Source: Chrysomallon squamiferum (taxonomy: Eukaryota; Animalia; Mollusca). From it: 64,000 nucleotides of DNA. The position numbers and the translations under genes are program-made. Positions 1 through 64,000 of the stretch are shown here, piece by piece (the first letter of the stretch is position 1; the number at the start of each line of letters is the position of its first letter). The notes under the pieces were generated by a model, which worked only from the letters and a program-made list of their open reading frames with translations, was not told the DNA's origin and made no database searches. Location of the stretch: positions 22,010,001 to 22,074,000 of the forward strand of contig CM022672.1 in assembly GCA_012295275.1 (NCBI GenBank). Direction: 5' to 3'.

Positions 1-87
1 CCAGATCTTGTATCGTAAAGAGGCTTTATTCTGCGGCATGAAGCGGCACAATGGCCTTGCATTGATTGCAAAATCTATACACTGTTT
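1..87 (-). CDS. Cav2: Cav2 exon, III-IV linker ([29 protein letters not shown]...), truncated by window edge
   Basis: ctttcag acceptor at 90-88, phase 0, conserved III-IV linker motif. Confidence 0.93.
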
Positions 88-590
88 CTGAAAGTGAGAG
101 AGATACAAGAACATATCATTTGTTTTGTAAAATAAGTATTACACCTGAACTGAACTAAACAGACAAAATTAATGTGCTTATTCATGCTGTATTTATATTA
201 GTAAGAAGAAGAGTGATGATGATAATAATAATAATAATAATAATAACAATAATAATAATAATAATATACATACCATAATTTTTATTTTAAACAAAAGCAG
301 TGATATTTATCTTTTGTAAAATATGCAAGCAAATACATTATATAATTAAGAGTTTGGAAGTTCTGTGTGTTTTTTTTTTTCTTTACAAAATAAATCTTTT
401 TGTTGCAGCAAAATAAATTTGTGTGAACAAAGAATCAAAAAGCTAAATAGTTTGTCATGCAAACTGTATGTGAATCATATTCTTCCAACAATAAATGTGA
501 CAAAAATAATGTTGATATTTCATTTTGAATAAAAATAAAAATGAAATAAATAAGCATGAAACTGAATTTAAAAAGAAATTATTTCATTAT

Positions 591-642
<52 letters not shown>

Positions 643-1159
643 ATGTGTGTGTGTGTGCGTGTGTGTAAAAATTATAATTCTGTTCCAACACTGATAAACT
701 GTGAAACTTGTTGATTTTATTATTCACAAAGTTTTTATGGTTCATTTATTTCAAACTGGTTCATGCATAAGCTGTGAACAGTTTCAGATTCATGCACCAA
801 GATGACATCATTCAGAAACTAGAGTGCAAAATCTAAACTGAGGTTTCATAGTATCACACATATATGTGTCTTAATGTCAAAATGAATATAAATCAGCATA
901 TCTATAAGATAAAATTAATTTTGTTGTCTTTTTCTGTAACTGTTGAATAAAGTAAGATATAAAAACAGAAACTTTGAAATAAAATCATTAAAGAAAAATA
1001 TTCAGAAAATAAAATAAAACTGTAGACAAACAGAATTAACATCAGTAAAGTTATATTTCAATAACAACTTAAAAACATCTCATATATTGTAATTTTTCTG
1101 TTCTTGCTTTATTTCTTCAATTACATTTTTTTTTTTTTTTTTAAACAGATTTATTATTA

Positions 1160-1212
<53 letters not shown>

Positions 1213-2855
1213 TTGTTATTGTTTTTGTTTTCTTTTTTCTAAACTGTTTTCACCATTTAACAGCAAAAATTTTAAATTTTGTTATAGGTAGATGGTACCC
1301 AGGCATTGTACTTGACCAGTAAAAAATAATACAATACACTCAAAATTGCAGTATAATTAAAAGTATTTTGATCAATAAAGCAATCTCTGCAGGCATAGGA
1401 GAAATCAATAGGTCCTTGAGAAGTTAAGGAATCAACTGCTAAGGAATTCAAGTATTTTTTAAAAGTTTTAAGACCATGCATGTTTCTGGAATGCACATAC
1501 AAAGTTCATGGAAAGGGTTTTGTCTAAGAATTGCAATTTAGACTGAGTATCCTGTTGTGAAGTTATTGGCTAATTCTACTATCATGGTCAAAAGACACAT
1601 TCATGTTCCTTACCTCAGACAAACTTAAAACCTAAAGAAAGGTTAAACATAATTTAAAAAAAAAAAAAAAACAGAAAACAATATTAAAGCAATAAAACAG
1701 TAAAATAGCAGTTAAAATAAAACTTAATGTGAAATAAAAAATTAATTAAAAATAAATAAAATAAGCAAAATAATATGTTTTATCATTATAAAAATAACAT
1801 AACTACAGCTGGTGCAATATAAAATGTTCTTCTCATGGAATCTTTGAGTTACAAATAATGTGTAACCCAAACACAAACAACAAGAGAAGCAAAGGGGGGA
1901 AGTATAAAACACACAATGATACACTGATATGTAAGACATAAAATTATTGTGATTTCTAAAATAATTTTTTATTATTTTATTTTTATTTACTTTTTAGTTT
2001 TTACCAAATATTTAATATCTGTTGTTGTTGTTGTTGTTGTTATGAAAATGGTTATTTTGCTTTACTCAAAAGAACCAAACACATCAGAGTTACTATCTAC
2101 TTCAAAGGAGACATCTATAAAAATATTAAAAATAATAAAATAGCTACTAAACTTTTCATTGTCCATGGACAGAGTCTGAACATTTTATACATCAAAGAAA
2201 ATGAAGTTAAAATTATCAGTCTTCTTCATGTTAATAATGTGTTAACTAAAACCCTCTCCAAAAGCAAATGAAATTTTCAGTTCTCCTTATGTTGATGATG
2301 TGTAAAATATTAAGGCCAAAAGTGTATGTAACTGAAACTATCAATCTTCTTTATGTCAATAATTTGTTAAATAATACCCCTCATGCAAAAGCAAATGAAA
2401 TTTTCAGTCATTTTTATGTTAATAATATATAAAATGATAAAGCCCCAAAATCACAAATTCTTTTATGTTAGTGATATAACACCCATTCCTGAAAAAAGCA
2501 ACTTTATGTTAAGAATGTGTAAAATTATAATTCCACAATTTCTGAACATTCTGCAGCTCTGTTCCTTGTGAATGTAGATAAAAGTTTTAAGAAAAGATAA
2601 TAAATATCATTTCATTAGATTCTTCAGTGATGCCACCTCATCAAAATCTATATGACTTAATGCAAGTCAAAGGATTACTTATTTAATACTTATCAGAAAG
2701 TACCTAATTTAATATTCATAAAAGTGTACCTATTTCAGTGCTTATCAAAATGTGTTTAATGTGGTGTCATCAAATCATATCAAAATCAGTAGTTATTGAA
2801 ATGAGAAAATACCAACAAGCACTTAATCTAATACTTAATGTTTATCATAGTATAC

Positions 2856-3057
2856 CTGATTTTTATCCATGTCTTGATCAACCAGTTCATTTTCTCCCTG
2901 TTCTTGGAATGTGATGATAATCAAGGCCACAAAAATGTTTACAAAGAAGAAAGGAAAGACGATGAAGAAAACAACATAAAATATTGCCATCTCCATTCGG
3001 AAGCCTGGCTTTGGTCCATAATTCTCTTTAGTTGAATCCATTGAATTCTTCAGAATT
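2856..3057 (-). CDS. Cav2: Cav2 exon, IIIS6 ([67 protein letters not shown]), 202 nt
   Basis: ttacag acceptor, CAG|GTATA donor, phase 2 to 0. Confidence 0.95.
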
Positions 3058-3555
3058 CTGTAAAATAGATTTGATGTCATAATACATATCTTATTATCTT
3101 TTGGGTTTGATTGTTGAAATACCTGTCATGTGAAAAAACAGTCTAAACACAGTATTCTGATCTGCTCTATATATTTGTAACGATATGAATAAATACTGAA
3201 TTAGTTTAAAATGTTGTATATATGACAATTACAAATGAACCTGAAGTGATAATTATGAATATATACTCTAAATGCAAGAAACTATATTTGCAGTAATACT
3301 AATTCTTTACTAATAATAAAGTAAGGATGTCATGTTAGAAATTCTTATAAATGTGTACACACTGACCTTTTACCCCCTTTTTTTTGTTGACATTTTGTAA
3401 ACAGAAATGTCAAAAGAACTTTAAAAGACTGTTGATACAATGATTTACTCAGTTTATCAAGGTTCTGTTTGGTTCATGAACTAAACAAATTTATTTACCA
3501 AATTTTAGTGGGGTTTTTTTTTTTTTTTTAAATTTTTGACAATATATTGATGGGA

Positions 3556-3590
<35 letters not shown>

Positions 3591-3764
3591 GTGTTTAGTT
3601 TTGCTGTTGATTGCTTTTTAAATATAATTTAAGAACTTCCATTACAAACCCACAAATATACATATAACAGATATTTCCTTTCATTAAACATAGAAAGTTC
3701 AAGCTAATGATCCATTCTTAATTAAGACATTGTCTTTATTGCTACAAACAAAAGTCACACGCAC

Positions 3765-3905
3765 CCTGGCCAACCTTCTCCTGTTGTCACAGTGAAGAGA
3801 GTCAACATGGCCATTAAGATGTTGTCATAATGGAAGTCACGTCTTAGCCATTCTCTGTCTTTTACTGTTGGTGTTTCAGAATTGTCATACAAGAAATACT
3901 GTCCT
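3765..3905 (-). CDS. Cav2: Cav2 exon, domain III pore ([46 protein letters not shown]), 141 nt
   Basis: ttgcag acceptor, GTGCGT donor, phase 2 to 2; filter TGEGW. Confidence 0.95.
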
Positions 3906-4686
3906 CTGCAATAGAGAATTTAGTCATTTAACATAACTGTTTATATTAATATTAATTCTCTGACATTCGCATTCATTATCTGACGTTAATATTCATTATC
4001 TGACTTTAATATTCAATATATATGCTTTTGTACACTATTATCATACAAGAAATACAATAAAGAAGCCAGACATTTAACATGTTATTATATTAATATTAAT
4101 TACCTAACATTAAAATATTATCTATTTATGTACTGAATTATCATGCAAGAAAAACTGCTCTCTAAAATAGAGGATTTACTTATTTAACAATTATTATTAA
4201 CAGTATGGTTTAAAAATAATATTCATTATATATTATTGTCCAGTACATATTTAATTTTTGAATATTAATTTATTTTATTTATCTCTTATTTTTCTGTATT
4301 GTTAAATTTATAGAGTTTTCATTACTTTAAATATACTTTCATATGCTTGAAAATTCATCTCATTTCTCTCTCTTTGTGTCTCATCCATCCACACAAACAC
4401 TCTCAAGAACCCCCACACACACAGACACACACACAGACACACACACACACACACACACGCACACACACACACACACACATTCACTCACATACATCAGACA
4501 TACACTATAACAGATATACACATTAACATACACATGCAAATACATTTGTATATAACAGTAATATATTCATTATTATGATTGTAATTAAATTCACATATGT
4601 TATAATATATCAGTAATTAACACATACTAAATGACAAACTTCATATTTTCAAAAATAAAAAATTTATTATTTTTGTCAACACTTAC

Positions 4687-4847
4687 TGGCATTCTTCTTT
4701 TACATGTTTTGACTCATCAGTGCAGTAGAAAAATTTCCCATTAAATAACTGAACAGCGATGACAGCAAAGATGAATTGGAATAACAAATACACAACTAGA
4801 ATCTGAGAGACGTTTTTCAGAGAGTGTACCACACAGTCAAACACAGC
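4687..4847 (-). CDS. Cav2: Cav2 exon, IIIS5 ([53 protein letters not shown]), 161 nt
   Basis: ttttcag acceptor, GTAAGT donor, phase 0 to 2. Confidence 0.95.
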
Positions 4848-5361
4848 CTGAAAAAAATTAAAAAAAAAAAAATAAATAAATAAATAAAATTAAAAAAAGA
4901 GTAATTTTTGATGTTAAAAAGAACATTAATCCCAAAACCTGATAACTATATTTAAAAAAAAAAAAAAAAAAAATATAAAATAAAATATGCCATGAATATG
5001 TGTGTATGTGGGTGTGTGTAAAGAAACAGTTAAATTGTTAAATAACTTAATACAAAATAAAATATTAAGAGAAAAAAGAAAAAGAACCCATAAAAACAAA
5101 ACAACAACAAAAAACAACAGATGTAGTTAAATTGTTCAACAGCAAACAGAAAATAAAACCTATATATAAAAGTTCAGTCTACATGCATCTCAAAAACATC
5201 ATTATATTATTAGTACTTTATTATTAGCAAAGATTGGTATTTATTACACACACTTAACACACACTACCTAAATGTACTCTTTATAAAATAAATAACTTGA
5301 AGGACTTCTAAAGCAAATTTAAGAATATAATATATTTTACAAAAAATGAAATGAAACTTAC

Positions 5362-5467
5362 TTTGAGTTTTGGAACTCTGTTGATAGTTTTCAGAGGTCT
5401 CAGAACACGAAGTACTCGGAGCGATTTAATTGTGTTGAGATTCTTCCCAGCATTCCCTGAGTCACCC
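5362..5467 (-). CDS. Cav2: Cav2 exon, IIIS4 ([35 protein letters not shown]), 106 nt
   Basis: ttttgcag acceptor, GTAAGT donor, phase 2 to 0. Confidence 0.95.
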
Positions 5468-6006
5468 CTGCAAAAAAAAAAAACAAAATAAATAAATAAA
5501 AGGAAATCAATTACCATCAGACACAAAGGGAATCATTTACCATCATATACTAAGTGAAAAGGGAACAGTCAGTGTTTACTTTGAATTTATAATGGGAAAT
5601 AATTTTGTATACATTTAATAGCAGTACAAAATTGGTAAAAAATTTTTTTTTTTGTCTTTGATTTTAATTATTAAATAATTTTTCAAACTTAAGGAATTTT
5701 TAAAATTTATTTTTATATCAAAAACAAATATGTGATTCCAAATATTCTCATCTGGATTTATATGAAATTTAATTTTTATAGCTTCTTTATGTATTATACG
5801 TAAATATTTATAAAGATAGATGAAATTTAAGAATGTATGAATGTATTGCAAGTTTAAAGTGGGTCCCAAAACTGTAGGAAAGGCACTATGGAAACCAGTG
5901 AATAAATAACAATATAAATTTAAAGCAATTTAAATTTTAAAATTTTACCATGCAACCAGTGGTGGAGAGGGAGTAAGGCAAACAGTTATTAGGGTCTTTT
6001 CTTGGG

Positions 6007-6085
<79 letters not shown>

Positions 6086-6738
6086 TAGAAAGTCTTTTTT
6101 TATTTAAATGTGAACCAGCATATGACACTGAAATATTTTAATTTGGATTAATATTTTTTGTTACACAATTGTGATCAAATGCCAACGAGTAAAAAAGTAT
6201 TTTTTCTTAATTACATCTCATTTTTCCTTAAAATATATGTGTGTGTGTGTATATATATATATATGTCTCTGGTAAAGAAGCAAATAGTTATATAAATAAA
6301 AGATGACAGAAACAATTTATCATAAGTATTTATCAGATTGACTGTTAAAAGAAAGGATAAAGTAAATGTGGATAATTAATTTTAAGGATGGATTAACTTA
6401 AATAAAAATTTAAAAATAAAATCAAAGATATTAAAAGGGAAAAAATAAGTCTGAATGTAATACTTTTGATGATCTTTTTTATTTTTTTTTATTTTTTTAA
6501 TTTTTTCCTCTAAATTAATCCGTTTGGTTTTATGATTACTAACATGGTCATCAGTATATGAATAGCTACCTGAACATTATATTTCAACAATAACTGGTTT
6601 GCTATTCCTACTAGTAAATTAACAGAAAAAAACAACAAAATAAAATTATAGAAAGTCTGCCAGTGAGGTTACATTTTTTGATTTAATTAGTTTAAAATTA
6701 ATCTGGTGTTCTGTGTTTTCTTCATCTTTCAAAAAAAA

Positions 6739-6771
<33 letters not shown>

Positions 6772-7313
6772 AATAAACAAATAAAAAGAATTGTTATAAA
6801 AATAAATAAATAATTAAATTTGTTTTTCATCATATCCACCATATCTGTTAATGTCTGTATGAACCTGTCTGAGCATTTCATTTTAATAACATTAACAAAA
6901 CAAAATTAAAATCTATCTTTTTTTTTCTGTGTCATAATTTATATTATTTTTTTTTTTTTTTCTCTGTCTTTCTTTTTATAAAAGAAATCTTTTATAATAC
7001 TGTTATAAATTATATATATAAAACATGTTTCTTGTTTTCTTTCTGAACAAAGTATTTTTAAAAAAATCATAAATATAGAGATAATGAAGTAATGTAAAAT
7101 TGATTGGTCATTAAATAAAACTACTTTCCAAATATTGCTACTCATATACCAGGAGAGGTAGTTTGGTGACTACTTATTAAACTGTAATAAAACAAAAACA
7201 CCCATTCCAATGTCTGTATTAATAGGTCATATCTAAAAGGCAAATCTAATTGTTGTTGGTCCTCTCCAATGTTGGTTGCTACAAACACAAACCCATTCTG
7301 AGTATCCACTCAC

Positions 7314-7328
7314 CCAAAATCTGCATAA
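7314..7328 (-). CDS. Cav2: Candidate 15-nt microexon in IIIS3-S4 extracellular loop (changes F-R-GDSG to F-SYADFG-GDSG)
   Basis: T-rich tract ...tgtgtattcag|TTATGCAGATTTTGG|gtgagt; symmetric phase 2-2, stop-free. Confidence 0.75.
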
Positions 7329-8719
7329 CTGAATACACAAAACAGAAAACAGAAATAAACAATAAATAAAACAAAGAGATAACAATATACAACAATACAC
7401 ATATAAGGGATTGTAATGTTTTGTTTACAAATAATATAGAACTATTTCTAAGGAGCAGGATTAATAAAAAAATTGTGATAAATTATGTTAATATATAGTT
7501 TAATCTTTATTTTTAAAATATGTTTTTGGAATAATTGAAAAATATTCACTCTTATTTTTAGCTTCTTGACGAATTTTGGTTAATTATTTTAGTGAAAGTG
7601 AAAGTAGTATTAATATTAAACATACATACTGAAAAAAATCAATAATAATAATAAAACTAAAAATAATGGTTGAAATTAATAATGAAAACAATAATTAGTT
7701 TAAATTATTCCTTTATTCAGTTTTTTTTTTGTTGTTGTTGGGTTTTTTTGTTTTTATTTTTTTTGTTTTTGATGATTCATTTAATGTACAAAACTTTACA
7801 ATCTGATTAACACAGTAGCAGCACAACAGAGCCAACACACAGATATACACAAAGCATAAATTAAATAACATGCAATATCAACAAAATCATTAACATACTT
7901 CGCACATAAAAATAGATATACCGATAAACTGGTTATCATGCATTAATAGTAAATAGTAAGATGTTTTCATCATCTTCTTATCAAGATATCTCTAACACCT
8001 TATGAATTTTATTATACAAACATACATACATACATACATACAGACATTGTATGTCTGTATGTATATCTTTATGCATGTATGTATATATATATATGTATAT
8101 GTATATATTATCAGTCATAATCCATGCAAGAAATGCAGAAGTATAAAAATAATGTATACTTGGTATTTATTGGGATTATATCTTAGAAAGACTCAGACCA
8201 AGAAATAAATTCTTCTTTTCCACTAGCATCACCAGTTTACAATACAACATGAACAGTTCACAGCAGACAGCATGGCAAATAATTTTAAAAAGTGGGTTTT
8301 CAAATTTAGTTTGAGACATATTTACAATAATTAGGTTCTCAAAAGCATAAAGAAATTAAAGGAAAAACTGATAAAATAACTAAATTGTGGATCTTTGTAT
8401 TAGACTGTCTTATGCAAGTTCTGTGTATGTATTTAAATATATAAACAATAATGATATAATTTTGAATAATGATTTAATTTTGAAGTTATAATCTGCATTC
8501 ATGGTTGGTTTCTAAAGGATCATTTAAATAATTATACAGAACATTGTCCAAATAAATGTTCATTATGGACAAGATTTATTATAACTTTGCATTAGAATAA
8601 ATTTCTGAGGATTTTGGATATGTATATACATATAGCAGATAGTGTATAATAGTTTAGTGCAACATCATTCTACATGCAAAGGTTCGAACCTGCCTCCAGC
8701 AGTGAACACTAAAATCCTA

Positions 8720-9003
8720 ATAAAACAAAACACATGTATAAAACAGAGAAAAACAAAACACATATAAAACAGAAAAACAAAACACATATATAAAACAGAG
8801 AAAAACAAAACACATATATAAAACAGAGAAAAACAAAACACATATATAAAACAGAGAAAAACAAAACACATATATAAAACAGAGAAAAACAAAACACATG
8901 TATAAAACAGAGAAAAACAAAACACATATAAAACAGAGAAAAACAAAACACATATATAAAACACAGAAAAACAAAACACATATATAAAACACAGAAAAAC
9001 AAA
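8720..9003. repeat. Minisatellite, about 10 copies of a 26-28 bp unit (AAAACAGAGAAAAACAAAACACATATAT)
   Basis: Directly visible tandem array; source of three spurious ORFs. Confidence 0.92.
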
Positions 9004-9553
9004 CCATATATCTATAAAAAAAAAAAAAAAAACAGTAAAAAAATAAGAAGAAATAACAAAGCAACATGAATACTGAAAAAATAAATTATAAAAAAAAAAA
9101 AAAAGAAAAAAGTCACCAGTATTATTACTATAATCAAAAAAATATATATATATTTTTTAAAGTATTGCTATTAGTCTTGCATAATTGAATCAGTGATTGG
9201 AAATGGAAGTATCTACTTACTCTTTCTCAAATCTAGATGTTTGATTGATTGTGTTTTATTTTATTTTATTTTTTTTTTTTTTTTGTTCAGTAAACACAAT
9301 AAAACATAAGAGAACTGTATAGACAAAATATTTTATATCTTTCACTAGAAACAGAAATATCTACATTAGACTAAAAAAAAAATCATTTTCATTCTGAAAT
9401 CACTGTGTCTCAACATTTAACGTACATGCAGTGCTACAGCAAGATAAACAATTATCTAGGGAAAAATAATGTTATTATTATTGTAAAAAAAAAAACCAGT
9501 TACAATATTTAATGCTTTTTCTATGAAATAATAATAGTTACAGAACAACTCAC

Positions 9554-9660
9554 CTGAATGCAAATGCCACAAGGGCACATATTACAACAGTGGCATCTAG
9601 AATGTTCCAGAGATCACGGCAGTAAGAACCAGGATGTAAAACTACGCCTAAATCTATCAC
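9554..9660 (-). CDS. Cav2: Cav2 exon, IIIS3 ([35 protein letters not shown]), 107 nt
   Basis: tttacag acceptor, GTGAGT donor, phase 0 to 2. Confidence 0.95.
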
Positions 9661-9891
9661 CTGTAAACACATAATTCAGTAGTTTTTATTGCAGTGAGAT
9701 TGTAAAGATACTGATGGTATCAATGTTTTTGCTGTATATGTTACGTATTAAAAGAAGTCAAATATACATTAGTTGATTTGCTTGAAAAAAAAAATATATA
9801 TATATATATTGGTTGCCGGGTTACTAAAATGAATTATTATGTGGTAGTTTGTTTGTTTGTTTGTTTGTTTTTAATGTTCCTTTTTATTTTA

Positions 9892-9923
<32 letters not shown>

Positions 9924-10177
9924 TTTAATTTCAGATTAAAATTGTTTTTTATGTTTTTCAATAACAATAATAATTATTATAATTATAAAAACAACAAAAC
10001 AAAAATAATGTGAGGCAGATAAATTAATTCTATATTTCAGTGACATTAAATTTCATAAAAAAAAAAAAAAAAAAAAATAATATGTCTATGAGATAACCAA
10101 TGTCTGGTTTAATTATCTACATTAATTGTTCATGTTTTTTGTCTCTCTTTTTTTTTATATATTAAAATATATTAAAG

Positions 10178-10425
10178 CATAACTTGGAAATATGCAGAAT
10201 ATATTTAGATTATTCTGACATATCACCAAATTACCCTTTAATATTTCATCTGTATCACTTTAAGAAAGAAAACTATATTAAAACATGACTTGGAAATATG
10301 CAGAATACATTTTGTTTATTCTGACATATCACCGAAGGTACACTTTATTATTTCATCTGCAACACCTTGAGAAACAAAACAAAAATATATAAAGACATAA
10401 CCTGGAAATATACAGAATACTTTAG
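10178..10425. repeat. Degenerate ~105-bp tandem triplication (CATAACTTGGAAATATGCAGAATA...CTGACATATCACC)
   Basis: Copies start near 10178, 10284 and 10396. Confidence 0.75.
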
Positions 10426-10512
10426 ACCATTATAACACATTATAACAGAGTAAATATTTAGGCTGCACCACCTTCTAAGGATTAGGAGATGATAACAGTT
10501 CATTGTTTTTAC

Positions 10513-10702
10513 CTTAAGGATCATTTCTATAGTGAAAACGCCAGTGAAGACGAAGTCAAAGTAGTTGAGTATCTTGTTGCGGAAGGAGTCCTCCCTGACA
10601 GGGTCCTCAGCAGCCAGGGCCACACTGCTAGCACATATGACAATCATGATGAACAGATCGAAGTACCGCAAGTTTACAACAAAGTGACAAAAACGTCTAA
10701 TT
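10513..10702 (-). CDS. Cav2: Cav2 exon, IIIS1-S2 ([35 protein letters not shown]...TIEMILK), 190 nt
   Basis: ctttcag acceptor, AAG|GTAAA donor, phase 2 to 0. Confidence 0.95.
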
Positions 10703-10797
10703 CTGAAAGTCAGAACAAATTACAAATAAATAAAACCTATAAAAGCAGTTTAACATTATTTTTTTATTTCTCCTTCTTCTTCTTCTTCTTCTTATTA

Positions 10798-10857
<60 letters not shown>

Positions 10858-11206
10858 CATGTATTATTATTTCTAAAATTACTACAGTAAGTGAAATTTT
10901 GTTTATTATTATTTATTTTTTGCTGTTATTGTTATTATTATTATTATTATTATTATTAACATTTTGATACTTAAAATAAAACTAATGTTCTCATCATTAA
11001 CCAAAACATATTAGCATTTTCTTTTCTAATATCTAAAGAGAATAAAGATGGCCTTTGTCTCAAAAATTTCTTAAACAAACTAAAAAAACATAAATAAATA
11101 ATTTAAAAAATAATAATAACATAATGATTTGTACATGCTAACAATAAATTTATTGTGTACTGGAATACTGATAAGATAATCAGAATGTTAAAAAAACAAC
11201 ACTTAC

Positions 11207-11324
11207 GGGTTGGTTGGACCGAAGACAAACATGGAACTGTAAGGCAACATGGGTTTGGGATTTCCAAAGGCATTGCTTTCTACTTTGGGTCTGGCTTCTA
11301 GTGTGCTGCTACTTGTTACGCTTA
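11207..11324 (-). CDS. Cav2: Cav2 exon, distal II-III linker (VSVTSSSTLEARPKVESNAFGNPKPMLPYSSMFVFGPTNP), 118 nt
   Basis: tttacag acceptor, GTAAGT donor, phase 1 to 2; PKPMLPYSSMF motif. Confidence 0.92.
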
Positions 11325-11527
11325 CTGTAAATACAAAAACACAGTTAAATGTCGTTGTACAAACAAAATTAACTGTTTGTATTTAATTGTGCACATTTTC
11401 TGTACTAAGTTTGAGTGCTGCTAGTAATAAAGTATGATAACAAGATTCTGAGTGTCTGAAATATTTTCTTTTATTTAAATGTGCATAATTTTGCAAAAAG
11501 TTTTTATTATAATCATTACTGTTTTTT

Positions 11528-11570
<43 letters not shown>

Positions 11571-12783
11571 TAAAAAAACAGTAGTAATAATAATTTGATT
11601 AAAAAGAAGAATGCCATTACCTCCTTACATCTTCATCATTTGTTATTTTATCATAATACTTTATTTTTAGCAAAGTATGGTCATAATGAACAAAAAACTT
11701 ATTAACTATACAGAATATACATTAATCATATGTACATATCCTAAGGGTGCACTTTAAAGTCTTTCTTAAATATATACATATTATTCTATTCTTACATTTA
11801 CTGTACAAATACATATAATACATTTGGTGCCTATGATTAAGAATTATAAATATTTTGTATTTTGTCATATGGTATATTAAGCAGAATTTAATGTATTATA
11901 AACAATTAAATAAAAGAAAGATAATGAATGACAAAATGAAAAATGAAAATATTAGTAAACATTATACTCAAAATTTAAAAATATTCATTTGAAAACTTAA
12001 AATAATTTTTATAGAAGTAAAATAGATTTGTAAAAAAAATATATATATATATATATATATATAATAATTATAATAATAAAAGTTTAAAAGTTAATTAAGT
12101 TATAGATAAAAATGTTTTGTGCTATTTTAATATTAATTTTTTTTTTTTAAATGTACACCATTGTTTATTTCAAAATGATAATAAAAGTGAATTATTTTAA
12201 ATGTTGAAAAATTAAGTATAAGGAAATATATATTTTGTTAAAATGCATGCTGTTAAAGACAAATACATTTTAATAAATGAAAATAAAAAAAAAAAGGAAA
12301 ATATTAAAATAAAAGATAGAAATGATTAGTTCAGTTTCAGAAAATTAAATTGTAAATCAGAACTATTTTAAGATCAGATAAAAGTACAAGAATAAAAAAG
12401 TTTTATTTTATTCATATAATCAAGAGAAAATTAAAATTGTCTATTTGATACTTAAATTATTTTTGAATGAAATATACTCTTATTTTTTAATTTTATTTTA
12501 TTTTTTTTTTTTGCATTTTTATTTCATTTTAAATTTTAATTGTTTTTTACTTTTTTACTGAAATATATATATCATCTTTTTTTTTACCTGCTTGTTTTTT
12601 ATTTTTAAATTTTACAATAACTGTGTTTATTTCTTTTCTAAAATATATTTTCTGTTTATCCTTTTAAATTTAATTTTTATTTTTATTTTATCCATATCTA
12701 TTTTTTGTTTCATAATATCTTATTATTTTTTTATTATTATTATTATTATTTAAATTTCTAAATGTTTTTCTTATTATTATTAA

Positions 12784-12829
<46 letters not shown>

Positions 12830-14087
12830 TAAATTTCTAAATGTTTTTCCTTCTTTTTTTTTCTACATTTTATTTCTATAATTTCTATTTCTGTTTGACT
12901 AATAATTCTGAACCTTAGAAATTAATGTCCATATACAACACCCAGTTTTTAAATTAATTAATATAACATTAATCTACTATAACGTTCATGCTTTTTACAC
13001 AGGAAAAACTAATGTATGTACTTAAATGAAGTTGTACGTATGTATACATAGTATATTTGACAAATATGCATGTATAAGAAACTACTTATAAAAGCAGTTA
13101 AAGATTTACTACAATATTTATTTCAGGGAGATTTTGTGTCAACTTAATGGGGTTTTTTTTTTTTTTTTTTTTTCCTTTTATCTTTTATCATGACATTTAA
13201 GACTAAACCAGGTTAATCTAGTTTTATTCCTTTCAAAACCAAGTGGTCATGGCATAATGATAAAAACTTAGCTTTTCCTGTGTAAATAAATTTTTATTTT
13301 TAATCATCTACATTCTTTATACATCCTATAAATGATATTTAATAAAATTTATTAATTTTTCAGAACTGTTTTGAAATAAAACATATTTACATTTAAAATC
13401 AAAGTAGAAATTTGTGAATATTTTTTTTTTTATTATTACCAACTTCAAAGTAAATATTTTTCAGTGAACTTTTTGCATCCATTATTCAGCTTGTAATAAC
13501 TGTTCTATTAAAATTTATGTCAAAATGTTATCTTTAAAAGAAATTTATCAATGTTGTGATTGTTAGATTTAATATGAAAGTCATGTTAAATTTAATATAG
13601 TTTGTTAGGTTTAACATACTGTATATGCATCATATTAGAATAATCATGAATTCATTTTTTTCATGACCATAATAAATAAAAAAATAAAAAATAAGAAAAT
13701 AATAATCAGCTTTTTTCTTTAATCATTAATAAAAATTAAACTTTTTTTTCACCTGAAATAAATGATGAAATAATAATGTGCACAATAGACATTTTATATT
13801 CACATGACTTAATTTGAACTATTGAATTTAACATGGACAGATGTAATTTAAATTTTTTTTTTTTTTTTTTTTTTTGTCAGATAATTTTATTAATAATCTA
13901 ATCTGAGGTAGGTCAGATCACTGGAACAGTTCTTGATATTTATATTTTATTATTTCCTGTTCCAATTAAAAAAAAACCACCATATAACTGACTGACCAAA
14001 ACCTTTGGTATGCTTTTTTGTTTTCTTTTTGTTATTATTAATATTATTATTAATATCATTATTATTAATATTACTATTATTATTAAT

Positions 14088-14128
<41 letters not shown>

Positions 14129-14136
14129 TATCATCA

Positions 14137-14186
<50 letters not shown>

Positions 14187-14465
14187 GCTGTTCTGCTTTC
14201 TATAATAGTGTGCACAAAAAAAATCTGTAGCAGTTAACTGAAATATAAAATTTATTTTTCTCTTACATACAAACATTTTTTTTTAGTAATCAAATATTTT
14301 CATTCATTTATTAATTAAAGTTAAAGACAGCATGAAATAGCTTAGTTCAGTTGGGTTTGATTTTATTTTTTATAAACATGTTATTATAATAAATTGTTAA
14401 CTTAATATTAAGTGCAGTGCCATTGTACTTTATAACAAATATTTAAAAAAAGAAATACACTGATG

Positions 14466-14527
<62 letters not shown>

Positions 14528-14737
14528 GTAATTATAATACTATTAATAAAAATAATAATAAAGATATTATGAAGGATTAAAAATCCCATCACCAAACCAT
14601 GCTTGACTTAGTTACCATTTCCAAAATCATCAACCTAATATATTCATGCATAGCAAGCAAGTTATTTGTTAATTTTGTTAAACCATGAAAACTATAAATT
14701 TATATTAAAAAAAAAAATACATATTCTATAATGTTAC

Positions 14738-14761
14738 CTCCATGCTTAGCCTTCGTTTTTG
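14738..14761 (-). CDS. Cav2: Candidate 24-nt cassette microexon in II-III linker (AKTKAKHG)
   Basis: ttactttcag|CAAAAACGAAGGCTAAGCATGGAG|gtaaca; symmetric and stop-free in phase 1; CT-rich tract upstream. Confidence 0.65.
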
Positions 14762-16027
14762 CTGAAAGTAACAAATGTTTTGAGAGAGAGAAAGAGAGAA
14801 AAAAATTATTTAAAATTTTTCTATAAGTTTTATTTTATAGCACAGGATTTTTTTTAAGGGAAAATAAAATAAATATTTGGTGTTAAAAAAAAAAAATAAT
14901 ATTTAAAATGTAATGATAAACAAATAAAATCTTTAGAAAATATATTATGTTGCCAGCCATTAAAAAAAAAAAATTTTAACTTTAAGTTTAATGGAATCAG
15001 ATTACTTTATTAGTAAACACTGATATTGTAATTAATTACTTGTAAATGCATTACTTATAATTAATTGAATGAATTACATTTCAGACCTTTCAATTTATTA
15101 TTTTTAATCTTGATTTTTTGGTATTTTTTTAGTTTTATTTATTTAATTTAACAAATTAAGTTAATAGTTTTAACTATTTTTCCTTTTGTGGACTCAAAAA
15201 AAAATAAAGAGAAGATTTCAGATGCTTTAATTATAAAAAAGTTACTTTTGTTAATTATTATTATTATTTTACAAACACACACACAATCAATCACACACAC
15301 ACAGTGGAATTACATCAATATTATTCTGATTCTGGTCTGGTAGTTTGAATTGTAATCCTAATATTTATTTAATGATTTTCATTAAATGAAAACACCACCG
15401 ATAAAAACATCATGTAAATATTTAATCATTACACTGAATTCTAAAGTCTTTCTGAAAAAAGTGAAAAAAAAAAAAAAAAAAAATGAACAAATGTGGCAAT
15501 TTTACAAATTCTATTTAAAAAAAAATAATACATAAGAAAAAAATGAACAAATCTGCAGAATGCAAAAAAGAAAAGAAAATCAATGTTAAATGAAAAGTAA
15601 CAGAAAAAGTACTATTTCGTGATTTTCTTTTATTCCATGTTTCTTTTTTTGCTTTATTCCATTTCTTTTTTCTTACTTAGATGGACAAAAATATGGAAAA
15701 GAAACTAACAATACTTATAATAAAAGATCAGCTTTATTTTTTTTATTTTAATTTTAATTTTTTTTTATATCAATACTGTTGGCACTTTTTTTAATCAGAA
15801 CCATTTTTAACTTTAAAAAAATGATATTCTCATTACATTAAATTTTATTTTATTTTCATTCAGTTATTACTTTCTAAATATAATAATAAATTTCTTCTTA
15901 TAAAACCCATGAGATCATCATCGTTATTAATAATTATAAAACAAAACAAAATTAAAACAATTACTACAGCATGATTATTAGCATTAATAACGACAAAATA
16001 AAAACAAAACAACAAACAATTATTACA

Positions 16028-16062
<35 letters not shown>

Positions 16063-16065
<3 letters not shown>

Positions 16066-16193
16066 TATCATCATCATCATCGAGATTGTTGGTGTGTTTG
16101 TTCTCTATGTCCATGATTACATGTTTGTCTCGGTTGTCTTTGAGGTTGTTTTGACTCAGATTAATATCTCGACTGCTGCTACTGAAATTAATG
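16063..16193 (-). CDS. Cav2: Cav2 exon, II-III linker (INFSSSSRDINLSQNNLKDNRDKHVIMDIENKHTNNLDDDDDN), about 131 nt; exact acceptor ambiguous
   Basis: Strong pyrimidine tract ending ctccag; G|GTAATA donor; phase 2 to 1, which is required to join the flanking exons. Confidence 0.8.
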
Positions 16194-16227
16194 CTGGAGT
16201 TGAACAAGGGAGCAAAAAGTCACGATG

Positions 16228-16895
16228 TATGAAGATGCAGTAGATACAGAAACACAGAGAACACAGCAATGACAAAATGTATAACAACAAATTTAATAAT
16301 ACATTTTTTTTTTTTTTTAAATTAAAAAATTTTTCTGAAGATGAAATAGATACAGAGAATCAGATAATGTAGTGATGACAAAATGTTTATCAATAAATTT
16401 AATAATAAATTGTTATTTTTTTAAAATTTAAATATTTTTGAAGATGAAACAGATACAGAGAAACAGAATTACATTTAATTATAAATTTTTTTTTTAAATT
16501 TAAAACATTTTTGAACAAATGAAACAGCTACTGAGAAACTGAGAATACAGCAATGAGACAATGTATAACAATGTATTTCATTTAAAATATATTTGAAGAT
16601 GAAACAGAGAGAAACAGAAAATACAGTAATGACAAAATGTTTAATAATAAATTTAATTATAGAATTTAAATAAAAAATTAAAGTATTTTTGATGATGCAA
16701 CAGATTGAGTGAAACAGAAAATGAAATGATGACAAAATATTTAACAGTAGCAAATGTTTTGCAACAGATAGAGAGAAGCAGAGAATATAATGATGACAAA
16801 ATGTTTAACAGCAAATTTCATATTTTCTACACATTTTTAAAAATTATTTTTATAAAGAAATAGAGAATACAGCAATGACAAAATAAACAATAAAT
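16228..16895. repeat. Degenerate tandem repeat (GAAGATGAAACAGATACAGAGAA...ATGACAAAATGTTTAA), unit roughly 60-105 bp
   Basis: About 8 diverged copies visible. Confidence 0.75.
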
Positions 16896-17302
16896 TTAAA
16901 TAAAAAAAAAAATCTTTTCACTCATCTTTATTTAAAACATTTTATTATTATTAATGATTTGCATACTCCAAATTTAGCATTCAAAAAAATTATAATCATT
17001 TAATTAAACAGAATTTTTTTTTTTCCCATGGATTACTTTTTATTTGATTTATTTTTCAGAGTTCCCAAAAACAAATTACTTATGAGATTAGATACTATTT
17101 ACTAATTCCATTTTTATATGATTAAAAAAATTCCATTTTTTTTCAGTATTAAAAGAATTATAAATAAATAAATAAATCAATTTTTAAAATAGCAAAAATA
17201 ACCAAGAAACAAAATACCATTCTAATATTGATTTCAAGAGATAATTTTCAAATAAAATAACAAACAAAAAGAAAGAGCAAAAAAATAAAAAAATAAACTT
17301 AC

Positions 17303-17448
17303 TAATTAAAATTCCCAGTTTTGCAGTCTTCGTTATTCTGTGGTGAAGGAGGACAGATGTTTACCAGAGGGGGTCCAGCATTGGGTGCATTCAGAGAAAA
17401 CTCCAGACTTGCAGCATTGTCTTTTATTTCCTGTTCACGTCGCTGCTG
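17303..17448 (-). CDS. Cav2: Cav2 exon, II-III linker (QQRREQEIKDNAASLEFSLNAPNAGPPLVNICPPSPQNNEDCKTGNFN), 146 nt
   Basis: TAGCAGCAG tandem acceptor, GTAAGT donor, phase 0 to 2, open frame. Confidence 0.88.
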
Positions 17449-18033
17449 CTAGATTCAAAATTACAAATATTTCTCGTTAGTCCTGAGAGCTTACAATCTA
17501 GACTTATAGAATCAAATGAGTAGACATGTAAACTCTGTTTTGTAATGATTGAACAGGTTTTTATATGGACAGATAGATGGAAGGATAGATGGACTGAAGG
17601 TTGGATTAACAAACTGATGATCAGACAGACAGATTGCCTCGACAAATTTTGAAATCTAATTTAGACTGTTAAGTAGTTAGGAGGATGGACGGTTGGATGG
17701 AATGACATACTGATAAATAGACATACATAGTTTTTGTAGATTTTAAAATAGATTTAGATAAATGGACAGGCAAATGGTAGGTGAATGCATGGTTGGATGG
17801 ATGGATGGTTAGATAAGATGGATAAGATCAGATACCTAAGATTGCCACATACTTATAGACAGGAAGGCTGATATTGATAATGTGTTAGACAATCAAACAG
17901 TCAAACAGACAGACAGAAAAAGACACAGATAGACAGAAAGTAGAAAGGAATAGGACTTAGCTGTTTGGAAGATCAGACTGACACAGAACAAAATTATAAA
18001 AATGCATTGCGTAAATATGTAATATAAATATAC

Positions 18034-18134
18034 CGCTTCTTCTTCTGCTGCTTGTTCCTCCTCTGCAGCAGTGAGCTCCTGAGCATTTGCAAGGTTGTCT
18101 ACAGCAATGGCCAAGAATACATTCAGCAAGGTAT
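18034..18134 (-). CDS. Cav2: Cav2 exon, end of IIS6/start of II-III linker ([34 protein letters not shown]), 101 nt
   Basis: U12 acceptor, GTATAT donor, phase 1 to 0. Confidence 0.93.
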
Positions 18135-18638
18135 CTTAGTATGTTAAGGATTATTACTTTAGTAATACATTGCTGGACATTAATTCATTATATTGGCATT
18201 AGTTTAAAAGTCAGAAAAGGTTCATAGTCTAATAACATATTCATTTAAATATACGTATATATAAATATATAGGGCAAGATATGATGGCTAGATACATTTT
18301 TTGGTACAGAAACATATTTATTTCAATAAATTTACTTAAATTTAATAAAAGTTGATAGATTAAAATGGAACTTTGCTTTGATTTCCTCAGGTTATTATAC
18401 ATTAGTGTGTAGTTGTTGCTTTTTTTTTTTTTTTTTTCTCATTTGTTTTTGTATTACTATTTTATTATCATTATTACTCTTTTAAAATTACTGTTTTTAA
18501 TATAGAGTCTGTGAATATTGTTTTGCTGTCATACTTTATTATTGACAAAGATTACTTTTAAACAACTGTTAACAAGACAGTGATATCTTCTTCTGTAGAG
18601 AAGTTAACAATGAATCAGAATGTGTGTGGAAAGGATAC
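18135..18638 (-). other. U12-type (minor spliceosome) GT-AG intron, 504 nt
   Basis: 5'ss GTATCCTTT at 18638; branch TCCTTAAC at 18150-18143, 8 nt before the exon; no polypyrimidine tract. Confidence 0.93.
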
Positions 18639-18756
18639 AGTTACCAAATAGCACCAGGACTATGAAGTAGAGACAGAATATCATGCCTCTCTCTGTGCCA
18701 CCATGAGCTTTAATTCCATTGTACATGACTTCATTCCAGTCTTCTCCTGTCAGTAT
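18639..18756 (-). CDS. Cav2: Cav2 exon, domain II pore/IIS6 ([39 protein letters not shown]), 118 nt
   Basis: ttttcag acceptor; U12-type donor GTATCCTTT; filter TGEDW; phase 0 to 1. Confidence 0.95.
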
Positions 18757-19262
18757 CTGAAAACAATAACAATATTTTATTGTCACATTCTTTTAAAACA
18801 AACTACTTTATGTTGAACAAATACATTTATTCTGGTTATATGTTAATCAAAAATTACAATATCATTAAGTAATGAAGCATTTTTTTTCTTTTTTAATATC
18901 TGGAAGATAAAATATATTATAGATTTTTTTAATTTAAAGTTCATTATCTTTTTGTACATATCTGGATGTGTGTGTATGTATAGTATGTGTTCATGCATCT
19001 CTGTCTGTGTGTGTGTATGAATGTGTTTGTGGGGTATACAAGAAGATGTATGGCTGGATACATGTTATAAATTTTAATGGTATATATGCTCTATATTTAG
19101 ATTGCTGATATAATATACATACATGTAGAAACATGATGGCACCTATGGTTCTTATATTCCTTGTCTTAATTTTTTTATTATTATTATTTACTATTTATCT
19201 AGTCCTTCTTATATTGTTTTAAATTTAAATAATAAAAATATTATTAAATATAAGTGACAAAC

Positions 19263-19335
19263 CTGAAATACTGTCAGAAGTGCTATTGGAAATGTGTCAA
19301 AATGACTTGGAGGTCGACCTTCTGGAAAGTTCATT
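19263..19335 (-). CDS. Cav2: Cav2 exon, domain II pre-pore ([24 protein letters not shown]), 73 nt
   Basis: tttcag acceptor, CAG|GTTTG donor, phase 2 to 0. Confidence 0.94.
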
Positions 19336-19717
19336 CTGAAACAAAGACATTATGATAAATCTCTTTGTCTTAGCCTACATCACAACAAAGAAGTTTTATT
19401 AATATTATTTCTTGTATGTAAATAGTTTAGGACCAGTTTAAATGAAGTTACTAATTATTCCTAATTATACCTTAGACATACATGAGATTTCACATAATAT
19501 ATATTTTAATTAAGTGATAAAGGTGTACAATAGAATATACTGACACACTGATTGTCTGAAATCTTCTTTTAGAACTGATAAAATAAATATTTGGTATTTG
19601 AAGTTTATTATTTAATTTTACTAGTAAACTGTATATTTTTTTCACAAATGTTTTAATTTTTAACTTTTATAATAACCACATTACACATTATATAAAGTTG
19701 TTTAATAAATAACTTAC

Positions 19718-19849
19718 TCTCCTCCAAACAACTGCATTCCAAGTAAGGCAAAGATGAGTATGAAGAGAAAGAGGAGAAACAAGAGACTAACAATAGATCT
19801 CATACTGCTAAGTAACGAGATGACCAAGTTACGTAGAGATGACCAGTAT
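19718..19849 (-). CDS. Cav2: Cav2 exon, IIS5 ([43 protein letters not shown]), 132 nt
   Basis: ttttcag acceptor, GTAAGT donor, phase 2 to 2. Confidence 0.95.
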
Positions 19850-20373
19850 CTGAAAACAAATAAATAAATAAATAAATAAATACAGCTGTCTTTTAAAATT
19901 CATCAGCAAACAATCATATATATATATATTATTATTATATTATTAATTTTGTGTTCGTTTGTTTTCGTCAAAACAAAGAAAACAAAATACCATGAAATGA
20001 ATATTTTCATAAACAATAGTTATTATTTTAGATGAGTCATGGGCAGGTGCATCATGCTGAATTTCACAAGGAGAATAATGTTTATTAGTAGTGTGACCTG
20101 CCTGATCATGTCTCATACAGCCCTCCTCTCCATTGCCCATGCCTGCCTTGCATTAATACTTTTATAATTACTAGTATTATCTCAGATTTATAAATACAAG
20201 AATTATCATAGATTAATATATTTTGAAATACTACTAGTATTTTATTGCAGATTAATAAATACTAGCCTAATCACAAATTAATACTAGTATTACCTTAATA
20301 CTTTTATTCCAAAATTATTATTATTTTTGTTTTAAATGTAGGATTATCATAGATTAATATTTCTGTCCATTAC

Positions 20374-20483
20374 CTGGTTACTTTGAATATTCTAAGAAGT
20401 CTGAGAGCTCTAAGAACACTGATACCAAATGACCCTTCCTTGAACTCTGACCAGATGACCTCAATGATGCTGCCAATAACAAC
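20374..20483 (-). CDS. Cav2: Cav2 exon, IIS3-S4 ([37 protein letters not shown]), 110 nt
   Basis: ttgtag acceptor, GTAATG donor, phase 0 to 2; IIS4 motif. Confidence 0.95.
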
Positions 20484-20667
20484 CTACAAAAAAAAAAAAT
20501 AATTTAACTTTAAATACTAACCAGCTACTTGAAATGTGTTTAAGATTTAAAAAAAAAAAAAAAAAAAAAACTTTAAAGTATTAATTTTTATATAATTATT
20601 GAAAATAAACTTATAAGATTCTGAAATCAACTGATGACAGAATTGGATAAGCACTGTGGGATATGGA

Positions 20668-20702
<35 letters not shown>

Positions 20703-20828
20703 TTTTTGGATGCATAAAGTAAATATTTTAAAACATATAAGTGTTCGTTTGAGCTTCAACAAGCTTCAGGATGATAGAAAAGGTAGTAAAGAGAATATAT
20801 ATTTTTAAAATCCCAAATTAAAGACTCT

Positions 20829-20859
<31 letters not shown>

Positions 20860-20946
20860 GAAACCTTTGTGAAGTATATAGATGGATTGATTATCTGTAT
20901 GATTTTTATTAATTTATTATTCAAAGAAAAGAGAAAAAATATTCAC

Positions 20947-21059
20947 CACACAATCAAAGACATTGAATGAAGACTTGAAATACATGCGTGCTCCTACTCC
21001 ATACATTTTGATGAACATTTCAAATATGAACAGTCCTAGAAAAACATACTCCATGTAAT
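20947..21059 (-). CDS. Cav2: Cav2 exon, IIS2-S3 ([38 protein letters not shown]), 113 nt
   Basis: ttacag acceptor, GTGAAT donor, phase 1 to 0. Confidence 0.94.
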
Positions 21060-21538
21060 CTGTAAAATAAAAAGTTGTTTTGTTTAGTCTGTTGGTATAT
21101 ATTAAAGAACAAGTCACTGTATGGCTGATTAACATATGGATGTTTTTGTATTGATAATGCACAGAAAGATAGATCGACTGATGGATGTATGGTTGTCTGT
21201 ATGATATATTTTGTAATTACACATTTTGTATTAGTTCATATTAAATGATAAATCATTTAGTTTATATAAATGTAACATTATCTTTTGTATCAAATTAAAA
21301 CTAATCAATAAAAAGTTATATAAAATATCCTTTAAAGATGGAGGGGCATTTATAATACACATAAATATAAGAAGAAAAAAAAACAAGTACAAAACCTAAC
21401 AAAGCAAAAACTAAAATGAAATGTAAAGGAAGATTGTTATTTTGTGTAAAAAGTATTTGATTTTGGCATCAACATTAATTTCAACAGTGTTTTTTTTTTA
21501 TTTACACACAAAAATCTTCTGTGTGGTTTTTAACTTAC

Positions 21539-21666
21539 ACAAGAAATCTGTGTGCCACTTTGGTTGTCCATAATGTTCAGAAGCAACACAGGCTGTATTT
21601 AGAAACACTAAAACTATGACTATCCAGTAGAAAAACTGACTCTTCACCAATCTCCTGACAGAAAAC
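21539..21666 (-). CDS. Cav2: Cav2 exon, IIS1 ([42 protein letters not shown]), 128 nt
   Basis: ttgcag acceptor, GTAAGT donor, phase 2 to 1. Confidence 0.95.
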
Positions 21667-21897
21667 CTGCAACAAATTAATAAATAATCTTTTAATACAA
21701 AAAATATACCAGAAAAAAAACAATACATTGGTTTGTGTGTGTGTGTCAGTGTAATTTGTTTTTTGGATGGAGTTTTTCTTTCTGTGTGTGTATTTGTCTT
21801 AAGATCTGTATGTATAGCTATATTTATATTTTACACTATTTAGACACATGTAAATAATTCTGTGATTAAATCCAAGAAAATTCCCATAAGAGCAAAC

Positions 21898-21979
21898 CTG
21901 AAGTTTTTCTCAGCTCGCCAGAAAGCTCCACATCTGCCTTGATATTTTCTGTTCTTGAGACTTCTAGCAAATGGTGGTC
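21898..21979 (-). CDS. Cav2: Cav2 exon, distal I-II linker (GPPFARSLKNRKYQGRCGAFWRAEKNFR), 82 nt
   Basis: ctttcag acceptor, AG|GTTTGC donor, phase 1 to 2; FWRAEK motif. Confidence 0.9.
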
Positions 21980-22751
21980 CTGAAAGAATAATATTTTAAA
22001 TAAATAATAGTCACTGAAAGTGATATATGGATGCATTTATACACATACACAAACATGGATACATATAGCATATCCAAACTAAAAAAAAAAAGCACGAAAT
22101 AAAAATTCAGTTCTGATACTGTGAGTGCACATGAATGTGTATGCATACACACACACACACATGAAGACATATATACAGATTACAAACTAATTATTGTGAA
22201 TATTACATAATTTCTGTAAAACTTAGTTTTTAGATAAGCCATATATATTTAATATTATTTTTATATTTAGTTACTTTTTCATTAATTTGTCTTTTTTCTT
22301 TTCTTTTTTCTTATCTTTTATTTATTTATTTATTTTTGTTTGTCTTTGTATTTAAATATGTTTTGCTTTTTGTTTTTTAATAATTTAAAAAAAAAATTGT
22401 GTAGCTTTAAAGACTACTATTCTTTTCTCAATTTTTTATTATTATGGTTTTCTATAAATATTCATTTATTCGATTTCTTTATTTTTATTTTTATTTTAAT
22501 TTTATTTTTTGATGGGGGGAATGTTGTTTCTTCGGTTTCATTCTGTGACAGAGATGACAAATGTCCTTCTTTTATAATGCCAAAAAGCCACATGAAATAC
22601 AACCCTCCAACCTCTTTAAAAAAAAAACAACACACAAACCATATCGTCTCATAATTATTACAGTCAAAATGCATTACTTTCCTCCAACATGAAAACAGAT
22701 TACATAACTACACACTGCACTTAAAACATTCATGAATTTTACTCTCAATCT

Positions 22752-22782
<31 letters not shown>

Positions 22783-23022
22783 CTCCTTTAATGTCTGTAT
22801 ATAATATCCATAAAAATTCATGACTAGAAGAAGCTATGCCATATGCATAATTCATTACAAACTACTTAAACTTGCTGTTTTCCCTAACTGCACAAGCAGC
22901 TCTAAATAGTGGCGGTTATGAATATTTCATAAGATATAATCTATCCGAGAGCTGTTGCTTGCTATCTGAACTGCTGCTGCTGCTGCTGCTGCTGTTGTAG
23001 CTGCAGTATGTATGGTTGTTAC

Positions 23023-23130
23023 CTAATGCCATTTCAGCCAGTAAGTCATCATCGATCGGTTCGGTGTTGTCATCGTCGGTGTCTTCTCCCTTCAGCTGTT
23101 TCACTTTGCGTGTTGCTGCCCTCCTACGAG
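23023..23130 (-). CDS. Cav2: Cav2 exon, I-II linker (ARRRAATRKVKQLKGEDTDDDNTEPIDDDLLAEMAL), 108 nt
   Basis: ctgcag acceptor, GTAAC donor, phase 1 to 1. Confidence 0.88.
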
Positions 23131-23895
23131 CTGCAGAGATAAAAAATGTTAACCATAGAGTACTGTGCCATTTAAATGTTAAAATATTTATATATACATA
23201 GACAAACATTGTTCAGACACATATGTGCACATAAACAAGCAAATATATTTCTATTTTAATTTCAGTGTTAGTTTTTAAAGATTATTGATATTATTTTTCT
23301 CGGCTTCTATAGTTTATAATGGGTTTTTTTATTTCTTATTTTATTTTTATTTTTATTTTTATTTTATTTTTATTTATTATTATTTTTTATTATTATTATT
23401 AAACTATTTAGGAGAAGTAAAAATACAAATTTATTATGTAAAAGAACATATCACTCTTGTGCTGAATAGTAAGAAAATATTAGTTAAGTCCTTGTCAATA
23501 AAAATAAGATTAATGTTTTATTTATTCAGTTTAACAGGTTTAATCTGTCTTTTCATCAAAAAAATTGACATAAGAATTTGTTTTTCTGATTTGATGCAAA
23601 AGTAGAAACTCATACAACTCTGTAAAATGCTATTTTAGTACATCTTGATTATAAGCATATATAAATAACTGTGTAACACACAGACAAAAGCTCACACACA
23701 TTAAACATTGAAGATGGAAACTATATTGTCTTTCCACTAAATAAATTAATTTTCAATGAACTGCCTAGTTACACAAACATCAGTAGCAGAAGAAACATGA
23801 TAAATGGAGAAACAAGTAGACTGTTCACTTAACATTGTGTCTGTGTATCTGCATGCATATATAATGTAATTATAATGTATCATTTTTTATACACA

Positions 23896-23962
<67 letters not shown>

Positions 23963-24419
23963 CTCTCTCTTTAACTCTCTCTCTGTCTCTCTCTCTCTCT
24001 CTATCCACCCTTTCTCAACCTCTCGCTCTGTCTTTCTCAGTACCTAAAACACCAGCACATTAATTATCAGGGTCAAGGTCACAGGAACCACTTCTCTGAG
24101 CAAACAGAAGAACATTAACTTGAATCAATACTGGAAAAATCAAGGCAGTGATAAATCAGCCTTAGTGAGCTGGGGATATTGTCAAATATGAGCAGCATGA
24201 AGCCAATGTAACATATTATTACTGAAATATTATTATTATTTTATTACTGGTGTTTGATCAATTCTAGAAGTGTGTATTAGATTTTCACTTGGAAAAGGTC
24301 ACGACTGTAACAAGACTGGAATGTGGCATTGCACACCACTTACCAAATGGCTCCTTTGTATAGGGCATACTTCATTAACATAATTCAGTGGTGTATAATA
24401 GGAAATTATATTTACATAT

Positions 24420-24460
<41 letters not shown>

Positions 24461-26779
24461 GTATATATTTGTTGTATCAGTCTAGATAGTCAGATAAATA
24501 GCTATATTCCAGTGATTACATATAATATTATTTCCATAAAAATCAACTGTCATTCTTCAAGTAAAACACATATTTTAATAATAGAACCATACAACATACT
24601 CACACACACACACACATACACACAAACAACATATAGTGATTATATGATGTACTGTTACAATATAATATTACATATAATTATTTTTTGTTATGAAAAGATT
24701 TCTAAGTGACAGCATGCCAAATATAGTTAATATAAAAACAGAAAAATAAAGAAACATTGATATTCTAGATCTCTCTGTTAAACATTAAACTTTTTAAAAA
24801 AAAAAAAAAAAAAAGAAAAGAAAAGGAACCTAAAAATAAAATTCCACTGAAATAACAGATGTACTTTATAAACAGTTATATTTATATATATATATATATA
24901 TAATTTTTTTGAAAAAAACAAATTCATATTGAACTGCTACTAAAATAACACAGATCTACATAATATATATTTTTTTAAATATTTTTTTTTTAATCCTTGA
25001 AACCTGAGCTATGCTTTTGTTCCTAGTGTCAGATTTCTAAACGAGTTCCAAATGCAAACGCAGAATTAAAATATATCAAACACTTATCACACAGTTGCCA
25101 TTAAGGCTGACATAATTGCTTGCACTTAAATGATTACAAATTGCAGTAACTCAGTGACAGACTCTGGAACGGAGAACAAAAGGTGATAATAACAAATATG
25201 CATGGCTGCCAGTCACCTGTTACAGAGACAGATCAATACCACATCTCTGTTCCTTGCATTCATCTGATTCCTGACAATGAAACTTAATTGTGTGTTGGTC
25301 AGCCTCAAACTGCTTATGTCACTCTTAGTAGTGGGCATGGGAGCTGTCATTGTCAAAGGTTGCTTCCCATAAAATATTTGCTTGAACCATATATTTGTTT
25401 ACAGGCATTATTATCATTTTTAGAAAAAGATTTCTTACAGTTTTATTTAACTGTGTATGTTAATATGTAATCGCAGAAATGTTCAGCTGCCTGTTATAAT
25501 ATTTAAGTGGTGCTAGAAATTATTAAAGTTGAATTAAGCAATATGTTAGTATTTTCAGCTATCTACTATTATTCTACAATCTTCTAGTTGAATTATGTAA
25601 TACATACATACACATAAAAAAATTAAATTATATATATATATGAAATTTTTACATTTCTTTACAGTAACTATTTTTAATCAATATTCTAGCTTATTAAAGC
25701 ATTCATGTTAATTAATAATCAGAAATAGTTTCAGTTATCTCATTTGTATGTATACAGACAGCCTCATGAATATAAAACAGTGGCTGATATATTTAAATCC
25801 ATGTTTACTACAATCTGTACATAAATCAAATCAACTGAACTAAATATCTATAAAAATAAATGAGAAAAAAAAACTTTTAACACAAATTATGTGAAAAACT
25901 AATGACTGTTATGACCTTTACATCATTTTTCAATTTACTTGAAAACCAGTTGATTTAAATTTAGTTGTTAGTCATTTATAGGTTTGTGCAGCCATAAAAT
26001 CAATATCATTTTATTTTTTATTTTTTATTTTATTTTTGAAATAAAATTAAGAAAAGGATGTAAAATTATAAAAATTAAAATAAACCCTTGAAGCCATACA
26101 CTAATATAGCTATGAAAGTAAGAAAATAATGTAATTTTCTAGCCAAATAATGTACCAAAACAAAAAAAGGGTATGATAATTCAGCATAGGGTAATCAAAC
26201 TGCATTGCATGCATGGTTTGGAAAATGTATTATATGTATTAAATTTATGTATCAGTTTAACACTTCAAATATTCATATATTTTCTTTTGTGTATTTAGTA
26301 ATTTGGATTTTTATATATAATTATTATTATAATTTTTTAAATTTTTTTTTAATTTTTTTTTAGACTTCGTTTTGTTTGAATTATTGGTTTTGTGTATTTA
26401 GTAATGGTGTTTTCTTGTGTGTGTGGGTTTTTTTTTAGTCAAATGGGATTTATTTCTTTATTTTGTTTGAATTATTGGTTTTGTGTTTTCATTAATTTAA
26501 AGCTTTGGGGAGGTGGTTTTCTTTCCTTTTCTTTGAATTAGTGGGTTGTTGCTTTTTTTAGAGATTTCTTTTCATTATTGATTCTCTTTTATTCTTTTTT
26601 TATTAAATGAAGTTCATTTAGAACAGGAAAGAGGGATCTCAATGAATCCACAAACCAAAGGCTACTCTATCAATTAGCAGCAAAATATTTTTGATATACA
26701 CCTTCCCTATGACATGAGAGTAAAACAGCCTTTAATAAACAAATCATGAACACAAGAATAACCAACACACTGCACTGTG

Positions 26780-26836
26780 AAGTATTGAACCTGTGACCTG
26801 CCATACATCAGGACAGTCTAACCACTGAACCTCAGT
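26780..26836 (-). mobile_element. tRNA-like SINE head remnant
   Basis: Minus strand ggttcagtggttagac (A box) ... caggttcaatac (B box) with tRNA-like spacing; no intact cloverleaf. Confidence 0.45.
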
Positions 26837-27169
26837 GTAGATGTGTAGATTCACATAATACAGACAAAAATAAAGCCATTTAGTTATTGTATTTTATATA
26901 GATATTATTCTGGTATTTTCTGTGCTGAATGTAGATAAATATATATTTTATGTCAAAATATATTTTATTTTTTGTTGTTGTTGTTGTTGTTGTTGTTTAA
27001 TTCAATAACATTTATTTGTTGTCAGGCTTATAAGCAGGAAACTGCATTCCAGTTGTTTTATGAATTACAAATGTGTATAAGAATCTAGATCTTGACATCC
27101 CAGTTACCTGCAAGATCAGGTATCTAACTTTAAAAAAAAAAATAAAAAAAAAAAAAAAAAAAAAAAAAA

Positions 27170-27222
<53 letters not shown>

Positions 27223-27689
27223 CAACAAAATAAATAAATAAATAAATCACTGCAACCAGGATAGGACCCAAATGGAACAAAGGTTTCGTTATTTTTCCAA
27301 CAAGCAAGGTCGAAAATAAAAATAAAAAAATAAAGCAAAAATGTCTGTAATTTTAAACTGTATTTGGATTCTCAGACCTAATGTTGTTGAACCATATAAA
27401 TTTGGGTCTTCGGGTGAAGGTGGGCATTCATCCAATGCTTCCACGCCATAATCTTCAAGAACTCGAACAGGAATGCCATAAGCCTTTGTGGAATTGTTAT
27501 TAATGGGCTCTCTTGGTAGCTGACCTGTGTTCAGTTTTCTTTGATGAAGCTTATTGTTACAAGCATCAACAGAATCTGTTTTATAGAGCAAAACAACTTA
27601 ACAATAGGTCTCTCTCTTATTATTATTATTTTTTTTTTCCCAGAAAAATATAGTATTCAAATTGTTATATCTATATTGTCAGTAGAGAA

Positions 27690-28570
27690 AAATTGTTTAT
27701 TTGAAATAATCATTTTTATAGTAAATTTTGTAATAATGTATAATAAATTAGTGTTTGCAACAGTTCTCATCTTCGTAATAGGTTTTACAAATAATTATAG
27801 TAAATTATTTTTACACACTACTGACAAATTTTGTCTACAGTAATCTCCATCTTAAAGAATAAGTTTTAAAAATGATTATAATAAAAAGTCTAAAATTGAA
27901 TATTTTCTATATAGGAAATATTTGAAATGAATATAATTTTCTGTACAGTATATTTCATAAATGATTTTTTTAGTTTTTTTTTGTATTTTTAATAAGCTGC
28001 TCTCAATAGAATTCTTATTTACAGTAATCTCCACTTTAAATGTTAAGTTACAGAAATAACTAATAAAAAATGTAAATTGAATATTTTGTTTACAGTTAAT
28101 TTCAGATATAATTATAACAAAAACAATCTAAAATTCAATATTTTCACTACAGTAAATTTTACAAATAATTATAATTAAAAAAAAAATTTAAATTGAATAT
28201 TTTCTATACAGTAAATTTTATGAATGATTTTTTTACAAACTACTGTCAGTACAGTTTTTGTCTGTAGCAACCTCCATCTTAAATAGTAACTTTTAGAAAT
28301 AATTAAAATGAAAAGTCTAAAAGTGAATATCTTCTAAATAATAAATTTTAGAAATGATATTTTATAAACTAATGTCAGTACAATTTACATTTACAGTAAT
28401 CTCCATCTTAAAAAGTTAATTTTAGAACTAATTATAATAAAGTCTAAAACTAAGTGTTTCTAAGTGTAAATTTTAAAAATAGTTTGTAAAACATTACAAT
28501 CAGTACATATTTTTGTTTGTTATAATCCCTAGATCATATAGTATTTTTTTTTTTGCAATTCCATCTTTGA
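27690..28570. repeat. Degenerate AT-rich tandem repeat (TACAGTAATCTCCATCTTAAA...AATTGAATATTTTC...ACAGTAAATTTT)
   Basis: Motif cagtaatctcca recurs near 27838, 28022 and 28394, with variants near 28264 and 28520. Confidence 0.7.
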
Positions 28571-28750
28571 TAGTAAGTTTTTAAAAATAATCATGATATA
28601 CAAAAATTTGAAGCTGATTTATTGCCAGACAAAGTAATGAAATTATTTAGAGACTAGAACAATGAATATTTTCATTAAACTGATTTCATTAATAGTTCAA
28701 AATAATTTTGACTTTTTGCACATCAGAGGTGACTTTAATAACAACAATAA

Positions 28751-28781
<31 letters not shown>

Positions 28782-30290
28782 TAAACCAAAGCTAAGTCTG
28801 GATGGATTCCAGAAATTTCCATATTTTTAACAGAGTTACTAAAACAGAGTTACTAAAGAGTTACTAGATTCATCTAGAAAAGAATATGGGCATCAGTTGT
28901 TTCAGCAGTGTAAACTAATCTTAATAAAGTATTTTAAAAATTCAGTATTATGCACACTTTACACTGATGTAAATCATAAATAAAGACATCACAGTTAATA
29001 GATTATATTATTTCAGATGTTAAGTGTAAGGAAATCTCTTATGTTTGAAAATCACTATTAAAATAATTCTACTAAAACAAGTAAATAACTAAAAATAAAT
29101 CTAAATTTGGATTTTTAATTCTGAATTGTACAAAAATACTGAAAATAATTAAATTATAGCTTAAAAAAAAACAGTTCAGAAAAAAAAAAAAGGTTCTTGG
29201 AGAATGAAAACCTTTGAAACTGACTATATGAAATTCTGTAATTATTTTCTGTCAGCCACATCTGTTTAATCAAGTAGCTTAGGTTTTTAAATTCATTCTA
29301 GTTCATACAGAAGGATATTCATTTTTGGGTTAAGAAAATATAACATTGTCTTTTTTTTTTACTAAAACTGATTCTAGAAAGACCAAAATATCCAAGACAG
29401 GTTAACTTTCTTTCAGTGTAAACTGATAGAAAACAGTTATCAGCTACTTATTGACTGAAAAACAACATTTACTATCAGTGATTTCAATATATGCCAATAT
29501 TCTGCAAAGCAAGTGCCAAATGCATGGTAATTCTGGTTTCTGTTATTGACATTTTCTTTTCCTTTCCGTGCTAAAAAATGGTAAAGACACAATTTATAAT
29601 CAGAAAAACCCCACACAAAAACCCCCAAAAAGTCAAGAAATGTTGCAAACAATTCCAGCCATTACATACAATGAAGACATCTCAAAGTAAAAACCGCGTG
29701 TATCATTATCCTCAAGTTTTTGTATGAAATAAGCAGTCTTAGACTCACAAATGCATCATCTCTGATTAACTCTTTAAAACAAATGTTTTTTTTTTCTTTC
29801 TTTCTTTTAAATAAATAAGTCTGGTTGGTATTTAGGAATGTTGCATTCCAATAAATGAAGAAACATTCTGTCCAAAATGGAGGAGAACTTGCTTGAAGGA
29901 TTACGCCACCATTCTGAACTCTTTTTTATTTTATTTTCATTATTATTATATTTTTTATTTTTTTTTAAACATTTTTGTGTTTGATACTGGTACCATCTGT
30001 CCTGCCTCTAGACTTGCTAACTAAATGTAATCTTGAACATCAAATCATGGATTAAATTGCATTTTTGCGAGTATCGAGTTATGTAAATATTCCTATTCCT
30101 TGAGGCATAACCTTTATTTTGATGCAGTTCCCATGGTGTGATAGATATGCCTAGCTGAATTTGAGTAATGACAGAAAATTGTAAGCAAATAAGGCTAATA
30201 ATCTGGGGTTCAGAGACGTTCTTCAGAAGTATATTTAGCTAAATAAATTCCATATTTGTTTGTTTTATTTCTTTATTATTATTATTTTTA

Positions 30291-30322
<32 letters not shown>

Positions 30323-31145
30323 TTCTTTTTTTAAAGGTTTGTTAGAAAAGGTATCTATTCATCTTTTCTATCATTTTCAGTATTATGGTTGGGTAATTTT
30401 AGTGAAATACATCTGTTAATTGTTTGTTTAAGCTCTGATTTTAGGACTGTAAACATGTGAAGCTTTCAGTGGTGTAAACAAAGACCCACAAAAAATTCAA
30501 AAAGTTAAAAAGCATATAAATATTGAATAAATAGAGAATCAAAATTTATTTTATTTGTTTGTTAACCAATTTAATTTATTTCATTTCTAAAACATTAGAA
30601 GCAAACGGTCAAACTGTACAGAGAATTTGTAATGGATGTGCAAAAAGTCAAAATGAAAAAAAAAAAAAAGGAAATAATTTTAGAGAAATTTGTTAAATCA
30701 GGCTTTTTTTCCAACAGACTAAATATAAATAGTTAAACAAACATGATGATGAAGATTTTGTTTAAAGTGACACAGACAACAAAAAATAAAATAACAAATA
30801 ATAATAACAAAATAAATTACTATACACCATCAAACATTGCATTTCTTTTTTATTATCTTTTTATTTATATTTTTATTTAAATTATTATTATTATCATCAT
30901 CATCATCATCATTATTATTAATTTTCTTTTGACATTTTTCACAGAAGAATTTTTAACAACTTTGATTTTAAAAACCTTTACTAAATACTGTCTTAAGAAA
31001 AAAATAATGTAGTCAAATAAATCTGATTATACAAAGTAATAAATTATAAGGTAAGCATTTGTTACATTCAGAACATAAAGAAAAAGGTAAAGAAAATGAG
31101 AAAAAGACAGAAGGAAGAAAGAAAAAAGATTTAATAACAACTTAC

Positions 31146-31205
31146 CTTCAATAATTTTTATTTTTTCTTCATCGGTTGTTTTGTCCTCTGCCAAAATGAC
31201 TTCTT
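31146..31205 (-). CDS. Cav2: Cav2 exon, I-II linker (EEVILAEDKTTDEEKIKIIE), 60 nt
   Basis: ttctag acceptor, GTAAGT donor, phase 1 to 1; EEVILAE follows the AID in Cav2. Confidence 0.93.
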
Positions 31206-31485
31206 CTAGAACAAACCGAAAATTATCTAAGTTGGGGCCAGAATAAACGTACAGCAAAACACAGCTTAACAGTAAATATACAACATTATGACAGTCTGTG
31301 AAATGAAATCATTAGAAATTATGTGCATCTGCATGTGTGTTTGTGTGTTGTTATGTTTTTGTTTTTTCTTTTCTATTGTATTATTTATATCAGTTTTTAT
31401 AAATTATGTAGTGTGCTGTTACAGTGAACTTATTAGAGTAAATGAGGAGAAACAAAAAGATTAAGAGAAAGAAATTAACACAATG

Positions 31486-31547
<62 letters not shown>

Positions 31548-31678
31548 AACAGTTTCTGTAATATATACATTTAAGGAAAAAAAAAAGGAATCCGATAGAG
31601 ATAAATATATAACTATTTTCTACTTTATTCTAAGACTAACAGACAGTGGTATGGTTATGCTATAGGAGATGATCATAC

Positions 31679-31794
31679 CAGCTTTGCATATCCACTCCAG
31701 ATATCCATTGAGTTCTCTCTCTATTTGCTGCTGTCTTCTCAGCTTGAAGAAAGCTCTGCGGTTTTCAACTCTTTCTCTTTCCTTGGCAAATTCT
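31679..31794 (-). CDS. Cav2: Cav2 exon, I-II linker AID ([38 protein letters not shown]), 116 nt
   Basis: ttctcag acceptor, GTATGA donor, phase 2 to 1; AID with QXXER motif. Confidence 0.96.
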
Positions 31795-34772
31795 CTGAGA
31801 AAAACAAATAGTTTAGAGAAAATTTATTTCAACAGTAATAAAGCATTTTAAAGTATTTCAAGTTCTCTTTAACAGCTAATCTGTGTAATTATTACCAGTT
31901 TTGTGCATTAAATTCAGTTTCCAGATAAGTGAAAATTATCTTAGAAGTTGGGAATAAAAAACATAAGAATAAAAAATGATTGACAAAATATCTGTAAAGT
32001 CCTGGTTGAAATGGAGATACATTATTTTAATCCATTTTTCTTGTTTTCATATTTTTGTTATCACTAAATTGTGTTGTAAAAGAGAATTTAGTTTCTCCTA
32101 ACATAACAACTGCAAAATTAAAAGAAAAACACACACATTACACACATTTTGAGACTAAAAGTCAGACAAAAAACACTAACAACAACACCACCAAAACAAT
32201 AACAACAAAAAAATCCCTATACATTTTGTCTGAATGCTAAAAAAAATAATGCTTTTTGCTTGTGTTTTTAAGCAAAACACACATTAAAACAAGAATAAGT
32301 TTAATGAAACTGACTGTGGCACAAAAACAAAAAATCACTGATACTGTAATTTTGTTTCTATTAAAATAATTTCAAACGATCAAGTTAATACACTTTTTAC
32401 AGCAATGTCAGTATATCTTTTAACATAGGGATTTGCCTTTGATGATAAAAACTGAAATGTAGATATATATCACCCATTTCATGACAATTACAAAGAAACA
32501 GAATATTTAAGATATATATAGTAATAATAATAAGAAGAACAAGAAGAAGAAGAAAAAAGAATATATTATCAACCTGTACTCCATAGTTATTGTTCTATAT
32601 GACATACCATATATACTTGTGTGTGAGTGTGTGTTGTGTTTATCGATCTTATTTTCTTTTACACACATACACACACACACACACATATATATATATGTGC
32701 ACATATATTCACACATATACACACACACACACATATATATATGCATTATTATGTTTCATCTAAGAGTAATTTGCCAAGGTCAGGTGAACTCTATGCAGTC
32801 TGACCACTATCGATTTCTCTTGCAAGTGTAACACAGTTCATTAAACCCTAACTCCACAGCAAACACTGCAATGTTACTTAATTTCATCTAGCTCTTCTGT
32901 CAAACAAGTTACTTCATTCCTTTGTTTTCATTTATCAAGTGATGTTCAAGCTCGATGGATGAACACACATTTTAACCTCTGGATTGCTTAGCTGATGGTA
33001 ATCTTGTTTCCAGTATAAACAAAACAAGTAAATTTTTTTTTTTTTTTTTTTTTTTTCCCATGCACTCATTGATGGTCTCTTTTCGCAATCTTTCTCCATC
33101 TATTGATCAGTTTCAACAAAAATGCGGAGAATCAATTGACTTGTGTAATAAAACTACAAGAATTAGTATCTGAGCATGAATGGATTACTACAGATTTCTA
33201 TTAGATTTCAGTCCTCAGTGCTCTCGTGATGTCGAGAAAGTGACCCACAACATGCTTGCTTGAATAATTTTCTGATGGAAGTATGGTTAAAATCAATTCA
33301 ATTCACTCCCTCAGATTTTAGAATATAATTTTTTTTTTAATCTTTGAACAGAAAGACATTTATGTATGTTTGATGTGGATATTCCAATAAACTTTTCAAA
33401 ATAATTCTCCCTTTATAATAATTTAAAGATGTGTGTGTGTGTGTGTGTGTGTGCGCTGTTGTATTTATTCTTATTTCCTATTAATATTATTATTATTATT
33501 ATAAATAAAGTAATATTTTGGAGGGGTTGCAATTAGATGCGTAATTATATGTACAGTCAAGTTTTAGTTTTATTATTTATTTTTTATTTTTAATATTGTA
33601 TATTTTTTTGCTTATTATTGTTCTCTGGTTTTTGGTTTTTTTTGCGATTTTTTTTTTTTTTTTTTTTTTTTTAAATAAATGTATCTACACAAAAATTAAG
33701 TAGCAAAAATCTAAGAAATTCTATAGCTAATACAGATAAAAAAAAAAGTAAAAAATATTAAAAAAAAAAAATACAAAAAAAAAAAAAAAAATTAATATAA
33801 AAAATTACAAAATAATTTTATAATTAATATTGACATATATAAATATTTGTAAAACCAGGTGACATTTAAATTATCTGGTCATAAATAAAATAATAAAAAG
33901 TATAAAATCAGTGGTTTAAACAACATCTTAAAGAATATCAAATTGCATCTCTGAAGGATATGTTTTTCTTTCGTATTTTATCATTTGCACAGTACTTTAT
34001 ATGCCCATTTTAGACAGGTGCATTTGTACATAGGTAAAACATAATCAAAAGTGTTAATGAAGGAAATTCTGGACAGCAGTATAAAAATGGTTGCTACAGA
34101 TAGGTGGTTTTTGTAATGAAATGTAATGATGGAGTCACCTCAAGGTAGCAATATAAAAGTATTGGTTATAGATAAGTGGTTGTTTTAAAGAAGTATAAAA
34201 TGTAAAATAAAATGTGTAGTAGAATTTCAGGATAGCAATGTAAAAATTATTGTTTATAGATACAGCAGTAGCAAATTAGAGTGTATTTAATTAATGTAAT
34301 GTGTTTATTGTTATGTAATTGTTTTTGTCATAAACATTATCATTATCATTATTATTGACATTATCATCATAATCATTATCATTATTATTACTGTTATTAT
34401 TATTATTATTATGTGAATACCCTTCCAATGCATTTTGTTTTCTTCTTTAAAAAAGAAAAAAATACAAACAAATATCAGCTGAGTTAGTGAGTTTAAAAAG
34501 CAGTAAAAGATCTGTTGTAACACTCTTTTGAATCCTCTTTGATAGCTTTAAGTTTTTGTTATCTCCCAAGTAAAACAAATTTGATATAATGTTTACATTT
34601 ACTTTATTCTAGATTCATCTTGATGTCAGTGTGTCCCAATCGTTCTGCTAGAAAGTCAACTGTTACAGTGCAGTTGGAAAGACAAATATTAATGTGTTCC
34701 ATCTCACACTGGGAGTACTGATATTTGTGTTTCAGTTATTGAATTTTTATAGTTCTTCATTTTTTTTTTTTT

Positions 34773-34824
<52 letters not shown>

Positions 34825-36616
34825 CTGTTGCTGATTTTAGGTTTTCTTTTTTTATTTTTATTTTTATATACATTTATTTATTTATTTATTTATATTATTT
34901 TATTTTATTTTATTATTTATTTTTTTTCATGGATTTTGGGGTACACAGTTATTCTGAAAATAAAGAATTTTTTGCCTGAATTTAATTAGCAAATACATAT
35001 GCTTTGATTCATTAATGGGCTGAACAATTACAGTACAGCAATATATATGAATGAGAAGAAGAAGAAGAAGAAGAAGAAGAAGAAGAAGAAGAAGAAGAAG
35101 ACAGAGAGAGAGTTTGTTCAATTAGTCTTATTTTAATATTTTCTTAAACCTCTAAGCCACATTTCAGTCTTAATATTCACTTCTATGATATTCTAATTAA
35201 AATGTGATATCCAAAATTAAAAGACTTCTTTAGAGTTATCCTCTCTTTCCTGACTTCCAGCCAAAGAAATCTTCTTAAATATAAATATTTCTAAAAGTTC
35301 CATTTAGATCTGAATTTAGAAATGTACACAAACACATCCTACATTTCTGTGTGATAAATTGATGTGTCTGTGTCTGTGTGAGATTGCAGATCAAAAATAT
35401 CACCACACTGGTGTGCGGGCAGCTACATCAATCTATGAAGATCTAATATTTGTAATTACTTAGACCAGCCACATCTATTTTTACAGGGATTTCATCAATC
35501 AATAATGAGAAAGAGCCACTGAATGAGTTAGACTAAGATATATGAAGAATCCAAATACAGAAAGTTTAAAATAATCTATAGTTACAAACGTAGTTCACAG
35601 TTGTCTCTAAGTAAACAATGACTTATATCAGTAGGTAGTACTTTAAGATAGAGGCATTGGTAGACAGAGTGAGTTTTTTTAATGTTTATTTGTTTCGATA
35701 TTTAGTTTCATTAATTTATTTATTTACGTAAATTTATATTTTTTGTTTCTTTGTTTATTTGTTTCTTTGTTTCTTTATTTTCTTTATTTCCTTATTTCTT
35801 TTCTGTGTTTGTTTCCTAATTTCTTTATTTGTTAATTATTTCTAGCTTTTAGAATGCTAACATATTCATTTTCCAACTTCCATAATATGATTTTGTTGTA
35901 ATAAATAAATAAAATCTTCAATATTTGGTAACTATATTATTTATGATACTGAATAATAACAAAATGCAAATGTACACGGAGAAAATCAAAGTATTCTGTT
36001 TCAGTGTTATTTGGAAGAAACATTCTTTATTAATGACAGCAGTAGGTTTTTCTTATTTATGTCAATGTTTTTGTGGATTATATATTGTAATACTGCACTG
36101 AGCCATTATTCTTTAACCTTTTCTTCTGTTTCTGTATTCACAGCATAAGAGAGCGCCACTGAATTTCCTATGAAGAATAATACAGCCATTTTGTTTTATC
36201 TTCTCCTAATCTTCCAAATATAATGTTGAATCATTAGATTTAGAAGTTTAGTGCATTGATTTCTCATGTTTTTTTTTTTTTTGTTGTTGTTGTTGCTGTT
36301 GTTGTTGTTTCTTTATTGTTTGGTATTTTTGCTTTGTTGGGTTTTTTTTTGTCAGTTTATTTAAAAGTTATTTCTAAATAAATATTATTAACAATATATT
36401 CTATCATTTTATTTTATTTTTATTTAATGTATTTTTTTTTATTATTATTATTTTTTTTTTTTTTTTTTTGTTGTTGTTGTTATTGTTGTTTTAACTAACA
36501 GTATTTTGATGTAACACAATACACTACATATCAATAAATACAGTTTTTGCCTTTTGGTGTTGTTTTTTTGTTATTTATTTATTATTATTATTTTTTTTTA
36601 TTATTATTATTATTTA

Positions 36617-36653
<37 letters not shown>

Positions 36654-37142
36654 AGTTAAAAAACCCCAACAACTTAGCTATAAGATTGGAGCAGTGAATT
36701 AATATTTTATAATGGTTTCGATAATGCTGATCTAGATATTAAAATAAATGAAAAGTAAACTTGAGAGGAAACTGATAAAATCTTACCTAAACTTTACTGT
36801 ACTTAATGAATCATGATATTTCTAATAATTTTGAATGATATACTGGTGAATTTTATCTACATTCACTTTATACCTAAATAAATTTTGCAGTTGTTGTCTT
36901 GTTCTTTTTCTTTTTACAGGAATCATGCAATAACGACTAAAGCAATTACTGTTAGCTTAACAACATGACCCACTAAAAATAAAAAAATAAATTACTTATT
37001 CTTATAATATTAATGCACTTGTTTTCTTTTTCAACAAACACTCAGAAACAAGTAGGGAAAAAACAATTAGCATAAGAACGTGGTATTAATAATAAAAAAA
37101 GAACTAATAATTAAAAATTTTATGCTAAAAAGATATACTTAC

Positions 37143-37246
37143 CCACTCAGGACACCAAGAACTAAGTTCAGCATGAAAAACGATCCCAGGATGATAAGAG
37201 GTATAAAATATAAAAAATTGAATTTGCTTCCTACGGCATCATTTGT
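37143..37246 (-). CDS. Cav2: Cav2 exon, IS6 ([35 protein letters not shown]), 104 nt
   Basis: ttttcag acceptor, GTAAGT donor, phase 0 to 2. Confidence 0.95.
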
Positions 37247-37430
37247 CTGAAAAAAAACACAGAGATTATTAACATATTGTACACACACAGAGAGACGGGG
37301 AGATGAATGGTTTAAAAAATGCTTTTACAAATTCCAAAGTTCAAAATAGTAAACAGAAGAATACTAATGTAAAACAACCAATAAATTTCATAATATTTAC
37401 TGTTTGTAGAATTGAAAAGTATGTATTATT

Positions 37431-37467
<37 letters not shown>

Positions 37468-37744
37468 CAGAAATAAATAAATGTAAAATAGCTGGTATGT
37501 ATTTTGATATTGTTTACTGTGGTCTCTAACAATAAAAAAGTTATAAATTCAATGTACATAAGTAATAAACAGAAGTAAATTAATGTAAATTTGCCAGTAC
37601 ATATTATGATACTGTTAACTGAGTACTGTGGTTTTTGACAGATAAATGAGTTATAAATTAAAACAATAAAAATTATAAAAATGACAGAAATAAGAGATAA
37701 AAAATTATCATCTAACATAAAATTCAAATATTAAAGTCATATTA

Positions 37745-37960
37745 AAGAAAAGAAGAAACCTGCTATTGGCAGAATTTGTTACTCTTTTTTGGTCAGCACT
37801 AAACAATCTTTAGAAAGTGCCTTCCCATAAACAGAAAAAATATTTATAAACTATTTGCAGTACAGTGCTAGGATGGGAAACAGCCAGTGGGCAACCTGAG
37901 CAGAATTGATCCTGTAAGCCACTGTACCTCAGCGCTGCACTGTAACCATTTAACTACAGA
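37745..37960 (-). mobile_element. Degenerate tRNA-derived SINE remnant
   Basis: Minus strand begins gtagttaaatggttacagtgc...caggatcaattc (A/B-box-like), followed by a body ending agcaggtttcttc that resembles mollusc core-SINE sequence (from memory). Confidence 0.5.
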
Positions 37961-38817
37961 GAAAATCCTTTTAAAAGTCTTAAAGAAACAATTTAACCAT
38001 TGTTACCATCATGTTGGTATTTCTAATCACTTACATTCATTATTTAAAGTGAACAATCTCAGAGGCCAGAGTGCATTTAGAGATGGATGAAAATCCTGCC
38101 CTTCTGTCTCATATTTTCTATACTTCCTTAGGGAGTATTCACTGTCTAGACAATATTTGCATTTTAAGAAATGTTCCTTTGCCCTCCCTGTTCAGTAATT
38201 CACAAGAGAGATTTAAGGTAGAATTTTTGGCAGAAAAACAAATCGAAGAAAATGCTTTTGGTCCTGGATCTCCCAAGAATTTATTTTATTATTATTTTTT
38301 ATTATTTATTTAATTATTTATTCATTCATTTATTAATTTATTTATTCATTCATTCATCGATCCATTTATTCATTATTTATTTATTTATTTATTTATTATT
38401 TATTTATTTTGTAATACAGCCTAAATACATTTTGATTATATCTAATATTTTATTTCTACAATTAATATATTAATAGCAAAAAACTGATTCTGAGAAGAAA
38501 AAAAATAACAATATTAAAAAAAAAACTTAATTGGAAATAATTGTTGCAAAAATATTTAAGCCATTTATATATATTATCACTATCTTAAATTGTCATGTTT
38601 ACAGATATTTCATTTAAAAAAAGTCAGTTTGTTAGTGTGAATCAAGTAGTAAAACATAAAAATACTTTCAAACTGATCAGTAATTATGTGTCATACGTCA
38701 TGGTAACAGTTTACTAAAATAGTAACTGGAATGATAAATTTGAAACATACCTTTGTAATATTTACCTACCTTAATGTCTTTTTCACTAGGCCTATACATT
38801 TTCTTTTCTCTCAAACA

Positions 38818-38852
<35 letters not shown>

Positions 38853-38888
38853 AAAACAAGTAAATAAATAAAAATGATAAATAAATAA

Positions 38889-38919
<31 letters not shown>

Positions 38920-39047
38920 AACTAAAAAAAAAAATTATAATAAAAAACAGCCAAACCATGACTTAAACTTTGCAGAAGGCAGCTTCACAACACATCAAGG
39001 ACACGGAATTAATACTCCAAAAACGAATGTCGAATGAGAACACTCAC

Positions 39048-39262
39048 ATAATACAATACTGTAGTCCATCCCTCCATAGTAATGCACTGAAACACAGTTA
39101 ACATAGCATATCCTATATTGTCAAAACTGGTAATTCCTTCATTTGGTCCCCTCCAACCTTTTCTGCACTGTGATATGTTTGCTTGGCATTGAAAACCCAC
39201 AACCATATTTGGGTTTATTGAACAAGGTCTTATAGTCTCTTCATCTCCGAGATCAATGTCGT
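39048..39262 (-). CDS. Cav2: Cav2 exon, domain I turret and pore loop (...[30 protein letters not shown]), 215 nt
   Basis: ttccag acceptor, GTGAGT donor, phase 1 to 0; selectivity filter TMEGW. Confidence 0.95.
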
Positions 39263-39529
39263 CTGGAAACATAAAGGAAATTAAAGAATAGTTATTAAAA
39301 ACGAAAGATAAATTGTAAAATAGTTTAGAAATCTAATGAGATGAATTTTATATTTTTTATTTGTGTACAATTAATTATCATATGAGGAATAATGGAATTT
39401 TCTGCATTTTTGAAGGATTAAGAAAGATGTGTATTAATTTTTTAATTAAATTTATAAAATGTAAAGTTTCAGTTAATTTACTTTAGATGTAATGGAGCTG
39501 ACATACTAACTTGGTAATCATTGAAATCA

Positions 39530-39900
39530 TGACAATATAAAAACTGAGTTCATGGTTTGATAGAAACTAAGATCCTGATTTGATTAAAACTGAGATAATG
39601 ATTTGATGAAAACAGAGATCATATCTTATGGAAAATGAAATCATGACTTGATGGAAATTACAACCTACTCTTGATAGACACAAAGATCATGATATGATTG
39701 AAGTTGAGATCATGACAATTTAAACTGAAATCAGGACTTGATGGAAACTGAGATCATGTCTTGATGGAAATTAAGATCATGATTTAAGCAAATTTGAGAT
39801 GGTGACTTGATGGAAGTTCAGATCACTACTTGATGGAAACTGAGATCACTACTTGATGGACATATAGCATTTTGATGGAAACAGATTATGATTTGACTGA
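39530..39900. repeat. Degenerate ~21-bp tandem repeat (GATGGAAACTGAGATCATGACTT-like) abutting the IS5 exon donor
   Basis: Recurrent ttgatggaaa...agatca motif. Confidence 0.8.
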
Positions 39901-39909
39901 AAAACTTAC

Positions 39910-40077
39910 CTTCATCTCTAGAATTAGCATCAATTCTGAAGCAGGCATTGTGGAAAATACCAGAGTAGAACTCTAGGCCAATGATGGCAAAGATGATAAT
40001 TGCAAAAAGCACCAATAAACACACTTGTAACAAAGGAGCCATGGCTCTTATAATGGATTTCAATACTACTTGTAAAC
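39910..40077 (-). CDS. Cav2: Cav2 exon, IS4-S5 linker/IS5 ([18 protein letters not shown]...RIDANSRDE), 168 nt
   Basis: cag acceptor, GTAAGT donor, phase 1 to 1. Confidence 0.95.
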
Positions 40078-41156
40078 CTGAAATCATTAAAAGATATATT
40101 AAATTTTAACATACATACATACATACATTCATACATACATTCATACATAGTTATAAAACAAAATATTTTTAACAATTCAGTAATTGCTAATTAGCATTTT
40201 ACTTCACAATATTTATATTATTTTTTGTTTCACTTTATAGAGAGAATAAATGAATGATAAATGATAAATTACATCAAAATTTCTGAAGAAACAAACAAGA
40301 ATTAAAATTAGTATAGATAAATGAATACTTAGTAATGATATTGAAATACATTTATGTATTCATTATCCATTATTCAGCACTAGTAAATTAATTTATATTA
40401 TGACATAATTATAATAAAATTCATTTACTATTTAAATGAGATAATTATATGATATTCATTTACATTTGAATTATTATTTTTCTACATCTCATCATCATGA
40501 AAAACTAATGGCTGAAGTGTACAAAATAATAAAAATCAAGAAGATTAAAGAGAAAATGATATAAAATTGTAACCTAAATGTAAGTTTAATAATAACCATC
40601 ACCTTATAAATTATCTTGAATATCTGTTATAAATAATAATAATAAAAACAAGGAAAAACAAAAGGGAATATGTATGTGTTATAACCCACAATGAAACTAA
40701 GCTGTGACCACTAATGGAATATGACAAGTTTTAATAACTTCTTACTCACTGAAACTGAATTATGACAAAAGTTTGTTTAAATTTAATAAATTGGTTCATT
40801 AATTTTTAACACAGTGCTTCTTAAATATTTCAATCTGATTAATTCTTGAGTCTACAACAGAAACATTTATTAATCTACAACTGAATTTCAATACTGTTTT
40901 CAGTAATTTTCATCCAATTTTCCATATAGTTTCATTCACCCCCAAAAAGTTTCATTTACCCTATGGTGAACTGTCCACCAGTTTAAAAAAATTAATCATA
41001 GATTTAATCAACTAACTGTCTGTAAAGCTATTATATGTGAAACATATTTGAGTGTTTCTTTCCCATAAAACATATTCCATTAGTGGGATGGGTGCCCCAT
41101 TTGGAACGAGGTAATTCCATTATGGGTTGTACCAAGTGTGTTTAGCTTCTACATAC

Positions 41157-41263
41157 TTGGAATGCCCGAAACCAACTTGAGGGGTCGAAGCACCCTGACT
41201 GCCCGAAGGGTCCGCAGATCAAACGACGAACTCTTGTTTGTGGAATGCACCAAGGTGACGAAC
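41157..41263 (-). CDS. Cav2: Cav2 alternative IS3-S4 exon B ([35 protein letters not shown]), 107 nt, canonical IS4
   Basis: ttgcttag acceptor, GTATGT donor, phase 2 to 1; canonical Cav2 IS4 sequence [21 protein letters not shown]. Confidence 0.93.
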
Positions 41264-43151
41264 CTAAGCAAGAACAAATTTGGGAACCAAGGTAAGGATG
41301 GAATAAGGATTTTGGGTTAAATTGGCTGGGAATAAAGATATATATGAATAAACAGTTCTAATGGTCTTTTTGGTCAAATAGAACTGAAGACAAAAATGTA
41401 TGAAAGGTTGAAATAAATTGGGAATGAAAATACATCTTCTTGATTGAAACTGGAAAAGGAGTTAATTAATAAATAAAAAGGTTGAAAAGAATTAATAATA
41501 ATAAATGTTAAAAAATGATTAGTAAACACAAATAATGTTTTTAATTATTACAATTTATTTTTTCTAAAAACGTTTTAAAGAAATTAGGATGAACATTTTT
41601 GGTTCTTCTTGCTATTCTCTGCAATACAAAACAGTAAAATCATTCGTTTCTAAATCGAAAAGCTTGATTTTTTCTTTCATTTATTTCTTTATCACACATT
41701 AGTAAAATTACTGAACTGAATACAACTGCCTCTCCATGCCTTCCATTATTTTACATAATATTCTGGATAAAAACAAGCTTTAAAGCCCAGCATGGTTGCT
41801 TAACCACTCAACTTAATGACAGTATTGAATACTGACTAATTTTTTATATTGTAAATGCAATATTTTATTATCACAAATTCTACATACACAGTTTAAGAGA
41901 AGCAATTTTTCATATTATTATATATTTTTTTATTTTAAATTCAAAGTAATTAAATTTTAATTCTAATTGATTGATGAATACAGATGTATAAGTGAGATTT
42001 AAAAAATGATAATAAAATAATTTACAAAACATGAAGAGATCTAGAACTGGGGGTTTTTTTGGAGAAAAAAAAGAAAAGAAAGCAAAATGACTGGTTACTT
42101 AAATAGATGATCAATCAAATTTTAAATTGTGCATTTTGAAGTATCATTGAAAAACAACAACAAACTAAATTATTTGCACTGCTTTCTCTTATAAAGCGTT
42201 CCAATAGCAACTGCTAAATATTCATATTTTTAACAATACATCAACATGTTTTAATGTTGCTATGTTTCTATCACAGATTTCTTGTAAAATAAGGTATGAG
42301 AGAGAAAACCTGCTGTTGTTATTCAGAGTTGTAGACATATAATCATTTTATTTGTCAGCCCAAAAACATTAATTAATTTTTGTATACAGAGAAGCACATT
42401 CCACAGACTTTGTAAAACAAGATACAGGACATTGGCTGGAATAATAAATAGACCAATGACCTGATTAGGAGGATTGATCTTGCAACCCATCCAACCACAA
42501 CTGTACATTCTAACTTCATCTACAGCTACTATACAAGATGGATTAAATATTGTGAATAAAGAAATAAAAAAAGATTCAGGACAATAAAAATAGTGATAAT
42601 AATAATAATAATACCAACACCATCTGATCCAAAAAAACAACATTTTTTTTCCTCTTAGATTAAAAATACATTTAAATGCCAATTCAAAAGATCTCATCAT
42701 ATGAAAATAAACAATTGCTGGAATAAAATTTAAAATAAATCAGTTTATTACTGTATAAGAATATTCAAATGTTGGTGTTTTTGTTGTTGTTTGTTTTTTT
42801 TTTTTTTTTTAATTAATGATCAAGTTGATCAAAACTGAATTAAAAAAATAACAGTAATCAATATTAAATATTTCAAATTAATTTTTTTTTTTTTTTTTTA
42901 ACATATAAAAAAATTATTTATAAATGAATATTATGGCAATAATGGTTGAAACAGTTCTTTTGCATTTATTTATTTATTTAATAATATATTTTAAATTCAT
43001 TTTAAATATGACATAAGCAGGTTTCCAGTGCACCAGGATCTATGGATATATTGGAAGGAAATAATGATCAAAGCCCTTATCCCTCAGTTGTTTCTTTTGT
43101 GTGTGATGAATATATAGGATCACTTTTGTAGTTTTTCTCTCTCTAACTCAC

Positions 43152-43243
43152 TTTCTATGCCATTAACCAACTTTAATGGTCTAAGAACCCGAAGTGACCG
43201 TATGGCACCTTGGTCTAAAGATGGAAATATCACCTCTACCAGC
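43152..43243 (-). CDS. Cav2: Cav2 alternative IS3-S4 exon A ([30 protein letters not shown]), 92 nt, mutually exclusive
   Basis: tttgacag acceptor, GTGAGT donor, phase 2 to 1, open frame with S4 motif RVLRPLKLV; absent from the ORF track. Confidence 0.88.
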
Positions 43244-43992
43244 CTGTCAAATGAAACAGTATGCACAACAAATTGAACTCAGTATTAATGTTCCTGGCAC
43301 TGAAACACCTTTGTTTGTTTAACTAACTTAGAAAATATGAATTTTGTATGGCACATAATCTGATGTTTTGTTAAAAGTGTCTGTCTGAAATGAAACAGTA
43401 TGCACAACACACTGAACTCAATATCAAGTGATCTTGGAACCATGACTTCTTTGCTTGTATAATTAATTTAGAAAACATAAGAGGTTATTAAATACTGAAT
43501 AAGATATAAGCCAGTTTTTTTAGTAGCAATGGCTCTGATAATTCGGTTGTTTGTGAATTTTAGTTAACATCACTGTTTGTTTGTCTTTTTTGATTTTTTA
43601 GCTAAATATTATAATTCTTTTGTGGTATTTTTTAATTATTTTTTGGCTGTATTTTTTTATTATTATTATTTTGTTCTTTGTTATGACCTGTATCTTTTCT
43701 ATTTTTGTTATTATTATTATATTATTATTATATTATCATCATCATCATTGTTATTGTAATCATTATCATAATAATTATAGTAGTAGTAATAATATTAATA
43801 ATAATAATAATAATAATTATTATTATTATTATTTTTTTTTTTTTTTTTTTTTATTTACTTTTGTGTATGTGCATATGTCTTTAAATGAACATGATAGTGG
43901 TTTTCAGCCATATTATTTCAAAATTCCAATCTTTATCGAGTGAAATAATAAAACATTAAAGGAACATTTTATCTTTGTTTTCTGATACTTAC

Positions 43993-44132
43993 CCTGTAAC
44001 AACTACTATAAAATCCATTATATTCCAGACGTTGCGTAAGTATGAGCCTTTGTGTAAAACAAACCCTAGAGCTACTATTTTTAGCATGGCTTCTACACAG
44101 AATATCCCCAGGAAGTAAACTTCTGTGTCATC
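43993..44132 (-). CDS. Cav2: Cav2 exon, IS2-IS3 ([47 protein letters not shown]), 140 nt
   Basis: ttttcag acceptor, GTAAGT donor, phase 0 to 2. Confidence 0.95.
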
Positions 44133-44600
44133 CTGAAAAACAGAACACACATATAATAAATACATTTTATATATATATACAGAGTGAGAGATAACACACA
44201 CACACACACACAAACTTATATATATATATATATATATATATGAAAGAAAGAAGAGAGAATGGAATAGAAAACGATATTAAGAAAACCTGAAGGGTCTGTT
44301 TTATATTTTGTTATTAAACAAATATTTTACACTTTAATTTCTTCTTCCTTTTTTCCTTTCTTTTTTCTTTTATATTTCTTTGCAGAATAAAGAATAAAAA
44401 TGCTATAATTTTACATTAAAATTGTTATTTTATTGTCAAAGAAATAAAATCTTTTTTTCACAAAAAACGAAGAATATTTTTATGCAGCAAATAATACCTT
44501 TGAACTTATATGAAGCAGAAACAAATAATTTTAACAATATTTAGTTTCCTTCAGTGTTTTTAGTTTCAAAAAATAATCAGTTAAATAGTAATAATAATAA

Positions 44601-44639
<39 letters not shown>

Positions 44640-45996
44640 AATAAAATAAAATAAAATAAAATAAATATTAATTTAAAAGAATAATAAAAATCATTGCAAA
44701 TATACTTTCAAGATCAAAAGAATTTCAATGTAACAATTTATAATTTATTGAAATGAGAATGGTCAGTTGTTTTCATGGTGGCTGTTTCACAACCTGTGTA
44801 CAATATGGCACATATTGTTAAAGGATCCATCTAATATTACTACATGTTGTCTGTTTTAACAGTCTGTTTAATATACAATAAATCATGTGATAATGTGTCT
44901 GTTTAAGTAGATCCCATTTGCTGAAATGCTACCTCCTGTACAATCAATACAAAAATAATTATACTTAGTGAACAGTTCAGCTGCTTTCATGCATAAAATA
45001 CTTATTTAAGCTGGATTTGTTGACAACCAAATAAAAATAAATGTATATGTCTTTGGTGAAAACTTTAGTGAAAATTAAATAACAAAAGCTTTAAAAAATA
45101 TATTTTTGTTTAAATGAAATATAAATAAATTTAAATTCCATTGATGAAAGTTTTAGATGTTGTTGTTTTTTGTGTTCATTTTTAAAATCTTTAATGGTCA
45201 GTGGTGAAACCATTAAAAAAAATAATATAAAAATCTTAATAAATATTTATTTAATTTATTTTAATTTTTTTATTATGACAGTGAAATAAAAATAAACTTA
45301 ATCACTGGTGATAAACATCATTTAAATTTTTAATAAAATCATATGAAACAAATGTCATAACAGACATAGAAGTAAAGTTATTATCCTAATCTTTTATTAT
45401 CTTTGCTATTTTTTTTTTTTTTTTTTTTTATGACTGCCAAACAAAAATATGGATAAAGCAAATTTCTCATTACAGTTTGACCTTTATAGAATATATTAGC
45501 CAAATGTGTTTTTGAGATTTCCTAAAGCTGCAAGACAAAAGTGTGACTATTTGATCCTGATAAAGTTTGCATCTAAAGCTGAGTTCACACCTACAGAATT
45601 AAGGTAAATGATTTTATGAATGTCCAAAAATACAGCGTTTAAAACAGGTTAAGAATACAAAAATATATATACATACACACTAAACACAGATGTTTTTCAA
45701 ATTTAATTTAGCATTAAGTAATATTTTGTGATTTTATATAGATAGATTAATACAATATTTCTTATCAATCTATCTAACAGTTTCAACTAAATAACATGAA
45801 AATATAAATAAAAATGTAGCTTAAAACTTCTTTATGGTTATCATAATTAATCTAGACTACTGTAATTATTTCATTTCATTTGGCAATTACACTTATTATC
45901 AACCAGACAAATTCCATACTTAATTCTAAGATGCTTTGTTACCATGGCTTCCATTAGCCAACTGAATACTGAATATTGATATAAAATGTTTGTAAA

Positions 45997-46047
<51 letters not shown>

Positions 46048-46164
46048 TAGTCTGACATAAATAAAAACAGAAATGGAGTAGAACCATACTGACTGATGAT
46101 ACAAATAGACGTAGAGGCAGACAGACAATAGACAGAAATATGTAAATAAGTAAACAATACTTAC

Positions 46165-46270
46165 TAATTGTACAGCTAAAGGTGTCTTGTCTTCCTCGGG
46201 AAGGTGTTCCTCCAAGGCTAGCACTACACAGTTTGCTATGATAGTCAGCAGCACCATGTATTCAAATGGC
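46165..46270 (-). CDS. Cav2: Cav2 exon, IS1 ([35 protein letters not shown]), 106 nt
   Basis: AC acceptor preceded by U12 branch TACCTTAAC; GTAAGT donor at 46164; phase 2 to 0. Confidence 0.93.
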
Positions 46271-46288
46271 GTATACAGAGTTAAGGTA
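46271..46288 (-). promoter_or_regulatory. U12-type 3' splice region (branch TACCTTAAC plus AC acceptor) of the AT-AC intron upstream of IS1
   Basis: Minus strand reads taccttaac-tctgtatAC|G CCA TTT GAA; no usable AG acceptor at the junction. Confidence 0.9.
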
Positions 46289-46985
46289 ACAAACTGTCTC
46301 AACAACAACAACACAACAGCAACAGCAATAAAAATAATAATAATAATAGTAACAACAATAACAACAACAAATGTAAGAAGAACAAAAGTGAACAATTTTC
46401 TAGGCATTTACTGATACATTCATACATACATACATTCATAGGTGTATATAAATATGTGTGTGTGTGTGTAGGTATATATATATATATATCTATGCATACA
46501 CACAAATACAGAGAGAGACAGAAAGAGATACACACATTATCTGGCTCTAATCATTAATGTATAACTGCAGGCACATCTTTACTAACTGAAACAAAAAACA
46601 TGCCAAAAGCATGCATTTTTTGCATGCACATGCATGCATACACATACACACACACAGACACACACACACACACATGCCTGTATATATATATATATATAAA
46701 CCTTTTCTAGCTTGCTATACATAATTAATATTTTAAATAATCGTGACCCCTTTCACATGATATACTGAGGCTGTAAGTGATTTTCTCAATAGCAGTGTAA
46801 TTACAGTTAACTGTTTATTGATGAGAAACCAAGGACTCTGCGTGCTAAAGGAAGTCTATCTCTGTCCATCATGTTTCAATTTTACTCTTTCTTTTTTTCC
46901 TTAAGGCTTAACAATTAAATTACTTTTGTTCTCAAGTCCTTCATTGGTATATTATTGCTTAATAAAATAATCCTTAGAATCTTAC

Positions 46986-47071
<86 letters not shown>

Positions 47072-50000
47072 TTACTACTATTATTACTATTATTATTATG
47101 ATTTTTATTATTATTATTATTGCATTATATAATAGAATATTTACTGAACATAGTCACAGATTCTCAGAGTATTCTTACAGAACACAGCTGGTTTTACTGC
47201 TGATCATCTTTTGGACATCTGCTTTTCTCTTCAGGGAAGTTTCCTTTACTAACCAGCAGCAAATTCTATTTCTCTGACTATATCTAATTAAGAATCAGGT
47301 AGGTTCATTGCTGTTTCAGGCTGACCAGAGGCTAAATTCCAGACTGATTATTGGCTAAGGGACCCATTAGACACAGGACTTACAAATATCCTGGATCATA
47401 GGCTTGAGAAGTGAGCTGTATCTCCCTAGTATAGGACTAATGTGTCATATGTCCTGATATCAAAACCTGTGACTGGATTATATGCTTTTCCTGCTTTGAC
47501 TCTATCACAATTTTTAAAACCTCAATATGTTTTGATGATCTATGAGAAGGTGCAAATATATAGATAGACACACAGGCAGATAGATAAATGGAGAGACAGA
47601 CAGATACATACAGACAGATAGATTGATAGGACATAGAAACATATATTCCTTGCTGCTCATTTGCATAACACTTTATCATTTTGTTTATATATTAGAAAAC
47701 ATCCAGCTTTCAATGTGTTAATTATCAATACAGATGTAAAAAAAAATGTATTAAAATATTTATTTATTTATTTAATCATTCATGATTTTTTTTTTTTTTT
47801 TTTTTTTTTAAATAAAAAAAAAAATCATAATTCTAACTGTCATAACAGAACATGTTTTCAATCCATTGCTTTCATTTACCAAAAACTCTTACTCCAAAAT
47901 CTGCCTCATTACAGAGTTCTGTTGTTTGACCAGTGAGTCGCCCCATTCTGTACTTTCACTGGCTTTCTTCCAACATCAATTATAAAGGGATTACCAGATA
48001 TTCAGTAACTATGTTCAAACTGTCATTTCAGTTCTCCTCCATATCCTAATTTGCATAAATTCCATCAACACTCACGGACAACGACTCAGCTACAGCAGCC
48101 ACTGACAGTTATAAATCCAAGCGTTTATGAACTCTATTAACTGTTGGATAAACCACATAATTACGTTTACTTTGGTTCCTAAGAACGAATATGCAGAAGA
48201 TAAGCAAAACGATTTCTCCAGTCGTGTATATACAAGTTAAGTGTGATGGAATGCTTTGTTAATAAAAATAATGTGGTAATATATTTAACTAACTGTAGAT
48301 AGTGTTATGGTAAATACAGATTATATTTTAAATATTTTCTTTAAGGAAAATGTGTTTATTATTATTGTTATTATTATTGCGGTTGTTACTGTTGTTGTTG
48401 CTGCTGCTGCTGCTTCTGTTGTTTATCATCATTATCATTACTGTTGTTAGTAGTATCAAGCTAATATGCTTATTAATATTAGTAGCAGTACAGACACCAG
48501 ATGGTTTATCCGACAAGTTTGGGACCAGAGATAACCTGGTTTTCAACTCATCTAAGTAACTCTGCTTTTCTTTGATACTCCAAACGCAAAAATATTTTAT
48601 TTTTGGTTTTCTACAAACAATCTGCCTTTTAAAGATATTAAAATTACAATAACATGAGACAAGTAAGCATATATCATTATGTTGAGAAGGGAAAATTTAC
48701 ACAGCAGCTGCAATATTGAATCTGAAATGAGACGCACACATCACAGAAATAAATACAAACGCGACCAAGAAGCGAATTACTGTGAAGCCCGCCAAATTCA
48801 AAATTATCAGTTGTTAAAATCGCCGACTACCGTGTTATGATTGTTGTTGCTGTGGAAGTGTGGTAGTAGTTGAGGTAGAGTCATAGTAGCAGCAGCAGCT
48901 GTAATAGTGTTTGTATTAGTAGTAACAGTAGTAGTAGTTTTTGTTGTTGGTATTTATTTATTTATTTTATTTTATTGTATTGTATTTTTTTAATTTTTTT
49001 TATTATTATTATTTGGTATCAGTTACCAGCGTTACATTACATCATAACGGTACGAACGAGTTTGTTTTGTAAACTTTTGTACTGCGTTTTGCATTTGTTC
49101 AAAACGTTTATTTATTACTATTATTTTTACAGCACGTTTATTTGCAGTCGACGGATCAAACTGTTTTATGGGAACAAAACGCAGCTGTGAAATTATAAAG
49201 CATCACCATAAACCTTTATTTACAGTTGTATCGATTAACGCCTAGACAAAAAGTCCTCTGTGTAAAATAATAGGAACTATGTCTGTTACGTTTAACAAAT
49301 CTGACATTTAGACAAACCATCTGCGCCACTACAGTTAATTACTAGTAGCAATGCAAAGCTTTCCTCACAGTCATTAGTTTATTTGGATTAAACGATACAA
49401 TGGCCGGCATGACGTCTACTATTTTTGCGTGGACTATTTTCATGAACTTTTTTTTTTTTTTTTTTTTTTCCCCACATGACAATGACCGAAATTATATTTT
49501 CGTGTGTGTGTGTGTGTGTGTGTTTTTGTGTTTGTTTGTTTGTTTGTCTTTTTCCTGGTGATTTAATAAATTTGTGCCTGGTATATATCACCAAAGTCGT
49601 CTGAAAGAGATTATTATTCACCCAAAAATCTTGTTTAAAAATAGCTTTGGCTATATACGTCCTCCATAAGTCTTTATTTCTATACATGCAGTCGCTTAAA
49701 GTGCTAGCCGTATTATTCAAAGCATAACTGAACGGAAGATCAAATACAAATTAAAAAATAATAATAAAATATATTAAAATAAAAATGTACGTGCACTTTC
49801 CAGTTCTTTATTCACTATTAGTATTAGGAGGGGGGAAATAAGACAGAAACGAGAAAATGAATAGTTCCACACAGAAAGTAAATTAATTAAGGTTTGCCTC
49901 GATTTCAATTTGGCGGCTAACTAGTTTGCCCGTTGATCACCTCGAATCAGACGTGCTGTGTAATTAAATTAAATTGACCACTGATTATTTGCTCCTTCTC

Positions 50001-52302
50001 CATGTCTAAATGAATGAACTTCATGGCTGGCTAATGGATCGATTCACTGAGTGTAATTACGAAAGAGATAAATACGTAGATTAGACTGACACCGTGAGGT
50101 CGGAAATGAGCGACCAGGTGACAGATTGAACTTCCCATACTTTCATCATGGCGTTGTGATCATAATAATAATCGTCAGTCTGGTATGCTAAACCTGAGGT
50201 GTCTCGATCGTAATATTTCAGTAGATACAATTATTAACTCATTTGTTACAAAACAGATCTATATTCAAACTGGTATGTGCTGTTTCAACAGCTTTTTTGT
50301 ACATACAGGCGAAGGATGGAGTGTGCAGAGGGAGGGGGAGTCTTCAAATTTAGAATTTCATGATATTTTTAATATGGATAATGCTATATTTATTCAAATT
50401 TTGTGCATTTGTTTATGGATAAAAAAAGAAAAAATCTTGTTTACAGATTAAAAAAAATCCTAAGTATTCGACTCAAATTCATTCACTTTTGTATTTTTTA
50501 TAAACGTTAACCAACATACGGTGATTTGCAAAATGATGAAATGTGACTGCAAAGTAACTAAATATAGCACTCGTGTCAAAAACGCAAGAGACCATCAGCT
50601 GATCGATGTACGTGCCAGTATCAGCAACGCAGCTGACGTCGCAAGAGTGCACGTCACGACTCGAGCCTGACATCGGCGTCTCGGCAACACACAAGTGAAC
50701 GACGTTCAGGGATGTGCCCTCTAAACTCTTCAGCCAACGACATCAATCAGCACGCGACCAGCACGCACAAGATCCCGCTACATCGATTAAGACACAATGA
50801 CTTGCTCGATTCTAGGATGATCTCACTTCATCAGAATGTTTATGAAAGTTACTGTGTAAATGTGTGGAGAAAGGATGATTGGCAGTGAACTGTTTGTTAT
50901 TAATTTTATTTATTAAATAACAAAAGTTACACTGGGGGCCCTTCAGCGCTGATAGAAATCTATTACAAGTGGGGTTTTTTTTTTTCGTTCTTTCTTTTCC
51001 TTCTTTCAGTTTTTATGACATGTGAATGTTTAATAGCGAAGGAATTGGGAGGCATACATTGCGATACATGAAAGTTCTGAGTATATCAATGTTTATGTAT
51101 AAATGCATAAAACTAATTATTTAAAGCGATGAATAAGGAATTAAATAAATGTAAATGAAATAAAATAAATAAATAATAATTAATATGGACTGGTCCTGAT
51201 GACAGACACAATTCCTGAAATGAACTATATTTTGGGAGACACATTGTTTTTTTTCCAATTCTGACCATCTAAAACTTAAATCCTCTGATGATGTTTTAAT
51301 AACAAGAACCTGAGTTCAAATTTTAATATTACACAATCGCATTCTGCTTCTGAATCTGTGATGCAGAGTTACATTACTGGTTTTATTTCAGAATTCATTT
51401 CGTTCTTCTTTTTTTCAGAAGGTAAAATAAATTACTTCTGTAATACTTCTGTTACGGGGCAGGAGTGAAGGTTATATCGCAAGTGACAGATAATATTCCA
51501 GCGGTTTCGTTTCAAATTCGTCACTTATGGCATTCATTATGGGACGGTATCTTAGAATCTTGAGTGGACGATTTCTCAAGAGGAAGAATTATTGATTCCT
51601 CATCGTGCGCCTTCAGCAACACAAACCAATTTAACCGTGCCGTCTCCCAGAGACAAAATCTGGACACGACCTCAACATATCCTGACATCAAAATGGTATC
51701 GCGCATACAAATACAAAATTATCTACTTTGGCAGATTTGTTTTCCAAACATGTAACCTTCGTCAGAATGACGTTCACGTATATTCGAGAATATGTCGCCT
51801 GCCTGCCAGTCGCAGAACTTGTTTACCGTATTTTCGGTTCAGTGTAGTCCAAAAAAAAAAAGAAAAGAAAAGAAAGTCAGTGAATATATTTTAATATATA
51901 AGCATGATTGGTCTGAAAGATGAATTTGTAATTCATTTGCAATTTTGATGCAGTCTCTGAAGTATAATAATAGTTATGAAAAATACTAAATAAGATCTTT
52001 TTGTTCAAAGAAGCTATTTTTGTTGTTGTTGTTGATGATGATGTTGTTATAAATTTTGTCTCCTGTTCTAATAAAAGAACAAAATATTATTGAAGGAAAT
52101 ATCAGTTATTATTATTATTATTATTAAATTAGTTACCATTTATTTTATTTTATTATGATTATAATGTGACATCTCTTTATGTATTTAAACTACAGTAAAG
52201 CTGACAGAGACAGAGGCTCGTTAGATAGATTGAGATAAAACAAAAAGGAGTAAAAGAACACTGTTTATATTCTGTATCCATTAAATAAAGTCATTCAGCG
52301 CG

Positions 52303-52338
<36 letters not shown>

Positions 52339-53302
52339 TAATGAGGGGGAGGGGGAAGTATTTAAATTAGTTAAAAAAATGAAACCAAGCTATATGCACT
52401 AAAAATTAGAATGAAAATTCTTAAGTTGTAAACGGCTTTTATGATTTTTTTAAATATTTAATATACAAAATGATTTAACAGTTAGTACTGACCTTTCACA
52501 GAAACAATTACATCAGCAATCAAATCAATATAAAAAAAAAATAAAATAAAAAAAAAAAAAAAAAAATTAATAAGAAAGGAAAAAAGTATTCCAAAACGTG
52601 GTTTTGTAACGTTACGTCATAATGCTATGACGCTAAACTCTCTGCAATGTTAAATTCTTCCGTCACATTCTGCACTACAGAAGCGTTTTAATTAGCAAGC
52701 AATGTTTAGGAAGAAGTTAATTTAGAGAAGATCATTTATTATATATTTTGTTTTGATGTGTATTGATTCTTCTCCTTATTATCGTTGTTATTTATTTATT
52801 TACTTACTTTTTATTTTATTTTATTTATTTATTTATTTTTACTTTTTTTTTTTTTTTGTTTGTTTGTTTGCAGTTGTGATATTACTTGTTCATATTACTT
52901 GTTTATATTTTGTATAGAAACTTTTTTCCTTTCTTTTTTTTCTTCCAATGAACTAAAGTATATGTATAATGTTGTGCGACTTTTGCTCATCTTGTAGTAC
53001 ACACACTCTCTTAAATAGGTTATCCTCTTTCTGAGTACAGTAATACATTGTGACAAACTGCATTAGTATCCAAGCTTCATCTCTACATCAACAATTTTTT
53101 AGATAACAGAACAGAAAGAAATAGTAATAACAGAATCCCGGACGAACCAGAGACGGCTTTAGATGTATTATGTATGACGTTTATCATTCCGGGATGAAAG
53201 AAAAGACCAGTACCAGAATATTAATATTTATTTCATTAAAAATATATTTTTATAATGATTAACTGACTATTTGATTACTGTAATTATGCTAGGCAGTCGT
53301 TA

Positions 53303-53354
<52 letters not shown>

Positions 53355-54654
53355 CCTTTGTTCTCCATTGTTGATGGCATAAATTGTAAAAATAAAATGT
53401 CTGTATCTATTGTTACTAATTTAAAAAATCATATAATTTTAACAATTGTTTGTACTGGAATATTATATATATTTATGTGTGTACTTTTGGTTCGTTCAAG
53501 AAGTTTGACAGATCTGTAGATGTTACGATATCGTTTTTCGATGGACAAGTTATAACGTCGGTGTTTAGAAATGATTAAAAACATAAATAAATAACAATTT
53601 CCTGCGCGCCGTTAGGACAGAACACGGTCTTATGAAAACCACGGACTTAAAAAGCATCCCATAACCACCAATCAAAACCACTGTTATTTGATTACGAGCC
53701 ATACAACGTAATATGCAATGTCAGTTTTGAAACACTAGGACAAGATACGCATCGGTTAATTCGTCATGAACAGCTTACGGACGTAATGCTGGAGTACGGA
53801 TCGGATAACAACCAACGTATTGATCCTTTACAAACATAAACTAGCCAGAGGAAATTGCCTGCAAACTCTGACCCATATTTTTCAAAAAGTGTTTTGATGT
53901 CAGACAAGCTTTGGCGATTAAAATTCTATGGACGTGCTAGCAATAATCCAAAGCAATTAGCCATAATGCATTCTTGATACAAAGCGCAATGGAAGATCGC
54001 GCTATTTTTGACAAACGGCGACGCGGCCAAGGGAAATGGGCAAAATTATATGGGTCAGATTTTTCGAGGCAGATGTTTCGGCGAATTAGAATCGTTTAGG
54101 TGATTAAAGTGACTGGTGACATCAACGTTTCAAATATTGCCACGGTATTTAAATATGGCGTCACGGCGTTACTTGTCCCATATCGCATTGGAAACCCTCG
54201 TAACATCGGGGCTTGAAGATGGGTGTCGTTTTTCCGTAATGGTGTCAATATTTTGAAGTTGCTTGACCGTGCAAATGAAAATCATAAATAATGTAAAATT
54301 TGGAGTCTACATCGCACTTGGATGTTTAATCAATTTCCTTGTCAGACGAAGAGATGCTGTTACAAGAAGATGTATGGCGACTAACTGTTCGATTTCGTTT
54401 CATGATAATTTAATTTTTCTTCCATATAACTAAGTTACAATGCAAGCACGCCATTCTGGACAAGTAAATTATTTCCACTGGGTTTTGATAACGGCTGTAG
54501 ATCGCGCCGACTTCTTTTGTTGGTTTGGATGTTGTTTCTTAAATTTCAACGATGTCTCTCACTAAATCAGTGTGACATTCCTTTAGATAATGATGATGAT
54601 GATGATAATAATAATAATAATAATAATAATAGCAGCAGCAGCAATAGTAGCAGC

Positions 54655-54693
<39 letters not shown>

Positions 54694-56303
54694 TTTTGTT
54701 GTTTTAGTAACAAGAAAAGAAAGAAGAAGCACCAGAAGGACAAAACGATTTAAAGTACCATATTATCCAACAATATGTCAATATGAATTTAAAAAACTGA
54801 ACACACACACACACATACACGTAACATTAAAAGTAATTATGCACGAACACAAGCTAATATGCATTTATATACCGTCAGAGGTGTTATTCAACTATCATTT
54901 AATCCACTGAGATGACCAAGCCATTCGTTTCATATCGGTCAGGTAACTGTGGCTGTGACCGTTAATAACCCACTACGTTCAATAATGAATGATGCAACGC
55001 TTGTTTAAACGTAATAAATCTGAGGGAAAACGAATTAACCTCTAGGGGGAAAAGTGGTTCCTATTCTGTATTAATACCAAAGCAAACAGACGTTTTCAAT
55101 AACAATCCAGTACAAGGGTTGGTGGAAATTGATCGTACGACGACGGTTACAAAGTACATATATATAATAAATATGTGACAGGCAGTACTGGAAATATTGA
55201 ACCATAATTGACAATCTAGATGAAAAATTCTATTTCAAAGGTACAGTATGAGTATAATTGATTCACTCTTTATATATATATATATATATATATTATGTTT
55301 TATTTCATTGACTCATATTGAAGATAGGGTTCATAAAGATTATATATATATATATATATATATATAATTATTTTATTTTATTATAAGTCGTAAAATTTTA
55401 TTTTTATATAACTGATAAAATGTAGTGAAATTATTTCAGTCAGGTGCTAAATCTTATAAAGTGTAGTAATTATAGAACACTATTTAAAAAATAAAAAATA
55501 ATAAAAATAGAAATTGTAGCAGAATTGTCCGTAGCTAATGCATGCCATTTAGGTAATAAATGATTGAAAAGTACAAAAGTTCCAAATAAAAAAATAAAAA
55601 AATACGTTGAAATGCAATATGTTTAATACTAATATCAGAATACGATCTTTTGTTGTCGTAAGTAAAAAAAAAAACTATTTTGATTGGATAATAAATTTTA
55701 AAAGCAATAACGTCATATTATTATTAACTCTTTTTTTTTTTTTTTTTTTTTGTACTTCTACGCTGTTGTCCAGAATTTTTCATTTTCTACAATTTCACGC
55801 ATTTCCTTAATCCTAAAATGCATTTTCACTACAGGCTTAATAAACACGTTTTATCGTGCTCGATAAGGAAATGAAATAACTGTGTCGTAACGAAGGTAAT
55901 GCAACTGATGCGGTGCAGATCAACCCGCACGTTAAAAAGTGCGTAAGCACGAGCTATGCATGTGAAGCATAAAGCAGTTTCCGGGATTAACTGAATCTAA
56001 ACTCATTTTGACGGGAAGTTAATGATGTTCGATGTTAATGGATATTTTTATCATTATCAGTAATACGCCACCATTAGTTCCACCACCACCACCTCTGCTT
56101 CTGCTGCTACGACAACAAGTTCTAACGTTAATACTGATACTGAAGATTTCGTTATTAAGACAGTTTATTAGAGCTAAAACCACTCCTGCTGTTGTTCTTT
56201 TTATTAACTTCCACTACTACTACTACTGCTGATACTGCTGCTACTATTACTGCTGGTGATGGTGTTTGTTGTTATTTCAACGTAATATAGTTACGCGAGT
56301 TTT

Positions 56304-56413
<110 letters not shown>

Positions 56414-56889
56414 GTGTATTTGTGTATGCATGTGTATGTATGTATGAATATATATGTATGTGTGTATGTGATAATTTGTCTGAATACAAAATTAAGGATT
56501 GTGATAAAATAAATTGGATCTTTCTCTTACTCATATTTAATTTAAAAATCTTGCCATGTGAATACACCGTTATCGATGTGGGCTTTGTTCTCGTTCCGAG
56601 TGTTAGTTTCTATAATGCTTTCTATCGATCTTTCTTTATAATCGCTTGTAATAGAATTTTAATCGGAAATGCGCACGTTTGTTACCTTTGTACCCATAAA
56701 AACATAAAACTGTTAATGCAGCCGTTTTATTTATCTAAACTCAATATTACTTATTAAAGAGGATCATAAAACCAAAAACGTATGAAGTATTGAAATTGGT
56801 GTCGACATTATTTATTGTCGGTTAGACCTTCTCTTGAAATGCATAGTTAACGATACTCATTCAGTTCAATTACGTATTGATATATGTAT

Positions 56890-56939
<50 letters not shown>

Positions 56940-57359
56940 GACCTCTATACAATTTATGCATCATGTTTCTGCATTATTTTTAAACTAAATATCTTCATAC
57001 GTACTGTAATTTATTTTCTTATCTACATATCAGCTTTCCATTTAAAAGAATAATTTATAAATTGTGATTTAAATGAAAATTATGCTGCATAAAATATCCA
57101 AAATAAAGAGATTTCAGTGTTTGTGTGTTACTCTGTACATATGTGTATGTTTATGTGTATGTATTGTATGTCTGTATGTACATAGCCAAGTCCACCATCA
57201 GGTTAAATGGAAAGGAAGGAAATGACTTCAGCCATGACATAACCAAATTCCAGTTATAAATCAATATTTGTAAGAAACATTTTCCTCCGACGATTTTGGA
57301 AAAAAAATTTAAAAAAAAAATAAATATAGCAAAAAATTAAAATAAATAAATAAATAAAA

Positions 57360-57426
<67 letters not shown>

Positions 57427-57683
57427 AATAAAATAAAATAAAAATAATAAATAATATGTAATAAATAAATAAAATGATGAGAAAAATCCACTGAAAACCT
57501 AAGCTTGCGTGAATGAAAGTCATTACTATAACTCTAGCCGCCTGCGGGAGAGTGCGCGCTGCTTTAAGATAAAAAGGGAATACAGAAACTGGTTAGAAAA
57601 GGGTCACGAAACACAGGAAAGAGTGAAAGAACTGTCAAAGAAAGGTCGAGTAAATGAGACAGAAAGAGGGAAGGACTGATTAT

Positions 57684-57754
<71 letters not shown>

Positions 57755-58479
57755 GAGACAAAGTAAAACACGGAGCAGTACGCAATTTGAGAGAAATGAC
57801 GGACAGGGAAAGGAGACGTAGTATGGAAGACAGACAGACAGAGGCAAGCAGACAGGAAGAGCAAAACAGAATTATAAATATGAACGACGTCAGCGCAGAA
57901 CGCGAAGGCCAGCATTTCGCGCCTTCAGGGAAAACCAACAGCAGACGACAGATTAAGAAACAGACGTATAAATGGCATCGGTTCGTTTGCAATCTAGATT
58001 TCCGATGAGCAATTCAAGCAATTCAATGGCAAATGGAGATATTTGACTTTCAAATCGTGGCAGAGGCATCCTGAAACGTCTTAGTATTTTCCAGCGGATA
58101 ATAGATAATGAATACCAATTGAACAAGACGACCGTGCATTTTCTATAAGCAGCAATGCAAATCGGTTGTTTACCACAAGGAACCTAGCCGGTAATAAACG
58201 ACTTCTGCATCAGCTGATAAAAGCTGTATTCATGAAAAATTCTGAAACAAGATGTTACTAATCTGCACGGCCGCGAAAAAAATAGCTTTTCATGCAGACA
58301 CTTATATATGAACGACAAACAGACCGATGGACTCAGAACACGATTGTCCACAGTTATTGTCAAATACCCATACTGTCAGTTCTTTCGTTCTCGTTATTCA
58401 TTCTGCTGCTACTTCTAGGCATAGGCCTGTGTATATCATCGGGTGTGTCTCTGTGTATATGTGTATAAGCGAATGATGG

Positions 58480-58560
58480 GCTGCTGCAACTACTACCACG
58501 GCTATTATTACAATATGCTGCTGCAACTACTACCACGGCTATTATTACAATATGCTGCTG
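58480..58560. repeat. Perfect 37-bp tandem duplication (GCTGCTGCAACTACTACCACGGCTATTATTACAATAT x2)
   Basis: Identical copies at 58480 and 58517. Confidence 0.92.
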
Positions 58561-59251
58561 GTGAATTCAATGTTTGAACTATAGAAAGTTGGAAGCATAT
58601 TAAAATTACAACTCGGGTTAGAAATAATATTTTCTCTAAAAACAAATATTTTTTTTTTTTTAATAAAATGAAAGAAGAAAAAAAAAAAAAAGATAAATAA
58701 ATAAAATAATAATACATTAACATAATAAAGAAAGAAAGAAAGATTGAAAACAAAAACAAATCGAAACAACAACATTTTTTTTATTGTTGTTGAAATGGCT
58801 GATTAGAACGAAACATATACTAATAAATGAAATAAAATTAAAATTAAAGCGCAAAAGTAAAATAAAAATAAAAACAAAAACAAAAATAAAACAACAGCTA
58901 AAAAACCCAGAAAACTGAAAAACAAAAACAAAGCAAAATATAATAATAATAATAATAACAATAATAATAATAATAATAATAAACAGAAAACAAAAAGAAC
59001 AATAACAACACAAAATAAAGCTGCACTATTACGTAGCTGACCTAAATAATGTTTGCTAATTTTAAAATATTGGAGTTGTCGGAATGTAATGAAATTAGTA
59101 ACATTTCACTAAAGGTCAGTCGAGCTGAATTACGTGCAAGTGACTACAAGTTCAGAAAAAACTACAGGGACATTACAGGTCAGAGAAGACGTTGTTTTCA
59201 TTACTGAAAAATAAAAACAACAAAAACAAAAAATAATAATAATAATAATAA

Positions 59252-59282
<31 letters not shown>

Positions 59283-59517
59283 AAGAAGAAGAAGAAGAAG
59301 AAGAAAAGAATTAATAAAGGAAGAAAGAAGGAAAAAATAAAATAAAATAAAATAAAACGATAATTCTGCCGTGCTGGACATCTGTTGCAATATACTGTAT
59401 GCAAAAAAAAAAATAAAACACTTTTAAATTACCAATGGTTGTATTAAAAGAAAAGAACTGTATAGACTGTACCCGATACATACATATTTGTATGTCACTT
59501 TGAGTGCGTATGTGTGT

Positions 59518-59557
<40 letters not shown>

Positions 59558-59840
59558 CAAATTCCATTTAATAACCAAAAACAATTACAGTTAAATACAA
59601 GTATTTAGAAATCAATTTATCTGTCGTGTTTAATATGAATTTAATTTACTTGGACGCCAACCTTAGTTTTACAGCTGGTAACAAATGAGTATTAATAAAA
59701 TTGGGCTAATGCAATTTTACTGATTTTCTCTAATGGTTTATACGCATACATACAAATACATTTAAAATGATAACTACATTTTATGTTATATTTCACTTTC
59801 TTTTCCTTTTTTCTTCTTTATGGCACGGGTTAGTTTTATC

Positions 59841-59967
<127 letters not shown>

Positions 59968-60164
59968 TTTATTATCTGCAATTTTTATTTTACCTATTTA
60001 CGGTATTTATTTGAATCGTGTTTTATCGACATTTTCTTTGAAAATAATTAATGTTAGCAACTATTCTTTAAATCAATAACAAACATACAAATAAATAAAT
60101 AAATAAATAAATAAATTTCTGCACTAAATTCAGCATATAAAGAAACAGGCGTGAAAAATTAATC

Positions 60165-60201
<37 letters not shown>

Positions 60202-63200
60202 CACGGAATTTATTTTCGTCTGACAGAAAGTATTAAATTGATAGAGCTGTATTATTTATTTTTTTCTTTTACTGTCAGTATCAAACAAGAGACTCAGAGC
60301 TTAATATTATTCGTCCCCCCCACCCCGTTGTCAGCTCTAAACTTTAATATTATGGTATTTCTTTTTTCCATTTGTCAAATGACTGTCGCTTTGCTCATAA
60401 ATATTAGCAGCTTACTATTTTGAAAAGCTAGGATAAAAGGTAGAATTTATTGATTAGCCTTTTTTTTTTTTTTTTTTTTTAATTTATTATTTTGACATGT
60501 AACAAAATATAAAGAAAAAAAAAAAGGACAATCAGTTTTAATCATCCATGCAAATATTTTGTTCTTAGTGCGTAGTTCCCTTTGTTTGCACGTAAAGACT
60601 TTAAAAAAAAAAAAAAAAAAAATATCAATAACAAATACACACGTGTTTTACAAGGCAGAATATTGACCTCGTGTTATTATTATTATTATATTTCTTTTTG
60701 TGAAATATATTTTCCATCAAGTATTGATTTGCTTTCAAAGACGCTTACTGGGATGGTTGTTAAACGGATTATAACATTGCATGAACAAGTACTTGATATT
60801 CTTCATGCCCGGGTTGCCATGCGGCCATTGTTAAACCATAACAACAGCAACGAACGTAATAATAATAACATCACAACAACAACAACAACAACACCAATAA
60901 CAGCATAGCTAGAAATAGAAGAAGTAGTAGTAGTAGCAGCAGCAGTAGGCCTAGTATTAATTATAGTATTAGCACTAGCAGTGTTAGTAATAGAAGACTT
61001 AGTTACTGTAATAATAGTGATGATTTTGGCACGAGCAGAAGTATAGTAACAGTGATAAACAAATAATCACAGAAAATAAATAAACATCAATCGTTCACAT
61101 TCATCTTCTTTAGCAATTTTTTGTCTTTCTTTCTTTTCTTATTTTTAAAAAACTTTCTTCTTCTTCTTTCTATCTACTGTATTTTTTTTTTTTTATTTTT
61201 TTTTTTGTGAAATTTATTCCTAGGAACCATGTCCGTATTCAATAATGATTTCAAACATTAACCCCCCCAAAAAAAAAATATCGAACACTATGCTAACCCA
61301 GATTAAGTATTTGGCGCATGGATATCGATTTTAATAAATCCCAAAGTAAAATCGGAATGAACTTCATAAAAAAAAAAAAAAGGCCAAAAAAAAAAAAACA
61401 AGAAGAAAAATAAAAATAAAAAAACATCCGAAAAGAATTCAACCGTGTACTGCAACTATTATAATGACAGATGTGCAGAATGTTCAAAAGTGTTTTAATC
61501 GTATTCCCTATCAAAGCGTTCGAACAGAAGAACTATGCACTGAGACTGACTGATTCAGATCCCTTTCCAAACTGCGGATGAATAACAGCGGCGGTGTGGT
61601 GCGGTTCGCGTCGTCTAATAGTTTCTAATGAGAAACCTGTTATCGGTTTACTCTTAATACCGACAGGGACAAGCGTTTTGTACATTCTAATTTGACCTGT
61701 CACGTATTAATGGGCTGCAAGGAAACTATATTAGTTTCATCTCGTTCAGGGGAAGAACTGACCCGCGAAAAGACGCAGAATGTATGTGGGTGTAACTTCA
61801 GGTCCCGTGTTTTCGTTTCACTATGAAAATCAATAAGCACTTTTGACGAAAAAATGGATTTTCGAGGATAATAAACTAGCAGAAATGGGGTGTTACAAAC
61901 TGCATTAAATATTAAAATCAACTGTATGTAGGCGTTTAATATATAAATTAAAAATATCCGAAATGGATGTTATGAAAATATTATTCAGTAGTTCAAGAAA
62001 ACAGACTGAACCATAAATTATTGTTAACTTCATTATTTCTGTTATTTACATTAACAACAACAACAATAATAAATAAAGTGACACTGTCTAACTGAATAGT
62101 GGTTGGAGCATGACCTTTAGTTAAGGGAATATATCTTCATAATATACTAAACATTTTGGCATTTGACATACGTTCCTAATTAATGGTAATCCTGTGACCT
62201 TTTTATGTGAAATCCTATGCGTCGTTATTCATTTTAATTTAGCAACGGGAGTTTTTTATTGTTTTTTTTCAAAATCAGCTACGTAATACAGTGGGGTCAC
62301 TGAATGGATGGATATCGATTTAATTTTAAAATTTACGTTCTAAAGCATGCAGCCCTTTATTAACACTATTCAAAAATACAATGCCATAATACATAGAACA
62401 GAAAACCCTTTTTCTCAATTTTTTATAAAATAAATATACATAAATAAATTACTGAAATGTTTTCACTGGTCATTTCTTTCGCTTTGACTCTTCTCTCTGT
62501 ATATTTATATATGCTTTGATTTTGTTAATGGATTCGTTTTTATACACATTGTAGCAGCTCATCAAAAGAAGATGAAGAATTAAAAATGGCGTCGATTGAG
62601 AATAAATATTCGTGCACTTGATCATACCATAATTAAGTGCCTTGTTGGGTTATTGTTTGTACAGTTGTTTTGTTTCTGTTTCATGTATTGGTCTGTTAAT
62701 TGGTTTTTTTGTTGTGTTTTATTTGCATACTTCTCTATCCATGAAACGTTCTGATGAGAGATGCCATCATGACGCAAACTGTAACACGATGTTTGGTTGT
62801 TGCTGTTGTTTTGAAGTTTGTTTTTCTCTTCTTTTTTTTTCTCTTTTTTTTTTAATATATCTGTTATTATACATTTTATTTTATTTATTGTTTTGTTTTT
62901 TGTGTGATAAAATAAAAAAATTATAAAAAAAAACAACCTAAAACATTGACATGATGTTAAAAGAATTAAGCAAGGAGGGTAAAACTAGCTTCATATTTGT
63001 ACTTACGTAAACATACAAACATTTATATATAAAAATACATAAACAAAATACATACATACACATATGCACATTCCAGTATACACACATACACATACATATC
63101 TATGTTGTGCACTTTTCTATGTCCACATCCAAACATATGATAATAACATATTCACAATCACCATAGGCACACACACACACACACACACACAGTCACACAC

Positions 63201-63867
63201 ACACGCACACACACACATTCACATTCACATCCAGTGACACACACAAGTCCTACATTTGCTTCAAATTTTTATAAGAATCGATACATCAATACAAATAGAA
63301 CAAATATCATAACCGCAAGTGGGCATTTTATGACGAGCCTTGGTATCAAAAGACCACACGGCAATGAAAGAATTAGGAGTAATTTGATAGAACGTATTAT
63401 TAACAGGTTGTTTCACTTAACCGGAGGTCCATTGACTGTCGATCGATCCCCAGCATAATGTTAACAGTAATAACACATGGGTGTGTCACACTCGTTTTCT
63501 CGTGTTTACAACACGCTTCTGCAACATCTGGTGACGAAAACGCCAGCTTTTCAATGGGCAGAGCACCGAAATGTTACAGTGAATGACAGATGACGACAGC
63601 GCGTGCTTGCTGAATTGTCAACTACGTCTACAGCAAAACTAGCACAACAGTGCCGCTGTCCATCATAATAAATCATACATTTGGTAAACAGAATTTCTGC
63701 ACGTCGCAGTGACGTATAAGGGGATAATTAAATATTCCAACTGTTATTGTTATTACTGTTAAATCGATAAAATAATCAGTAAAAAGAAAAAAATTCAAAG
63801 ATATTAAAATAGCAGTGTATAATAACAGTATCTTACAATCCACCCAACAACAGGCATTCTCTCTCTC

Positions 63868-63904
<37 letters not shown>

Positions 63905-64000
63905 CTCTCTTTATCGCTCTCTCTCTCTCTCTCTCTCTCCCTCCCTCCCTGCTTCCCTCTATCTCTCCCTCTTTTTCACATGTACAAAACACACACACAC

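Follow-up and report, generated by a model that had tools for sequence, protein, structure and literature searches.

Most invertebrates have a single Cav2 calcium channel gene, and the locus described here touches the question of how, in invertebrates other than flies, one such gene gives rise to several calcium currents, presynaptic as well as somatic. In Drosophila, the cacophony gene offers two alternative exons for segment S4 of repeat I, IS4A and IS4B, which are described as both 99 bp long, with one extra positive residue in IS4A; IS4B is reported to be needed for sustained high-voltage current and active-zone location, while IS4A is sparse (PMC11828482). The Aplysia gene ApCav2 is described with the same IS4 exon structure as that found here, an exon 6 of 107 nt and an exon 7 of 168 nt, but the catalogue in that report gives eight alternative sites, none of them in repeat I, and exon 6 is single, preceded by a 6,022-nt intron (PMC10657410). 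In the accessible text of PMC7939481, the S4 segment of domain I is counted among the most conserved segments of aligned Cav2 channels, and no such variant is mentioned.

The DNA analyzed here, a 64,000-nucleotide stretch from the mollusc Chrysomallon squamiferum (hereafter the window), contains two alternative exons, A and B, for the same segment in the same gene family. As in cacophony, the derived exon comes first and the canonical one second, the two are one basic residue apart, and the canonical exon is the one seen spliced. The two pairs also differ: the fly exons are of equal length, with IS4A gaining one basic residue and keeping the outermost S4 charge, R0, whereas the window exons are 92 and 107 nt long and exon A has one basic residue fewer. 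A-type exons of spiralians, moreover, have Pro, Gly or Ser at the R0 site, a terminal Glu and often an acidic residue in S3.

The gene, which encodes a Cav2 alpha-1 subunit, lies on the minus strand and extends from at least position 46257 to past base 1 of the window. Among the 1,096 matches, collected as relatives of the exon downstream of the pair, the best 120 were examined and are mostly named type A, cacophony or non-L-type. The window protein is ≈82% identical to Batillaria Cav2 over 603 columns, and has Glu in the pore loops of repeats I–III as well as the AID, repeat IV lying beyond the window. In a tree made with the alternative exon masked, it was placed among the molluscs with support of 96/96, without resolution to class.

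The pair is flanked by a constitutive upstream exon of 140 nt (43993..44132, minus strand), which encodes IS2 to most of IS3 and ends in phase 2, and a constitutive downstream exon of 168 nt (39910..40077, minus strand), which encodes the S4–S5 linker and IS5. Exon A (43152..43243, minus strand; 92 nt, 30 codons), which has homologues elsewhere, encodes the end of IS3, the S3–S4 loop and IS4, with four basic S4 residues and the ending NGIE. Exon B (41157..41263, minus strand; 107 nt, 35 codons) encodes the canonical Cav2 IS3–S4 segment, with five basic residues and the ending SGIP. Both exons run from phase 2 to phase 1 and are flanked by AG and GT (for exon A, an AG acceptor and a canonical GTGAGT donor), with the donor at 43993 (phase 2) upstream and the acceptor at 40077 downstream. 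When an 18-exon model was joined by coordinates, the frame stayed open with A alone (648 aa) or B alone (653 aa), but met a stop at codon 145 when both were included and at codon 124 when neither was. Translation thus confirmed the two exons proposed in an earlier sequence-only reading of this DNA, with their coordinates, phases, charge counts and ends, and the stops bore out its claim that including both or neither shifts the frame. The pair consists of tandem homologous exons with the same phases, only one of which is usable in frame, and with the window protein grouping with molluscs, a mutually exclusive IS3–S4 pair in a lophotrochozoan Cav2, as had been proposed, is supported.

Four sequencing runs hold the region, three of which are recorded as RNA (X1–X3), all as contigs, of 54–95 million letters. 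An X2 contig (record 10) joins the upstream exon (43991–44132) directly to exon B (41165–41261), skipping A, and an X1 contig (record 2) covers the whole downstream exon. None of the listed X1–X3 RNA pieces lay on exon A, where the depth bin was 0; these runs are shallow and contigs lose rare forms, and the absence of A from them is neither support for nor refutation of its use. In database gene models, A-type segments are joined to the adjoining exons in Biomphalaria, Schistosoma rodhaini and Pinctada, and on the upstream side only in Littorina.

The A type, 30 residues long, was found in 12 sources: the window, other molluscs, Schistosoma and five animal contigs. An A-like segment occurs in two of the best 120 of the 1,096 downstream-exon relatives, P0016 of Biomphalaria and P0040 of Schistosoma rodhaini, and directed searches added the A-type proteins P0139 (Pinctada), P0145 (Littorina), P0143 and P0144. 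The closest source is P0143, 83% identical to the window exon A, which was also the sole match in a search of 1.84 billion representatives with exon A. An Atlas search returned only generic ion-transport clusters, and of the 209 stretches that a profile built on alignment A1 matched in metagenome contigs, none was confirmed. The five contigs (L001–L005) came from a search with a DNA pattern covering the last part of the A-type S4; this pattern demanded the terminal Glu, not the change at R0. In all five, A is 92 nt long with the same phases, and in four (L001, L003, L004 and L005) it is followed by a canonical B exon of 104–107 nt; L002 stops ≈700 nt past A. That four of five unrelated contigs share the pair, its order and its phases is far from chance, L001 and L003–L005 being close kin of each other.

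Exon A pN/pS was 0–0.083 in those L001–L005 pairs that have synonymous change (9 of 10), with a Fisher p of 4e-14 for the L002/L005 comparison. By this measure, which was taken among L001–L005 and not in the window lineage, both exons are conserved and under purifying selection in relatives, and exon A is not the dead or neutrally evolving duplicate that the sequence-only reading had considered (pN/pS ≤0.083). Between the window and the contigs, exon A pN/pS was 0.27–0.41, which is saturated and uninformative; the intact frame, the splice sites and the 83% identity to P0143 suggest that selection has acted in the window's own lineage as well. L005 was placed outside the molluscs, with spiralian rows, in the exon-masked tree. 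Conservation of the A type extends over the molluscs, one flatworm and one further spiralian lineage.

A literature search turned up no description of the exon, or of such a pair outside flies, in agreement with the sequence-only reading, which was aware of none in molluscs; most subscription papers fell outside the scope of the search, and an earlier mention is possible. The A segment is already present, uncommented, in automatic database models. The exon is real and ancient, and is apparently a spiralian version, not described before, of a type of switch already known.

An A-type exon might reflect a recent local duplication, a separate paralog or an isoform. In a tree of 30 exon peptides (34 columns, with long branches; L004 was omitted), 11 A-type exons formed one side of a branch with support of 100/98, and a sister relationship between window A and window B was rejected (p-AU 0.0005), showing that exon A is not a recent local duplicate. 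In the exon-masked tree, from which P0140, Mya, Strigamia, Dirofilaria and one Octopus row were omitted, the A-bearing Pinctada protein grouped with the B-bearing oysters (100/99), and a clade of A-bearing proteins, expected if the A type marked a separate paralog family, was rejected (p-AU 0.0001). A therefore marks an isoform, not a gene family. In Biomphalaria, all seven cluster members that include IS4 use A (P0016, P0121–P0124, P0128 and P0129). The Biomphalaria protein sits on a long branch, and a clade uniting it with Elysia and Candidula was not rejected (p-AU 0.23); it may represent a second Cav2 gene in which exon A has become fixed. The flatworm Cav2A and Cav2B genes are reported to stem from an independent duplication (PMC11405698), and the pair raises the question of whether duplicated flatworm Cav2 genes split the two exons between them.

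Protein matches from arthropods include an alternative segment of their own, in which R0 is retained and the end of S4 has acquired one more basic residue, a chemistry opposite to that of exon A. Its length and charge suggest that it is the equivalent of fly IS4A. Three database models from centipede and ant (P0008, P0052 and P0058) wrongly include both IS4 exons, the alternative one first and then the canonical. In the best exon tree, over 34 columns, the alternative exons of arthropods fell within the B exons of the same group on an unstarred branch (81/87), and a joint clade of arthropod alternative and spiralian A exons was not rejected on the same 34 columns (p-AU 0.34). The pair thereby poses the question of a single or a repeated duplication of this exon within protostomes.

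A first difference between the two spiralian exons is at the outermost S4 charge. The Gly codon of exon A (43207..43209, minus strand) stands where exon B has Arg, and this site is uncharged in all 12 A sources: Pro in ten, Gly in the window and Ser in P0143. It aligns with the first IS4 Arg of Cav2.1 and Cav2.2, named R192 in Cav2.1 (PMC9864995), as the sequence-only reading had said, and with K162 of rabbit Cav1.1. That reading had also called the lost charge R1; since the site aligns with K162, and R1 of Cav1.1 is given as R165 (PMC6380215), the lost charge is instead the extra K/R0, and R1–R4 are intact. An uncharged residue at the R0 site was also seen in P0141 and P0142, which are four-domain channels and were among the rows dropped at exon masking. 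In 24 stored records, including P0010 and mostly from tephritid flies, the canonical exon has Lys in place of Arg at R0.

A second change is an acidic residue in S3, encoded in the window by a Glu codon (43234..43236, minus strand) ten residues past the conserved IS3 Asp. Such an acid was present in five of the 12 A sources (window, Pinctada, Littorina, Biomphalaria and P0144) and in none of 100 B-type and nine arthropod alternative records. Repeats II and IV of these channels carry an acid in the same S3 register, and the site aligns with D1196 of Cav1.1, a residue number counted back from the end of the alignment; a countercharge role for the new Glu is presumed from this position. Because the acid is missing from seven of the 12 A sources, including the closest, P0143, it is not what keeps the exon.

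A third change is the terminal Glu codon (43153..43155, minus strand), which replaces Pro at the junction of S4 and the S4–S5 linker. Among the 132 of 145 stored proteins with an IS4 motif (records, many of them fly isoforms, and not independent species), 118 of the 119 in which IS4 ends in Pro keep Arg or Lys at R0, and 12 of the 13 in which it ends in Glu do not. The exception, P0140, is a distant, non-Cav2-like four-domain channel with a Lys at R0, which was left out of the A-type count; it indicates that a terminal Glu can occur independently. The loop that the sequence-only reading described as five residues shorter is so relative to exon B only, an A-type exon aligning gap-free with human Cav2.1 and Cav2.2. 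The idea that the Pro shortens S4 by one turn found no support: in AlphaFold models of domain I, one A-type (Pinctada stretch) and one B-type (Lottia), the starts of the S4 helix differ by no more than one residue, with pLDDT <50 over the A-type S4. In sum, the alignments indicate three things that the sequence-only reading missed: the Gly is a lineage variant at a usually-Pro site, an S3 acid has been added, and the exon type reaches flatworms.

The consequences for gating can be gauged from mutants at the same positions. In Cav1.1, K162A is reported to speed activation about tenfold, with a time constant of 1.4 ms in place of 15.4 ms, and to leave V1/2 (5.9 vs. 3.2 mV, P = 0.27) and current density as they were (PMC7618026). 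D1196, in repeat IV, is described as a countercharge that stabilizes R1 and R2 in the activated state, VSD I being without one there (PMC8099428), while the D4 countercharge is reported to be worth only ≈5 mV in Cav1.2 and Cav1.3 (PMC6161609). Exon A resembles the K162A and D1196/exon 29 cases in losing the K162-aligned residue and, in five of 12 sources, adding the D1196-aligned acid, but those are an engineered mutant and a repeat IV cassette in a vertebrate L-type channel, whereas the window has a natural swap in repeat I of a Cav2 channel that makes both changes. The pair is a natural, long-conserved test of the K/R0 charge and the S3 countercharge in Cav2 repeat I, and the neurons of Aplysia and Lymnaea, whose Cav2 channels have received much study, would be open to it. 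The human Cav2.1 R192Q substitution (FHM1) likewise neutralizes the outermost IS4 position, but it is a single disease substitution with context-dependent effects, shifting activation to negative voltages in HEK cells and not in oocytes according to PMC9864995, whereas exon A is a conserved exon form with several co-varying changes. The altered voltage dependence that the sequence-only reading had suggested as a possibility has a parallel in R192Q in HEK cells but not in oocytes or in K162A, and a voltage shift in either direction may occur.

The explanation that we favor, and consider rather probable, is that of an old either-or pair in molluscan Cav2, in which A, likely the minority form, swaps in a sensor I without K/R0 and would be predicted to alter the speed of opening and perhaps its voltage. 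Most likely, A would retune voltage sensor I toward faster activation, and toward easier activation where the S3 acid is present. Loss of K/R0 would remove transient ion pairs that slow the movement of S4, as the Cav1.1 mutagenesis suggests, and the new S3 acid may stabilize R1 and R2 in the activated state and favor opening at lower voltage; these predictions are drawn from Cav1.1, whose slow VSD I is special. Sensor I would thereby come to resemble sensors II and IV. By analogy with flies, the chief presynaptic form is probably B, with A sparse and cell-type-specific.

The main rival is that a real exon A acts chiefly on modulation or targeting, with the Pro-to-Glu change, on the cytoplasmic side, and the loss of R0 altering inhibition by G proteins, pore coupling or location within the cell, because VSD I is reported both to track pore opening and to be the main target of G-beta-gamma in Cav2.2 (PMC11389781). 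We regard this as the case only with a fairly low probability. Among those protein matches that were not selected for it, no derived residue is as constant as the terminal Glu, the arthropod alternative exon likewise alters the charge at the junction (Gly to Arg or Lys), fly IS4A is reported to localize differently (PMC11828482), and R192Q reduces G-protein inhibition according to the title of a reference in PMC9864995. However, three of the four derived features (R0, the loop and the S3 acid) are extracellular, where mutagenesis of Cav1.1 gives effects on gating. A further alternative is that exon A, functional in other spiralians, could be silent or decaying in the window species, with its acceptor weakened by an upstream duplication and B locked in, which we think unlikely. 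The RNA contigs show the B junction alone, Gly stands in the window at a site that is Pro in most A sources, the Aplysia work as accessible has only a 107-nt exon at this place (PMC10657410), and the acceptor region is duplicated 140 nt upstream of A. Yet the exon has kept its frame, its exact 92 nt, its canonical ends and its four core charges, it is 83% identical to P0143, which is also non-Pro at R0, and a dead exon in a repeat-rich, AT-rich intron would be expected to decay.

The omega current that the sequence-only reading had raised, a gating-pore leak through sensor I at rest, fares worst and is in our view very improbable. Neutralized outer S4 charges are reported to open gating pores in some cases (PMC7966529), Gly and Pro are small or helix-breaking, and whether K/R0 allows a lower S4 travel is called undecided in PMC13661669. 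The same source, however, describes R1–R4, all intact in exon A, as the minimal functional set, and has the hydrophobic constriction crossed by R2 and R3 only, and a Cav1.1 model keeps K0 and R1 above the constriction even in the deepest resting state (PMC8099428). K162A is further reported to leave current density normal in Cav1.1 (PMC7618026), and P0141 and P0142 are also uncharged at the site. A leak is thus unlikely because no sealing charge, none of R1–R4, has been lost.

With retuning of sensor I as the favored reading, a broader proposal can be put forward tentatively. Since before the split between molluscs and flatworms, spiralians may have kept a second Cav2 sensor I, by which one splice choice would turn a design of class I/III (K/R0, no S3 acid) into one resembling class II/IV and so yield a fast, low-threshold current from the gene for the presynaptic channel; lineages with duplicated Cav2 (Schistosoma and perhaps Biomphalaria) would then have fixed A in one paralog.

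As to how the choice is kept exclusive, the intron between A and B is 1,219–2,054 nt long in five genomes, and this length of 1.2–2.1 kb argues against simple steric exclusion. Incompatibility between U2- and U12-type splice sites was rejected as the cause, since both donors are U2-type. Exclusivity is probably maintained by competition between splice sites, together with decay of the frame-shifted products that contain both exons or neither. The duplication of the exon A acceptor region (43244..43478, minus strand) consists of two copies of ≈98 nt, at 43381–43478 and 43244–43338, which are 79% identical with a 140-nt period; the upstream copy ends in AG and is a possible decoy acceptor. An origin of the duplication as a third exon, now decayed, was rejected, since equally high scores arose in 396 of 2,906 random windows and in 333 of 3,000 shuffles.

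Downstream of exon B, starting 28 nt past it, two nested long-range helices are predicted (40683..41128, minus strand), pairing 41128–41112 with 40699–40683 (17 bp) and 41086–41071 with 40723–40708 (16 bp). Among the 209 non-repeat helices predicted over 46 kb of the gene they rank second and third, and the stem has a z-score of −3.3 for a stretch that was picked after the stem was seen. A docking-site/selector RNA system was considered but found no support, as the best pairing of the stem arms near A reaches −16.3 kcal/mol, against −24.9 kcal/mol for the stem itself. No such stem was among the top five helices of L001 or L005, and the window has no intron sequence in common with L001–L005; in L004, unlike L001 and L005, the strongest helix (25 bp, of unrelated sequence) lies in the same intron, and L003 is cut short. 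In the predicted fold (41161–41133, minus strand), the exon B donor pairs with the sequence just downstream in a short hairpin.

Three further features of the gene were seen outside the exon pair. The strongest non-repeat long-range helix (19 bp) joins 13286 with 13012 (minus strand) in an intron of the II–III linker, and a tandem acceptor (NAGNAG) at ≈17445 (minus strand), at the start of the first II–III linker exon, could add or drop one residue. Minor-class introns are known in calcium-channel genes, and the intron at 18135–18638 (minus strand), in the IIS6 region, has U12-type signals, with the donor GTATCCTTT and a branch-like TCCTTAAC directly before the acceptor.
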